From assembly GCA_045110715.1 (NCBI GenBank), contig JBGCGI010000078.1, positions 369 to 64,368 on the forward strand: 64,000 nucleotides of DNA, given 5' to 3'. Source of the DNA: Rubripirellula sp. Its GTDB lineage: Bacteria; Planctomycetota; Planctomycetia; Pirellulales; Pirellulaceae. Below, piece after piece: positions 1 to 64,000 of the stretch (its first letter is position 1; every line of letters starts with the position of its first letter). Both the position numbers and the translations under genes were made by a program. The notes beneath the pieces are model-generated. The model was not told where the DNA came from, made no database searches, and was given only the letters and a program-made list of their open reading frames with translations.

Positions 1-814
1 CGAGCAGCGACGTCGTTCGCTCCGAGTTCACGCCGGTTTGATGGGATGCCTCTTCACGAGCGGCCCCCAGCCACCGCATGACCAACTCTGGGGTGTAGGT
101 TCCTTTGGGTGCGACAATGCAAGCGACCTGACGGCCATCGTTCGGTTGCGAAAGCATGGCCTTGCCGCGAGTGACTCGATGTTGACCGAAAGCGATGATC
201 GCAATGGCGAACGTCACGTAGACAATCACCTCGGTCGACACAGGGACTCTGCGCTCGGAGGGTCTTGGAGTCGATAGCCACCACCAAGCTGTCGATGCTG
301 TCCAGCACATGAAGAAGGTGATGCCCCAAATTCCGGTGATCGAAGCCAACTGCATCAGCGTGAGATTTCCTGCCTGGGAGTAGGCGAGGGAGCCCCATGA
401 ACCGAACGCTCCCGTGGAAGCCGCGTACTCGATTGCAACCGTTGCGCAGGGAAAGACCAATGGCACTAGAAGGTGAGGCAGTCTTGCTCTCGAGGCTATC
501 TGTATCCAGTAGGGCACGTACCCCAGCACTCCGATGATCACCGCCATTGCATAGAATTCTGTCTCGGGAACAGGGATCACTCCCTTCTGCGTGATCACGA
601 AAAGGGGCACGACGAGAACGAAGAACAACAGGAAGCCGATCAGCCGCGGCATCCGATCAAGGAACAGCAGCATGGCAATGGGGCTCACCCAAACTGCCAG
701 CGGAATCGTGGTTGCGATGCTGCCGATGAAAACGGCTGTGAGATACAGCAGCCAAGCCTGGCGACTGACATGCCAGCGAGACTCGGAGGGCGTTGCTTCA
801 ATTGATGGATTCAC
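1..814 (-). CDS. Apolipoprotein N-acyltransferase-like / carbon-nitrogen hydrolase membrane protein, 5' part only (runs off the left edge)
   Basis: Not in the ORF track because it is truncated. I translated it by hand from GTG at 814. The frame stays open to the edge, with several hydrophobic helices and the motif GSWGSLAYSQAGNLTLMQLASITGIWGITF typical of Lnt-family N-terminal domains. It lies 55 bp downstream of the PadR gene on the same strand. Confidence 0.75.
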   Translation of the reverse strand, partial: MNPSIEATPSESRWHVSRQAWLLYLTAVFIGSIATTIPLAVWVSPIAMLLFLDRMPRLIGFLLFFVLVVPLFVITQKGVIPVPETEFYAMAVIIGVLGYVPYWIQIASRARLPHLLVPLVFPCATVAIEYAASTGAFGSWGSLAYSQAGNLTLMQLASITGIWGITFFMCWTASTAWWWLSTPRPSERRVPVSTEVIVYVTFAIAIIAFGQHRVTRGKAMLSQPNDGRQVACIVAPKGTYTPELVMRWLGAAREEASHQTGVNSERTTSLL

Positions 815-869
815 TTGGTCGGCTCGCGTTGGGAACGATAGGAAAGAAACCTCGGTGGCACTTTTCTGG

Positions 870-1421
870 TCAGTCGTAGTGCGCTTCCAGGCTAGCGAGC
901 GACTCCTTGGCCCATTTGATCCTCGCCTGCATGACGTGAATGCCAAGTCGAACGGTCATGCATGCGTGCAGTCGCTGATGCTCGTTGATGTCTTCGTCGG
1001 CTTGAAGTTCTTGTTCGATTGCTTTGAGTTGTGCGACGGCGTGTGTTTGTTTGATGAGCGCCTGAGCGATCTGGTGCTTGCTGATCTCCGGCGAAAGCTC
1101 GCTCCCAAAGAAGACCTTGAGCAGCAGTTCATTACGGACAGGTTGGGATGCGGCTGGTTCGGCGGCCCAAGCCGTAACCGCTTTACGGCCTTTCGCTGTG
1201 ATCGTGTAACTGGATTTGTTGCGATTCGACTCAGTGATTTCCTTCTTCTTGACCAGCCCTTCAGCGACGAGTTCCTTCAGCTTTGGATAGATCTGACCGT
1301 AGCTTTCACTCCAGAAGGAACTGAGCACTTCGCGACAGAACTTCGCGATTTCGTAGCCCGACTGGGGCCCTGAAAGCAGGATTCCTAAGATCGCGTACTT
1401 GGTGGTTCCTGATTTCGCCAT
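870..1421 (-). CDS. PadR family transcriptional regulator with AphA-like C-terminal helical domain
   Basis: AILGILLSGPQSGYEI...FWSESYGQIYPKLKELVAEGLV...YTITAKGR winged helix, followed by VRNELLLKVFF. Confidence 0.92.
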   Translation of the reverse strand: MAKSGTTKYAILGILLSGPQSGYEIAKFCREVLSSFWSESYGQIYPKLKELVAEGLVKKKEITESNRNKSSYTITAKGRKAVTAWAAEPAASQPVRNELLLKVFFGSELSPEISKHQIAQALIKQTHAVAQLKAIEQELQADEDINEHQRLHACMTVRLGIHVMQARIKWAKESLASLEAHYD

Positions 1422-1466
1422 GTTCGTTCTCCTTGTATCTAACAGATAGATCGTGTCGCGGCATAG

Positions 1467-1483
1467 TATATCTTGAAGATATA
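1467..1483. promoter_or_regulatory. Perfect inverted repeat TATATCTT-G-AAGATATA, candidate PadR operator
   Basis: AT-rich 8-1-8 palindrome 46 bp upstream of the padR ATG. PadR-family proteins usually autoregulate through such palindromes. Confidence 0.6.
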
Positions 1484-1761
1484 TATGTCAACTCGCATTT
1501 TCACAGGTCTCCTGCGTCCAGCGTCGCGGGGCTTGGCGTCTGCGCGATGTCTGCCAGCATTCTGTGGTTTGGCATGCGGTTCGCATTGGTAGTATCGAAC
1601 CACGGGAATTGAATCAGGCCTTTGCAGGATGTGCCATTTTGCTCGTGTTGCAATGCAAGCTTGCAGCAGTTTGCAACAACGTCGAGTCCGCTTTCTCCGT
1701 CAAAGCAGTCACGGCTTTCAAGGAATCTTGGTCTCTTCCTCTCCTAAGGAGTTCTTTGCAA

Positions 1762-2529
1762 ATGTTGTCGTCTCGCTCTCGCAATTGCCACTTCCTGATC
1801 GTTAGCGGTGCTCTCTTTTTGATGGGCTCCATGCTTGTTCCAGTCTCAGCGCATGCAGATCGTCCAACGGTTGGAGAATCAGCGACCGATCTATTTGACG
1901 GGATCGAACAGGGAAAAATCTCGGTCGAGTTCATCCCGCTGGGCGCGGATCGCGCCAATCTGCTGGTCAAGAACATGACCGGCAAACCACTCCATGTACG
2001 TTTGCCAGCTGCCTTCGCTGGAGTCCCGGTGCTTCCGCAGCTTGGTGGCGGTGGAGGAGGTGCAGGCGGATTCGGTGGTGCCGGTGGTGGTGGTGGCGGT
2101 GGGCAGTCTGTTGGCGGCGGCGGAGGAGGTGGCCTCGGCGGAGGAGGTGGTGGCGGAGGAGGCGGCATTTTTCGAGTTGCCCCTCAGCGGCTCATGAAGG
2201 TTAGCGTTCCAACGGTCTGTTTAGAGCACGGCAAGCCTGACCCCAAGCCAAAGATGAAATACAAGATCGTGCCGCTCGATCAAGTCACGTCCGATCCCAA
2301 GGTTCATTTGCTTTGCAACGCACTTGGTTCCGCTCGTGTTTCCCAATCGGTTGCCCAAGCGGCTGCTTGGAATCTCATGGACGGTTTGACTTGGGACGAG
2401 CTGGCGAGCAAGAGCCGCGTCGAGAGCAAGTACACCGGCAAAACCCCGTTTTTCAATTCAAGTGAGATTGCTGAGGCGGCGGCAGTTGTCCAGAAGCTGA
2501 GTGAAAAGCCAGACATTTATGTCTACTAA
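1762..2529 (+). CDS. Exported hypothetical protein with central poly-glycine tract
   Basis: Open frame 1564..2529. ATG 1762 follows AAGGA, there is a signal-peptide-like N-terminus ending ...VSAHA, and a Gly-rich run lies at 2044-2166. Confidence 0.75.
   Translation: MLSSRSRNCHFLIVSGALFLMGSMLVPVSAHADRPTVGESATDLFDGIEQGKISVEFIPLGADRANLLVKNMTGKPLHVRLPAAFAGVPVLPQLGGGGGGAGGFGGAGGGGGGGQSVGGGGGGGLGGGGGGGGGGIFRVAPQRLMKVSVPTVCLEHGKPDPKPKMKYKIVPLDQVTSDPKVHLLCNALGSARVSQSVAQAAAWNLMDGLTWDELASKSRVESKYTGKTPFFNSSEIAEAAAVVQKLSEKPDIYVY
2044..2166 (+). repeat. (GGN)n glycine-codon low-complexity tract
   Basis: Runs of GGT/GGC/GGA codons. The antisense Pro-rich ORF 1614..2168 is its shadow. Confidence 0.85.
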
Positions 2530-2696
2530 CGGACGATCGGCATCTTTTTAAAGGCGTGGTTGTCTCGTTGCGGTCGAGCGAGCAACACTCGTCGAGGTGT
2601 GATTCACGTTAGAATGTTGGTCGTCATGATTTGCACGGCGATCCATCACCGCCTTGTTTTCCCCACAATGTTCCTGAATTCGATTCGAGGCTTGGA

Positions 2697-3791
2697 ATGA
2701 TCTTTCGAAGAGAACTCATCGTTCTTCTCGCACTTGCCGCGTTCGCTCCGGCTGCGCACGCACAGAACGTCACCGGCTATGACGCGATGGCAGATCCGTT
2801 TCTGTTTTTGATACGGGAGCCCGCTGTACAAAGAGATCTTGGCCTCAGTGCGACACAGAAACAGCGCCTCATCGCGCTCAACGAGACGTTTGATGGAGCC
2901 CTCCTGAAGGCTCGCAACACGAATGGCAAGCCCGAAGAAGCACAAGCCAAGACACAGGAAGCATTCGCGAAGTCGCGTGAAGCTGTCAGTAAAATATTCT
3001 CGGACAAACAGCAGTCGCGTTTGCAACAGATTGCCTACCGCATCAAAGGTATCGCATGTGTTCTTGAGCCGGGCGCGGTCGAAACCCTGGACTTGTCCAC
3101 TCAGCAGCAAACACAGATTCAGGAAGTTATCTCCAGCACGCGTGAGCAGATCAGTAAAGTTTCGACCAGGGAGTATCCTGGCGAGAAGGCGATGAAGGAG
3201 TCGCAGAAAACGATTGCAACGGCACGTCGCAAAGAACAGGAAGACATTGTCGCGTTGTTGAATGCGACACAGAAACGGAAGCTACCCGCGCTTGTTGGAA
3301 AGAACTTCGACCAAGAATCTCTCGGGCAGGTTGCCTTCAAGGCACCTGAACTGGTCGACAGTGGATTGTGGATCAACACCGATGGGCTGCATCTGGCTGA
3401 TTTGCGAGGGAAGGTAGTCGCGCTACATTTCTTTGCCTTTGGCTGAATCAATTGCGTACGCAATTACCCTTGGTACAAGGGTTGGGAAAAAGAGTTTCGT
3501 AGTCAAGATTTCACATTGCTGGGAGTTCACTCGCCAGAAACGGAAGCCGAACGAGATCCAGACAACGTTCGTAAGGCAGTCCAGAAGGAAGGTTTTCAGT
3601 CTCCGGTCATCATCGACAAACAGAGGAAGACTTGGTTTCAGTGGGGGAACAACATGTGGCCCGCTGTCTATTTGATCGACAAGCAAGGACGGATTCGATA
3701 CTGGTGGTTCGGAGAATTGAACTGGAAAGAGGCCGGTGGACAAAAACTGATGGAGCGAAGAATCAAAGAACTGATCGCTGAAAACGAATGA
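2697..3791 (+). CDS. Probable selenoprotein: exported redoxin (TlpA/DipZ-like thioredoxin fold) with UxxC motif and N-terminal helical repeat domain
   Basis: Track ORFs 2631..3446 and 3516..3791 are in the same frame, separated only by TGA 3444-3446. Read-through gives APEL..SGLWINT..LHLADLRGKVVALHFFAFG-U-INCVRNYPWYKGW...LLGVHSPE...WGNNMWPAVYLIDKQGRIRYWWFGE, a complete redoxin domain. ATG 2697 starts a signal peptide ending AHA-Q. Confidence 0.85.
3466..3482 (+). promoter_or_regulatory. Candidate bacterial SECIS hairpin
   Basis: ACCCTTG-GTA-CAAGGGT is a 7-bp stem whose loop begins with G, and the loop starts 26 nt after the in-frame TGA. This agrees with the described bacterial SECIS geometry. 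Confidence 0.6.
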
Positions 3792-5767
3792 CATTCTCGA
3801 CTTACTTCCACCGAGCGATCTCGCGCAGCAACCTACCGTCATGGATGCTAGACGCCGTCAGATTCTGTCTTGCTTTGGTTTCAGTACTCGTGGTCAATGA
3901 AAAGGCCTTCGCTGAGTCACTCGGCCCACCAAACATCGTCTGGATCACGGCGGAGGACATGAGTCCAACGCTGGGGTGTTACGGGGATGCCTTTGCGATC
4001 TCTCCGTACATCGACCGATTGGCCAGCGAGGGCGTGCTTTTTACTCACGCCTTTGCAACTGCGCCGGTCTGCTCGCCTTCTCGGTCTTGTCTGATCAATG
4101 GCTTGTACGCCCAGACCCAAGGCACGCATCACATGCGATCTGCTTTTCCAATTCCAGAGCAGATGATTGGGTTCCCGAGTTTTCTGCGCAGCGCAGGCTA
4201 CTTTACCTCCAATAATGTCAAAACGGATTACAACAGCGCGAACGGTCAAGCAATCGTCGCCGCGTCGTGGGATCAGAGCAGTGAGCAAGCGCATTGGCGT
4301 AGCCGCAAGAATGATCAGGCGTTCTTTAGTGTCTTTAACCTGATGACGTCCCATCAAAGTCGGACGATGGTGTGGCCGCACGATAAGTTTGTCACCGAGG
4401 TCCAAAGCAACCTGAGCGAATCGGAGCTTCACGATCCGGCAAACGTTCCGCTGCCTCCCTACTATCCAGATACGCCGATCGTGCGAAAGACAGTTGCAAG
4501 ATATTACGACTGTGTAACAGCGATGGACAAGCAAGTCGGCGCTATCCTGCAGCAGCTTGAAGACGATGGCCTCGCCGAGGACACGATCGTGTTCTTTTAC
4601 TCGGATCATGGTTCTGGAATGCCTCGCCACAAGCGGGTTTTACTGGACTCAGGAATGAGGGTGCCGTTGATCGTTCGCTTTCCAGCGAAGTATCGGCACC
4701 TTGCGCCGAGCGAACCAGGAACCAAGACCGACCAACTCGTCAGTTTCGTTGACTTTGGTCCAACCACGCTCAGGCTGGGCGGAGTTTTGATGCCAGACTA
4801 CATGGTCGGGAAGCCGTTCTTGGGCAACGCGGGAGATGCGGGGCGAGACTTTGTCTACGGTCACCGCGATCGCGTCGATGAGGTTCACGATCTTGCCCGC
4901 AGCGTGAGAGACAAACGTTATCTGTACATCCGAAATTTCATGCCTCACCTGGGCTACAACCAACCGACAGCTTGGCCGGACTTGGGTGAGATCCGTCATG
5001 AGATCTATCGCCTAACCGACAAAACGAACATGACAGCGCCGCAGTGGCACTTCGCTGGTCCAACCCGTGAACTGGAAGAACTGTTTGACTGTCAAAGCGA
5101 TCCGATGAATCTACACAACCTTGCCAGTTCGCAAGAACACGAGGTGGTGTTACACAAAATGCGGGCAGAGTTGGGACGGCACCTGACCGAGAGTCGAGAT
5201 CTTGGCTTTGTTCCCGAAGCGATGGCTTGGGAAATTTCGCAAGGGACCACTCCGTATGAAATGGCGCAAGACGCTGGGGCATACGATCAAGAAAGATTGA
5301 TCAAAGCCGCCTCCGAAGTGGGGCAAAGTGAAGAAGATCGATTTCTTGATAACTTGACGCATTCGGATGCCGGTGTGCGGTTTTGGGGAGCCGTTGGACT
5401 GACGGCTTCATCTTCGCTGTCCCCGAAAGCGACCGAAGCGCTCCGCGCCGCTCTTTCCGACACCGCTGTGGACGTGCGGGTTGAAGCTGCTGGGGCTCTT
5501 GCCCGGCACGGCTACACGGATCGAGCGATTCCTGTTTTGGCGGAAGCCTTGTCGAACAAGAATCTTGCCGCCATCCAACACGCTGCACGCACGCTTGAGT
5601 TGCTTGGTGAGAAGGCCAAGCCGGCGTTGTCAGCGGTGCGAGATTGTCACGAGCGGATGTTGTTGATCCGTCCACCGGGAACATCGCCGATCGTCGTCGA
5701 ACCAGAAAAAGACAAAGCCATGTGGGTTTTGTTTTCGACCGAAGCGATTCTGAAACGATTTCCGTAG
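3788..5767 (+). CDS. Sulfatase (Cys-type) with C-terminal HEAT-like repeats
   Basis: PNIVWITAEDM, CSPSRS formylglycine motif, SDHG. C-terminal DAGVRFWGAVGL / VDVRVEAAGAL HEAT-like helices. ATGA overlap with the upstream gene. Confidence 0.93.
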   Translation: MTFSTYFHRAISRSNLPSWMLDAVRFCLALVSVLVVNEKAFAESLGPPNIVWITAEDMSPTLGCYGDAFAISPYIDRLASEGVLFTHAFATAPVCSPSRSCLINGLYAQTQGTHHMRSAFPIPEQMIGFPSFLRSAGYFTSNNVKTDYNSANGQAIVAASWDQSSEQAHWRSRKNDQAFFSVFNLMTSHQSRTMVWPHDKFVTEVQSNLSESELHDPANVPLPPYYPDTPIVRKTVARYYDCVTAMDKQVGAILQQLEDDGLAEDTIVFFYSDHGSGMPRHKRVLLDSGMRVPLIVRFPAKYRHLAPSEPGTKTDQLVSFVDFGPTTLRLGGVLMPDYMVGKPFLGNAGDAGRDFVYGHRDRVDEVHDLARSVRDKRYLYIRNFMPHLGYNQPTAWPDLGEIRHEIYRLTDKTNMTAPQWHFAGPTRELEELFDCQSDPMNLHNLASSQEHEVVLHKMRAELGRHLTESRDLGFVPEAMAWEISQGTTPYEMAQDAGAYDQERLIKAASEVGQSEEDRFLDNLTHSDAGVRFWGAVGLTASSSLSPKATEALRAALSDTAVDVRVEAAGALARHGYTDRAIPVLAEALSNKNLAAIQHAARTLELLGEKAKPALSAVRDCHERMLLIRPPGTSPIVVEPEKDKAMWVLFSTEAILKRFP

Positions 5768-5922
5768 CTCAACGAACATTCCACATCACTCACACCGAAT
5801 TCGTTGGCGATCAGGGAATCGACTCCTGCGAATTGGAACCCAACGGCGTGATATACTCTCTCGGAATTTGCTGAAGGTTGACGTCTGAAAAGCAAGTCAA
5901 TCGCTAACCGAACGAGAGCACG

Positions 5923-7005
5923 ATGACAAAACGCTGGCGAGTTGCAGGAATCAATTTTTCTCATATGCACATGGGAGACCTGCTGAGAAATGTTGCAGAG
6001 CATCCGGATGCAGACATCGTGGGGATCTGTGACGAGCAGCCGGACGCGATGAACGCTGCCATCGAGGCGCTGAAGATCCCTGAGTCGGATGTGTTCACGG
6101 ACTACGGCACGTGCATGGAGACGACGAAACCAGACCTTGTCATTCTTTGCCCGCCCACTGGTGAGCACGCTTTGTGGGTGGAACGTGTTGCGCCCTTCGG
6201 ATCCCATCTATTCGTCGAAAAACCGTTTGCGGCATCCCTGGCGGACGCAGATCGCATGATGGCGGCCGTTGAAAGAACGGGTAAACAAATGGTGATCAAT
6301 TGGCCGGCGCGATGGGATAGAAGTCACTACACGACTTGGCGTTTGATTGCCGACGGAGTGATTGGAGACGTGTTTGAGGTGCATCACTACGGTGGGAATC
6401 GTGGGCCGCTGTATCATGGGGCTGACAAAATTGAATTCGAGCCGACCGCCGAGGACAAGCGAAATAGCTGGTGGTATAGCCTTGAGGCCGGAGGTGGATC
6501 GCTGCGAGACTATCTTGGTTATGGCGTGACGCTGGGGACATGGTTCAATGGTGGGCAAGTGCCGACCGAAGTCACGTCGATCACCACAGGGACGCCCGGA
6601 TTAGAAGTCGACGAGCACAGTGTCACTGTCGCACGCTACGAAGGTGGTCTTTCCAAATTTGAAACGCGATGGGGCACATTCACGGATCCTTGGGTGCATC
6701 AACCGCAGCCAAAGTGCGGCTATGTCGTGCGAGGAACCGGAGGCACGATTGCCAGCTACGACTACGAATCAACCGTTCGCGTACAGACGAAAGAACGCCC
6801 CGAGGGTTTTGCCCAAGCCGTGGACGACTTACCGATCGGTGAACGCAATGGGATTGAGTACACGTTGAGCCGTCTTCGCGACGACTTGCCAATCGAGGGG
6901 CCGTTGTCACCAGCGATTGCGAGGATTGGCCAGCAGATCATTGATGCCGCGATTCGTAGTTCGGAGCAAAAGAAAACCGTTTCGTTAGAAACTGCAATCG
7001 TCTGA
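5923..7005 (+). CDS. Gfo/Idh/MocA family oxidoreductase
   Basis: N-terminal Rossmann fold, HLFVEKPFA motif, GGGSLRDYLGYG. Confidence 0.92.
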   Translation: MTKRWRVAGINFSHMHMGDLLRNVAEHPDADIVGICDEQPDAMNAAIEALKIPESDVFTDYGTCMETTKPDLVILCPPTGEHALWVERVAPFGSHLFVEKPFAASLADADRMMAAVERTGKQMVINWPARWDRSHYTTWRLIADGVIGDVFEVHHYGGNRGPLYHGADKIEFEPTAEDKRNSWWYSLEAGGGSLRDYLGYGVTLGTWFNGGQVPTEVTSITTGTPGLEVDEHSVTVARYEGGLSKFETRWGTFTDPWVHQPQPKCGYVVRGTGGTIASYDYESTVRVQTKERPEGFAQAVDDLPIGERNGIEYTLSRLRDDLPIEGPLSPAIARIGQQIIDAAIRSSEQKKTVSLETAIV

Positions 7006-7006
7006 C

Positions 7007-9637
7007 TCACTGTGGCGGAACGTCGGTCAGTTCGATTTCATCACGAAGTGCCTTCCCTGCTTCTCCAACCAATTTCAGATAGTGATCGCTCGGCAGTCCT
7101 TCGTAGGTCATGAATCGAGCTTGATCGTTGGTCGGCGGCTGGTTGGTGCATTTGAAAATCGCCGTGCCCTCGTCGACTTCATCAAACATTGCGACGTAGA
7201 TCATTTTGCAGCCAGCTTGTTTGGCGCCAACGATTTGTGACCACAGGAATTGGCCCTTCAGTCGAGGGATCGCATTCAGCTGGCCACCATGCAAATGGTG
7301 CCAACTGAAGCCAGGGAACACGACAGGCAAGAAGTCGACCTGGTGCGATTCGGACCACTCACGGTCTTTCGACCACACGTCAGCCGCGTGTCGTTGGGCT
7401 TCTTCGGGCGTACGATAGCGACCCACCGACCAGGGACTGACAATGTCAGCAGCCTGAATGATCTCGTGCAACTTCACGTCGTCTGCGGCGTCGCGTTTGA
7501 GCTCACGCCAAAAGGACGGTACGCCAAGCATGACCGTGCAGCCCTGCGATTTGAACCACTCGACGAGTTTCGCGCACTCATCAAGTGAGTATTTGCGACC
7601 ATCCTTAAAACCGATGCCCCAAACTGCAACCACGGGGCGTCCCTCGTGGTGAAGGTAGGGCTCATCGTTCGTGATTTGCTGTTCGGATTGAAGTGCAAGC
7701 CAGTCGCGTTGAACGTTTGCGACTTGTCCAGCTTTGAGCCCCGAAAGATCGTACATCACCGCCATCGTGCGGCCCGATTGCTTGGCGCCAGCTCGCGCAT
7801 GCGACAGAACAAGGTTCTGATGCTGGCGAGCTCCTGGAGATTGATGCGCCGCGATGAACCGCTGGATGAATGCGCCGTCGATGCCGTAGTCCTGCATCCA
7901 CTTGAAATGCGTTTTGACGGTCCCGCGATCAGCGCTGCTGAAAACCTTGGCGACTTGCCCGTTCGCGAAGCGGAATCCCGTCGAGTAGAGTTCGTCGGGG
8001 GCGTACTCTGAAACTTCGGGCCACAGATCAACCGTTACGTTGCCAGGGGAAAACAGCGATCCGCGTTTCTTCGCCCAGTGTTTCCAACCCAGGTTCGCCC
8101 CGTCGCCTTCGCAGTTGAACCAACCCTGATACCCGCACATGACCTTGCCGGTCAGCGTCGAAGGATCGACTCTTTTGGCGAGGACTGCTGATGACGTGTC
8201 CGAACCCGAGGACGTTGTGCCGCGATCCGCCTTCTTTCTTTGCTTCTTCTTCTTCTCTTTCTCGCCAGTCTTCACGTAGGTCGTGGGCAGTTCGGTAACC
8301 CATTTTTTCAGTGTCGACTTCAAACGTTTCGCAATGGTGGGCTGTGTATCAGCAAGGTTTTCCAGTTCCGACGGGTCGGTCGAAAGATCGTAAAGCTCGA
8401 TTTCAGCATCAGATCGGCGGCCGTTGAGGTGAAGCTTCCACTTCCCTTCTCGCATGGCTGGTGCGCCCCCACTGGAGCTGACCTTCCAAAACAATGGCTT
8501 CTTGCGCAGGCGGTTGGATCCTCGCCAAATGTCGGAAACGTCTTCGCCGTCGAGTTGCTCTGGGAGATCATCGATGCCAGCGATCGAGCACAGGGTCGGC
8601 ATCCAATCAATGAAGGAAACGACACTGTCGAGGTCCACGCGTCCAGCCTTGACGTTGCCTGGCCAGCGAACGATGAACGGAGCGCGAATTCCACCTTCCA
8701 GTTGCTCGTGTTTGCCACCGCGAAACAGACCCGCGTATCCCAGCATATTGTCGGAAAATTCTCTTGATGATTTTTGCTTTCCCAAGAGCACAGGAGCCGG
8801 ACCATGATCGCTCGAGAAGACCACGATTGTGTTGTCTCGTAGTCCAAGATCGTCAATCGCTTTCAAAATGCGATCAACATTCAGATCGATCGAGTGCACG
8901 TCACCGAGGTACTGCCGCATCGAAGTGTTCAGGTTTCCACCGATTTGCAAACAGTCGTCGAACTTTTGCTGCATTGGCGGAGAGAAATCTTCACGATCGA
9001 CATAGACATCTTTGAATGGCTCGGTCAGATTCGCAGGCGTGTCGACCGGAAAGTGAGTGCTGTGTCCCCACACGTTGAGATAAAACGGCTGATCCGCGTT
9101 CGCTTTCATGAAGTCAATCGCAGCGCCCACCAAGTCGTCATCTCGACCAGCAGACTTGTCGCGACTTTTTCCAATCACTCTGACGCGATCGATGCCATAC
9201 GTGCCGTTGACTTCGGTCGAGTCGGGCCCGATATGCCATTTGCCAAAGTGACCGGTGCGGTATCCCCGGCTGTGCAAGAGTTCGGTGATCGTGACCCGAT
9301 CTCCGAAGCCAAAGTCAGCAGCATATTTTGCGAAGCGAGCAGGAAACAGGCCTGTCATCAAGCCAGTGCGGCTGGGGTTGCAGGTGACACCGGTGACGTA
9401 GAACTGTGAAAATCGTGTTCCTTCGGAGGCCAGACGATCGATTGCCGGTGTTCTCGCGTAGGGATGCCCATAGCAACCCAAATCGGCGTAGCCCAAATCA
9501 TCGGCAAGGATCAGTACAACGTTCGGTGGATCGGTCGACTCCGCGCGGACATGAACGCAACAGGCTGCCGTTAGCAGCCAGAGAGTGACAGCCAACGTCT
9601 TGGGATTGCGTAGCTTGGCGAAATATCGAGCGAGCAT
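7007..9637 (-). CDS. Sulfatase fused to a glycoside hydrolase family 71/99-like (xylosidase/arabinosidase-like) domain
   Basis: PNVVLILADDLG, CNPSRTG, GKWHIG in the N-half, then a Lys-rich linker. C-half has LTGKVMCGYQGWF...HFKWMQDYGIDG...YVAMFDEVDEGTAIFK. ATG 9637 was chosen in front of the signal peptide. Confidence 0.88.
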   Translation of the reverse strand: MLARYFAKLRNPKTLAVTLWLLTAACCVHVRAESTDPPNVVLILADDLGYADLGCYGHPYARTPAIDRLASEGTRFSQFYVTGVTCNPSRTGLMTGLFPARFAKYAADFGFGDRVTITELLHSRGYRTGHFGKWHIGPDSTEVNGTYGIDRVRVIGKSRDKSAGRDDDLVGAAIDFMKANADQPFYLNVWGHSTHFPVDTPANLTEPFKDVYVDREDFSPPMQQKFDDCLQIGGNLNTSMRQYLGDVHSIDLNVDRILKAIDDLGLRDNTIVVFSSDHGPAPVLLGKQKSSREFSDNMLGYAGLFRGGKHEQLEGGIRAPFIVRWPGNVKAGRVDLDSVVSFIDWMPTLCSIAGIDDLPEQLDGEDVSDIWRGSNRLRKKPLFWKVSSSGGAPAMREGKWKLHLNGRRSDAEIELYDLSTDPSELENLADTQPTIAKRLKSTLKKWVTELPTTYVKTGEKEKKKKQRKKADRGTTSSGSDTSSAVLAKRVDPSTLTGKVMCGYQGWFNCEGDGANLGWKHWAKKRGSLFSPGNVTVDLWPEVSEYAPDELYSTGFRFANGQVAKVFSSADRGTVKTHFKWMQDYGIDGAFIQRFIAAHQSPGARQHQNLVLSHARAGAKQSGRTMAVMYDLSGLKAGQVANVQRDWLALQSEQQITNDEPYLHHEGRPVVAVWGIGFKDGRKYSLDECAKLVEWFKSQGCTVMLGVPSFWRELKRDAADDVKLHEIIQAADIVSPWSVGRYRTPEEAQRHAADVWSKDREWSESHQVDFLPVVFPGFSWHHLHGGQLNAIPRLKGQFLWSQIVGAKQAGCKMIYVAMFDEVDEGTAIFKCTNQPPTNDQARFMTYEGLPSDHYLKLVGEAGKALRDEIELTDVPPQ

Positions 9638-9893
9638 GAAACGGTCTTCGAGTTCGGGTGGGTGGTGCGAGCAGGCGTCAATGATAGTCCATCGCCCATG
9701 AACGAAGCGATAACGCAGGTTCGAATGAACGAAGGACTTGAATGGCCACCAAAGGTCTCGGTCACGTTTCCCTGATTCCCGTCGCCTAGAGTTTGTTTTT
9801 GGAAATTTCACCACTCTTGAAGCGTTGTTTCAGAATCCAAGTGCCGATCGGCGTCGTCCGTGGGGCACGGCTGAACTTTGCCAAATTGTTGCG

Positions 9894-10064
9894 GGTGGTG
9901 ATCTGATCGGTGGTGGGCGCGGCAGCGACTATCTAGACGGGGGTGATGATGAGGACCAACTTTTCTCCCACGAAACGGGCGGCGGAGAACCATGGTTTGT
10001 GAGCCGCGTTGAAACGGAGGACGATGGCGCAGACGATATTCTGTTGGGACGAAGCGGAACGGAC
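9894..10064 (+). pseudogene. Orphan fragment of hemolysin-type (RTX) Ca-binding repeats
   Basis: One frame reads GGDLIGGGRGSDYLDGGDDEDQLF...GADDILLGRSGTD, i.e. GGxGxDxL-type nonapeptides, with no credible full gene around it. Confidence 0.5.
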
Positions 10065-10425
10065 GGGTCATCAATCAGTTGGACCAGTTGGTCGCTACTC
10101 CAGACCAAGAACAGGTGCCGGGAGACCTTGATGATGACGAACTCGGAGCTTGGCGATCTGCGGGACGCACGGGTTTCTAATCGCCGACAAGGGGCCACTC
10201 AACACGTGTCTCGAGCGCGAAAGGGAGGGGCGTTCGATGCCTTGGTGGATGGTGCGGTGCCCGTTTATGGCCTGCCCGAGCGAGGTCACACGGGAGAATC
10301 GTTAGCTGCGTTTGATCGGATTGTCGGCAGATTCGGCGGATCTGTCCTCGTTGCGTGAATCGTCGTCAGATGCGTGGTATACTGGAGTTTCTGATCCTCC
10401 TCATCCCAAGTGCGTTTGATCGCTG

Positions 10426-12630
10426 ATGCCTGCTGCGGAATCTTACGACTTTCTCACCGAACCATCGCAGCCCAGCGACCTTGGCACTTTGGGTCATTAT
10501 CGAGTGATCGACGAGCTGGGCAAAGGCGGGATGGGGTTCGTCTTTCGCGCCGAAGACATCAAGTTGAAGCGTTCGGTTGCCCTGAAGGTGATGAACCAGA
10601 AGATCGCGGCAACTCCTAACAGCCGACGCCGCTTCATTCATGAGGCACGAGCGATGGCCGCCGTCCATCACGACAACGTGGCCACGATCTTTGAAGTTGG
10701 TGAGAGCAACAACACGCCGTTCATGGCGATGGAAATGCTCAAGGGATCAACGCTTGAGAGTTTCAACAAGAGCAAGACGCAAGTTGGCTTTGAGCAGGTC
10801 ATCGATTACGCGCGACAAATCTCGCATGGTCTTGCCGCCGCCCATGCTCAAGGAATCGTGCACCGCGACATCAAGCCAGCGAACATTTGGTTAGAAGAGG
10901 GGAACAACCGGATCAAGATTTTGGACTTCGGTTTGGCGCTCGCTTCGACGCCGGTCGATCACTTGGCGGGGCGCGGGGCAGTGATTGGAACGCCTGGTTA
11001 CCTTTCGCCGGAGCAGGCTCGATCAGAACCGCTCGATGACCGCAGTGACCTCTACAGTTTGGGCGTCGTGCTGTATGAGCTGTGCACTTGCAAACTGCCA
11101 ATTTTGTCAAAGTCGGTCCCAGGTCAATTGATCTCGATCCTGGCACATCGCCCGACTCCCATCAACGATCTGAATCCTGAGATCCCACAACCGCTGTGCG
11201 ATTTGATTCATCGTTTGTTGAGGAAAGAACCTCGCACCCGTCCTAAGTCGGCGGCGTTCTTGGTGGAGGAATTGGATCGTGTGGAGGAAGAGTGTCACGC
11301 CAAGAGCGAAGTCGCCCAAGCGATCAATAAGTTGCAAGCCGGATTGAGCGAAGTCGTCAGCAAGGGTGCCGAAGACGCGTTCTTTGACACGGTGGAGGAA
11401 ATTCACGAGCCAATGCCGGATCCGCTGGCCGCGATTCCGGCGCCTGTTACGATGACTCCGCCAGCCAGACCCGTCTCTGCCAATCGCAAAGCACCCGCAA
11501 AGCCGGAGAGCAATCTACCTGCCTATTGGCCGTTGGCAGCAGTCGGCGCGTTCGTGCTGGTTGCTCTTCCGGTGCTGACCTACATGTTTGGTGGTGCGGG
11601 ACGAAGTGACGTCGCGTATGTGATCCCGCAGGACCCCAACGCCAACGTGAATGCTCAGGTCAATTCAAATGGCCAGAACGCAAATGGCCAGAACAAGTCT
11701 CAGTCCCAGAATCAAAACAAGCAACGAAACAATCACTGGCAGAACCGACAAGGAAAAAAGAACGGGCAGAATAACCAGGGAAACAAGAACTGGCAGAATA
11801 AGAACGAACCGTCCGGCAACAATCAGCAGCCAGAGAACGGTGGTGCACCGGTCCTGAACGACGTTGCGGAATCAGACGATCCGCCGATGGTTGATCAAGT
11901 TTCCGACGCTGATCCGACTGAGATGGCGTCAGTGAACAAGCCACCCATTGAAGCACCCGCGATGAGCGACCCTGTCGTTCCAGAGTCCTTTCCGAATTCG
12001 GAGCCGCCTGAGCTTGAGTTGCAATGGACGACCGTGTCGGTTGCCGACGGGCGTGGTGCTGACGCCCATGTGCAGCGGGGAGTGAGTAGCAAGCACGGAA
12101 CCAAACCGAGCGTTGCGATAGGGTCTCGCAAGGGCAAGGAAACGCATCACATCTATTTGCGTTTCGATTTGGCGGAGGTTGAGGACGTTCGTCGCCATGT
12201 CGCGGCTGCCGAATTGATTCTGACTTTTTTGAATGTGAGTGATCTCGATTGCATGGTTCGAGTTTACGGGATCGCGGATGTTGGGCCTTGGCCAGAGAAC
12301 GAGCTGGAATGGAAGAACTCGTACTCTCGCGAGAGCCTTGATAAATTCCCCCTGCTGGTTGAGCAGGTCTTTGGGAATTCCGATATCGAGGAAATCGACG
12401 AGCGCAAGGCGATCCGACTTTCTTCTCCAGAGCTCGCCCAGTTCGTCAAGAATTCCTCGTCCGACACGCTCACATTCGTGTTGACGGGAGATACCAAGAC
12501 CGATGATACGTTGCGATTTGTCAGTCGTGAGAACTCGAAAGCTGATAGGCCGGTCAAGCTTCGTCTGGAGGTTCCCGTGAATCCTCCGGTCGATGAGAAG
12601 AACAAGAACCGAAACAACAAGCGACGATAG
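10426..12630 (+). CDS. Membrane Ser/Thr protein kinase (Hanks type) with Asn/Gln-rich linker and C-terminal DNRLRE-like domain
   Basis: LGKGGMGFVF, VALKVM, HRDIKPANI, DFGLA, GTPGYLSPE. One TM helix (WPLAAVGAFVLVALPVLTYMF). C-terminal ADAHVQRG...HIYLRFDL. Confidence 0.92.
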   Translation: MPAAESYDFLTEPSQPSDLGTLGHYRVIDELGKGGMGFVFRAEDIKLKRSVALKVMNQKIAATPNSRRRFIHEARAMAAVHHDNVATIFEVGESNNTPFMAMEMLKGSTLESFNKSKTQVGFEQVIDYARQISHGLAAAHAQGIVHRDIKPANIWLEEGNNRIKILDFGLALASTPVDHLAGRGAVIGTPGYLSPEQARSEPLDDRSDLYSLGVVLYELCTCKLPILSKSVPGQLISILAHRPTPINDLNPEIPQPLCDLIHRLLRKEPRTRPKSAAFLVEELDRVEEECHAKSEVAQAINKLQAGLSEVVSKGAEDAFFDTVEEIHEPMPDPLAAIPAPVTMTPPARPVSANRKAPAKPESNLPAYWPLAAVGAFVLVALPVLTYMFGGAGRSDVAYVIPQDPNANVNAQVNSNGQNANGQNKSQSQNQNKQRNNHWQNRQGKKNGQNNQGNKNWQNKNEPSGNNQQPENGGAPVLNDVAESDDPPMVDQVSDADPTEMASVNKPPIEAPAMSDPVVPESFPNSEPPELELQWTTVSVADGRGADAHVQRGVSSKHGTKPSVAIGSRKGKETHHIYLRFDLAEVEDVRRHVAAAELILTFLNVSDLDCMVRVYGIADVGPWPENELEWKNSYSRESLDKFPLLVEQVFGNSDIEEIDERKAIRLSSPELAQFVKNSSSDTLTFVLTGDTKTDDTLRFVSRENSKADRPVKLRLEVPVNPPVDEKNKNRNNKRR

Positions 12631-12825
12631 TTTCACAGATAATCGGACTCATTTTCTAAGGGTCCCGCCGTCCATTCGTTCTTATCTTTGCAGGGACGAG
12701 CACAGGGCACCCGGGCTTTGGCCGATTGGCAGAGACGGGCGTTCATGTCGGCTCAAACGCCCATCATTGTGCTTTTTTGAAGATGTGATGCTGTGTAGTT
12801 GGTTTTCTGTTGGAAGCGGCCAATC

Positions 12826-13347
12826 ATGACCAATAGCGACTCCAATCCTAGCTCGGACGAGGTCTGGCTGAGTCTCGTCTTTGGCGAGCATCAGCGGCCG
12901 CTGATGGGATACGCGACCCATCTGATGGGTGATGCGGAGCGGGCAAGTGATGTGGTCCAGGACACCTTCGTTCGGCTCTGTAAGCAGCCTCGTGAGAACG
13001 TGGAAGACCGGGTTCGTCAGTGGTTGTTTGCGGTCTGTCGCAATCGCGCGATGGATATCCTCAAAAAGGAGAACCGAATGAAGACCCTTGAGAATGCTGG
13101 CGCGAGCCAGGCCAGTCGTGATGGTGACCCGCAGCAATTGATCGAGAAGCATGATTCAGCGAGGCAGGCGGAATCATTGATTGGTGAACTCCCGCCAAGA
13201 CAGCAGGAAGTGATCCGTTTGAAAGTAGAGAGCGATCTGAGCTATCGCGAAATCAGTGAGTTGACTGGCCTGAGTATCAGTAACGTCGGATTCTTACTGC
13301 ACACCGGTTTGAAATCCATTCGAACTCGATTGGCAACAATCGAATGA
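12826..13347 (+). CDS. ECF-type RNA polymerase sigma factor
   Basis: ASDVVQDTFVRL, WLFAVCRNRAMD, LPPRQQEVIRL...SYREISELTGLSISNVGFLLH. Confidence 0.93.
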   Translation: MTNSDSNPSSDEVWLSLVFGEHQRPLMGYATHLMGDAERASDVVQDTFVRLCKQPRENVEDRVRQWLFAVCRNRAMDILKKENRMKTLENAGASQASRDGDPQQLIEKHDSARQAESLIGELPPRQQEVIRLKVESDLSYREISELTGLSISNVGFLLHTGLKSIRTRLATIE

Positions 13348-13391
13348 ATCAACCATTCAAGAAGAGTAACGGTACCGAAAGGTCGATCGAG

Positions 13392-15947
13392 ATGAGTCAC
13401 GAACAAGTAGACACGCGAATCACCGCCTATATTTTTGGCGAGCTGTCTCGTGATCAGAAAGCAGTCTTCGAGCAGGAACTGGAGAAGTCACCGAGTCTGC
13501 AAGCGGAGGTCGCTGCGATGCGCGAAGCGGTCAGCGCGATTGAGACAGACTTTCAGACGCAGAGCGTCGAGATCGGAGATGTGCAGCGGAGTGTTGTGGA
13601 AAAGGCAATTGCGGATGCGGTTCCACCGCCAGTCGAGCCAAGTGTTTCTGAGTCTTATATCAATCAAGAGCCAGGCGGTTTTTCGCGGCGGCGTCTGGCG
13701 ACCGCAGCAGCCCTGGCTGCTTGCTTGCTAATTGTCGTTGGATTGTCATTCCCCTTCCTCGGCGGGCAATCGGTTTCAATGGAGAACCCCGATTCCGATC
13801 CTCCAGGGAGCACCGGTTTGGAGAAGCGGGCGTTGCAAATTAAGGCAGACCGAGAGAAGGTCGCTGCGATGCTTGGCTCGTTCAATGAAATGATATTGAA
13901 TGAGCAATATGACGATGCAGAAGAGTATGCCTTTCACATTGCGAAGCTGCATCCGGAGGATCCGGTGAGTGAGTTGATGGTGCGATCAAGCCAGATGGCA
14001 CTCCAGTTGAGAGCCGTTACGAATTCATCATCGAGCGACAATACGAGTAGCACCCCGGTACAAGGGGAAGTCGTGATGCAAGGCACGACTGGTGTAGATT
14101 CGGTCAAGGAAGTGCTTGGGGATTCCGATGCGGTTCAGCCGCCAGGCTTGTCGCAAGCTGAAGTGGGAATGCGGGGCACAGGCGATTCAAACGCGACACA
14201 GGCTGCTCGGCAGTTCGATCCTGAGCTGGGTTTTGGATACAAACCACCCGAGGATTTGTTGGACGATGCGGCGGCGCTTGCAGGGCCATTGCCTGCGAAA
14301 GAAGAGATGGGGCGAGGCAATGGCGGCTTGGCGGCGGAGCCCAGGCCGATGACCTTAGACGATTACGTGGATGCGGATCAAGACATCGATGGCACGATTT
14401 GGCGTGGAAAAACGCAGGGAAAACAGCCGCAAGATGGTGGAATGATGGGCATGCAAGGGACCGACGGCATGGACATGATGGTGGGAGGTGGAATGTGGGG
14501 CGGCGGGATGGCTGAGGGAATCGTTGTGGGGGATCGATTCGCTCCGATGCAGGACAATGAGTTTGCCAAGGTCAGCGACGCGCCGCTGTCTACTTTTTCC
14601 ATCGATGTGGATACAGCGTCGTATGCGAAGGTCCGCTCGATGCTGAATCGGAAGGCGTTGCCTGCGCCGGATTCGGTTCGGATCGAAGAGCTGTTGAACT
14701 ACTTTGATTATGGTTATGCGCAGCCAGCGGAAGACAGCGAACATCCGTTTGCTGCCACGATGCAGATCGCGACTTGCCCGTGGGCACCGACGCATCGTTT
14801 GGCCCGCATCGGAATCAAAGGGCGGACGATTGAAGGAGCTCGCCCATCAAGCAACTTGGTGTTCTTGCTGGACGTCTCGGGGTCGATGGACGAACCCGAC
14901 AGACTTCCGTTGGTGATTGATGGCATGAAGATGCTGACCAGTCAACTGACCGAGAACGATCGGGTTGCCATCGTCGTCTATGCGGGGGCTGCAGGGACGG
15001 TCTTGGACTCGACCCGTGGAGATCAGAAACGAGCGATTTTGAAGGCACTTGATCGCTTGAAAGCGGGAGGCAGCACGAACGGCGGACAGGGGATCCAAAG
15101 TGCTTACGATATCGCTCGTGACAACTTTGTGGTGGGCGGAACCAACCGCGTGATTCTGTGTAGCGATGGTGACTTCAATGTTGGCGTGACAGGGACCGAC
15201 GCGCTCGTGGAGTTGGCACAGGAAAACGCCAAGTCGAACGTTTTTCTTTCTGTCTTGGGCTTCGGAATCGGCAATCACAACGACGCGATGATGGAGCAGA
15301 TTTCCAATCACGGGAATGGCAACTACGCATTCATCGACAACCGTGCAGAGGCCAAGAAGGTGCTGGTGGATGAGCTTGGCGGGACGCTAGTCACGATAGC
15401 CAAGGACGTTAAGATCCAAATCGAGTTCAATCCTCGCGAAGTCGCTTCCTATCGATTGATCGGCTACGAGAATCGAGTGATGGCGGCGAAGGACTTCAAC
15501 GACGATCGGAAAGACGCCGGCGAGATTGGGGCTGGGCATACAGTGACGGCTCTGTATGAGATCGTGCCAACCGCCAAAGCCGATGGCCAACCCGTCGTTG
15601 ACGATTTACGATACCAACGGCGGATCAAGTTCAGCGAACTAGCTGACAGCGGCGAACTGCTGACTTTGAAACTCCGTTACAAACAACCCGAAGGGCAGAA
15701 AAGTCGGCTCATCGACTTTCCCGTCAAAGACGCAGGGCTGGAATTTTCCGAAGCGGACCGAGATTTTAAGTTTGCCGCCGCGGTTGCAGCTTTTGGAATG
15801 GTGCTTCGAGACTCACCGCACAAAGGCTTGGCAACCATGGCTGGCATTGCCAAGCTGGCTCGCGACGGAGCACGGGGTGACATGACGGGGCGCCGAATCG
15901 AGTTCGTCGAACTTGTATCGCAGACGCGGCAGTTGCGCGGTGGCTAA
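13392..15947 (+). CDS. YfbK-like von Willebrand factor A domain protein with N-terminal anti-sigma-like segment and TM helix
   Basis: ITAYIFGELS (anti-sigma-like), a TM helix, PLSTFSIDVDTASY, LVFLLDVSGSM (MIDAS), SDGDFNVG, DAGEIGAGHTVTALYEI. The frame opens at 13344, overlapping the sigma stop; ATG 13392 is preferred. Confidence 0.9.
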   Translation: MSHEQVDTRITAYIFGELSRDQKAVFEQELEKSPSLQAEVAAMREAVSAIETDFQTQSVEIGDVQRSVVEKAIADAVPPPVEPSVSESYINQEPGGFSRRRLATAAALAACLLIVVGLSFPFLGGQSVSMENPDSDPPGSTGLEKRALQIKADREKVAAMLGSFNEMILNEQYDDAEEYAFHIAKLHPEDPVSELMVRSSQMALQLRAVTNSSSSDNTSSTPVQGEVVMQGTTGVDSVKEVLGDSDAVQPPGLSQAEVGMRGTGDSNATQAARQFDPELGFGYKPPEDLLDDAAALAGPLPAKEEMGRGNGGLAAEPRPMTLDDYVDADQDIDGTIWRGKTQGKQPQDGGMMGMQGTDGMDMMVGGGMWGGGMAEGIVVGDRFAPMQDNEFAKVSDAPLSTFSIDVDTASYAKVRSMLNRKALPAPDSVRIEELLNYFDYGYAQPAEDSEHPFAATMQIATCPWAPTHRLARIGIKGRTIEGARPSSNLVFLLDVSGSMDEPDRLPLVIDGMKMLTSQLTENDRVAIVVYAGAAGTVLDSTRGDQKRAILKALDRLKAGGSTNGGQGIQSAYDIARDNFVVGGTNRVILCSDGDFNVGVTGTDALVELAQENAKSNVFLSVLGFGIGNHNDAMMEQISNHGNGNYAFIDNRAEAKKVLVDELGGTLVTIAKDVKIQIEFNPREVASYRLIGYENRVMAAKDFNDDRKDAGEIGAGHTVTALYEIVPTAKADGQPVVDDLRYQRRIKFSELADSGELLTLKLRYKQPEGQKSRLIDFPVKDAGLEFSEADRDFKFAAAVAAFGMVLRDSPHKGLATMAGIAKLARDGARGDMTGRRIEFVELVSQTRQLRGG

Positions 15948-15959
15948 GTTCTGCTGGTC

Positions 15960-16829
15960 TCAGACCAACTTGCAATGCTGCAGGATTTCATCTGCGGAGG
16001 CTTTGTAGCCGACGTAGAAAGGTCCGAACTCGGCGTACTTGGCGCTCGCTTCATCGAATCGCATTTTGTAGACGATTTCTTTCAGGTACTCCGGGTTGCG
16101 ACCCCACAGGGTCACCATCCATTCCCAGTCGTCGAGTCCAACGCCAACCGAAATCAACTGGCTGACTTTACCGGCGAAAGCCATGCCGCTCTGTGCGTGC
16201 TCAGCCATTAACGAGTTACGACGGCTGAATGACTCCGTGAACCAGTTAGCACCCACCACTCGGCTTTTGTTCATCGGATAGAAACAAGCCGATGGCCAAT
16301 CAGGAAAGTCTGGGCGGAGACGCTGCTCGTTCATCATCGGCAATCTGCGTTCGTAGGCAGAAACCTTGGCCGCCAATTCGGGTGAGTCGGGGACTGCACC
16401 GTCTGCGATCAGACGATCCCGATAGCGCTCGAGTGTTGGCACGTACTCACTGACCTCACTCATCGAAACGAACGACCAAGCCGGTTCAATGTACTGCCCG
16501 ATGCCAGGTGCCAAGATGCTTTGGTGCACGCCGTCCACTTTGGCTGGATCGGGATCCATGACCATGATGCCGAAGTCAGCGCGATGTCCGCTGGTCCAGT
16601 AAGCGGCCAGACGCGCTGGTGCTGCCTCGGGTTCCAAAGCATTTCGGAACTGTTGTTGTGCTTCGCCAGACAGCTTGGACGGCATTGCCTCCCGCCGAAA
16701 CCGGTAAAAGTGGTGGCCGCAGTGCCAGCCCTCGGTAGGAATGACGGATGGTTCGGGCAGTGGTTGCCCACGCCCAGGGCGACCGGAGGCAGGGGGTCCA
16801 GGACGCTGAGATTCAGAATTGCTCATCAA
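15960..16829 (-). CDS. chdC: Coproheme decarboxylase (chlorite dismutase-like family)
   Basis: FYPMNK (catalytic Tyr/Lys), NWF, proximal His in LMAEHAQSG, distal Gln in VSQLIS, GLDDWEW, MRFDEASAKYAEFGPFYVG. Confidence 0.88.
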   Translation of the reverse strand: MMSNSESQRPGPPASGRPGRGQPLPEPSVIPTEGWHCGHHFYRFRREAMPSKLSGEAQQQFRNALEPEAAPARLAAYWTSGHRADFGIMVMDPDPAKVDGVHQSILAPGIGQYIEPAWSFVSMSEVSEYVPTLERYRDRLIADGAVPDSPELAAKVSAYERRLPMMNEQRLRPDFPDWPSACFYPMNKSRVVGANWFTESFSRRNSLMAEHAQSGMAFAGKVSQLISVGVGLDDWEWMVTLWGRNPEYLKEIVYKMRFDEASAKYAEFGPFYVGYKASADEILQHCKLV

Positions 16830-16944
16830 AGTGGTCGTTCAATGCGAAGTGAAAGCAGGACAGCGGAAAATCTGTCGTGTTAGGAAGTCGGTCAGGACCG
16901 GTATCCTAACGCGGCATCGCTACTTTCACAAAGAAGCCCACGGG

Positions 16945-17466
16945 CTACTTCAGCCGCCACTCGACTTGGCGATCGCGGTAGCCGTGATGTAGCGACCAAT
17001 GCCGGCTCGAGCTCGCTCCAAAGTAGCCATAAGAATAGGGTGTCTTCCAGTTCTCTCGCTGGCTGGCAACTGGCAGAACGGCTGGCTGTGATTGAAACCT
17101 ACGGTGGTAGGAAGAGTGAGGCGGGTGAACTTGCCGTTTGCCATGAGCGGTGTGCGGATCCGTTTTCTTACTCTTGCGCTGCCCCGGAGCCTGAAGGATG
17201 TGGTGCGGCTGATGCGACGCTGTCCGCAATCCGTTCATCGGCGTTCCATGGACCGAAACGACTGACTCATGGGTACCAAACGATGTCTGTTGAACCGGCT
17301 GCTGGTTAGAGGCTTGATCAACATTTCGAACGGGTGAGGGCCAGACTCTGGAGGTTTCGCCCATTGGAGACTGTGCCCACGCCGGCGAGCTGACTAGCAG
17401 CAAGATGATGAAACCGGGTTTCCAGAAAACGATGCGATGGGGGACGCCTTGCACGCGAATTACCAA
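16945..17466 (-). CDS. Hypothetical exported protein
   Basis: Signal-peptide-like FIILLLVSSPAWAQ and C-terminal TPYSYGYFGA. Fills the gap between flanking genes. Start uncertain. Confidence 0.55.
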   Translation of the reverse strand: MVIRVQGVPHRIVFWKPGFIILLLVSSPAWAQSPMGETSRVWPSPVRNVDQASNQQPVQQTSFGTHESVVSVHGTPMNGLRTASHQPHHILQAPGQRKSKKTDPHTAHGKRQVHPPHSSYHRRFQSQPAVLPVASQRENWKTPYSYGYFGASSSRHWSLHHGYRDRQVEWRLK

Positions 17467-17878
17467 TGTATGGAGAAGATGGGGTGACTTTTCCGATTGC
17501 TCTTGTTTTTAAGATCGGCAGGTCAGCGGAGGCATCACCAGACTTTTTGCTCGGCAAATCGAATTCTGGTTCAAGTGAGCTGATTCACGTGAGATCCGCT
17601 GCACTCGTGCTATCAACTCGTGTCAGCCTGTTCCGAGGAAAGTGGGGGTCTCTGCATGAATTGGGCTGGCGATCGTTGGAAAACGGTTTGTATCGTGACT
17701 TTTGGCGCGCATGTTCACTGCTCGCCCAACCAGACTTTTCTCCCGTGATGGATGGATCGATTGTAGGAACGTGGCGTAGCGAGCCTCAAACCAATCAGAT
17801 CGACCGAGCTTTACGGCGATACCAACTAGTGAACACCAGCAAATACGGACACTTGCTGAACCACGCACGGAAGCTGCT

Positions 17879-18781
17879 ATGAACATTCAACGTCGCCAAT
17901 TTATCGCTCTCTTCGGATCGCTTGCTGCTGCAGGTAGTCATTCAGTGTTTGCTGAAGAAGCAGGACTTGTCGAGCCCGTGCACCGCGTTGCGAATGCACC
18001 TGCCCCGATCGCATCACCGGCGGGTTTGGAAGCGACGCCTGCTCCCGTTCCTGCGATCGATCGGGCTTTGGATTTAGCGCGTGGTGGTTTGCAAGGCTGC
18101 CGGGCCAATGTGAACGACTACACGGCTTTGATGGTCAAGAGAGAGCGTGTCAACGGAACTCTGCTGGGCCATGAATTCATGGCGGCGAAGATCCGCAATC
18201 GAAAGGTCGTCAATGGCCAAGTGGTTCAACCTCTCAGCGTCTACCTCAACTTCCTGAAGCCTTCGTCTGTCAAAGGTCGCGAGGTGATTTATGTCGAAGG
18301 TCAAAATGACGGCAACGTTGTCGCTCATGAAGGCGGCTTCAAAGGAAAGTTTCTGCCGACGGTCACGATTCCACCCGATGGCATGTTGGCGATGCGTGGA
18401 CAGCGCTATCCGATGACCGAGATCGGAGTGGAGAACTTGATTGTCAAGTTGATCGAGCGTGGAGAGCGAGCCGCTCAGAGTCCTGATGTGCAGTGCGAGT
18501 TTCGCAAGAACGCGCGAGTCAAGGATCGTGTGTGCACCGTTCTTCAAGTCACCCAGCCGACCAAGAAGATTGGTGAGAATGAGTTTTACCAAGCTCAAGT
18601 CTTCATCGACGATCAGTTGAACATTCCAATTCGCTACATCGCCTACGACTGGCCGGCTCGCTCGGGTGCAGCACCTGAGGTGATTGAAGAGTACAACTAC
18701 TTGAACGTGAAAGTGAATGTTGGACTGACCGACGCGGATTTCGATCCTCGCAACCCGGCCTACAACTTCTACTCCAAGTAG
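17879..18781 (+). CDS. DUF1571 domain-containing protein
   Basis: DYTALMVKRERVNG, PLSVYLNF, GREVIYVEGQNDG, RYPMTEIG, EEYNYLNVKVNVGLTDADFDP. Tat-like RRQF N-terminus. Confidence 0.85.
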   Translation: MNIQRRQFIALFGSLAAAGSHSVFAEEAGLVEPVHRVANAPAPIASPAGLEATPAPVPAIDRALDLARGGLQGCRANVNDYTALMVKRERVNGTLLGHEFMAAKIRNRKVVNGQVVQPLSVYLNFLKPSSVKGREVIYVEGQNDGNVVAHEGGFKGKFLPTVTIPPDGMLAMRGQRYPMTEIGVENLIVKLIERGERAAQSPDVQCEFRKNARVKDRVCTVLQVTQPTKKIGENEFYQAQVFIDDQLNIPIRYIAYDWPARSGAAPEVIEEYNYLNVKVNVGLTDADFDPRNPAYNFYSK

Positions 18782-19159
18782 GGTGGCAAAGCCCTCTCGC
18801 AAGTGTGGATTCACTCGCTCGGAAAGGCGGGGTGAGCAACATCGCGAGGTTTTCTTCGATGGCGTTGACGGATGCGGGAGTTGACCGCTTCGGCTAATCC
18901 TGGCTTGCCTGGTCGTCCAGGCGTGACTGCGTCAGGTGAGCAAAAGTCTGACGCTCGGCACCGTTGTCCGACACATTTGCCGCCAAATCGTCGTCTGGAA
19001 ATTGGATTTGTGGTGCAGTGGTCCTTCGAGGGACGCCGATCAGCACGACAGTCAGTGAGTTGCCTACTTTCCCAAACGGGTGCGTGATCTAAGAATGGTC
19101 AGCACAGGCAACCGTCACGAAAGATCTCACCTTCTCGCTTTTTGATTGTAGCGTTCATC

Positions 19160-20818
19160 ATGACAGTCCTCGTTTTTGGTCATCGTAATCCGGACACCGA
19201 TGCGATCTGCTCCGCACTCGCCTACGCGGATTTTTTGCGACAGACGACGCGGCCCGACGCAGTCGCGGCTTGCTGCGGAACACCAAATCAGCGAACGGAG
19301 TTTGCGTTGAAGAAAGCGGGTTTGCAACATCCCAAGATCATCATGGACATTCGTCCTGAGATCGAGGACGTCTGCAACACGACTCCGATTGTGGCGCATC
19401 AAGATGACGTGTTCTTTGAAGTTTATCAAAAAATGCAAGAACACGAGATTCGAGCCATTCCCGTTTTGGATGACGACGAGCAGCTTGCCGGTATCGTGAC
19501 GTTGTTGGACTTGCTCGAGTTGATGCTGCAAGGCGGTGTGGATCCCGTGCATTCGCGCGAAGTTTGCAGCACGCTGAGCAAAGTGAACTCCGTGATTGGA
19601 GGAACGTTCCAGCATTCGGTGGATCCGGACCGGAAAGATGACTTTGTGGTGACCGTGGGTGCGATGAGTGCCGGCGGATTCACAACGCGGATGAGAGAGT
19701 TTGAAGCGGAACGCCTGCTGGTGGTCAGTGGCGACCGACCGACGATCCAACTGCCGGCGTTAGAGATGGGCGTGCGTGCTCTGGTTGTGACAGGTGGCTA
19801 TCAACTTTCCAGCGGTCTGATGCAGTTGGCGGAAGCCCGCGGCGTTGCGGTCATCAACAGCCCCTACGATACCGCGACCACAACGATGCGCATCAAGGCG
19901 GCGCAGCGGATCGAGTCCATCATTGAAAGTAACATCCTTTCGTTGCCGGCGAAGATGCCAGTGCACGCGGCTAGTCAGCAGGTGTTGCGTTTGAGCCAAA
20001 TGATTTTCCCGGTGGTCGATGGTGGAAAACTAACGGGAGTGCTCAGCAAGAGTGACTTGATCGATCCGCCCAAGCAACAAATCGTGTTGGTGGATCACAA
20101 CGAGTTGGCCCAAGCTGTCCACGGAGCAGAAGAAGCCGACATCGTCGAAGTTCTGGATCATCACCGACTGGGCGGATCACTGAAGTCAAATCATCCCATT
20201 CGCTTGCCTATGGAACCCGTTGGATCCACCTGCACGCTTGTTGCGCAAATGTTCCAGCGTGCTCAGATCGAACCCACGCCTGGCATTGCGTTGTGCATGG
20301 CATCCGGGATGATCAGTGATACGCTGTTTTTGCGTTCACCGACCACCACCAACGTTGATCGAGATATCCTTGTCTGGCTGCAAAAGTTTTGTGAGGTCGA
20401 TTTGAAGAAGTACGCCAACGAGTTTTTTCAAGTTGGATCGGCGCTGCGATCCTGCACGCCCCAGGAAGTCGTGCGGGAAGACTGTAAAGAGTTTGAAGAC
20501 TCGGGTTGCCGTTTCTCCATTTCGCAGATTGAGGAGATTGGGTTCGATCTGTTTTGGCAGCGAAAAGACGAAATGGCGACTGCTCTGGAAGAGCATGCAA
20601 GGCAGCATCGGCTCGACTTTTCGGCCCTGTTGGTCACCGACATTTCCAGCAACGGAAGCCTGCTTTTGATGAGCAGCGAGCCTCAGGGTTGGGAAGAAAT
20701 CAACTATCCGCAGTTGGAAGACAAGCTCTACCAGTTGGAGGAAGTCGTCAGTCGCAAAAAGCAATTGCTGCCGCTGATCATCAGTTTGGTCGAAGCCGCG
20801 CCGGTGATCACTCGATAG
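19160..20818 (+). CDS. Manganese-dependent inorganic pyrophosphatase (family II) with CBS and DRTGG domains
   Basis: GHRNPDTDAICS, CBS pair, VSGDR (DRTGG), LVDHNE, LDHHRL, C-terminal VVSRKKQLLP. Confidence 0.93.
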   Translation: MTVLVFGHRNPDTDAICSALAYADFLRQTTRPDAVAACCGTPNQRTEFALKKAGLQHPKIIMDIRPEIEDVCNTTPIVAHQDDVFFEVYQKMQEHEIRAIPVLDDDEQLAGIVTLLDLLELMLQGGVDPVHSREVCSTLSKVNSVIGGTFQHSVDPDRKDDFVVTVGAMSAGGFTTRMREFEAERLLVVSGDRPTIQLPALEMGVRALVVTGGYQLSSGLMQLAEARGVAVINSPYDTATTTMRIKAAQRIESIIESNILSLPAKMPVHAASQQVLRLSQMIFPVVDGGKLTGVLSKSDLIDPPKQQIVLVDHNELAQAVHGAEEADIVEVLDHHRLGGSLKSNHPIRLPMEPVGSTCTLVAQMFQRAQIEPTPGIALCMASGMISDTLFLRSPTTTNVDRDILVWLQKFCEVDLKKYANEFFQVGSALRSCTPQEVVREDCKEFEDSGCRFSISQIEEIGFDLFWQRKDEMATALEEHARQHRLDFSALLVTDISSNGSLLLMSSEPQGWEEINYPQLEDKLYQLEEVVSRKKQLLPLIISLVEAAPVITR

Positions 20819-20870
20819 CGACGACGACTTGACCCAAACTTGCCCAATGGAGCAGACGCAACGCGTCGTG

Positions 20871-22247
20871 CTACTTGAGGCGTTCCTTCCAACCGTCGAT
20901 TTGGGCTCGGACTTGATCGGGCGCGGTTGATCCGTAGCTGACGAAGGCCGCAACCGCGTTCTTGCTTCCCAAACATTCGTAAACGGAATCGTCAATTTCA
21001 TCGCTGTGGCTCTGCAGTACCTCAATCGGTAGTTCGCTGAGCGCGACTTTTCGTTTCATGGCTTCGCCAACGATGGCGCCGACCAAATGGTGGGCCGTCC
21101 GCTGTGGCATTCCCTTCTTGATCATCCACTCCATCAGTGTCGTCGCGTCGAGATAGCCACGTTCTAATCCGTCGGCGATCGATTCGCGTTGTAGTTCGCT
21201 GCCCTCCACAATCGGTGCTGCCAACTCCAGCATCGCCATCACCGTATCGAAGGAATCGAACAGCGGTGGCTTGTCTTCTTGCAAGTCGCGGTTGTAGGCC
21301 ATCGGTAGATTCTTTACCAATAACATCAGGGTCTGTAAGTTGCCCATCACGCGAGCGGACTTACCTCTGGTCAGTTCGAGTGTATCTGGATTGACCTTCT
21401 GCGGCATGATGCTGCTGCCTGTGCAGAACTGTTGTGGAATCTTGATGAAGTTGTATTCCACCGTGCTCCACAGAATCCACTCTTCCGCCCATCCGCTCAG
21501 GTGGGAAGCGATGACCGACAGCACGAAAGAACTTTCCAGCATGAAGTCACGATCACTGCTGGTGTCCAAGCTGTTGGCAGTGACGGACTCGAAGTCCAGT
21601 TGTTTGGCGGTTTGTTCGCGATTGATCGGAAGGGTTGTTCCCGCGACTGCAGCCACGCCGAGACTGCACTGATTGACCCTTCGTCGACAATCTGCGATAC
21701 GTTGTCGATCACGCTCAAACTTTTCGATGTAGGCAAGCCAGTAGTGGGGCGCAAGAACTGGTTGGGCACGCTGCAGATGTGTGTAGGCGGGCAGGATGAT
21801 GTCAAAGTCTCGATCGCATCGAGACAAGAACGCACGTTGCAAGATCTCCAATCTCGCGTCGATCGCATCCAAGGCATCGCGAACCCACATGCGAATGTCG
21901 GTGCTGACTTGGTCATTGCGGCTGCGAGCGGTGTGCAGTTTTCGACCAACATCCCCGATCCGGTCGATCAAGGCTTGCTCAACATGCATGTGGATGTCCT
22001 CGAGCTCAAACTGAATGGGCAGTTCGTCGGCGTCGATTTCTTTCTCGATTTCTCCCAGAGTGTCCCGGATCAGGACAAACTCTTCGGAAGTCAACAATCC
22101 GACGTCCGCCAGCATCTGGGCATGGGCGACCGAACCGCGGATATCGTGGCGATAAAGCCTGCGATCGAAGCTAATGCTCTCGGCATAGGCCTCGAGTCGT
22201 TTGTCGGTACTGGCTTCAAATACGCCGCTGCGGGAGGGGCTTTTCAC
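20871..22247 (-). CDS. argH: Argininosuccinate lyase
   Basis: EDIHMHVE, KLHTARSRNDQ, PAYTHLQRAQP, TGSSIMPQKVNPD signature, YNRDLQEDK. GTG 22247 preferred. Confidence 0.97.
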   Translation of the reverse strand: MKSPSRSGVFEASTDKRLEAYAESISFDRRLYRHDIRGSVAHAQMLADVGLLTSEEFVLIRDTLGEIEKEIDADELPIQFELEDIHMHVEQALIDRIGDVGRKLHTARSRNDQVSTDIRMWVRDALDAIDARLEILQRAFLSRCDRDFDIILPAYTHLQRAQPVLAPHYWLAYIEKFERDRQRIADCRRRVNQCSLGVAAVAGTTLPINREQTAKQLDFESVTANSLDTSSDRDFMLESSFVLSVIASHLSGWAEEWILWSTVEYNFIKIPQQFCTGSSIMPQKVNPDTLELTRGKSARVMGNLQTLMLLVKNLPMAYNRDLQEDKPPLFDSFDTVMAMLELAAPIVEGSELQRESIADGLERGYLDATTLMEWMIKKGMPQRTAHHLVGAIVGEAMKRKVALSELPIEVLQSHSDEIDDSVYECLGSKNAVAAFVSYGSTAPDQVRAQIDGWKERLK

Positions 22248-22380
22248 GTTCAGACTGTCCGGAAAGGTGCTGGGAATCAATAATGCACCTCTGCTGTGCA
22301 TCTCGGCTGAGTATTATCCTCAGGCGGGCCCGAAATGACGACCCCGCAACCGCCAGAAAGCCACTCGCACGAGTCGAATC

Positions 22381-25107
22381 ATGAACCGTATGCGTTTTTA
22401 CTTCCTTCCGCTCGTTCTGGTACTCGTCGTCGGGAACCTGGGGACACTCGGTTCCGTGCTGGCCGCCGACGTGATGGCAATCGCGATTCCGGGCCAGCCC
22501 TACGGTGTCGCGACAATCGAGATTCCGATCGCGTCTCCTGTGATCGGGGAGGTTCCGCCACCGATTCAGGTCGCTGATCAGGCCGGGCGGGTACTGTTTC
22601 CGATCTCGGACGACGTTCGCGTCAAAGTCACCCGACCTTCCGATCGCCCGGTTCCTCGGCCCGGCGGAGGCCGTCTGCTCAACCGCGTTGGCAACTTGAT
22701 TCGTGAAATCACGAACAAGGAAGAGGACTTGGAGCAAACCGTGGCTCGCCGTGTAGCGTTCTTGTTCGTCGGCGCGGAACCGCTGCGCGTTCGAGTGGGC
22801 GATGCAAACGGAGACGTTGGAACCTACGACTTGATCCCAACGGCTGACCAAGCAGCACGCGATCAAATCCTACAGCGTTGGTGGAATGGCTACACCGAAG
22901 CAGCGCGGTTGCAGATCGATTCGGCGGACTATCCTACATGGGTTGAAAACTACTTGGTCGCGATGCTGGCAGGCCGTCTGAACCTGGCTTTGCCCGATTG
23001 GTATACGAACACTAAGAAAGATGACGACGAACTACTTAGCACCCTGAAACTGATTGCCGGAGCCGAGGGGGTTGGCGAAGCGATTTTCCGACGCGCCGCC
23101 GCTGGCAAGCAGGATCTTGCTGCAGCTACGTTGCCGGTCCCTGCGCCACCTGCATGGGCACCCCTGTTCAATCGCGACAACCTTGCGGCTGTACCAGTCG
23201 AGTCTCTGGCAACGCGAGTTCCGCCAGAGTGCTTCTATTTGCGTTACGGTTCGTTTGAAAATTATCTTTGGTTTCGTGATCTGTCGGATGAGTATGGCGG
23301 TGATCTAAGCAAAATGGTCACGCTGCGCGGAATCGAGAATGACACCGCTGCTCGGGTTGAGACTCAGCTGAACATGAAAACGACCGAGCTGACACGGATG
23401 CTTGGTGCAACTGTGATTGAAGACCAAGCGATCATCGGGCGTGATCTGTTCATGAACGACGGCGCGTCCGTTGGAGTGATTCTAAAAGCGAAGAACGCGT
23501 TCTTGCTTCGAACCTCGCTTTCCGGTGATCGATCCAAGCTGGCGCGAAACAATGACGGCGTCACATTGAAGGATATTAAAATCGCTGGGCGCCCCGTCAG
23601 CTTCCTCGGAAGCCCGGACAACAAAGTGCGTTCGTTCATGGCCGAGGACGATGGCTACTTCTGCATCGCCAACAGTGAAACGTTGGTTCGCCGTTTCCTG
23701 GAGGTTGGTGAATCAGGCGATTCACTTGGCACGACGTCCGCATTCCGCTTGTCTCGTCAATTGATGCCGTTGGAACGCCAGGACACGATCTTCGCGTACT
23801 TCTCTCCGCAAATGCTACGCGGTTTGGTATCGCCGCAATACTTGATCGAACTGCGTCGACGACTGCACGCCAAAGCTGAAAGCGCGATGGTCCACCTGGC
23901 GAAACGAACTGCGAGCCAAGAGTCCGCAAACGCCGAGGGACTTGATGAATTGATCGCAGCTGGGTTCTTGCCAAACGGTTTCGGTCGTCGCCCTGACGGA
24001 AGCGGACTTGTCGTCATCGGTGACCAAGTCGTTGATACGATGCGGGGCGGTCGGGGCACTTATTTGCCGATCGCGGATGTGAAAACCGAGTCAGTGACCC
24101 CCGAGGAATCGGCTTGGTATTCGCAAATCGCTAGTCAGTACACCTCGCGTTTTCCCACGATCGATCCAATCATGGTTGGGATCAAGCGTGAGACCTTGAT
24201 GGAGTCTGGCGATCCGGCCTCGGGGGCGATCGAACGCTTAACGATTCACGCGGAGGTCGCGCCGTGGGAGCCAGCCAAGTATGGCAAGTACAGTCAGCAG
24301 TTGGGGCCTCCAACCGACGCGGCGATGCGGTTCGCACCGGACGACATCATCGCCGTGCAAGCTCATGTGGCCTCACCGCAACTCGGCCCGCCAACACACC
24401 TGTTTGCGGCGATCAAGGACACCGTCCCGCCGGCGCCAGAGGAGTTCGATGGAATTCTGAATATCTATCGGTCGCTCCGTCAGATCCCCGGGTACTTAGG
24501 GGCTTGGCCGCAACCCGGCGCCCTGGACCGATTGCCGTTGGGGCTTGGTCGCGGACAGCCAGTCGGACCGGGCATGAGTCGGTTGATCGGAGGCCTGTAC
24601 CGTTACACCGATGGACAGTTCAGCATCCTGTCGTTCTATCCGGATCTGTTGCAAGCGAGTTTGCCATTTCTGTCGGCCGATCAAGCCGACAGTGTCGCGC
24701 AGGTTCGAGCTCGGATTGGGAACTTGAACGGCAGTCAAATTTCCAGCTATGCGAATGCACAACTCTATGATCGAGCGCGTGAAGGGAGCGTGGCGGGTGC
24801 GAACTTCTTGAATTTGCTTTCGCGTCAATTGCGGGTCGCTCCCGAAGACGCCATGAAGATGGCCGAGCGAGTCATGGGCGCACAGTTGCAATGCACGCTC
24901 GGCGGAGACTATCAGTACTCAGCCACCGGCGGTCGCTGGTACAGCACCGCGTGGGAAGGCGAGGTTGCCCCGACGAATGCACCACTTCAATACGTCGCTC
25001 CGGCGATGGTTTGGTTTCGAGGTGCGACAGCGTCGTTGACTCAATACGACGATCGGCTGGTTGCGGACGCGGTCCTCGATATTGCAAGGGCGGCCAAGCA
25101 GGAGTAG
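22381..25107 (+). CDS. Large exported hypothetical protein (908 aa)
   Basis: Long ORF with normal codon usage and an N-terminal signal peptide. No family recognised. Confidence 0.8.
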   Translation: MNRMRFYFLPLVLVLVVGNLGTLGSVLAADVMAIAIPGQPYGVATIEIPIASPVIGEVPPPIQVADQAGRVLFPISDDVRVKVTRPSDRPVPRPGGGRLLNRVGNLIREITNKEEDLEQTVARRVAFLFVGAEPLRVRVGDANGDVGTYDLIPTADQAARDQILQRWWNGYTEAARLQIDSADYPTWVENYLVAMLAGRLNLALPDWYTNTKKDDDELLSTLKLIAGAEGVGEAIFRRAAAGKQDLAAATLPVPAPPAWAPLFNRDNLAAVPVESLATRVPPECFYLRYGSFENYLWFRDLSDEYGGDLSKMVTLRGIENDTAARVETQLNMKTTELTRMLGATVIEDQAIIGRDLFMNDGASVGVILKAKNAFLLRTSLSGDRSKLARNNDGVTLKDIKIAGRPVSFLGSPDNKVRSFMAEDDGYFCIANSETLVRRFLEVGESGDSLGTTSAFRLSRQLMPLERQDTIFAYFSPQMLRGLVSPQYLIELRRRLHAKAESAMVHLAKRTASQESANAEGLDELIAAGFLPNGFGRRPDGSGLVVIGDQVVDTMRGGRGTYLPIADVKTESVTPEESAWYSQIASQYTSRFPTIDPIMVGIKRETLMESGDPASGAIERLTIHAEVAPWEPAKYGKYSQQLGPPTDAAMRFAPDDIIAVQAHVASPQLGPPTHLFAAIKDTVPPAPEEFDGILNIYRSLRQIPGYLGAWPQPGALDRLPLGLGRGQPVGPGMSRLIGGLYRYTDGQFSILSFYPDLLQASLPFLSADQADSVAQVRARIGNLNGSQISSYANAQLYDRAREGSVAGANFLNLLSRQLRVAPEDAMKMAERVMGAQLQCTLGGDYQYSATGGRWYSTAWEGEVAPTNAPLQYVAPAMVWFRGATASLTQYDDRLVADAVLDIARAAKQE

Positions 25108-25138
25108 CGGAGCTTGTTGGCCGTCAAACGAGCGTGTC

Positions 25139-25912
25139 TCAGTGTGGGCCATCAATGCGGTCGGCAATGGCCTTTGCGATCGCTTCCTCGGGACCGAGAT
25201 AGTTCGAGGCCTGGACGCGAACAGCCGAATGTCGCTCATCCGCCTCGCGAACTTGGCCGAGGATCGCCTGATTCAGTCGTCCTTCGAAGAGCAAATGAGG
25301 GTGGACGATGACTTGATCGAATCGGTCACTTCCAGCGACCTGATCGAGCACGGCTGGCAAACGTGGCTCTGCCATCGCATAGAAAGCGGTGACAACGGAG
25401 CGGACGTCCAGGCGTCTTGCTACGACTTCCGACAAAATTCGCATGTCGGCCTGCGCGCATGGGTCGCGATTCCCTCGCCCTACCATCACGATCGCTGTAC
25501 GACTCATCGGCGTCTCGGTCTGCTGCAGTGTTTCGCCAAGCCGATGGACGACCAGGTCAATCACGCAACGGTGTCGAGAAATGGGTCGCGATTGATCATG
25601 CGAAACCCATGGCGTCTTTGACACACAGGCTTCAATCTCGTTGGGAATGTCTTGCTTGGCGTGGCCAGCGGCAAACAGCAACAGCGGAGCAACGTGAATA
25701 TGCTTGGCTCCTTGGGCGACAAGCGAGTCCCAGCCCTGAGCGATGGTCGGTTCTTGGAATTCCAACAGCGAAGACGCGACAGGTATGCTTCCTAACTGCG
25801 TCTGTAGTTTTTCGCCAAGACGAAAGAACTGTTCTGTTCCAACGGAATCCCGCGTGCCATGCCCGACGAGCAGAACAGCGGGTGATTCGGGACGAGGTGA
25901 CTCGGCATTCAT
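25139..25912 (-). CDS. Sirohydrochlorin chelatase (CbiX/SirB family)
   Basis: Two CbiX-like halves: LLVGHGTRD...LEFQEP...PLLLFAAGHAKQDIP and VMVGRGNRD...HLLFEG. Confidence 0.9.
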   Translation of the reverse strand: MNAESPRPESPAVLLVGHGTRDSVGTEQFFRLGEKLQTQLGSIPVASSLLEFQEPTIAQGWDSLVAQGAKHIHVAPLLLFAAGHAKQDIPNEIEACVSKTPWVSHDQSRPISRHRCVIDLVVHRLGETLQQTETPMSRTAIVMVGRGNRDPCAQADMRILSEVVARRLDVRSVVTAFYAMAEPRLPAVLDQVAGSDRFDQVIVHPHLLFEGRLNQAILGQVREADERHSAVRVQASNYLGPEEAIAKAIADRIDGPH

Positions 25913-25920
25913 CGAATCGA

Positions 25921-26271
25921 TTACTGCACCGAATCCACGATCTGGGAATCGCCAAAGCCTTCTTTGGAAAGAGCGGCAAGGGCGGCCGCGACGTCAAACC
26001 CAGCATCGAATTTGACAATCACTTGGCGATTGTCGATCGTCCCTTCTTCCTTCTGAGACGCCAGTTCGACGAGCTGAACAGCTTCGGCTGCTTCCAGTGT
26101 TTCTTTGACATGTGGAAAGCACGAGAACTCGCAACTCATCTTGGGAACAGCAACGACCAGCGTGCCGGCTTCGGCCATGACTTCGGAGGAATCGTCCGTC
26201 GGTACGTTCGCGATCCCAATCATGATTCCGATCGCAGCAACGACTGCAATGACGTAGGCAAATCCGCGCAT
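25921..26271 (-). CDS. Heavy-metal-associated (HMA-like) domain protein with N-terminal membrane anchor
   Basis: MRGFAYVIAVVAAIGIMIG anchor, then VPKMSCEFSCFPHVKETL. The true start ATG 26271 lies inside track ORF 25921..26574. Confidence 0.75.
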   Translation of the reverse strand: MRGFAYVIAVVAAIGIMIGIANVPTDDSSEVMAEAGTLVVAVPKMSCEFSCFPHVKETLEAAEAVQLVELASQKEEGTIDNRQVIVKFDAGFDVAAALAALSKEGFGDSQIVDSVQ

Positions 26272-26453
26272 GGTTTGATTTTCTTTCAGAAAACTGTGAG
26301 TGTGGAAGTTGCTAACCGGGATCCCTAGCATTGCCAACACGTTGCTTTCAGGCAAGCGGCAATTTGACCCGGTCTCGATCAGTTTCACATCCTGGTTTCC
26401 CACGCGCGAATGGGATAGCTCTTGACCTGAGCAAGCGAAATTGCCGAACGTCC

Positions 26454-26479
26454 GGTTCAAGTCCGGGAAAACTTGAACC
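26454..26479. promoter_or_regulatory. Perfect inverted repeat GGTTCAAGT-N8-ACTTGAACC between divergent genes
   Basis: 9-bp arms read directly from the sequence, lying between the HMA gene and the beta-barrel gene. Confidence 0.4.
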
Positions 26480-26533
26480 AATTTGGCAAGGTTTCCGGGA
26501 AAATTACAATCAAAACGTCTTGGAGACGACTCC

Positions 26534-27826
26534 TTGAATCCTCGCTGGTTCTTCGTTCTGACATCCTTGCTCACACTGGTCGCGTCCGTTGAGGCGCAAC
26601 GACCGGCGGTGGTTGCGTATCCAAACGCCTATGCCCCGATCGTGACAAATCTTGGAGTCGCGGATCCGTATGCGACAGTTGGGGTTCGTCCCGCTGGTTG
26701 GTTTGGCAACAACGGTTTGGCGCTTCCAACACGCCAATCCATCGGCAGTCGGCTCTGGTTACGAGCAGAGTATCTGCATTGGTGGACCGAGGGAATGGAC
26801 ACGCCAGCTTTGGTGACAACCAGCACCGCAGGTACGCCGCAGAACCAAGCGGCAATCTTAGGAGAACCGGGGGCATCGATACTTTTTGGTGGACGTGAGA
26901 TCAACGATGATTCTGAGAGTGGAATCCGTACGCGAGCTGGTTTTTGGCTGAATTCGCAACGTGCGTTTGCGATTGAGAGCGAGTACTTTCAGCTTCGTGA
27001 TCAAGACGATCGATACAACGCGAGCGGGGATGGCTCCAATATCGTAGGTCGTCCCTTCTTCGATATTACCAACGGGCGCGAAACGGCGCAGTTGGTTTCG
27101 TTCCCAGGTTTGGTTTCAGGCGCGGTCTCGATTGGTTCCAAAACCGAATTGAAATCGTTTCTGTTGAATGGACGTGCCTCACTTTGTCCAACCCACGGCA
27201 GCGCATGCGACGCGCCAGGACAGCACGACCGTGTGGACTGGATCGTTGGCTACCGGTACTTGGAGCTGGATGACCGTATCACGTTTGCAGAGAGTTTGAA
27301 TTCGTTGGTGCCAACGGCTCCTGGAACGTTGGGGATTTCCGAAAGCTTCCGCACCAAGAACGAATTCAACGGCCTTCAGCTGGGAGTTGTTTATCAAGCC
27401 AATTTTCGACGAGCTTGGTTGGAGTCTTTGCTGCGAGTCGCGGTCGGTCACAACACGCAAAAGGTACAGATTCAGGGTGGTACGGCGATCACCGAGAACG
27501 GAACCACGGACAACTTCTCGGGTGGTTTACTGGCTCAGCGGACCAATATTGGCAATTTCGAGCGGGATCAATTCACGATGATTCCGGAGATTGGCCTGAC
27601 CTTTGGCTTCCGCGTGACGGATTGGATGCACGCGACGGTCGGTTATACGGTGCTTTACTACCCCAGCGTCGTTCGTGCTGGAGACCAGATCGATACCGAT
27701 GTGAACCCGAATCTGCTGGCTCCCGAAATGAATCCGTTCAGCGGTACTTTGCGGCCCCGATTTCAGTACAACGAAAGTGACTACTGGGCGCAGGGAATCA
27801 ACTTGGGCGCAGAATTCCGCTTCTAA
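26534..27826 (+). CDS. BBP7-like planctomycete outer-membrane beta-barrel protein
   Basis: Signal peptide, LWLRAEYLHWWTEG, RPFFD, alternating beta-strand pattern, C-terminal YWAQGINLGAEFRF. TTG 26534 follows GGAGA. Confidence 0.82.
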   Translation: MNPRWFFVLTSLLTLVASVEAQRPAVVAYPNAYAPIVTNLGVADPYATVGVRPAGWFGNNGLALPTRQSIGSRLWLRAEYLHWWTEGMDTPALVTTSTAGTPQNQAAILGEPGASILFGGREINDDSESGIRTRAGFWLNSQRAFAIESEYFQLRDQDDRYNASGDGSNIVGRPFFDITNGRETAQLVSFPGLVSGAVSIGSKTELKSFLLNGRASLCPTHGSACDAPGQHDRVDWIVGYRYLELDDRITFAESLNSLVPTAPGTLGISESFRTKNEFNGLQLGVVYQANFRRAWLESLLRVAVGHNTQKVQIQGGTAITENGTTDNFSGGLLAQRTNIGNFERDQFTMIPEIGLTFGFRVTDWMHATVGYTVLYYPSVVRAGDQIDTDVNPNLLAPEMNPFSGTLRPRFQYNESDYWAQGINLGAEFRF

Positions 27827-27936
27827 GCGAAGCGTCCGCCATTTCTTTCGGTTTCGTCGCCCTCAAACGCGGCATCGCTCAGAAACAGGGAAGTCTGTCG
27901 ACGCTAGCTGGGGAAAAGACCGCGATCTCAGTTATC

Positions 27937-30003
27937 ATGGCGTCGTCAACAATTTCTTGTTTGGAGAATGCCAAGGTGAGATGTTTCGTTTTCCTTCTCT
28001 GCTCGATCGGTTTGCTGTGCTTCATCAGTGCAGACTCTCCAAGAGTTCTGGGTGAAGAGTTCAAACAGCTACCGCCCGCTGGGATCCCCATCGATACAGA
28101 AGTGCGTGAAGAGCTTTCTGAGAGAGTTCGAGCACTGCAAGGTGAACTTGAGTCGGCAGCCGCAAAGACACCTGATGCACAGCAATGGCGTCCTGATGTT
28201 GAAGTCCTGATCCGATCGGTGCGATTGGCGTTAGAACAAAATCTGTTCTTTAAGAAATCAGAGCCAACGATCGCTGGCAAGCTTTTGGATGAAGCCGATC
28301 GACGCTTGGCTGCGGCTACTTCCGGACAACGCGGGCTGCAACTGCTTGGGTTTGATCAAGACGCCGTTGATGAAGCTCAGTTGCTTGTGGGTGGTTTTCG
28401 CTCGGGCATCGACGACTCTGTTCAACCCTATGGGTTGGTTGTACCTGTGGGCTATGTTTCGGGCAAAGACCCATCACGCGTTGACGTATGGCTGCACGGT
28501 CGCGGGGATACGAAAACTGAGATCCCCTTTTTGAATGAGCGGATGACGAAAGTCGGCCAGTATGCTCCAGCCGACACGTTCGTATTGCATCCGTTCGGTC
28601 GCCACTGCAACGCGTTTAAGTTTGCTGGTGAGACGGATGTGTTTGAATCGCTTGATCATCTCAGAACGTTGATTGAGGTGGATGAACGCCGAATTGCGAT
28701 TCGCGGATTTTCGATGGGCGGCGCCGGATGTTGGCACTTGGCGGTGCACTATCCGACGCAGTGGTTCGCCGCCAATCCAGGTGCTGGTTTCGTCGACACA
28801 TTGGTGTACCAAGGGTGGCAGGAGAAAACGCCCTTCGCTATCGACTCGACGCGTGAAAAATTATTGAAACTGTACGACGTGTTGCCGTGGGTTCGCAATT
28901 TGAAGAACACGCAGACCGTGGCTTATAGCGGCGAGGTCGATAAGCAGAAGCAGGCGGCCGACCGGGTGGTTGAAGTCGCCGCAGAGATTGACATTCGCTT
29001 TCCGTATGTGATCGGGGAGGGAATGGGGCACAAAGTCAATCCAGAGTCAGCCGCAAAAGTCACTGCACTGCTGGACGAGCGGTCGGCACAGGTCTCGGAG
29101 CAGAATGCAGCAAGAGCCGAAATCGACTTCACCACTTACACGCTGAGATACAATCGGGCGGACTGGGTTTCGGTCATCGGAATGGGCGAGCATTGGAAGC
29201 CAGCGACGGTTCGCGGCAAGTTGGTGGGAGTCAATGAGATCTATCTCACGACTCGCAACGTGACCCGTCTGAAGTTGGATTTTCGTGATTCGGGTTGGCC
29301 GGTTCGGCCCGTTCAAGCTTCCTTGATGATCGACGGGCACCAAATGAAGCTGGATGATTGGGACGATGCGCCTGGCATCCAGTGCGAGTTGGAGTTTTCC
29401 GATGAATGGAAAGTCGTTGAGGAAATCGACAACTCCTTGCGTAAGAAACCGGGACTTCAAGGCCCAATCGACGACGCGTTTTACGAGCGGTTTGTCTTTG
29501 TCATTCCTAGTCGCCCTGCCAAGCATGGCGTCGTGCAACGTTGGCTTGATCGCGAGATCACCTATGCGAAAGATCGTTGGAAGCGTCTGATGCGAGGCGA
29601 AGTCCGCGTTGTGAAGGACTCCGACCTGACCGAGAAAGACATTCAGACGTGTCACCTGATTTGTTTCGGCGACTTCACGAGCAATCAGTATTTACGCGGA
29701 GTGGCAAAGCAGTTGCCGCTGACGTGGACACGAGACGAGTTAAAAATCGGGGAGAAGACGTTCAATTCAAATGTTCATGCTGCGATCTTCTGTTTTCCCA
29801 ATCCGCGAAATCCCGAGCGGTACCTGGTCGCCAACAGTGGCATGACGTTTCGCGATTTCTCCAACGTCAGCAACTCTCGTCAGATCGCGATGTTGCCCGA
29901 CTGGGCGATCATGGATGTCAGCGATCAATCCAACGATGACATTTTTTCAGGCAAGATCGTGGCGGACGGATTCTTCACCGAGCAATGGACCGTCAAGCCT
30001 TGA
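27937..30003 (+). CDS. Alpha/beta hydrolase (prolyl oligopeptidase-like serine peptidase/esterase)
   Basis: VWLHGRG, nucleophile elbow GFSMGG, His in GMGH. Confidence 0.85.
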   Translation: MASSTISCLENAKVRCFVFLLCSIGLLCFISADSPRVLGEEFKQLPPAGIPIDTEVREELSERVRALQGELESAAAKTPDAQQWRPDVEVLIRSVRLALEQNLFFKKSEPTIAGKLLDEADRRLAAATSGQRGLQLLGFDQDAVDEAQLLVGGFRSGIDDSVQPYGLVVPVGYVSGKDPSRVDVWLHGRGDTKTEIPFLNERMTKVGQYAPADTFVLHPFGRHCNAFKFAGETDVFESLDHLRTLIEVDERRIAIRGFSMGGAGCWHLAVHYPTQWFAANPGAGFVDTLVYQGWQEKTPFAIDSTREKLLKLYDVLPWVRNLKNTQTVAYSGEVDKQKQAADRVVEVAAEIDIRFPYVIGEGMGHKVNPESAAKVTALLDERSAQVSEQNAARAEIDFTTYTLRYNRADWVSVIGMGEHWKPATVRGKLVGVNEIYLTTRNVTRLKLDFRDSGWPVRPVQASLMIDGHQMKLDDWDDAPGIQCELEFSDEWKVVEEIDNSLRKKPGLQGPIDDAFYERFVFVIPSRPAKHGVVQRWLDREITYAKDRWKRLMRGEVRVVKDSDLTEKDIQTCHLICFGDFTSNQYLRGVAKQLPLTWTRDELKIGEKTFNSNVHAAIFCFPNPRNPERYLVANSGMTFRDFSNVSNSRQIAMLPDWAIMDVSDQSNDDIFSGKIVADGFFTEQWTVKP

Positions 30004-30088
30004 CGAAGCACGCCGCCAAGAATCGCAGCCAAGACGCTTCGCTCTCATCGTTAGGAGAGAGCGAAGCAGATTCATTTTTCGCGTTCGA

Positions 30089-31279
30089 CTAGCGACGTGC
30101 CATTCGTTTGGCGATCGCTTCACGCGAGAGCGGTACAATTTCCGCTGCACCGCCTGGGTTGAATAGCAGATCGTCACGGCTTGGCTTGGTGTCGGTATTG
30201 TCATACTGAACCAAGTAGGCACCGATTTGGATTCCACCCTCTTCGTACACAGGTGGCCAGAATTCTTCGCCGCGAATTGCCAGGGTCTTTGCCAGCAGGC
30301 GTGTTGCCCGGCCTGAGAAACCACTGAGCACCATGTCGAGTCGACCGAGTGCCTCTCGGAACAGATAGAAAACCAAAGCGGTGTCTTTGTCTTTGCCGCC
30401 CGCGTAGGCCCAGGTTCCATCATCTTTCTCGTAATAGAATCCGGGTTCTGGTGCGGCTTCATTCTTGCTCAGACTGACGCCTGCCGAACCGCCGTGTGGC
30501 TGTGGGTCGCTGTCACGGTACCGCAAAAAGAACGGGCATGAACGGGCTGAGACATCATCGACGTCATCCTCGGTCACAAAGGGAGTGAAACCGAAGACGT
30601 CTGCAAACAGGAGTTCGACCACCGGATTGCTCTTCACGCTTCCGATGCAAACCATTCCGCGATCTCCCTGGGCCTCGACAAAGCCCTCAAAGACTTCCGA
30701 GGCTCGAGTCCGCGCGTCGTCTTGCGAAACTTGTCCAGGACTCCAAACCAAAGACTGCTGCAAGCGATCGGGCATTGGAGCCGCCTGGGTCAATCCCTCG
30801 TCGTCATCTGCCGATCCCTGGTGCTTCGCCGCTCCTCCGAGGGTGGAAACGCCGTTGAGCAATTCTCCGAACAGGACGGCATCGCTGGCAACGACCGTCG
30901 CGTTGTCCGGCGACTTCGTGTCAGGGTTTTCCCTGACGCCCAGCACGATTTCGATTTCGCCACGCCGAGCCAAAAGCTCCCAGAAGTTCTCGGCATTGAC
31001 CGCAAAGAGGGCGCCAGGCAGCTGGTCGGCCGTCGCGTAACCTTGGTCGATCAGGTAATCGCAAATGCGTGACAGAGCATCCAACGGGATGTATTTCGCT
31101 TCATTCTTCAGCAGGGAAGCAACCTGGTGGCGATCGAGCCCGGTGTGCTCAACGATGGATTTGATGGTACCGGGACGCTTGCGGCGATCCGGAGTATGCC
31201 CAAGCAATTCCGCCAAACGAAATGCGTATCTCATTGGATCCTGGTAATTTTGATGAGGAGGATGAGTGGTGCTAGTCAC
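30089..31279 (-). CDS. Cro/C1-type HTH protein with uncharacterised C-terminal domain
   Basis: IVEHTGLDRHQVASLLKNEAKYIPLDALSRICDYL. The start may be ATG 31234. Confidence 0.8.
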   Translation of the reverse strand: MTSTTHPPHQNYQDPMRYAFRLAELLGHTPDRRKRPGTIKSIVEHTGLDRHQVASLLKNEAKYIPLDALSRICDYLIDQGYATADQLPGALFAVNAENFWELLARRGEIEIVLGVRENPDTKSPDNATVVASDAVLFGELLNGVSTLGGAAKHQGSADDDEGLTQAAPMPDRLQQSLVWSPGQVSQDDARTRASEVFEGFVEAQGDRGMVCIGSVKSNPVVELLFADVFGFTPFVTEDDVDDVSARSCPFFLRYRDSDPQPHGGSAGVSLSKNEAAPEPGFYYEKDDGTWAYAGGKDKDTALVFYLFREALGRLDMVLSGFSGRATRLLAKTLAIRGEEFWPPVYEEGGIQIGAYLVQYDNTDTKPSRDDLLFNPGGAAEIVPLSREAIAKRMARR

Positions 31280-31665
31280 AAAACCATAGTGCGGTCCAGT
31301 CTAGCAAGGCAACGCGCATTGGGGGTGTCAACTAGCCCATCCATTCGATTTCAAGTTTCCGCAATGTTGATGCGGCACGTCAATTCATTGAAGTCGAAAG
31401 GCAAGATCCTGCAATTCCCCTGAGACATATGCGGCTTGATCTTCCCCTTAAGTCGTCGCAAGGGTTCGGTTGGTTCAATTTTGTACGGATTGCTGTAACT
31501 TTCGTCCAACAATCGGCCCGCGAAATCGTTGTCATCGCTGTAGGATTGCTAGTTTTTGTAGATTCACTGTCCAAGTGACCAGTAAGATAGGTGATAAGGT
31601 CCTCTCGAGGACTCCTGTACCTACAATGGAGTGATTGAGTCGCTCTCTTCTCTTCCCCTTCAAGT

Positions 31666-34600
31666 TTGACGGATCGTCTCTTGTCCATCGCGGCGCCTCC
31701 CAAATCGAACTCTCCCGAGCCCCCGCCAGCTGGCGGCGCGGTATCGCAGGCAGACCAGTTGATCGAGCAGCGGATCGCAGAAGCCTGTCGTGCGTTGTGG
31801 TGGGCAGAGCTGACTCGCTCCGTTCTGCGGGCGGTGATTGCCATCATCGTGTTGATGCTCGTGTGGGTGATTGTTGACCAGTGGGTGTACTCTCCGGGGG
31901 TACTGGTCCGGACTTTGTTGTTCGTCGCTAGCGTTTCTGCACTTGGGGGCTATGGCTGGTTTCGGGTGCGACCTTTGTTGGGGAGTTCGATTCGACCGGA
32001 GTACGCCGCGAGATCTCTGGAAAGCGACATGCCGGATCTGCGTCAGTCGTTGACCAGCTATGTGACGCTCCGCGGTGACCGAGCGTCCGGGGGGCTGAGG
32101 AGTCGGGTTGTGAGATCCATTGCTGCTCAGACTGCTGGCCGTCTGCGAGCTCAGGATGAACTGCCCCAGGAGGCGACAGGAACTTTGCGCTGGTGGCTAG
32201 TGACGGCGGCCGCATTCGCAGTGTTGGTTGCTTACACCGTTGTGTCACCGAAGAACTCTTTCAAGTCAGCAGCCAGGATTGCCGCGCCGCTGGCATCGAT
32301 TGAACCAGCTCGCCGCGTTTCGATCAAAGATGTGCAACCGGGCAATGTGGAGGCGATCGCCGGTCGCGCGCTGGAAGTCTCGGCGAACATCGATGGCATC
32401 CGTGATGATGAACGGGTCCTGTGTCGTTGGGAGTTGCCCTCAGGGCAAGAAGCAGGCACGCGCGAAACGGTCCTTACTCGCGATTCAAAATCAGGTCGCT
32501 TCGCAGGTCAGGTTGATCTTCCGCATGCTGCATCCGGTCAAGTGCCGTATGTGATTTCGGCTGGGGATGCGGAGGCTGGACCATTTTATCTGACGGTTCA
32601 GGATTTGCCTGTGGTCGCTCTTCAATCGGTGACTTACGAGCCGCCTGCCTACACTGGCCAGCCTCGTCACACGAGCAGTAGTGGCGCGATCACCGCGCTT
32701 GATGGAACTCGGGTGCAGATTTTGGCACGTACCAATCGTCCGGTTAAAAAAGCAAAGATTGAATTCAATCCTCGCAAGTTGGGCGACACCGTCCAGGCAA
32801 CGGCTGGAGCAACCGACATCCAAATCGATGCCAGTGGGACAACTTTGTCGGTTTCGTTTTCACTGCGCAGTGCGCGCGGTCGATCCGCAGCGGTGGAACC
32901 AGAGAGTTATCGGATTCAAGTCAGCGATGCAGCGGGGCAGACGAATCCTGACCCGATCGTCTATCCGATTCGAGTGGTGACTGACTTGCCGCCTGAAGTC
33001 GCGATCATGCTTCCTGTGACTTCGCCCAAAGATTTGCCAATCGATTTGCAGCAGACGATCGAAGTTCATGCTTCGGACCCTGATTTCGGATTGAGGCAAG
33101 TCACATTGGAAATTCGATCCGGCATCGACTTGATTGCCGAGCCGGTCTTGTGGAGTGTGGAGAATGCAAACGCGGATCAGAGCCGCGACCGTCGAAGCAC
33201 GAACCAAATCATGGAATACGGTTTTCGCCCGGCTGCCCTGGGGCTGCGAATCGGCGATACCGTTCAAATCGTTGCGGTTGCCACCGACAACCGCACCATC
33301 GAGCACATGCCCAGTATCGAACCCAATGTTGTTCGCACAGATCCTGTCGAAATCAGAATTGTCTCGATGGAAGAGGATCCTCGATCCCAGGATTCCAATC
33401 CAGATGGAGTGGGGCAGCCTGATCAGAAGCCAGAACAAAAGTCATCGGATGAAGCTGGCGAGCAAAGCGGAAAAGATGGCGAATCAGGGCAGCAATCTGG
33501 TGGCGGATCATCCGGAGAAAGTGGCTCCTCAAGCAAAGGCAGCGGCGGCGATCAATCAGGCAGCAGCAGTCAGCAGGAAGGAGAATCGGACGGCGAGGAA
33601 ACTGGTGAGAAAGGAACGTCGTCGTCGGGCGGTTCCAGTCAGGACAGTGCCGAGGGAGACCCGTCCCAATCGAATGATGGGTCAGGTTCCAACGAGATGT
33701 CGGATAACTCCAGCGGAGAACCTTCCGATACCAATGCGGCGAGTGACCCTAGCAACGACTCCGGTCAAAGTGGGCGTCCCAGCGACGCAAAAGCCGGCCA
33801 GGATTCCAGCGACGGCGATCCAAGCGGGGATGCAGATTCGTCCTCCGCGTCCGAGGGACAGCAGCCTGAAGGACAGATGGGCGATCCATCGAATTCCAGT
33901 TCAAAGACAGAAGGCGAGAGTTCGGGCGAAGCAGGAGCGGAGAATCGCGACGGACAAAGGGGCGATCCCAATGGGGCCAACAGCAAGCAGCAGTCCGGTA
34001 CTGGTGAGAATGCAGCGGGCGATCCGTCTGGATCAGAAGCCGGCGAAGAACCGGCAGAGGAACAAGGTTCCCCCAAGCATGACGGCGAAACGTTCGAGCG
34101 CATTCGCGACTTCCTAGAGAAGAAACAACAAGAGCAGGAACAGTCGGGTGGCTCGAATTCGCAGCAGGGCGAGCAAGGATCACCGGACAACCAAGGTGAC
34201 CAAGGTGCTTCGGGGAATCAGCAGGGAGAGCAGTCGGGGGACGCGAACTCACAAGACTCTCCGTCGAAGGATCCCTCTGGAGCAAGTTCTGATTCGTCAG
34301 GATCCGATCGAAAGAACGCATCGAGTGACAGCAGCGATTCTCCATCGGAAGATCAATCTGACGGCCAGCCCTCCGAGGAACAAGGCAAAACGCCGGACAA
34401 CCAAGGCAAGCCCTCCGACAAGCAAGGCCAACCAGGCGATGACGAAGGCAAACCCTCCGGCGAGCAAGGCGACCAGGGGGACGAAGGTGAAGCTGGCCAA
34501 AATGGTGAGCAAGGCGACCCGGCTGAGGAGTCAGGCTCTGGCGATCAACCGAGTTCCGACAGCGAGCAACAAGGCTCCGACTCCGAGGGACAGAACGATT

Positions 34601-35202
34601 CGGAAGCTGGCCAACAAAATCCGTCCGACTCTGATCAGCAGTCGAAAAGCGATTCCCCGTCAGGAACAAAAGGTTCTGGTAAGCCCGGATCCGAAGCCTC
34701 GCCCAATCAGACACCGAATGCCAAGTCCGATAACAAACAGAGCCCCCATCAGACCACCGCAGATACCTTCGATGGATCCGGGCAAGGCGGCGACGTCGGC
34801 GATCCGGCTGATGCGGTCCAGGCGCCGGACCCCGTTGATCTTGAGTACGCCAAGCAAGCGACCGATATGGTTTTGGACTACTTGAAGGAAACCAGGGACG
34901 CACCTGATCGCGAGTTGCTCGATCAACTGAATTGGACGGAAGACGATCTGAAGCAGTTTGCCCAGCGCTGGCAGAACGTTCGCGACGTGTCGAACAACGA
35001 CCCTTCCCTTGAGGGCGACGGAGAGTTGTCCGATGCGCTGCGAAGTCTAGGGCTGCGGCCGTCCGTCACGGATTCCAATCAGAAGGTGCGAGAATCTGCT
35101 GACAGCTTGCGATCAGTCCGGGACTCCGGCAATCGAAAGCCCCCTCCGGCGGCCTATCGTGATGCCTTTGACTCGTTTCGACGGGCCATCGGCAAGCAGT
35201 AG
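31666..35202 (+). CDS. Large membrane-anchored hypothetical protein with Ig-like-looking region and long S/G/Q/D-rich disordered C-terminal region
   Basis: 1178-aa ORF with N-terminal TM helices, beta-rich repeats (PVVALQSVTYEPPAYTG, DLPPEVAI) and a low-complexity tail. Confidence 0.85.
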   Translation: MTDRLLSIAAPPKSNSPEPPPAGGAVSQADQLIEQRIAEACRALWWAELTRSVLRAVIAIIVLMLVWVIVDQWVYSPGVLVRTLLFVASVSALGGYGWFRVRPLLGSSIRPEYAARSLESDMPDLRQSLTSYVTLRGDRASGGLRSRVVRSIAAQTAGRLRAQDELPQEATGTLRWWLVTAAAFAVLVAYTVVSPKNSFKSAARIAAPLASIEPARRVSIKDVQPGNVEAIAGRALEVSANIDGIRDDERVLCRWELPSGQEAGTRETVLTRDSKSGRFAGQVDLPHAASGQVPYVISAGDAEAGPFYLTVQDLPVVALQSVTYEPPAYTGQPRHTSSSGAITALDGTRVQILARTNRPVKKAKIEFNPRKLGDTVQATAGATDIQIDASGTTLSVSFSLRSARGRSAAVEPESYRIQVSDAAGQTNPDPIVYPIRVVTDLPPEVAIMLPVTSPKDLPIDLQQTIEVHASDPDFGLRQVTLEIRSGIDLIAEPVLWSVENANADQSRDRRSTNQIMEYGFRPAALGLRIGDTVQIVAVATDNRTIEHMPSIEPNVVRTDPVEIRIVSMEEDPRSQDSNPDGVGQPDQKPEQKSSDEAGEQSGKDGESGQQSGGGSSGESGSSSKGSGGDQSGSSSQQEGESDGEETGEKGTSSSGGSSQDSAEGDPSQSNDGSGSNEMSDNSSGEPSDTNAASDPSNDSGQSGRPSDAKAGQDSSDGDPSGDADSSSASEGQQPEGQMGDPSNSSSKTEGESSGEAGAENRDGQRGDPNGANSKQQSGTGENAAGDPSGSEAGEEPAEEQGSPKHDGETFERIRDFLEKKQQEQEQSGGSNSQQGEQGSPDNQGDQGASGNQQGEQSGDANSQDSPSKDPSGASSDSSGSDRKNASSDSSDSPSEDQSDGQPSEEQGKTPDNQGKPSDKQGQPGDDEGKPSGEQGDQGDEGEAGQNGEQGDPAEESGSGDQPSSDSEQQGSDSEGQNDSEAGQQNPSDSDQQSKSDSPSGTKGSGKPGSEASPNQTPNAKSDNKQSPHQTTADTFDGSGQGGDVGDPADAVQAPDPVDLEYAKQATDMVLDYLKETRDAPDRELLDQLNWTEDDLKQFAQRWQNVRDVSNNDPSLEGDGELSDALRSLGLRPSVTDSNQKVRESADSLRSVRDSGNRKPPPAAYRDAFDSFRRAIGKQ

Positions 35203-35319
35203 GAAGCGGCGCGGTGGTTTTCGGATCACTCCTGATGGAATTGGACCGGCCAACTGAATCACGAATAGGTCTCGGTTACAATTTCCCACTTCACAACCGA
35301 TTCCAAACCGGACCACTCT

Positions 35320-36027
35320 ATGAAAATTCTTTCTTTGCTTGCCGCCTTCGTTTTGTTCTCCGGGCTCTGTGTCGCTGACGAACCGAAAACAGAGCCCGCT
35401 GCAACTTCTGACGTTACCGTTTTATATGGAGGCGGTGATTTGACGGGCTGGATGGGACGCGATGATCTCTGGTCTGCCGAGGATGGGCAAATCGTTGGTC
35501 GGACCTCTGATGAAAAGCCGATCGATGGAAATACGTTTCTGGTCTATCAAGGAGCAGTCCCGCCCAACTTTGAATTGACGGCTCAGTTCAAGATCGAGAG
35601 CGGCAATTCAGGAATACAGTATCGCAGTAAAGTGATCGACGAAAAGAAGTTCGTTGTCAGTGGCTATCAGGCTGACATCGACTTCACCAACAAGTTTGCT
35701 GGGATTCTTTATGAGGAGAAAGGTCGCGGTATCCTGGCCCAGCGAGGCGAGACCGTCACGATCGACGGTGAAGGTGAGACCTCGAAGGTTCGGTTCGGAG
35801 ATCGAGCGGCATTGGCTGCTGGCATTCACCCTGGCAAATGGAACGACTTTCGGGTCGTCGCGAACGGGAACCACTTGCAACACTTCATCAACGAATCGAT
35901 GACGGCAGAAGTGATCGACGAGCAAGAGAGCAAAGCGGCCAAGGACGGTGTGATTGCACTCCAAATCCACAAGGGGCCCGCGATGGTGGTTCGCTTCAAG
36001 AACATCAAACTTCGACGACTGAAGTAG
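35320..36027 (+). CDS. DUF1080 (3-keto-disaccharide hydrolase-like) protein
   Basis: Signal peptide, GNSGIQYRS, GYQADI, WNDFRVVANGNHLQHFIN, GVIALQIH. Confidence 0.92.
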   Translation: MKILSLLAAFVLFSGLCVADEPKTEPAATSDVTVLYGGGDLTGWMGRDDLWSAEDGQIVGRTSDEKPIDGNTFLVYQGAVPPNFELTAQFKIESGNSGIQYRSKVIDEKKFVVSGYQADIDFTNKFAGILYEEKGRGILAQRGETVTIDGEGETSKVRFGDRAALAAGIHPGKWNDFRVVANGNHLQHFINESMTAEVIDEQESKAAKDGVIALQIHKGPAMVVRFKNIKLRRLK

Positions 36028-36063
36028 TCTGGCTTGATTCGACGCATTCCGGCTTGCTTTGTC

Positions 36064-36414
36064 TTAGAGGCGACGTTCGATTTCTTCTTTCAATAAGTTG
36101 GCATTCCGCCGATTGCTCTTCCAAAAGATATCGAAGAGATCGCCGATGCCGGGGATCATGCCAATGGTGAAGTCAATCAGAGCGTTCACGATCATCTTGG
36201 CGTAAACCCGTTTGCGTACACCGATACGAAGGGCTTGGACAAGCAGATACGGTTGTGAGCTCAGTGTGATCACGTCGCCCACGCCCGGGAACCAACCGAG
36301 AATGCTGTCCCATCCCACGCGAATGTTCGTTCCAGGAATGCAGAAGAAATCGTCCATGAAACTGGCGAGTCGATCGACTTTGCGTTGAATCTCGTTCAAG
36401 CGATCGTCGTTCAT
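36064..36414 (-). CDS. DUF4112 domain-containing protein
   Basis: MDDFFCIPGTNIRVGWDSILGWFPGVGD...IGMIPGIGDLFDIFWKSNRRNANLL. Confidence 0.9.
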   Translation of the reverse strand: MNDDRLNEIQRKVDRLASFMDDFFCIPGTNIRVGWDSILGWFPGVGDVITLSSQPYLLVQALRIGVRKRVYAKMIVNALIDFTIGMIPGIGDLFDIFWKSNRRNANLLKEEIERRL

Positions 36415-36452
36415 GAGGGTTCCTTCGCGGATGCCTGGGCAACCAAAATGCC

Positions 36453-36518
36453 GGGGTGAGCTTCTCGCTTGCCTCTGCCCAACCCTTTGCCGGACATCAC
36501 AAGCAGGAAGTTTACGCC
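36453..36518. repeat. Degenerate inverted pair resembling a REP element
   Basis: GGGGTGAGCTTCTCGCTTGC (36453-72) matches the reverse complement of ACAAGCAGGAAGTTTACGCC (36499-518) at 14/20 positions. It resembles the GTGGC..AAGCTTCCAGCTTG-type extragenic palindromes I recall from planctomycetes. Confidence 0.35.
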
Positions 36519-36631
36519 ACTTCAACCACTGCGATGTCCTGCAGTGCAAACAGAGATTGTGACAGAGTGTTGAGAATGTGCCTACACTGTCACGAAAACG
36601 TGCCCCACTTTTCTACCGGAAAGGCCAATAA

Positions 36632-37333
36632 GTGAATTCGCAGGAGCGCAGAATCGTTGACTTGAGTCTCGTCGTCGACGCAGATCTTCCCAACGCTAAG
36701 GTCGAACCATATAAGTCGATTGAGACCCATGGCTGGAATGCAACGATGTTGCATTTGTACTCGCACTGCGGCACGCACATGGATGCGCCCCGTCATTTCT
36801 TGCCGAACGGGCAAACGCTGGACGAGCTGAACTTGCAGGCTTGTTGCGGAGTGGCACGGATCGTCAACCTTGCACCGGTGACTCCACGGGAATTGATCAC
36901 CGTCGAACGATTCCAAGCGGCGCTCGACCGGCCTCTCGTCAGCGGTGAACGAATTTTGTTGCGTACCGATTGGTATCACCGTTTTCCAAGCCCCGAGTAT
37001 CGCGATGAACTTCCACGAATTTCCCTCGAACTCGCTCATTGGTTTGTGCAGCAACAGGTGCGATTGATCGGTGTTGAACCGCCGTCCGTCGCAGATGTGA
37101 ATCAGAAAGTCGAGCTAACAGACGTGCACCAGGCACTGTTTCGGGGTGGGATTGTGATCGTAGAAGGAATCGCAAATCTGGATAAAATCGATTCCAATGA
37201 ATGCGAGTTCGTTGCGTTGCCGCTTCGGATTGCAGGCGGAGATGGATGCCCGGTGCGCGCGATCGCAATTCTCCCCGGTGACGAGTCGTCGCCATCCAGT
37301 GCGTTTGGTTTTGATCGTGGAGCTTCAGCATGA
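36632..37333 (+). CDS. Cyclase family (kynurenine formamidase-like) metal-dependent hydrolase
   Basis: HCGTHMDAPRHF signature, ILLRTDW, IVEGIANL, GGDGCPVRAIA. Confidence 0.92.
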   Translation: MNSQERRIVDLSLVVDADLPNAKVEPYKSIETHGWNATMLHLYSHCGTHMDAPRHFLPNGQTLDELNLQACCGVARIVNLAPVTPRELITVERFQAALDRPLVSGERILLRTDWYHRFPSPEYRDELPRISLELAHWFVQQQVRLIGVEPPSVADVNQKVELTDVHQALFRGGIVIVEGIANLDKIDSNECEFVALPLRIAGGDGCPVRAIAILPGDESSPSSAFGFDRGASA

Positions 37334-38607
37334 GTCAGGCGACCCGTGGACCTCTGATTGGATGCATTGCCGACGACTTCACCGGTGCGACGGATCTGGC
37401 TGGTTTACTGCAACGCAGTGGAATGCGGGTGGTGCAATGCTTTGGTACTCCTGATGATGATCAAACGGTAGTAGGATTCGATGCCGTCGTGATTGCGCTG
37501 AAGTCCCGTTCGATCGCTTCGGGGGAGGCGAGTCGCATGTCCTGTGAGGTGGCGAAATGGCTCAGGTCGATCGGCTCGCAGCGTTTGTTCTTCAAGTACT
37601 GCAGCACCTTTGATTCCACCGCCGAAGGCAACATTGGCCCTGTTGCAGAATCACTGCTGGACTTGTTGCAAATTCGGCAAGCAACGTTTTGTCCCGCGTT
37701 TCCAGAGAACGGCAGAAGCGTCTACCAAGGGCATTTGTTCGTCGGTGATCGTTTGCTGCACGAGAGCAGCCTGCGTGACCATCCACTGAATCCCATGACC
37801 GACGCGAACTTGGTGCGCTGGCTGGCTGCACAGTCGCAGCGAGAAGTTGGGCTGTTGAGTGTGGAACAGTTATCCGATCCAGGATCCATTCAACAGACTC
37901 TTGATCAGTTGCCACCGTTAGTGATCATCGATGCGATTGATGATTCTCATCTTCGTCGAATCGCCGAATGCGTCGTGGACCATCCACTTGTGACCGGCGG
38001 GTCTGCCATTGCGGGACATCTGGCGAGTGTGTTGGCGAGACGCGGAAACTTTGATCCGAGTCAGGCGGCGCGCAGCGATCCTTTCGTGGAAGGTCTGTCC
38101 GCGGTCGTCGCGGGCAGCTGTTCGTCTGCGACTCAAGAGCAGGTCCGCGTCTATTCGGAAACACATCCGGTATTGCAGTTGGACATTCTTAACGGAGCCG
38201 AAGACCAGCAGGCGTTACTGGAGCATGCGAAACGATGGGTGGATGCCCATCTTCATGAGCGTCCTCTGATTGCGTCGACAACCGACCCCCAGTCGCTGCA
38301 ACAGATTCAGTCTCAAGTCGGCATTCAGAGGGCAGCTGAGCTAACGGAAACTATTCTGAGTGAACTGGCTGCGTATCTCGTTGAGAAAGGCGTGCGCCGA
38401 CTGGTTGTGGCTGGTGGCGAAACCTCGGGCGCCGTGACGCAAAAGTTGGGCGTGCAAGCCATTCGGATCGGGCCCGAAATCGCTCCTGGCGTGCCGTGGA
38501 CCGAGTCGATTGGCACGACACGGATTGCTTTGGCGCTTAAATCGGGCAACTTTGGCTCGGCAGATTTCTTCGCCGAAGCTTTTGCAAAGCTTCCTTCGGC
38601 GTGCTGA
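37330..38607 (+). CDS. otnK: 3-oxo-tetronate kinase / four-carbon acid sugar kinase family
   Basis: GCIADDFTGATD, FFKYCSTFDST, CPAFPENGRSVYQGHLFVG, VAGGETSG, LALKSGNFG. ATGA overlap with the cyclase gene. Confidence 0.88.
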   Translation: MSQATRGPLIGCIADDFTGATDLAGLLQRSGMRVVQCFGTPDDDQTVVGFDAVVIALKSRSIASGEASRMSCEVAKWLRSIGSQRLFFKYCSTFDSTAEGNIGPVAESLLDLLQIRQATFCPAFPENGRSVYQGHLFVGDRLLHESSLRDHPLNPMTDANLVRWLAAQSQREVGLLSVEQLSDPGSIQQTLDQLPPLVIIDAIDDSHLRRIAECVVDHPLVTGGSAIAGHLASVLARRGNFDPSQAARSDPFVEGLSAVVAGSCSSATQEQVRVYSETHPVLQLDILNGAEDQQALLEHAKRWVDAHLHERPLIASTTDPQSLQQIQSQVGIQRAAELTETILSELAAYLVEKGVRRLVVAGGETSGAVTQKLGVQAIRIGPEIAPGVPWTESIGTTRIALALKSGNFGSADFFAEAFAKLPSAC

Positions 38608-38714
38608 GTTCCCGCGACCGCAGTTCCGATGCGTTCCGGTTATAATTCTGTCTCTTGGTTGAGTTCGGCCCCGGCCTGCTCGACAATTCGATCCACTTCC
38701 GAGCATCCATCACC

Positions 38715-40262
38715 ATGCCTAGCTGCCGCCTGTTCTTCCTTCGCTATTTGTCTGTTGCACTTTGCTTTGTTGCTTTTGGCTCCTGTGCCGAGGCGGACGC
38801 AAAGCAACCCAACGTCATCGTGATCATGGCCGACGATATGGGCTATGGCGATGTCTCGTGTTATGGAGCGACTGCTCTTCAGACGCCGAATATCGATCGA
38901 TTGGCTTCGGAGGGAATCAAATTCACCAGCGGCTACTGCAGCGCCTCAACTTGCACGCCCACACGATATTCTTTTCTCACTGGAACCTATGCGTTTCGAC
39001 GTCCGGGAACTGGAATTGCTCCCCCCAACAGCCCCGCTTTGATTCCTGGTGGCACGGACACAATCGCGTCGGTCTTGAAGTCGGTTGGCTACAAGACTGC
39101 CGTGATTGGCAAGTGGCATCTTGGTTTAGGATCGGACATGCCGGACTGGAACGGGGACTTGAAGCCTGGCCCCTTGGAAATCGGATTCGATCACTGTTTT
39201 CTACTGCCCACGACAAACGATCGTGTTCCGCAAGTCTACGTGCAAGATCATCGCGTTCTGAATCTGGATCCAGCCGATCCACTCTGGGTTGGAAAGAAGA
39301 AGCCGAGCGAAGACCACCCAACCGGGATCACGCATCGTGACTCTCTGAAGATGGATTGGTCACACGGTCACAACTCGACCATCCACAATGGGATCAGCCG
39401 AATCGGTTTCTACACCGGTGGGCACGCAGCTAGATTCCGCGACGAGGATCTTTCGGACAAGTGGGTCGAGCAGTCAGAGCAATGGATCGAAGCCAACCAA
39501 GAGGAACCCTTCTTCTTGTTCTTTGCATCCCACGATCTGCACGTTCCACGTGTTGTTCATGAACGCTTCCAAGGCAAAACTGCACTGGGACCGCGTGGCG
39601 ATGCGATCTTCGAACTGGACTGGTGTGTTGGTCAGTTGATGGAGATGCTGGATCGCCTGAAGTTGGCTGAGAACACCTTGGTGGTCTTTTGCAGCGACAA
39701 CGGCCCGGTGCTGGACGACGGCTATCAGGATGATGCGATCGAGAAGATCGGCAATCACAAGCCCGCGGGTCCCTTTCGAGGCGGTAAATACAACATCTAC
39801 GAGGGTGGCACTCGGACGCCGTTCATTGCTCGTTGGAAGGGACGAATCGAACCAGGTGAATCGGACGAAATGGTTTGCACGATCGACTTGGCCGCCAGCT
39901 GCGCCGCACTGGCCGGGGCCACATTACCTGAGAACGGTTGTTTGGACAGTTTCGATGTTTCGCAGGCTCTGCTGGGTGCCAACGGTGCCAAGGGGCGTGA
40001 GTACTTGATTCAGCAAGACAATGGCCAGGGCGGCAACTACGGCCTTCGCGCTGGCAATTGGAAGCTGCTTCGATCCGATTCAAAGAAAACCAGAAACACG
40101 GAACTGCGATTGAAAGGACGACCGCTGGCTCCATTCGTGCTTTACAACCTGGAGAACGATCCCGGTGAGCGAACCAATGTGATCCAAGAGAATCCCGAAG
40201 TCGCGGCGCGTCTGAAGCTACAGTTGGCACAAGTGATCAAGGCGGGACGCAGCCGGCCTTAG
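38715..40262 (+). CDS. Arylsulfatase-like sulfatase (Cys-type)
   Basis: PNVIVIMADDMGYGD, CTPTRYS, GKWHLG, SDNG, YEGGTRTP. Confidence 0.94.
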   Translation: MPSCRLFFLRYLSVALCFVAFGSCAEADAKQPNVIVIMADDMGYGDVSCYGATALQTPNIDRLASEGIKFTSGYCSASTCTPTRYSFLTGTYAFRRPGTGIAPPNSPALIPGGTDTIASVLKSVGYKTAVIGKWHLGLGSDMPDWNGDLKPGPLEIGFDHCFLLPTTNDRVPQVYVQDHRVLNLDPADPLWVGKKKPSEDHPTGITHRDSLKMDWSHGHNSTIHNGISRIGFYTGGHAARFRDEDLSDKWVEQSEQWIEANQEEPFFLFFASHDLHVPRVVHERFQGKTALGPRGDAIFELDWCVGQLMEMLDRLKLAENTLVVFCSDNGPVLDDGYQDDAIEKIGNHKPAGPFRGGKYNIYEGGTRTPFIARWKGRIEPGESDEMVCTIDLAASCAALAGATLPENGCLDSFDVSQALLGANGAKGREYLIQQDNGQGGNYGLRAGNWKLLRSDSKKTRNTELRLKGRPLAPFVLYNLENDPGERTNVIQENPEVAARLKLQLAQVIKAGRSRP

Positions 40263-40310
40263 ACGCTGAGCGACGGGTGAATTTGAACACGCCGGCCGGC
40301 TTAGGCGTCG

Positions 40311-41495
40311 CTATTGCAGGTCGGTCACCATCACTTCGGTTCGGTATCGCTTGCCTTCGCGATAGATGATCAACGGAATTGAGCTGCCGATTGGTGTCAA
40401 ACCAACTTGAGCGACCAAGTGATCATCGTTTTCGACGTTGTGGCCGTCGAACTCAACGATGATGTCGCCGCGTTGGAGATGCGCCATCTGGGCCGGTGAA
40501 CCGTTGCGAACGCTTTTTACTCTGGCGCCGCTTTGAAGTCCGTACCCCGCGGCGACGAGGTCGGCGACCGAGAAATCGGGATCCAATTGAACGCCTAGGT
40601 AGCCACGGCGGAGTCGACCGTGAGTGACCAACTCGTCGGCGACTTTCATGGCCATGTTGATGGGGATTGCGAAGCCGATGCCTTCACTTCCCCCGCTGCT
40701 GCTGGCGATGGCAGTGTTCATCGCGATCACTTCGCCTCGCAGATTCAAGAGTGGTCCGCCGCTGTTGCCAGGGTTGATGGCTGCATCGGTCTGAAAGAAG
40801 TCCTGCAGGTCGATCTTCTGTTGACCGAGCGAAAGATCTCGCCGACCCTTTGCGCTCAAGATACCAAAGGTCACCGAGTGGCTCAGACCGAATGGACTTC
40901 CAACCGCAATCACGAAGTCACCGATGTCGACCAATTGGCTGTCACCAAGACGGGCCGCAGGTAGATCCACGTTGTTGAGCTTCATGACGGCAACGTCCGT
41001 GCTGTCATCGGCAATGACTTTACTGGGATAGAACTCTCGGCCATCGCTCGAACGCAAAAGGATTTCGCGCGGACTGGCACCCAGGATCACGTGTCGATTG
41101 GTCAGTACCCACAGTTGGCCGTCGCTCATTTGCAGAACGACGCCACTTCCCGCTTCATCATAGGACTCGCGAGACCCTGCCTTCTCTTCGGTTTTGTGCG
41201 CTTCAATGTGAATGACACTTGGCTTGGCAAGGTGAGAGACACGGCGCACCAAGTTCCCCAGCCGATCGAAGGCGGCAAACTCCTCGGCCAACTCGTTGTA
41301 CAACCGTTCGCGCTGCACATCGAGCGATGCGTTTGACGTTTGCTTGGGGACATCAAGACTCGGTCGCCGCACGCTGACGGAGCGATTGTCGTCGAAGTCT
41401 TGAGCCAAAGCCAATTGACAGCTAGCGACTGTAACAGCGCATAAAAGCAAGAGCCGCCGCTTTGCGGCGAAGCAACGATTGAACGTAGCGACCAT
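40311..41495 (-). CDS. HtrA/DegP-like trypsin serine protease with one PDZ domain
   Basis: LTNRHV, DVAVMK, QTDAAINPGNSGGPL catalytic triad motifs, then a PDZ domain (GYLGV...GDIIVEFDG). Confidence 0.93.
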   Translation of the reverse strand: MVATFNRCFAAKRRLLLLCAVTVASCQLALAQDFDDNRSVSVRRPSLDVPKQTSNASLDVQRERLYNELAEEFAAFDRLGNLVRRVSHLAKPSVIHIEAHKTEEKAGSRESYDEAGSGVVLQMSDGQLWVLTNRHVILGASPREILLRSSDGREFYPSKVIADDSTDVAVMKLNNVDLPAARLGDSQLVDIGDFVIAVGSPFGLSHSVTFGILSAKGRRDLSLGQQKIDLQDFFQTDAAINPGNSGGPLLNLRGEVIAMNTAIASSSGGSEGIGFAIPINMAMKVADELVTHGRLRRGYLGVQLDPDFSVADLVAAGYGLQSGARVKSVRNGSPAQMAHLQRGDIIVEFDGHNVENDDHLVAQVGLTPIGSSIPLIIYREGKRYRTEVMVTDLQ

Positions 41496-41785
41496 GGAGT
41501 GATGCTGAGTGGGAGGTGAACGTTGTGAGAACAACGATCGGAGCTTGAAGAGAATCCAGAGGGGAGGGACTCAAAACAGTCAGCCGAAGTTGAGACCAAT
41601 GGGAGGTCGGTCCATCTTAGGCATCGACCATTCCAATAGGCCAGCTTTCCAATTCGTTGTTGTGGTGTCCTTGAGCGGGACGATTGGCAGAACCGATCTG
41701 ATCAGCGTTTTGAAAACCACTGGCGCATTAAAAAACGACCGGACAATTGGCCGGTCGTTGTGCGCAGTGAATTGTGAACGTCGAG

Positions 41786-42193
41786 TTAGACTTTGTCCGT
41801 CTCGACATTCTCGAAGACACGGTTCCACATCACGCCACCCGACGTTTTGCTTTCCGCTCTGCGACGACAGTCAATGCAGTCAGCTGCATAGGGAACCGCT
41901 CGCAGACGAGTCAGCGGGATCGACTTGCCGCAACTTTCGCAGTTCCCATAAGCATCATGATTGATACGTTCGATCGCTTCGTTGATGGCGCCAAGTTCGC
42001 GACTCTCAGCTTCAATCAACTGGCTATTCAACTCATCCTGAACCGAGTCAGCGGCAGCATCGAGGATGTCACCGGTTCGTTCCTGATGAAGTTCACGTAG
42101 CAGGCTCAGGTCTCCGTCGAGGGCACGCTGAAGCGCATCCCGCCGTCGAACCAATTGCTCGCGTAGTTTCTTTATTGCATCTTTTCGAGACAT
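41786..42193 (-). CDS. TraR/DksA family C4 zinc-finger transcriptional regulator
   Basis: Coiled coil with GDILDAA, then YGNCESCGKSIPLTRLRAVPYAADCIDC. Confidence 0.93.
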   Translation of the reverse strand: MSRKDAIKKLREQLVRRRDALQRALDGDLSLLRELHQERTGDILDAAADSVQDELNSQLIEAESRELGAINEAIERINHDAYGNCESCGKSIPLTRLRAVPYAADCIDCRRRAESKTSGGVMWNRVFENVETDKV

Positions 42194-42873
42194 CGCATCA
42201 CCTCATAGGGAAAAGAAGGTCGCCGCGATCAGGCACTATTGGTAAGGACGAATACTGCTCCTCCAAAGCAACTCCCCACCGCTGCTGTCCTTCGGTGGAA
42301 ATTCCGGAAAACCGGGAATCCCTCCGAACAAGTGTCAGAAACGTGGAGACGAGCTGCGTTTCCATTGATACGCAGCACACCGAAAATTGGTTGTCTCTTC
42401 GATGTGACTCGACGAACACATGATAGGAACGAGCCAAGCAAAAACGCTGTTCATAGGTTTCCCTGCAGGCGAATTTCATGGTCCAGGGTGCATAAAGTAC
42501 GGGTTACGAAGGCTTTAGGGTGCCTATTGCGGAGAAATTTGTCCCCTAGTCGAACAGGACAGTTCGTCTGACCCCAATCGCGACACCCCCCGAACTGGAT
42601 CGCCGGCACCTCTTTCGAGGGGGTGGTGGGGTGGCCAGGCTCGCGTCACGGGGATTCATCCTGCAGTTTTCGACGAAGGCTGCTAAAAGCGTTGCATCCC
42701 ATCCAGATTCTCTCACAGGAGAGGATGGGACGTCCGAAAAGTACAGAAAGGATAGGAGTGCGCGCATCCATGAGGGAATGGTGCGCTCCCCCCAAAAAAC
42801 TGCCGAACAGAAACGCAAATGAAGACCTCTCCAGAGCGGTTTTCCAAGTTTTCATCACAGAAGGGACACGACG

Positions 42874-45800
42874 GTGAGTACTGATCACACGAGCGGATCC
42901 GAATCATCCTTCGATCACCCAACCGATTTCGTTGTTCCGAGTTTCACGGACGACCGGACATCGCATGCAGACCCGTCGCCAACGTTGAACGATTCGATGG
43001 AATCTGAGTCGGACACTTCATCCGATACGGGACTCCCACCGCAAGCAGTGGGCTCCGAGGCTCATGCCGGTAGATCTGTCGTTGAGTCTCCTGCCGAAGT
43101 GGACTCGATTGAGTTCCGCGTGTTGCGAGCAGGTGCGCCGGTTCGGCGCCTTCGTTTGACAGGAAATCGCTACACCTTCGGTAGCGCAGAAGGATGCTCG
43201 ATTCGGTTGACCGATCACGCGTTGCGGCCGATGCATGCGGTCCTGATCCGAGATCAGTCGCGCATTCTGGTACGAGCGTACTCCGTTCCCATCGACGTCA
43301 ATGGAACTCGGAAGACCGAAGCCATTCTAGAGGTTGGAGACATCCTGCGGCTGGGTGCGTATCAATTCGAATTGCTCGCAGCAATTGCCGACAATCCGAT
43401 GGACAGCGATCCTGCACTTCGGGACGTGACTCCAACGTCGGTGGATCGGCCGTCCCCGTATGACTCCCTGAATCACGTGATGGATTCGTCACCGGTTAAG
43501 CCGGTCCCTTCGATGAACACGGAACTTCCTGCTCCGGAAGACGTGATCTGGCGAGATCGCCTGCGACGAGAAATTGACCAATGGCGCGATCGTCAAGAAG
43601 AGTGTGATCGGCGCGAGAGCCGAATTACCGACCGTGAGTCGGACCTACGAAGTCGTGAATCAGAACTCTGGTCACGAGCAGAGAATCTGCACCGACGCGA
43701 GACGCGCGTGCAGTCCCAAGAAACCTCCGCGTTTCAGCTTTACGAGGACTATGGACAACGTCAGCAAGAGCTGATGCAACTTCGGGAACAAGCACAGACT
43801 CGTCAGGCCGAGTTTCTCGAACGTGAATCTGAGTTCCGCAGTCAGGAGTTCGAGTATCGGCGCAAGCTTCAGGAAGCGACCGAGCAATTGGTGCAATCCC
43901 AGCACCAAGCTGAGTCCGCAACACAGGCGGTGCAGCACATGCGGGAGCAGTTCGAGTCCCTGAATGATCAGATCGAACAGCTTTCTGGGCAGCAGCAAGA
44001 TATCGAGTCGCGGGAAAAGCGGCAGCGTGAAGAGCATGAGGACCTGCGGCGAAATCTGGAGATTGCCCGCGATCAGGCAATCGATGCGCAGGCAGAGACC
44101 GAGGCGCGACGCACCGAGGCAGAGGCTCGCTTGGCGGAGATGACGGCCCAAGTCGAACGATTGAGAGCCGGTCAGGGTGAAGACCTGCAAGACCAACAAG
44201 CAAAGTTGGAAGCGAGTGAACAGCTCGCTGAGCAACTTCGCCAACAGGTTGATGAATTGCAGAAGTCGGTTGTGCAAGCCAGCGACGAGGCATCGCAGCT
44301 TCGTACGGATTATGAAGAGGCTTGCTTATCGGTTCGACAATTGGAGTCGCTGGTTGAGCAAAGCCGGGACCGTGGTGATAGCGATCGCGAAAGTTGGGCT
44401 ACTGAAGCGGATGAACTTCGCACTGCGGTGGATCAACTATCGATCGACCTTGCCCGTGCCAACGGCGAACTGAGTGAACTCCGCGAAACGAATGAGGCAA
44501 TCACTGCCCGTTTGGATGAAGTTCAGCAGGAACGTGATGATGCAATTGCCGAAGTCGACGCAAGACCATCCAACACCGAGTTCCAAAGCTTGCGTGAAGA
44601 GCTGGAGGCTGCCAATGGTCAGCTCGAGCAGATGAAGCAAGAGTATGACGACACGCTGGAGCGTCTGAAGGAAGCCGAGGCGAGCCGACAGGATGAGATT
44701 CCATCGGATTCTGACTCGGCGGCTCTGTTGGCCGGGGTTGCCGGAATGGGAGCGATCGCGGCTTCCGCTTTGGATAGCGATCAAAACGCGGTTGTCGACC
44801 AGCCGGCTGCGGACTCATCGCCAGCGGACGACAACGATGACGGTGCTTGGCCAACTTACCAAATGCCCGAAACGGCTTTCGAGAAGTCTGGCTCTGACGC
44901 TGAGGTGCCAAATGAACGAATTGATCCCGGGCCGGAATCGATTGAGTTGGACGACATCCAGCAGGCCGACTGGCCTGCGGCTGATCCTGATCCTGAGCCT
45001 GATTTGGATTTGGAAAGGGATGATGTGTCTAGCGAGTTGGAAGCTGATTCCGCCGGTGAGTTGCAAGTCGATTCGTACGATCTTGGACGCAGCGATGATG
45101 CGCCCGAATCGAGCGTGAGCGAAGACGTGCAGCAATCGGTGTGGCAAGACTCGGAAGCTCCGACCGCGGATCCGGTTCTAGAGGAGTCCTCCGAAGCAGA
45201 GGTCTGGGGGGCGACAGAGTCGCACGAGCAGACTGCGGCTTGGAACGAGATGCCTGCCGACGAAGTCGTCGCAAGCGATCCAGGTGTCGTTGAGCCCGAA
45301 GAGGAAGTTGAATCCACCAGCGCGTGGAGCGAGACGCCAAGCTGGCAAGATGAAGCTGTCCAAGAGTCGGCCTGGCCTGCTGAAGACTCGGTTGTCGACA
45401 ATGAGGAACAGGGTTCAACGATGGCGTGGGACTCCAACGAGTCCAGCGATTGGTCGCCCCGTGAATCCGAAGCACCTGTCGAAGAGGTGTCTGCTTGGGA
45501 GAACACGGACGACTCCGGCGTTGCTGAGAGCAGCAGTTGGTCGGAGGCCAATGATGAGTCGTACCCGGTGTCTGCGGAAGACGCAGGGGTTGATGATGAC
45601 GCCCCATCGACCGATGAGATCATCCAGGGATCATTGGCAAGCCAATTGATTCAGGACTTTGAGAGCGAGCCTGAACCAAGCGATGGCACGTTTTTGATGC
45701 CAGAGGGCGTCCATGCTTCTGACGAAGCTTCCTTGAATCAAGAATCGGGCGAAGGAGGTTGGGATCGCGAGTTTCCAGAGGAAGCAAAATCAAGCGATTG

Positions 45801-46587
45801 GAGCAACAGTGACGACGGCTACCGCGTCGAGAGCATTGAAGACGCAGGCGAGTTGGATCAGGTTGAACGATCCAATGAATCCGATGATTCGAGTTATCTC
45901 TCTGCAGACTCCAGCGATGAAGACGAAGTGGCTGTCGAAACGTCGGCTCCCGAGGCATCCGCTGAGTTAGAGGAAGACGACGACGATTCGATCGAAGCGT
46001 ACATGAATCGATTGTTGAATCGTGCTCGCCCTGGCGATAGTCCCACAGAAACGGCATCTGTGACTCAGTCTCACTTGAGCGCGTCGGTCGAACCTAGCAT
46101 CGAAGAAAATGTCAGCGAACTGGTAGAGCCACTCTATGAGCCACCGATGGATCCCGATGCACCATTGGTGCCGAGGTCTCAAGCGCCAGAGAAGAATAGC
46201 GATTTGTCCGCGATGCGAGAGTTGGCAAATCACTCTGCGCGAAGTGCGATTAGCCGCAGCGTGCGGATTCAGAACCGCAACATTCAAATCCAAGGCATGG
46301 TCAATCTGCTTTGTGCAGCTGGCGCCTTAGGTTGCGGTGTGGCATGCTTTTTCTTGCTGGGTGGATTCCTGCAGATCCTGGCGATTGCGATGACCGTTAT
46401 CATCGCCGCCGTTTGTGTGCGTGAGGCAATGGCTCAGTTCGCCGAAGCGAAGAGTCGGTTGACCGCCGCTGAGTCCGGTGAGCTTGAGCACGAGAACGAT
46501 GATGCCGCAGCGGCTGACCTTCAGAAAAAAGCGGAGAACGAGTTGCAGCCGGAAAGCGAAGTGCAGCCAAAAAGTGAAGGCGAGTAG
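42874..46587 (+). CDS. FHA-domain protein with long coiled coil, acidic disordered region and two C-terminal TM helices
   Basis: FHA-like TFGSAEGCSIRL...HAVL...VNG...GDILRLG, an E/Q/R-rich heptad region, an acidic Trp-spaced region and a hydrophobic hairpin near the C-terminus. Confidence 0.85.
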   Translation: MSTDHTSGSESSFDHPTDFVVPSFTDDRTSHADPSPTLNDSMESESDTSSDTGLPPQAVGSEAHAGRSVVESPAEVDSIEFRVLRAGAPVRRLRLTGNRYTFGSAEGCSIRLTDHALRPMHAVLIRDQSRILVRAYSVPIDVNGTRKTEAILEVGDILRLGAYQFELLAAIADNPMDSDPALRDVTPTSVDRPSPYDSLNHVMDSSPVKPVPSMNTELPAPEDVIWRDRLRREIDQWRDRQEECDRRESRITDRESDLRSRESELWSRAENLHRRETRVQSQETSAFQLYEDYGQRQQELMQLREQAQTRQAEFLERESEFRSQEFEYRRKLQEATEQLVQSQHQAESATQAVQHMREQFESLNDQIEQLSGQQQDIESREKRQREEHEDLRRNLEIARDQAIDAQAETEARRTEAEARLAEMTAQVERLRAGQGEDLQDQQAKLEASEQLAEQLRQQVDELQKSVVQASDEASQLRTDYEEACLSVRQLESLVEQSRDRGDSDRESWATEADELRTAVDQLSIDLARANGELSELRETNEAITARLDEVQQERDDAIAEVDARPSNTEFQSLREELEAANGQLEQMKQEYDDTLERLKEAEASRQDEIPSDSDSAALLAGVAGMGAIAASALDSDQNAVVDQPAADSSPADDNDDGAWPTYQMPETAFEKSGSDAEVPNERIDPGPESIELDDIQQADWPAADPDPEPDLDLERDDVSSELEADSAGELQVDSYDLGRSDDAPESSVSEDVQQSVWQDSEAPTADPVLEESSEAEVWGATESHEQTAAWNEMPADEVVASDPGVVEPEEEVESTSAWSETPSWQDEAVQESAWPAEDSVVDNEEQGSTMAWDSNESSDWSPRESEAPVEEVSAWENTDDSGVAESSSWSEANDESYPVSAEDAGVDDDAPSTDEIIQGSLASQLIQDFESEPEPSDGTFLMPEGVHASDEASLNQESGEGGWDREFPEEAKSSDWSNSDDGYRVESIEDAGELDQVERSNESDDSSYLSADSSDEDEVAVETSAPEASAELEEDDDDSIEAYMNRLLNRARPGDSPTETASVTQSHLSASVEPSIEENVSELVEPLYEPPMDPDAPLVPRSQAPEKNSDLSAMRELANHSARSAISRSVRIQNRNIQIQGMVNLLCAAGALGCGVACFFLLGGFLQILAIAMTVIIAAVCVREAMAQFAEAKSRLTAAESGELEHENDDAAAADLQKKAENELQPESEVQPKSEGE

Positions 46588-46600
46588 CTTTCGTGTTGGC

Positions 46601-46807
46601 CTAAAACAACGCGTAGATGAACGGTGCAACGGGGGACGGCAGCAGTAATGCGGCACCCACCAGCAAAGCCATGACGACCATGATTGGTGTCAGCCACCAC
46701 TTCTTGTTGTACTTCAAAAAGTCAACGAACTCGCGCAAGAGTCCTGGGTCCGTCGCTTGCTGCGAAAGGTCTTGGAACTCGGATTCTTGGTTCGGGTCAG
46801 TCGGCAT
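46601..46807 (-). CDS. DUF5989 (SxtK-like) small membrane protein
   Basis: LLREFVDFLKYNKKWWLTPI...PSPVAPFIYALF. Confidence 0.9.
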   Translation of the reverse strand: MPTDPNQESEFQDLSQQATDPGLLREFVDFLKYNKKWWLTPIMVVMALLVGAALLLPSPVAPFIYALF

Positions 46808-46819
46808 GCTAAATCTGAA

Positions 46820-49024
46820 TCAGTACGTGTTGAAGTAGCTCGCGATGTCACGGGGTTTCCGCGAACTCCAAGCAGAGCTTTCTGGTCTGCTCCGTAGTTT
46901 CATTCCATGTCCACCCAATCGGCGAATCAACCCGATCGGCGTCAGGACACCAAAATAGACGATTCCAAGCGCAAGCAGGGTCAAGATCCACCGAATTGGA
47001 AAAGTAACCTGCTTGAAGACATCGTGAATCATCCTACGTGCAGAAGCGGAAGCACATCCGATCACCGCGGTCGTTGCTGCGAGGGCAAGGAACACAACGG
47101 TCGGTAGTATCGCTTGCCAACTCCAATACGCGATTGCGCCGAGCATGCAAAATGCTCCGATCAGGGAAAGTACGAATTGGCTGATCTGCCAATCGGTCAT
47201 TTCGTCCTCCTGAGCCAGCGGTTTGATCTCCGGCAGACGGGTCATGTCGACGGCCCCTTGCTCGGTCTTTTCCAAGAGCAGGTTCTCAATGACGAGCACA
47301 TCCATGTTGGTGGCCATGAAGCATCGAAAGGCGTCGACAGCCGAGCATACGATGGGTTCATCACGGACATTGAAGCTGGTGTTCACCAAGACAGGGCACT
47401 GCGTCTGGTCGGAAAATTCCGATAGCAGTAGCCGCAGCGGCAGGTTCCGATCATCAACGGTTTGGATTCGGGCAGAATGGTTCACATGCGTGATCGCCGG
47501 CAAACTGCTGCGGACATCGTTGACTCGGTCCAGGCCTGCACGCCCGGAGGCTTCGTTCGTCTGATGCTCTTTGTTGACATCGCAGACAACCAGCATGTAG
47601 GGGCTGTCGTGATCGGTATCTAATTGAAAATACTCGCTCGCGCGATCGGACAGCACGATGGGCGCGAACGGCCGAAACGACTCGCGAAACTTGATCTTCA
47701 GATTCAGGGTTGATTGCATCTGCGGATGCCGCGCATCGGCCAAGATGCTTCGATTCCCAAGTGCGCGGGGACCAAACTCCATCGCGCCGGAAGCGCGACC
47801 GACGACCTTTCCACTGGCAAGGTGGCCTGCAACCACCTTCTTGAGTTCAGTGTCGTCCAGCGTTTGGTACTCTGCCCCGCAGTTCTCAAAGACCGCAATG
47901 ATGTCTTCGGTGTCGGGAGATGGTCCCAGTAAACTGGCGGACTGTCCATCTGGCAAAGTCGGCTGGCGATGCTGCCCAAGCAATTGGTGCCAAATGAACA
48001 TCGCTACGCCGAGTGCACCACCGGCGTCTCCTGCCGCCGGTTGAATCCAGATGTTCTCGAATGGCCCTTCACGAAGCAACCTGCCATTGGCAACGCAGTT
48101 CAAAGCGACGCCGCCCGCCATGCAAAGATTCTTCATTCCGGTTTTGGCGTGCAGATGACGTGCGCTGCGCAGGACGACCTCTTCGGTCACTTTCTGAATC
48201 GATGCAGCCAGGTCCATGTCCAACTGCTCGATTGGGCTGTCTGGTTGGCGTCGTGGTCTGCCGAACAAATCATCGAAGCGTCGCGAAGTCATCGTCAATC
48301 CCTGGCAGTAGTTGAAGTACTCCAGATGCAATTGATACGAGCCGTCCTCGTAGATCGTGATCAGCTTCTCGCAAATTCGATCGACGTACTTGGGTTCGCC
48401 GTAGGGTGCCAGACCCATCAGCTTGTACTCGCCAGAGTTCACTTCGAATCCGGTGTAGTAGGTGAAGGCGGAGTACAGCAACCCAAGCGAATGTGGAAAG
48501 CGAATTTCATCGGTTAGCTCGATACGATTACCATTGCCGACCCCCATGGTCGTCGTGGCCCATTCTCCGACGCCATCCATTGTCAGCAGGGCTGCTTTGT
48601 CGAACGGGGATGGAAAGAACGCGCTGGCGGCATGCGATTGATGATGCTCGCAGAAGCAGACGCGACCGCCATACTCTCCATCGAGGCCTCGCCGAATCTC
48701 ACGTCGTAGTTGCAGTTTCTTTCCCGACCACTCGGGCATTGCTTTTCGGAACGACCAAAAACCCTCTGGCGCGAAGCTCAAGTACGTTTCCAAAAGACGA
48801 TCGAACTTCAGCAGTGGTTTCTCATAGAAGCCGACGTGATCCAAGTCCGCGGCAGTGATTCCTGCTTGCGACAAACAGAATTCGATCGCCCGACTTGGGA
48901 AACGAGCATCATGTTTCTTGCGAGTGAATCGTTCCTCTTGAGCTGCGGCAACGATCTTTCCGTCAACGATCAGGGCAGCGGCCGAATCGTGATAGAACGC
49001 GGAAATGCCCAGAATGGCCGTCAT
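46820..49024 (-). CDS. NodU/CmcH-family O-carbamoyltransferase with C-terminally fused SxtJ-like membrane domain
   Basis: ILGISAFYHDSAAAL, QEERFTR, EHHQSHAASAF, GEYKLMGLAPYG, EFGPRALGNRSIL, KFRESFRPFAP, VNTSFNVRDEPIV. The last ~125 aa are hydrophobic, with FPIRWIL...YFGVLTPIGLIRRLGG. Confidence 0.92.
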   Translation of the reverse strand: MTAILGISAFYHDSAAALIVDGKIVAAAQEERFTRKKHDARFPSRAIEFCLSQAGITAADLDHVGFYEKPLLKFDRLLETYLSFAPEGFWSFRKAMPEWSGKKLQLRREIRRGLDGEYGGRVCFCEHHQSHAASAFFPSPFDKAALLTMDGVGEWATTTMGVGNGNRIELTDEIRFPHSLGLLYSAFTYYTGFEVNSGEYKLMGLAPYGEPKYVDRICEKLITIYEDGSYQLHLEYFNYCQGLTMTSRRFDDLFGRPRRQPDSPIEQLDMDLAASIQKVTEEVVLRSARHLHAKTGMKNLCMAGGVALNCVANGRLLREGPFENIWIQPAAGDAGGALGVAMFIWHQLLGQHRQPTLPDGQSASLLGPSPDTEDIIAVFENCGAEYQTLDDTELKKVVAGHLASGKVVGRASGAMEFGPRALGNRSILADARHPQMQSTLNLKIKFRESFRPFAPIVLSDRASEYFQLDTDHDSPYMLVVCDVNKEHQTNEASGRAGLDRVNDVRSSLPAITHVNHSARIQTVDDRNLPLRLLLSEFSDQTQCPVLVNTSFNVRDEPIVCSAVDAFRCFMATNMDVLVIENLLLEKTEQGAVDMTRLPEIKPLAQEDEMTDWQISQFVLSLIGAFCMLGAIAYWSWQAILPTVVFLALAATTAVIGCASASARRMIHDVFKQVTFPIRWILTLLALGIVYFGVLTPIGLIRRLGGHGMKLRSRPESSAWSSRKPRDIASYFNTY

Positions 49025-49282
49025 CAGTGGGGAGTATCCTTCAGCCCATCGCGGACATGAGTACAGTTTTGTTCGGAGCTGACGACGCAATCGCCGTTGG
49101 CTCCGCGAATCTCAGTCGAGATAATTTCCGATAAATGCGAGGCTCCTGCGCCTCGCTTGGTCTTTGTGCGTGCCCATCTTCGTGAAAGCGACGGATTCCA
49201 GCTAGTCTAGCCGGACCGCCTTTCTGAGGCCAAACCCGACAATGGCCTGGGAAGTTGTCTTGTATCACGGTAATTTGAACAG

Positions 49283-49939
49283 ATGGCAAAATCTAAAGAT
49301 TCCTCATCCAGCGAAGCAGACGCCTACTTGGTCCAAAGGATTCGCGAGGGCGATTCGGACGCATGGCAATCTCTGATTGATCGCTACGAAGGTCGATTGA
49401 TGGCTTTCACCGATAGCCGCATTCGCAATCGCGCGACCAGTGAGGATATTGTTCAAGATGCCTTCGTTGGATTCTTGATCAGCCTGCCGAACTACGATGG
49501 TGGCCGTCCACTTGAGAGCTATCTGTTCTCGATTTGTGCCTACAAGCTGACCGACCATCTCAGGCGAGAAGGACGCAGGCCGTCGATTCAGATGCATCGC
49601 CGTGGCAGCAGCGGCAGCGGGCAAATGGATCCGTCCGGTGGCGAACGTGTTGCCAGTTCGATCGCGCGCAGCGTGGAACGCAAAGAGATCGAAGAGACGG
49701 CTGTCCGAGATGCCATTTCGGAACAAGTCACGCGATGGAAGAGCGGTGAAGGTTGGGTCAAACTGAAGGCAATCGAATTGCTGTTTGTGCGAGGCCTGGG
49801 CAACAAAGATGTTGCCTCGAAACTGGCGCTTACCGAACAACAGGTCGCTAACTACAAAAGCGATTTCCAAATTCGGCTGCGGTCCATCGTCAAGCGAATG
49901 AGCCTGGACGAAGGGGTATTCCCAGAACTCGCAGAGTGA
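49283..49939 (+). CDS. ECF-type RNA polymerase sigma factor
   Basis: AWQSLIDRY, EDIVQDAFVGF, YLFSICAYKLTDHLRR, region 4 KDVASKLALTEQQVANYK. Confidence 0.88.
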   Translation: MAKSKDSSSSEADAYLVQRIREGDSDAWQSLIDRYEGRLMAFTDSRIRNRATSEDIVQDAFVGFLISLPNYDGGRPLESYLFSICAYKLTDHLRREGRRPSIQMHRRGSSGSGQMDPSGGERVASSIARSVERKEIEETAVRDAISEQVTRWKSGEGWVKLKAIELLFVRGLGNKDVASKLALTEQQVANYKSDFQIRLRSIVKRMSLDEGVFPELAE

Positions 49940-49957
49940 GCGACGAGCCGACCGCGA

Positions 49958-51241
49958 TCAGCTGAGCCCCTCCATCGTTCCGGTGCTTGTCGCAAACCGA
50001 TCCACTTCCATGCCAACTTTCTGAAGCACAGAGACGTAAAGGTTTGGAAGCGGATAGTTGTTGCCGCGATCGAACGCGAGGTGTTGGCCATGGTTGAATC
50101 CACCACCTGCAAACAACACCGGCATGTTGCGATTGTCATGGTTGGAGGCGTTGCCCAAGTTGCTGGTCAGCAACACAGAAGTGTGATCGAGCAGCGATCC
50201 CGACGATTCCTCCGATGCCTGCAATTGGCCAATGAATTGTCCCCAGTGGCGAATCAATTCGGTTTCGACGAGCGCTAACTGTTCCAGTTTGGTTTCATCT
50301 CGTCCGTGATGGCTGAGGTTGTGATACCCTTGGTCAACACCTTCGATTGGAATCACACCGCCCGCACCAGGGATGTGCAATGTGATGAACCGCGATGAGT
50401 CGGTTTGCAGAGCCAGTTTGATGACATCGCACATGGTCTTCTGTCGACCGATCACGTCGCTAGGATCATTGATGTCGATGGGTGCTTTCTCACTGACTTT
50501 TGGCTTGGGGCGCTTGGCCCACTTTTCCGACTCGGCCATCCGTTTTTCTAGATCACGAACGCTTGTGAAGTAGGCGTCCAGGCGATCGCGGTCTCCCGCC
50601 CCCAAGTCACGCTGAAGCGATTTTGCGTCTTCTGCAACCAAGTCCATGATGCTGCGTCCCTGCCGCACTCGACCTGCTTGTCGCTCACGCTCTTGTCGCG
50701 AGTCATTGACGAACAACTTGGTGAATAGCTGCGACGGACTATCCAGCGGAGGAATCATGGATCCGTTTTCGGTGTAACAGGGACTGGTGCTTCCCCCGGT
50801 ACTTAGAACGAGCGATGGAAATCGCGTGGCATCGCCAAGATGTTTCGCCATCAATTGGTCGACAGAAATGGTGTTCCGTGCTCGACCCGAGGTGCCCATC
50901 GGCGAGGCCGTCAGAATACTTGCTTCGGCTCGATGGCCGCCTTTCACGCCTGGGTGAGAGACTCCCGAGATGACGGTGACTTGATCACGCACATCATCGA
51001 GTGCGGACATGTAGCGAGATGGCTTGTAGTCGTGGCCGGCGTCGCTTGGAAACAGATTGTCGCTGACCAATCCAAGCCCCAACGTCATCGCGATAAATCG
51101 CTGCGGCGATTCCGTCTGACTTTCTTGAGCAAAGGCGGGACGCATCGCGGTCAGCCAAGGCAAGCTTAGCGAGACACCCGTACCACGGATTACCGTGCGA
51201 CGATCCAACATCCGGCGAAAGTTAAAGTAGCTTTGGTTCAT
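49958..51241 (-). CDS. DUF1552 domain-containing protein
   Basis: [70 protein letters not shown]. Confidence 0.93.
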
Positions 51242-51257
51242 GATGAAGTACGTGAGT

Positions 51258-53639
51258 TTACTTGGTCAAGAAAATGGTGCTTTTGACGACTGCATGGACG
51301 AGTGATCGCAGACCATGCTGGTTGTCTGCCGTTTGATCAACAATCTCTTCGACGACGGCTCGATCGGCAAACGAGATCGGAGCCCCTGTACCATAAACGA
51401 TTAGCTTCTCGGCAAAGTTACGAGCGATCGGCCTCGGATTCATCGCCAACATCTGGCGAAACTCACCGAAATCGGCAAACTCTCGGCCATCAGCGAACGC
51501 AAAGCTAGAGTTGATGGGCGATCCCGTCTTCACACGCCCTTTCTCCACTTTTAGATAGTTGTCACGCCACTGACCAGCCGCATCGAAATTTTCGAGCGCG
51601 TAGCCTGGCGGATCAATGTTCCGGTGACAGACAGCACATTCAGCGTGGGAGAGATGCTTCTCAAGTTGTTCTCGGATCGTTTTGGCACCACGAATGTCTG
51701 GTTCGACTGCAGGCACGCTTTCTGGTGGCGGCGGGATGGGCGTGCCCAAAATTCGCTCCGACACCCAGACTCCGCGGAGAACCGGCGATGTGTTGGTGCC
51801 GTTGGCGGTGACCTTCAAAATGGAACCTTGAGCCAGCAAGCCGCCGCGATGGGAGTCCGCAGGCAATGAGACTCGTTCTGTCTTTCCGCTTTCGACGGGC
51901 TCTAAGTCGTAGTAGCGCGCTAGCCGACTGTTCAGGAAGGTGTAGTCAGCAAGGACAAGGTTTGAAACACTAAGGTCGTTGTGCAGCAGCGACTGCAGAA
52001 AACGATGCGTTTCCGCAAGCATTGAGTCTTGCACCACGATGTCGAAATCTCGATACAGCTTCCGATCGGGCTCGGTGAAGTCGATGTCCACCAAGTCCAA
52101 CCACTCGGCAGAGAAGTCTTTCACGAACTGTCGAAGGTGGTTGTCCTTGAGCAGTCGCTCGACTTGCTCGTGGAGTACTTGCGGATCGCGGAGTTGGCCT
52201 TGGCGAGCTAGTTTGGCTAGCTGATGATCGGGCATGCTGCCGGTAAATAGGTAGCTCAGTCTCGATGCAATTGCGTGGTCATCAAGTGGACCTGCTGGTT
52301 CGACAAGGTACAAAAAGCGAGGCGAGCACAAGACTGCTCGATAGCTCGATCGCAGAGCTTCAAGCGGATCGACTCCGGACTCAATCTCACCGTGCAATAA
52401 TTGTAGGTAGGGACGCAACTGCTGTTCGGTGACTGGCCGTCGGAACGCACGGCGAGTGAAAGCTCGAAGTTGCTTCGCTGCGTCTTGCGCAGGCTGATCG
52501 CTGATCGACTGAACGCTCCGCTTGCGATCAAATTTGACCTGCATGTCACCCAGCAAGCGTTTCTTGACGAGGCTGATGTCACCGCCAGGATGAAATTGCT
52601 CGACTTGCATTTTGTGCAAAGCCAGTCCCGGGACTTTTTGAGGAGCTCCTTCACCAGCACCGACTTGCCCGCCCTGAAACCTCGCGCGTTTCAACGTCGC
52701 GTCGGCAGGACGAATCTCGAGCATGTGTCCCTCGGGTAGCCATGCTTCAAACGTGTGTTCCGTTGGCTTGTCTGTCGCTTCGAATGATCCGATCCAAGAC
52801 AGCAAGGGCGCGCCGGACGTGCACCGACCGCTGCGCACCGTACACCAAACGCCATGATCCTTTGGTTGGTTTTTTGCCGAGGCAGTAAAGGTGACGCGGT
52901 ACCAGCCACTTCGCTCAACGGTGGACGACGTGATCCTTCCGTAGAAGATCATCGTTGAGTTCCAAACAACGGCTTGACCACCAAGCATTTCGGGGTCACG
53001 GCAACGTCGGTTCGGATTCTGCCTGGCGATCTGGCGAGCGTTATAGGGCTTGCGCCATGGTTCGGCTGGCTTCTCTCGCAATCGAGCAAACGCCGCATCC
53101 AAACCTGCGTCGATGACCGTTAAGTGCGACGCTAACTGAAAGTGGGACATCGGTTGTCCCTCAGCGATGTTGGTGAACCCATCTGTGCGCTGTTCCTCGG
53201 GCATCAACGTCGCGAGCGGAACATCGATTGCGAGTAGATCATGCAGGGTTCGCTCGAGTTGTTGGTTTGTCAATCGTCGCGAGCGGACTCGTCCGAGCTT
53301 CTGATGTTCGGCGCGTTGAGTTTCGATCAGCCAACTCGAAGTCGACTCCAGGAAGACCGCCGCATCGTTCGGATCTAATTCGCCGGCATCCTCGGGTGGC
53401 ATCTCGCCACTGTCGACGCGATCGAATATTCGCGTCCATTGATCCATCAACCTCGGGTTGGCTAAGTCCACGCTGAGGTCTTCAAGATCCAAGCCACCAT
53501 CGGCATCGGGGCCGGTGTGGCAGTCGACACAGTTGTCACGCAAAAATTGCTGGATCTTGGGCGAAGGCGGCGATGCTTGTAGGGCAACAGCAAGCACCAT
53601 CAAAGGCAACAAAACGAAGCTACGAAGGTAGATCGACAT
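51258..53639 (-). CDS. DUF1592 domain protein (planctomycete cytochrome-like and PSD domains)
   Basis: CVDCH heme motif, [43 protein letters not shown]. Classic partner of DUF1552. Confidence 0.92.
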
Positions 53640-53753
53640 GGAAGGTGTCGTTCCATAGGAGGCGGGCACGGCTCCGAAGGAAAGCGAAGCCGCGTGTGTC
53701 AGATCAGTTTCCATCATAAACCGGCCGGACGGAATCAGGGAGGCGAAATTGCC

Positions 53754-55346
53754 TTAGCGTTCGTCTTCCAGAGCCATGGCCGTTTGACGCAGATTGGTTT
53801 GAGTCCAGATCTGCTTCAGTTGGTGGAGTTTTTCCGGGTTGGACTTCGCCAGATTGGAGGTCTCGGTGCGATCGATGCTGATCTGATAGAGCTCCCAGTC
53901 GCCTTCTTTGCCTGCGGCGCTGATCTTCCAATTTCCCTGCCGCAGGGCGCGATTGCCCTCGTGGGACCACCAGAGGCTGCGATCGGAGTTTGGCTGTTCG
54001 TTGGCGTCGAAGAACTTGGTCAGGCTGGATCCGGGTCGCTGATGTTCCTCCTTGGTTACTTCGACACCAGCGACCTCCAGTAGGGTCGGCCAAAGATCAA
54101 TCACGTGTGCCGGTTGATGTCGGAGCTCGCCGCGCGTTTGAATTCCTGTTGGCCAATGAACGACCAATGGAGTCGCAGTACCACCTTCATGCGTCCAGGT
54201 CTTGTGATATCGAAATGGTGTATTGCACGTTGTCGACCAGCCTGGCCCCAAGCAAAGGTGACTCGCCCACGACCCCATCGGGGCCTGCGGATCATGATCG
54301 TCACCGCGGACCATGATTTCGGCGCTGGCTCCATTGTCAGATAGAAAAAGGATCATTGTATTGTCGAACTGTCCCATCTCGCGAATCTGTTCCATCACGC
54401 GTCCGATTTGTCGATCCATGCAGTCGATCATCCCGGCATGGATGGCCATCTTCGTCGATTGAAAAAGTTTCTGTTCTGCGGTCAACGAATCCCACGGCAA
54501 CGGTCGATTGACCTCGCCACTGCCGAGCTTGTCGATGGAGTCTGGGAAGTCGTAGGGTGGACCGACTTCAGGCATCACTTCCGACAATTGAGCGTTGACC
54601 AAATTCATTTCTTGAATTCGTTTCCAACGCTTCTGGCGAATCGATTCCCATCCTGCTCGATAAACTTCCCGATACTTGTCGATGTCCGCCGGCAACGCAT
54701 GGAGGGGAAAGTGCGGGGCTGAAAAGGCTAGGTAGTGAAAGAATGGTTTGTCGCTGTGTGACTTGGCGTGTTCCTGCAAGCACTCGACGGCATGATCTCC
54801 GAGCGCGATGGTGGCATAGAAATCAGTGCCCTTGGGCACCGGAGGAAGTTGGACATCGTCCTTCCAGTGCAGGGTCGGATTGAAGAAGCGATGCTGGTCT
54901 TTCAAGTAGTAAGAGTGATCGAAGCCACTCGCAATGGGCATGTCGTCCAAATGCCACTTGCCAGTGTGATAGGTACGGTAGCCTGCTTGCTTGAGCGGTT
55001 TGCAAACCAAGGGGGCCCAAGCAGGACGTTTGCCTCGATTGCCACTGGCGACACCCGGGACCGAGTCGCGTCGAACTCCATGGGGATAGAAGCCCGTCAA
55101 TAGCGAAGCCCGCGTCGGCCAGCATCGGCCTGTGTTATAGAACTGAGTGAAACGCAGACCCTTTTCGGCCAGGGCATCTAAATTGGGTGTCATGATCTCG
55201 CTGCCGTAGCAGCCCAAATCGGAGTATCCCAAGTCGTCTGCCATGATCAGCAACACGTTGGGTTGATCCGCTTCCGTCCTTGAGCATGAAGCCGTGGTGA
55301 ACAAGACGATCAAGCACAACAGGATTCGAGTGGATGGATTCAGCAT
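53754..55346 (-). CDS. Arylsulfatase (Cys-type)
   Basis: PNVLLIMADDLGYSD, CWPTRASLLTG, GKWHL, SDNG, HEGGTATP. Confidence 0.95.
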   Translation of the reverse strand: MLNPSTRILLCLIVLFTTASCSRTEADQPNVLLIMADDLGYSDLGCYGSEIMTPNLDALAEKGLRFTQFYNTGRCWPTRASLLTGFYPHGVRRDSVPGVASGNRGKRPAWAPLVCKPLKQAGYRTYHTGKWHLDDMPIASGFDHSYYLKDQHRFFNPTLHWKDDVQLPPVPKGTDFYATIALGDHAVECLQEHAKSHSDKPFFHYLAFSAPHFPLHALPADIDKYREVYRAGWESIRQKRWKRIQEMNLVNAQLSEVMPEVGPPYDFPDSIDKLGSGEVNRPLPWDSLTAEQKLFQSTKMAIHAGMIDCMDRQIGRVMEQIREMGQFDNTMILFLSDNGASAEIMVRGDDHDPQAPMGSWASHLCLGPGWSTTCNTPFRYHKTWTHEGGTATPLVVHWPTGIQTRGELRHQPAHVIDLWPTLLEVAGVEVTKEEHQRPGSSLTKFFDANEQPNSDRSLWWSHEGNRALRQGNWKISAAGKEGDWELYQISIDRTETSNLAKSNPEKLHQLKQIWTQTNLRQTAMALEDER

Positions 55347-55554
55347 GTCGCTGGAGACTCCTGAGATAACACGGCAGCGAAACTAGAACGTCGGGCGGGA
55401 TTCTCGTTCCCGCATCGGCCGTCGTCAAATCGCATTCAATACGAATCGGGCAAATGAGCCGTTTTTCGTTCGTTTCGACCGCGCTTTGGGCTGCCGTTCC
55501 ATGTCCGCTCGAACGCTGGCCTCGCTCCGTTACGCTCTTGATATCGAATCGCTT

Positions 55555-56511
55555 CTACCTGGAAGCGGCGCGATTGAGACGATCCATGATGGCGCGGCCG
55601 AGTCCGACTTCGGGAACTGGACGAGCGATGATGCAGTCCAGGCCAAACGCGTCGAGACGCCGCATGGCGGCAAACAGATTGACTGCAGCTTCGCGAAGAC
55701 AGCCTTCCTGCGAGAGAATTTCGATTGCGGCGAATCCGTCAGATGACTCAGGCGTTTGCAGAGTCAGTAAGCCGAAACGCATCTGGCTGTCTTGGGGATT
55801 GCGATCTGCTGAAAGAACGAGCGGTGTCGCGGGAGCGTAGTGACTGGACAACTGACCGGGTGAGGTGGGACGCGCTGATTGCTGTTGATGGATTTCGATG
55901 GGGCCGATGGCTTCCTCGAGTTCTTCCAGAGTGACACCTCCGGGACGCAGCAACGTGGGACGCGCATCGGGAGTTTCTACGAAGGAAATCACGGTGGACT
56001 CTACCCCGATCTGGCATGGTCCGCCGTCAAGCACGACGGGCGTGTGGTCACCGAATTGTTCATGGACGTGGGCGGCAGTCGTTGGGCTGACCATGCCAAA
56101 CCGGTTGGCACTCGGCGCGGATAAGGGAACGCCTGCCGATCGGATCAACGCGCGAGCAACATCATGAGCTGGGCATCGGACGGCAACGCTGGTGAGTCCC
56201 GCGGTGACAATGTCAGGCACACACGATTGCTTTTCTAAGACGAGCGATAGCGGGCCCGGCCAGAATCGCTTGATCAATTCCGTTGCCAACGTCGGAACCG
56301 ACTTTGTTAAATCGGTCAACTGATCCGGATCCGCGATGTGTGCGATCAGTGGATCGAACCGAGGCCTACCCTTGAGCTCGAAGATCCTTGCGACCGCATC
56401 GGCAGCCAAGGCATTCGCTCCCAAGCCGTAAACGGTTTCGGTTGGAAACGCGACCAAGCCACCCTGGCGGATCGTGTCAGCGGCGGCATCGATGTCTTGT
56501 TGTGTCACCAT
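55555..56511 (-). CDS. sua5: L-threonylcarbamoyladenylate synthase (Sua5-type, with SUA5 C-terminal domain)
   Basis: VAFPTETVYGLGA, KGRP..DPLIAH, FWPGPL, APSANR, GVESTV, PGQL.SHYAP, RLNRAA. Confidence 0.96.
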   Translation of the reverse strand: MVTQQDIDAAADTIRQGGLVAFPTETVYGLGANALAADAVARIFELKGRPRFDPLIAHIADPDQLTDLTKSVPTLATELIKRFWPGPLSLVLEKQSCVPDIVTAGLTSVAVRCPAHDVARALIRSAGVPLSAPSANRFGMVSPTTAAHVHEQFGDHTPVVLDGGPCQIGVESTVISFVETPDARPTLLRPGGVTLEELEEAIGPIEIHQQQSARPTSPGQLSSHYAPATPLVLSADRNPQDSQMRFGLLTLQTPESSDGFAAIEILSQEGCLREAAVNLFAAMRRLDAFGLDCIIARPVPEVGLGRAIMDRLNRAASR

Positions 56512-56656
56512 GCAGTCTGGACTCTTATCGGATGAGCTGGAACCAATTGCATGGATCGCCGATGATTTCCGGATCGAATGACCTCAGTCATGGGTCGGCA
56601 TTTGTGCTTGTTCTGGTTCGTGAAACCAGTCCTGCAGAGAATGCCCCGTTGAGGCT

Positions 56657-56710
56657 GGTCACGATGTTACAGAAGGTCACGCTCGTCGAGAAGGTCACGC
56701 TGGAGGCCCT
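56657..56710. repeat. Three 18-bp-period direct repeats starting GGTCACG
   Basis: GGTCACG at 56657, 56675 and 56693. AGAAGGTCACGCT occurs twice exactly. Confidence 0.6.
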
Positions 56711-56819
56711 GGTATCGATCTAGTCCAGACCCGGTCGTCTCCACGGGGGAAGAGGGAGGCGATCAAGGGCGGTCCGTGCGGAATTGCCAGCGAGACAGCC
56801 TTTTTGGGCGCATGTCCGT

Positions 56820-57752
56820 TCAATACTCCTGCGGTGCTAGTGATGCACGCATCTTCGAGAGACTGCGACGAAACAACTGTATTGTTCGGGTCGTGCTCAA
56901 CCCGATATCCTTGGCGATCACATGAAAAGCGACGCCATCTTGTTTCCGATTGATGCCGAAGCGAGCCATCACGATTCTTCTTTCACGCTCATCGAGCTTG
57001 TTCATCAAGTCGATCACCTGACAGCGCGCCTCAAGGGCTCTCAGTTCGGCAAAGTCACTCTCACCTGCATCCGCAACCGCTGACTCGGTTGCTTCATTCC
57101 CACAGGAGATGAACCTGTTCTTGAAGCGACGTTCCTTGCGGTAGGCACCGAAGATCGCAGACTGGACGGCTTGGTACGCGTAGGTGCTGAATCGTACGGG
57201 GCGACGGAAATCGAACAGGTCAACCGCGCGCGGCAGAGACGCGTTGCCGATGCACACAATTTCGTCGAATTCATTCGAGCCAGCACTCGCGTACTTCTTC
57301 GCGAGTGAAATGACAAGTCGCAGGTTTGCTTCGACGATCTGATTTCTTACTTGAACGGATTGCCGATCGAAGCGTTTTCGGTCGTCCAACATCTCAGTGC
57401 ATCCGATGTCAGAACGCGCGAGACGATCGGCATGTGCCGATAGGTACTTCAGAAAGTTCAACTTTCGAAAGCAATGCTGCTCTTGCTCGGCATTGAGTAG
57501 CGGGACGTTCCACAAAGCCGCCCAGTATGCTGGTACGGCCTGTGGTAAGCGTTGCTTTCTTGCTGCGCCGGTCGGCATCGGTCCAAGCAACTCAGCCGAT
57601 GCGTTCTTATCTCTAAAAACGGGAACGAAGAAGTAGTCCGGAGATTCCATCTCTCCGTCGCTAGAAATGTTTGGCTTCCATTGTGTAGAAGGAGTCATTG
57701 TTTTCCTCGGGGATGGCATCCTCGCTTCGGAGAGTTCCCCGAAGCGTTTCAT
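56820..57752 (-). CDS. Sigma-70 family RNA polymerase sigma factor (atypical, short)
   Basis: PLLNAEQE (region 1.2-like), IVEANLRLVISLAKKY, RFSTYA (region 2), LDERERRIVMARFG (region 4). The start may be 57719. Confidence 0.87.
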   Translation of the reverse strand: MKRFGELSEARMPSPRKTMTPSTQWKPNISSDGEMESPDYFFVPVFRDKNASAELLGPMPTGAARKQRLPQAVPAYWAALWNVPLLNAEQEQHCFRKLNFLKYLSAHADRLARSDIGCTEMLDDRKRFDRQSVQVRNQIVEANLRLVISLAKKYASAGSNEFDEIVCIGNASLPRAVDLFDFRRPVRFSTYAYQAVQSAIFGAYRKERRFKNRFISCGNEATESAVADAGESDFAELRALEARCQVIDLMNKLDERERRIVMARFGINRKQDGVAFHVIAKDIGLSTTRTIQLFRRSLSKMRASLAPQEY

Positions 57753-57812
57753 CCAGAGTTGCTTGGTGTCAGATGCACGAGAATCAATGCGACTTCAAGT
57801 GCTGTCTCGACG

Positions 57813-58166
57813 CTAAAGGCTGACAACGGAATCGTCGTAGAAGATGGGGCGAATACGTTCGAAGGACTGCGTCTTTTCGATTGCTCTTGAAACGGCTCGA
57901 CCGGCGCGTTCTGCGATCCGCGAGATGGCCTTGGCCATGTCAACGTCTTTGTGCCGGACGATGACATCTCTTGCTTGGTTTAAGGCGACGGTGATTCGAC
58001 AGGCCTTGTCGATTCCGCCTCGAGGGCCGTTCTCGTCGCTGACGACAAGGTCAACTCGAGTGATTCGATCATCGAATCTTGACAAAGCAAAAAGCAATCG
58101 ACGTTCGGCCAATTGACGTAATTCATCGGTCAAAAGACCACTGCGATCAGTAATAGATGGGGTCAC
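57813..58166 (-). CDS. HPF/RaiA family ribosome-associated protein
   Basis: ERRLLFALSRFDDRITRVDLVVSDENGPRGGIDKACRI. GTG start. Confidence 0.88.
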   Translation of the reverse strand: MTPSITDRSGLLTDELRQLAERRLLFALSRFDDRITRVDLVVSDENGPRGGIDKACRITVALNQARDVIVRHKDVDMAKAISRIAERAGRAVSRAIEKTQSFERIRPIFYDDSVVSL

Positions 58167-58295
58167 AAAACTGCCTCTTGTACAAGCGGAAAGGATTCTT
58201 GACTTGACACTGTTTAACTTTACGGCAGTTTCGTACAGTTAGGCAAATAGAAATTGACGGTCCAATGCATTGATAAAGGCTATGTGTGCTTTCCT

Positions 58296-59204
58296 ATGGT
58301 TGATTGGCTGAATTATCACCACCTGATGTACTTCTGGATGGTCGCAAAAGAAGGTGGGATCACTGCCGCCGCAGAGGTGTTGCATCTGTCCCAACCGACG
58401 CTCAGCACGCAAGTTCAGAAGTTAGAAAAGTCATTGGGGATGAAGTTGTTTGAGCGTAAAGGACGCACAATGCATCTGACCGATAGTGGCCAGATGGTGT
58501 TTCGTTACGCAGACGAGATCTTTAACCTCGGCAATGAACTCGCTGACGCGGTTCGCGGGCGACCGGCAGATGATTCGCTACGGCTACTCGTTGGGGTGCC
58601 GGATGTGCTTCCCAAGTTGGTGACCTATCGGATTCTGAAGCCAGTGCTCGCCATGCAGGAACGCGTCAAGCTGATTTGCTACGAAGGAAAGCTGAAAGAC
58701 CTGCTGGCGGACCTTGCGATGCATCGTCTTGACGTTGTGCTGGCAGATTCCCCGCTGACACCGGAGTTGAACGTCCGTGCGTTCAATCACTTGCTTGGGC
58801 AATGTGATGTCACGGTTTTCGGAACCGCGGCGATGGCAAAGAAGTATACGAAGGGGTTCCCGTTGTCTCTGGACGGGGCACCGATGTTGTTGCCTACTCA
58901 GAATACGACTCTCCGGCGAGCGTTGGAGCAATGGTTTGACGACCAGGGTATTCAGCCGGACACCGTCCATGAATTTGAAGACAGCGCTGTCTTAAAAGTC
59001 TTTGGCCAGGCTGGCGAGGGGATGATTGTCGTACCGACGGCGGTAGCAGTCGACGTGGCTACGCAGTATTCGCTCGATCCTATCGGCCGCATCCCGAGCA
59101 TCATCGAAAAGTTCTACGCCATATCGGTAGAACGTCGGTTGAAGCATCCCGCCGTTGTCGCCATTTCCGAATCGGCCCGAACGAATCTGTTCGGCGAGCC
59201 GTAA
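58296..59204 (+). CDS. nhaR: LysR-family transcriptional activator NhaR-like
   Basis: WLNYHHLMYFWMVAKEG, LADLAMHRLDVVLAD, FNHLLG, EFEDSAVLKVFGQAG, YAISVERRLKHPAV. Divergent from the HPF gene. Confidence 0.9.
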   Translation: MVDWLNYHHLMYFWMVAKEGGITAAAEVLHLSQPTLSTQVQKLEKSLGMKLFERKGRTMHLTDSGQMVFRYADEIFNLGNELADAVRGRPADDSLRLLVGVPDVLPKLVTYRILKPVLAMQERVKLICYEGKLKDLLADLAMHRLDVVLADSPLTPELNVRAFNHLLGQCDVTVFGTAAMAKKYTKGFPLSLDGAPMLLPTQNTTLRRALEQWFDDQGIQPDTVHEFEDSAVLKVFGQAGEGMIVVPTAVAVDVATQYSLDPIGRIPSIIEKFYAISVERRLKHPAVVAISESARTNLFGEP

Positions 59205-59252
59205 GAAAAGTGTCCGGTTCGTGGAGGCGGCGAACTTAGGGACCTGTTGACA

Positions 59253-59840
59253 TCACAGACGATAAACGTTTTGAATTCCATCAAGCACCACTTGTTCGGC
59301 GGCGCAGATCTTGCCGATTCCCAGGAAGCCTCCTGATGCGAGTGCGACCGCGGTTGCTTGTTCGAGCAGCTGCTTGCCAACCACCCTTCGCTCAATTGCT
59401 GGTGTGTCCTGGAGTCGACACTGGGTGTAACGCACCCACAAGTCCCACAGCTGTTGGTCTGGTCGAACGTCAAGCCATGACTGTACACAGCAAGCGGCTG
59501 CAGGATGCTTGAGAAGCCGGTATTCATAGATCGACGACACCGCAGCGCGACTTTCTGCGTCGGTCACGGAATCGCTGGCCCAGGCAGCAAATGCAATTGG
59601 AGCAAGTTGTAGGGCGGTTAGTGTTTCTGGTCTGAAACCAGCCTCCATCAGCGCATCGATCACACGCACATTGTCGATTCCTGCTGCTTCGGCAAGAGCC
59701 CGTTTGGCTGCTTCTCGTTCAAAGTAGGCATCGAGTTGTTCGTAGGCGGTGGATTCGTCGAGCGGGACGAACACTACGGGATCCCAATCGTGATCCTGGC
59801 TTGTGAGCGGTGAGTTGATTGGGCCGGCGGAAGTCAACAT
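59253..59840 (-). CDS. Conserved hypothetical protein (possibly TerB-like helical fold)
   Basis: LAPIAFAAWASDSVTDAE and VALASGGFLGIGKIC motifs. Confidence 0.7.
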   Translation of the reverse strand: MLTSAGPINSPLTSQDHDWDPVVFVPLDESTAYEQLDAYFEREAAKRALAEAAGIDNVRVIDALMEAGFRPETLTALQLAPIAFAAWASDSVTDAESRAAVSSIYEYRLLKHPAAACCVQSWLDVRPDQQLWDLWVRYTQCRLQDTPAIERRVVGKQLLEQATAVALASGGFLGIGKICAAEQVVLDGIQNVYRL

Positions 59841-60052
59841 CGTGTAACTCCATGTTGGTTGGGTTCGAGCCTAGTGATCAGCAATCAGGCTTCGCCGAGC
59901 GAGGGAGATTCCGACTGATGATTCACTGTACGCCGGTCTATAATTATCGTGACATTGAAAATTGAGATGCTGGGTGGCGCAAAATCAATGCGTAGCGGCG
60001 TCACTGCCAGATATTGTTTCACGAGACGATCCCTTGCCACGGACTAAGAGAC

Positions 60053-60553
60053 ATGATTAACAAATCGATTTTGACCATGAATGCTCTGCTCGTCGGAGTG
60101 CTGCTAACGGTTCTGTTGACAGATCGTGTGCCGAACACTGCTCTGGCAATGACAGCACACGGGAGTGACAAGAAAACGATGGTCAGTGTCCCGTTGGATT
60201 CGGGCATGGAGGCGGTTGTCACGCTCGATCATGTGACCGGTGATATGACTGGATACGTGCTCAATCGAATGAACGGGCAATTCTTTATCAGATACCGATA
60301 CAACGTGGCCAAAGATTTCCCAGAACATAACGGTGCGTACATCATGGCCGCAGGACTGGCAGACCTACGCGGATTCAATAGCAACAATCGAGTTGGTATT
60401 GGCGTGCTCTATGTTTCCGAGGAGAACTCTGGACGTGTTTGTGCGTATGCGATTCCCTGGAACCCTCAGTTTGCAACAAACGCGGCTGCGAACCAAGACT
60501 TGCGGTTCATTCCATTGGACCACGCAAAAACGCGATTTCTGGAACTTCGATAG
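60053..60553 (+). CDS. Hypothetical exported or membrane-anchored protein
   Basis: Hydrophobic N-terminus (LLVGVLLTVLL) and plausible codon usage. No family recognised. Confidence 0.7.
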   Translation: MINKSILTMNALLVGVLLTVLLTDRVPNTALAMTAHGSDKKTMVSVPLDSGMEAVVTLDHVTGDMTGYVLNRMNGQFFIRYRYNVAKDFPEHNGAYIMAAGLADLRGFNSNNRVGIGVLYVSEENSGRVCAYAIPWNPQFATNAAANQDLRFIPLDHAKTRFLELR

Positions 60554-60593
60554 GGATCGCGTTCAAGCAATTGCGATACGCAGTTAGCGATGT

Positions 60594-61814
60594 TTAGCGG
60601 GGGACAAAAAGATTCCTCAAGGCGTGGCGGTCCATCGAACGCCACGCGGGATGACCCTTTAGGGGATGACCCTTTAGTTCACTCAGAGGTCCCACCTTGG
60701 CTGAATCGTCAACACTCCAGTCAAGCGTGTGATGGTCGCGGCCCGCGACTTTTCCTGTGCCTCGATTCTGGTGCCCTTTCACGAGGGCATGGTCATCGAT
60801 GCGGATGGCGAAGCCGTTCCTCGCACAGAGTCGGTTTCCCACCAATTCGATCGTTGCATCGGCTTGCTCTGTTTGCCCACCGATGATTCGCAGGGCTGGG
60901 TTCGTGCCGCCGATCACAAAATTGCCTTCGATTCGCAAGTTGGCAGGGACGGCTCCTTGATGCTCGCGAGAATAGATGCCGCATCCTGCGACACTTGCGA
61001 TCTTGTTATCACGAATGATCGCATCGGCGGCAGCCTGGATGCCATGATCGCCCGTGTTCCAAATCCAGTTGTTTTCGATGACGTTTCGAGCGTGGTCAGC
61101 GGTGCCGTAGACGGTGATGCCTGGATACTTCGTATCGTGGATCACGTTGCCAACGATCCGATTGCCATAGCTGCCTTGCTTGATTTCGATGCCGTCCCCT
61201 TGGCTGACGTTGACGCCGTTGAGATCGTGAATGTAGTTGTTCTCGATGACAGACTCAGAAATGATGGCGGACCCGCGATTGCCTCCTAAGTAGAACGCTT
61301 CCCCATGACCCGAGGTGTGGTGGATGTGGTTTCCGCGAAATGTCATGTGGCGATATTTGGCTCCTTCGTGGTTGCATGTGATCGCGACTCCGCCAATGTC
61401 GTGAATGTGTAGTCCCTCCAGAACAAGATCGCTGGGTTGCCTACCTGCGCGGGCGCTGATTCGAATCCCGGCAGCACCACCTGTGATCTCCAGACCGATG
61501 AGTCGCAGGTGTTGATTTCCTTCCAGATTAATCGTGTTTTGCTTGGCATCCGGTCGTTTGAAGACGACGGATGCACCGGCAGCGGCGCGGATCGTGACTG
61601 GTTCTTCCAACGTTCCGCTGTGACAGATGACGAGACGTCTCGAGTTGCTATAGATGCCGCTGCCTAAGACAACCTCGTCACCCGGCTGCAGACTGTCACC
61701 GGACAGGATGGAAAACCAATCGTCGCTCGGGCTGATCTCGATTGTTTCACCGAGCGTGATACCGGGAACCGAGAAAAGTAGAATCGCCACAAAGGCTAGT
61801 CGTTGAAGTCGCAT
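60594..61814 (-). CDS. Right-handed parallel beta-helix repeat protein (exported)
   Basis: Signal peptide, LQPGDEVVL..G.Y, repeated N.I.D/H turns (GNHIHHT, NNYIHD, GNVIHDT, NNWIWNT). Confidence 0.87.
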   Translation of the reverse strand: MRLQRLAFVAILLFSVPGITLGETIEISPSDDWFSILSGDSLQPGDEVVLGSGIYSNSRRLVICHSGTLEEPVTIRAAAGASVVFKRPDAKQNTINLEGNQHLRLIGLEITGGAAGIRISARAGRQPSDLVLEGLHIHDIGGVAITCNHEGAKYRHMTFRGNHIHHTSGHGEAFYLGGNRGSAIISESVIENNYIHDLNGVNVSQGDGIEIKQGSYGNRIVGNVIHDTKYPGITVYGTADHARNVIENNWIWNTGDHGIQAAADAIIRDNKIASVAGCGIYSREHQGAVPANLRIEGNFVIGGTNPALRIIGGQTEQADATIELVGNRLCARNGFAIRIDDHALVKGHQNRGTGKVAGRDHHTLDWSVDDSAKVGPLSELKGHPLKGHPAWRSMDRHALRNLFVPR

Positions 61815-62166
61815 GCTGGTCGCTGTGTTGGGAAGTTGGTTCTGATTCAAAAGCTTGCGAGCGAGCCTCCCTTCGTGTCGCCGTTCTTCATCCGTGATTG
61901 CTGGGGCCGCTGCTTCTTTCTCGATGGAACGTTCACCGACACCTTCATCGCTCTCGGCGAATCAATTTCAAAACTCAGGATGAGTTGAACTCAAGATAAC
62001 TTACGTTGCTTCGTCGCTAAGTACGAATCAATGCCACAACGAACTCGAATCTCTCGGCCCAATTGCTCGACCGATTGAAGAGGAGTAGTCTGTTGAACGT
62101 GGCCGCTTTGCCTGGAATCTATCAGCGATGATTGCTTCATCCTTCAGACATCGTTGGGAGGCGAGA

Positions 62167-62535
62167 ATGAAAAGTAAGCGAGAAATAGAGCGAGAAATTA
62201 GCCAAGCCGTTATTCGCTTTGAGAAGGAGTTCATGGGAAGAGGTCCGCTCGAAACGAAGTCTTACATCATCGAGGACATGGTCTTGGTGCGGCTCACCAA
62301 TGTTCTTACTCCAGCGGAAATGAAGCTCGCTGAGTCGGAGGATGCACAACGCGGGAAGTATTTGATCAAGCAAGTGCGGCAAGAATTGATCGAAAAAGGA
62401 AGGCCGCTTTTGGACGCCGTGATCAAGGAGATCCTTGACGTGGACGTCGTTAGTTTGCACACGGACATCAGTGCAAAAACTGGTGAGCGCGTGATCGTAT
62501 TTACTTTGGAGCGGAAGCCGAATTTTCAGGAATGA
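62167..62535 (+). CDS. DUF2294 / MpsC family protein
   Basis: ISQAVIRFEKEFMGRGP, LTPAE, VVSLHTDISAKTGERVIVFTL. Confidence 0.9.
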   Translation: MKSKREIEREISQAVIRFEKEFMGRGPLETKSYIIEDMVLVRLTNVLTPAEMKLAESEDAQRGKYLIKQVRQELIEKGRPLLDAVIKEILDVDVVSLHTDISAKTGERVIVFTLERKPNFQE

Positions 62536-62697
62536 CGAAAAGGCAAAAGAAAATTTCTCTCTTGGCTTGACCAAGACTAATGCCCTGCCTAAACTCCGAC
62601 CGATGAAGGTTTTGGCTGTTGCTGGAGTTCGCTCGCGAATCGTCAGGCAGTCAGAGAACAAAGTTTTTGTTGCACAGAATGAAACGTTTGTGCAAAG

Positions 62698-62739
62698 AAG
62701 GCTGGACGGTTGCACTTTGCACCCGTCCAGCCTTTTTTT
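62698..62739 (+). terminator. Intrinsic terminator 1 in the mpsC-dabB interval
   Basis: AGGCTGGACGG (62699-709) pairs with CCGTCCAGCCT (62723-733), followed by T7. Confidence 0.85.
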
Positions 62740-62884
62740 GTGCCTTGATCGAACATTAATAGACAACTGCTGAGGCGATGCCTGAGCCAAAGTAGCGCGA
62801 TTCCGAACAGATAGTCGGGATTGACTCGAACGACAAACAAATGACCGATTGCTAACGCCTCGATGGTTCAAAAGCCATCAGGAC

Positions 62885-62929
62885 AAGCCGGATGTGAAGC
62901 GCGATGTGTGCTTTCATCCGGCTTTTTTT
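62885..62929 (+). terminator. Intrinsic terminator 2, about 40 nt upstream of the dabB-like start codon
   Basis: AAGCCGGATG (62885-894) pairs with CATCCGGCTT (62915-924), followed by a T run to 62929. Confidence 0.85.
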
Positions 62930-62970
62930 ATACCCAACCTGCCCGATCTACTGCTCGGAGTTTTGATCAG

Positions 62971-64000
62971 ATGGAATTGTTCGCCGTAACACTATCGATG
63001 CCAATCCTGTGCCTCATCGCCTTGGTGTGTGTGCCGTCTCGATGGGCGAATGGGCATCAAGGAACATTGCGCCGAGCCGTGACTGTTGCGGTCGGACTTT
63101 TGTTCCTTCAGGCTCTGGCATTTGCCGTGATGTATGCAGTCAGCGGAGGTGGTGCTCGGGCCATCTCGCTATTGCAGTGGCCGGGTGAGTCGAGCATCGC
63201 GTTCGGAATCTACTATGACGGTGCAACGAGCTTGATGCTCACGCTGGTTAGTTTCGTTGGCTTTGTAGTGAGCCGGTTTTCCGTCCGTTACCTCGATGGG
63301 GAGGCGACTCAGGGGCGATATTTCAAGTGGTTGTCGTTCGCCATTGGTGTGGTCTCGCTGATGGTCGTGGCTGGAAACTTGCTGCTGTTCTTTGTTGCCT
63401 GGGTGATGACCAGCTTTGGTCTTCATCACTTGCTATTGCACTATCGGCATCGACCAGCCGCCCATCGAGCGGCTTGGACGAAGTTCGCGATCAGCCGTCT
63501 TGGCGACGCGTTCCTGATCTCCGCGATTGTTCTGACATACAAAACGTTTGGTACGCTTGACCTGTCGGAGTTGTTTGCACAAGCCGAACTGCTCGCAGTA
63601 ACCTCGGGAGCCACCGCAAGGCACGCAGCGATCGCCTGGTTGCTGATGCTGGGTGCGGTAACCAAATCTGCTCAATTTCCGTTTCACACTTGGCTACCTG
63701 ACTCGATGGAGACGCCGACGCCGGTGTCGGCGCTAATGCACGCTGGCATCGTCAACGCGGGAGGTTATCTCGTGATTCGGATGAGTCCGCTGGTTGGACT
63801 GGGCCCCAATGCTCTGGTGGCTCTGGCAGTGATTGGAGCCGTGACGGCTTGCTACGCGGGTGTTGTGATGATGACGCAATCGAGTGTGAAGCGAAGTTTA
63901 GCGTATTCGACGATTGCACAGATGGGCTTCATGATGCTGCAGTGCGGACTTGGAGCATTTTCTGCTGCGATGCTGCATCTTCTCGCCCATTCGCTGTACA
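62971..64000 (+). CDS. NuoL/ND5-like proton-conducting membrane subunit, DabB/MpsA type (runs off the right edge)
   Basis: Not in the ORF track because it is truncated. Hand translation from ATG 62971 (GGAG at 62957-60) gives RFSVRYLDGE, KFAISRLGD, TKSAQFPFHTWLPDSMETPTPVSALMHAGIVNAGG, LAYSTIAQMGFM..QCGLG...HLLAHSLY. The DabB/MpsA assignment rests on the adjacent DUF2294 gene. Confidence 0.88.
   Translation, partial: MELFAVTLSMPILCLIALVCVPSRWANGHQGTLRRAVTVAVGLLFLQALAFAVMYAVSGGGARAISLLQWPGESSIAFGIYYDGATSLMLTLVSFVGFVVSRFSVRYLDGEATQGRYFKWLSFAIGVVSLMVVAGNLLLFFVAWVMTSFGLHHLLLHYRHRPAAHRAAWTKFAISRLGDAFLISAIVLTYKTFGTLDLSELFAQAELLAVTSGATARHAAIAWLLMLGAVTKSAQFPFHTWLPDSMETPTPVSALMHAGIVNAGGYLVIRMSPLVGLGPNALVALAVIGAVTACYAGVVMMTQSSVKRSLAYSTIAQMGFMMLQCGLGAFSAAMLHLLAHSLY

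Follow-up and report, generated by a model that had tools for sequence, protein, structure and literature searches.

The stretch between mpsC and dabB in this planctomycete genome is, in all likelihood, a regulated cis-acting attenuator, and the leader RNA encoded there, together with the gene cassette to which it belongs, probably forms a switch, not described so far, that turns inorganic-carbon genes on or off. The window analysed is the whole 64-kb stretch of DNA at positions 369–64368 of contig C78, from a 7.1-Mb genome in 402 contigs. A gap of 435 nt separates the mpsC stop codon (62535) from the dabB ATG (62971), and the 440-nt mpsC–dabB stretch yielded a folding z-score of −6.4 against shuffled sequences. 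It is organized as follows:

62167–62535, forward strand: mpsC (DUF2294/PF10057; Pfam MpsC, E = 9.9e-37)
62567–62595, forward strand: sigma70-like promoter of the leader (consensus scan and conserved position in relatives)
62602–62739, forward strand: unit 1 leader RNA of about 138 nt, made up of a 5′ CCGAUGA motif, P1, linker, P2 and T1
62614–62652, forward strand: P1, a three-tier hairpin (covariation)
62662–62668, forward strand: conserved U-rich linker, AGUUUUU here and GGUUUU in relatives
62670–62695, forward strand: P2 hairpin (UUGCACAGA...UUUGUGCAA), directly abutting T1 (fold −9.8 kcal/mol)
62698–62739, forward strand: terminator T1 (stem 62698–62732, U7 62733–62739; ΔG −31.8 kcal/mol)
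about 62798–62823, forward strand: hairpin A (GAUUCCGAAC...GUCGGGAUU) in the spacer (ΔG −10.8 kcal/mol)
62851–62929, forward strand: unit 2, made up of the GCUAACGCC motif, hairpin B (62862–62879), GGACAAGCCGG and T2
62885–62929, forward strand: terminator T2 (stem 62885–62922, U7 62923–62929; ΔG −26.2 kcal/mol)
62957–62973, forward strand: ribosome-binding site GGAG and ATG of dabB (sequence reading)
62971–64000, forward strand, continuing past the window end: dabB, NuoL-like, 528 aa (Pfam Proton_antipo_M/N)

The mpsC reading frame was listed from 62128, with the likely start at ATG 62167 giving a protein of 122 aa, the form also held in the protein collection, while the dabB ATG aligns with the start codons of relatives. 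Beyond the window, dabB is followed by dabA (PF10070, E = 7.6e-260) and, directly 3′ of it, by a CA-like gene of 203 aa (C78 67573–68184, L167 3205–3816; Pro_CA, E = 8e-9). A NuoL-like DabB and a PF10070 DabA are encoded together, as in DAB/MpsAB pumps, and the operon gated by the leader probably comprises dabB, dabA and the CA-like gene. In three genomes of the same genus (G085, G405 and G462, 97–99% complete) neither an mpsC orthologue nor the leader was found, suggesting that cassette and pump are an accessory locus of patchy distribution. A LysR-family regulator is encoded at 58254–59204 on the forward strand, ~3 kb before mpsC; in Aeoliella sp. SH292 a LysR gene immediately precedes mpsC (L105 1959–2882), and in G041 (L055) an NhaR-like LysR gene comes after the cassette.

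The two strong terminators that the initial annotation had placed between mpsC and dabB were confirmed, each combining a stable GC-rich hairpin with an immediately following U-tract as intrinsic terminators do, and both stems covary in relatives. A strict scan, requiring a hairpin of −18 kcal/mol or lower that ends at most 2 nt from at least 6 T, returned T1 and T2 as the only matches on either strand of the window and 102 matches in the 7.1-Mb genome, among which T1/T2 are the sole same-strand pair within 400 nt. T1 and T2 are exceptional in strength and rarity. Both were missed by a consensus terminator scan with an 8-nt loop limit, their loops being longer. Strong canonical intrinsic terminators are generally rare in this genome (G000), at 14 per Mb over both strands.

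Transcription of the leader appears to start from a promoter of its own rather than from mpsC. Its −35 box TTGACC (62567–62572) and −10 box TAAACT (62590–62595) are separated by a 17-nt spacer and predict a start near 62602; promoters were assigned from consensus alone, and in nearly all related loci TTGAC-N17(±1)-TAnnnT recurs at a fixed distance from the leader RNA. This overturns the view of the leader as a simple mpsC–dabB spacer. It also displaces the CTGCCT/AGGCAG and AACTCC/GGAGTT stems proposed for unit 1, which use 62585–62598, overlap the −10 box, lie upstream of the predicted start and are not conserved; AGGCAG belongs instead to the covarying P1 stem. The −35 box is overlapped by an inverted repeat, CTTGA-N7-TCAAG (T-N11-A type, 62566–62583), and the same palindrome over the −35 box was observed in many loci (L012, L013, L010, L014, L015, L110); a LysR-type regulator, or another DNA-binding protein, might use it as an operator.

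Comparison with relatives, which are a sampled set of genomes related to one another, separated conserved from variable parts of the region. A three-way alignment displayed the CTTGAC...TAnnnT pair after mpsC, a conserved block up to T1, a variable spacer and a second conserved block up to T2, and by BLASTN within the family the spacer is 72% identical in another genus. P1 is built of an outer GGCUG/CAGUC, a middle CUGG/UCAG and a distal UUCGC/GCGAA tier with conserved internal loops. In an 18-sequence alignment, 96.1% of the cells of P1 and P2 are paired and 15 of 20 pairs are changed on both sides, with double changes in five of the eight P2 pairs; none of 500 shuffles reached this level of covariation, and slid controls were 29–45% paired. 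RNAalifold on the whole of unit 1 found compensatory changes in 25 of 40 pairs. The structural conservation upstream of dabB homologs that had been put forward as a test thus holds in relatives for unit 1 and, as given below, for unit 2. Leader-peptide attenuation was considered and rejected: the ATG within CCGATGA becomes GATAAC, GACAAC or AATACC in relatives, and no conserved short ORF with a ribosome-binding site was found in the leader across the related loci.

Unit 2 is smaller. Its compensatory changes amount to 13 of 26 pairs, and hairpin A in the spacer before it is kept in ~10 of the 14 loci that bear unit 2. In the overall anatomy the motif opening unit 2 reads GCUNANGCC and is followed by hairpin B and T2. 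Among the unit 2 stems proposed earlier, GATGG/CCATC corresponds to hairpin B and covaries and TTCCGA/TCGGGA corresponds to hairpin A and is conserved, whereas GAGGCG/CGCCTC is not conserved in the nearest relative. Of the repeats said to be shared by the two units, GACCGAT is explained in part by motifs that are conserved, CCGAU at the 5′ terminus of unit 1 and ACCRA ahead of unit 2; AACAAA is not conserved. A genome search with a covariance model of unit 2 (R2) gave strong matches at these loci only. R2 also scores the P2 and T1 portion of unit 1 at 33–36 bits, so unit 2 may be a partial tandem duplicate of unit 1. The GGACAAGCCGG preceding T2 was dismissed as a special motif, the same letters starting generic terminators in these genomes.

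The distance between terminators and start codons indicates how the downstream genes must be reached. T2 ends 41 nt before the dabB ATG, in line with the ~40 nt noted before, and no conserved promoter follows T1 or T2 in any related locus compared. In the Aureliella-like loci L039/L044 and in L042, which are without unit 2, the U-tract of T1 ends 25–40 nt before the dabB start, an interval that includes the ribosome-binding site, and in most loci with other target genes the terminator likewise stands directly before the start codon. Downstream genes would thus be transcribed only through a terminator, which makes the element a cis-acting attenuator and bears out the initial annotation in its proposal of a regulatory leader whose terminators dabB transcription must pass.

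This geometry weighs on the simplest alternative, namely that both are ordinary gene-end terminators, T1 ending mpsC, T2 acting as a back-up or insulator, and dabB having an unrecognised promoter, for example of ECF type. mpsC does lack any other terminator, and planctomycete promoters are poorly known, such that a non-sigma70 promoter could be missed; but mpsC and T1 have a conserved promoter between them, the intervening RNA covaries, the 25 nt in L039 is too short for a promoter plus a ribosome-binding site, and the cassette recurs before different genes. We therefore consider this explanation highly improbable.

A further alternative takes the ~138-nt RNA ending at T1 as a trans-acting sRNA, perhaps with a second species ending at T2, in which case dabBA expression would be constitutive leak-through and promoter activity would be what is really controlled, by a transcription factor such as the LysR/NhaR-like protein encoded nearby or by MpsC bound to the CTTGA-N7-TCAAG palindrome. 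The combination of a promoter, three hairpins, a single-stranded U-rich part and a strong terminator does have the layout of an Hfq-type sRNA, the terminators look constitutive, and the recurrence of the −35 palindrome as well as the LysR genes, at 58254–59204 here and next to mpsC in Aeoliella, would suit control at initiation. Left unexplained are the terminators standing 25–55 nt before the start codons of functionally related genes in many lineages, and also the conserved alternative pairings over both terminator bases described below; moreover, a three-gene operon with no other promoter would hardly be expressed at all behind two near-perfect terminators. On balance we regard the sRNA explanation as doubtful.

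Alternative folds that compete with the terminators were found in both units. A column-wise search for conserved complementarity revealed that the linker GGUUUU can pair with the basal AAGGCC of the T1 5′ arm and so enclose P2 (the candidate antiterminator AT1; here 62662–62667 with 62698–62703, overlapping 6 nt of T1). Across 18 sequences 92.6% of the AT1 cells are paired, with one clear compensatory event: an A-U pair unique to this window takes the place of the G-C found elsewhere, and the T1 partner has changed to match, so that the covariation of AT1 rests essentially on one lineage. In 13 of the 18 sequences, the structure of lowest energy predicted for the nascent transcript includes AT1. 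The helix comprises only 6 bp, two of them G-U, versus a terminator of about −32 kcal/mol. In unit 2, an alternative hairpin (62876–62894, CGUCCGG/CCGGGUG) can form between the T2 5′ arm and the hairpin B 3′ arm together with CGG, to the exclusion of both hairpin B and T2; it is 89.8% paired versus 27–41% in slid controls and displays no covariation. By sequence, the overlapping pairings have the classic 1:2, 2:3 and 3:4 layout of an attenuator. Because both alternative folds are weak relative to the terminators, termination should be the default and read-through should need a stabilising factor. Two other pairings were rejected: a helix between the 5′ segment and the linker, as an anti-antiterminator or aptamer closing, did no better than shuffles (mean z −0.23), and for GTGCAAAG pairing with the T1 apex the relatives share only a 4-bp invariant core, with the lower terminator stem unblocked on inspection.

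A covariance model of unit 1 (R1) gave one strong match per genome in 10 of 151 family genomes, and a search of the order added six genomes in four other families, again with one match each. An IUPAC pattern scan of all GTDB species retrieved 12 loci, all from Pirellulaceae or Planctomycetales and including Stieleria bergensis and an Aureliella MAG; the same scan of metagenomes yielded only two additional loci, and look-ups starting from MpsC contributed Posidoniimonas polymericola, Aeoliella sp. SH292 and a further locus. No known family accounts for the leader: Rfam 15, with its Na+, Li+, fluoride and Mn2+ riboswitches and RAT, had no match in the 64-kb window at gathering threshold, a permissive scan of the region gave at best 14–22 bits against thresholds of 44–180, all driven by the terminator hairpin, and seven related short-class leader loci had no match either, which agrees with the initial annotation in recognising no known riboswitch class. 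The literature search turned up no paper on this element, none on a riboswitch for bicarbonate or CO2, and none on a regulatory RNA preceding DAB genes.

The most consistent neighbour of the leader is mpsC. Wherever the sequence upstream of a strong R1 match is assembled, an mpsC orthologue immediately precedes the match, that is for nine of 10 in the family, the six order matches and 12 of 14 pattern-scan loci, the three uninformative loci being near a contig end (G056, whose contig ends before the gene, and two pattern-scan loci). Leader copy number is one per genome, and in the family the genomes with an MpsC orthologue of at least 70% identity are exactly those carrying the RNA, while MpsC paralogues of ~45% identity are without the cassette; in G072 a second mpsC paralogue has its own leader and terminator (L141). 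The MpsC clade was found in 25 of 401 genomes in the order search and in 25 of 401 in the phylum search, and most of its loci have a promoter-like box and a strong terminator ~120–260 nt after the mpsC stop. The genes behind the cassette, assigned by Pfam, are as follows:

dabB–dabA: most loci, including L142, from another family and with both units
CA-like gene and SbtA: G240
purE–purK–SbtA: G162
beta-CA and SulP/STAS: G168
beta-CA and bestrophin: G033
beta-CA alone: L130, L133
divergent CA-like genes: L126, L128, L132, L135, L144, L146
SbtA: L149
PEPCK (GTP): L136, L138, L158, L159, L161
PEPCK_ATP-like: L157
DUF4914: L140, L160
argG: L152
Usp: L141, L155

Nearly all of these targets move, interconvert or consume CO2 or bicarbonate, and SbtA stands behind the cassette in three lineages. 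To judge from the compared loci, mpsC, the promoter and a terminated leader appear to be the constant part, with the target genes swapped. The leader sequence itself falls into several classes by lineage, while MpsC remains 55–85% identical.

Several recurrent features of these loci were observed in addition. A compact second leader class consists of (A)GGCAGAU-N4-AGGGGG, a hairpin, CCUGCU, GGAAGAUA and then a terminator; its members (L152, L154, L156, L159, L161, L149/L150, L147, L137) lie downstream of mpsC orthologues, precede PEPCK, argG, SbtA or a second DUF2294 gene, and have no Rfam match. A divergent beta-CA-like family, in which CTDP...ICGH replaces CSDSR...HxxC, is a recurrent first gene after the cassette (L126, L128, L132, L135, L116 3733–4416, L115 785–1363, L144), the genes for these putative enzymes sometimes being followed by one for SbtA or a SulP transporter. 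Uncharacterised P-loop proteins with a PEPCK-like GxxGxGKSE motif are repeated targets as well, namely DUF4914 (L140, L160) and a 400-aa protein (L129, L134) for which Pfam returned no match; their recurrence as targets hints at a reaction dependent on CO2/bicarbonate.

Leader structure and regulon-like targets together raise the possibility of a free-standing riboswitch, in which P1–linker–P2 would be an aptamer for a carbon-status ligand, either bicarbonate or a metabolite such as AIR that accumulates when carboxylations stall, the ligand would choose between AT1 and T1, and MpsC would be a co-regulated or unrelated neighbour. P1 and P2 are a conserved, covarying structured RNA, as expected of a riboswitch, whose internal loops and single-stranded linker are conserved too; a terminator overlapped by a potential alternative helix is what a classic expression platform looks like; the target genes share a theme; tandem arrangements occur among riboswitches; and with no Rfam family matching, the element would be a new class. 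But the element was never seen without mpsC directly upstream and so is not independent of a neighbour gene; this strict linkage, and its occurrence once per genome while other carbon genes of the same genomes are without it, speak against a riboswitch standing on its own. Further against it, the terminators greatly exceed those of typical riboswitches in strength, the aptamer-closing helix between 5′ segment and linker is unsupported (mean z −0.23 as above), unit 2 is too small for an aptamer, and leader classes differ between lineages. We hold the riboswitch explanation to be rather unlikely, if less so than an sRNA.

We instead favour a cis-acting attenuator whose read-through is controlled by a trans-acting factor, and the identification of that factor as MpsC, acting as an RNA-binding antiterminator, is one we would accept about as readily as we would doubt it. 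MpsC had been named a natural candidate before, and the comparison gives this strong support, since all assessable RNA matches lie directly behind an mpsC orthologue. As an antiterminator it is our leading guess, based on gene order, the one-to-one pairing with the leader and the analogy with GlcT–ptsG, LicT–bglPH and HutP–hut. The protein itself was less telling. Pfam assigns PF10057 only, with no RNA-binding domain, no HutP and no CAT/PRD; neither sequence nor profile searches of the PDB retrieved a solved homologue; and a Foldseek search of the PDB with the AlphaFold model (pLDDT 89) reached a best TM of 0.39, with no similarity to any RNA-binding fold. Its pI is ~6, hence not basic. In S. 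aureus the mpsC gene is located 3′ of mpsAB, and it was considered to be unconnected with transport and to lack synteny elsewhere; MpsAB transports without MpsC, and 5% CO2 represses mpsA (PMC6689103). Both the dispensability of MpsC and the repression by CO2 are compatible with a regulatory role. The variation of leader sequence by lineage, with MpsC conserved, is awkward for a protein–RNA interface, and MpsC could alternatively be a DNA-binding or metabolic protein that merely shares the locus.

According to the mechanism we propose, the dedicated sigma70-type promoter just after mpsC would start the leader RNA, and RNA polymerase would have to pass T1 and T2 to reach dabB, dabA and the CA-like gene. 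Termination would prevail by default. Read-through would occur when a trans-acting factor stabilises the fold that holds the base of the terminator 5′ arm, at T1 through P2 extended by pairing of the linker (A/G)GUUUU with AAGGC(U/C), and at T2 through the CGUCCGG/CCGGGUG hairpin. The factor would most likely be MpsC/DUF2294, an RNA-binding antiterminator that reports inorganic-carbon status. We infer conditional termination, binding of the RNA by MpsC and CO2/bicarbonate supply as the signal.

CO2/bicarbonate sensing in non-photosynthetic bacteria is largely unknown, and MpsC (DUF2294) is widespread with no assigned function. If the proposal is true, MpsC and its leader gate uptake and carboxylation genes, namely DAB, SbtA, SulP, carbonic anhydrases, PurEK and PEPCK. 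We lean slightly towards a novel sensor here, either MpsC as founder of a new class of RNA-binding antiterminators that senses CO2/bicarbonate with the leader, or the RNA as the first inorganic-carbon riboswitch. The locus gives a testable hypothesis, that carbon pumps, bicarbonate transporters, carbonic anhydrases and carboxylating enzymes are under the control of a portable cassette of mpsC, promoter and terminated leader. It also contributes structured RNA families not yet in Rfam, and it points to DUF4914 and the divergent CA-like family as belonging to an inorganic-carbon regulon.

Among known systems, the GlcT–ptsG and LicT–bglPH systems (BglG/SacY family) of Bacillus subtilis work by RAT–terminator antitermination. 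They share with this locus the order of regulator gene, promoter, leader hairpin overlapping the terminator 5′ base and target operon, with termination as the default, and, as in BglG-type leaders, the candidate antiterminator hairpin, here P2 lengthened by AT1, shares 6 nt with the T1 5′ arm. They differ in that MpsC carries PF10057 only and neither CAT nor PRD domains, that no RAT match was found with Rfam, and that tandem terminators and inorganic-carbon targets take the place of sugar PTS targets here. In the B. subtilis hut operon, the small soluble protein HutP is encoded just upstream of a terminator that gates metabolic genes, and mpsC likewise is a small protein gene immediately upstream of a terminator gating downstream metabolic genes; hut, by contrast, has no promoter between hutP and the terminator, MpsC is outside the HutP family with no PDB fold match, and the UAG-repeat pattern was not noticed in our leader. 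Ion riboswitches (fluoride crcB, Na+ DUF1646 and Li+ nhaA-I, including tandem ones) resemble the leader as structured, terminated RNAs before transporters of ions or inorganic solutes, with an alternative helix, here a candidate one, overlapping the terminator, whereas our element has no Rfam 15 match, is tied to one protein gene and occurs in one copy per genome. Closest in gene content is S. aureus mpsABC/DabBA, where DabB (NuoL-like), DabA (PF10070) and an MpsC gene also occupy the same locus; the difference is that here mpsC lies upstream and is separated from the pump by the promoter, the leader and the terminators.
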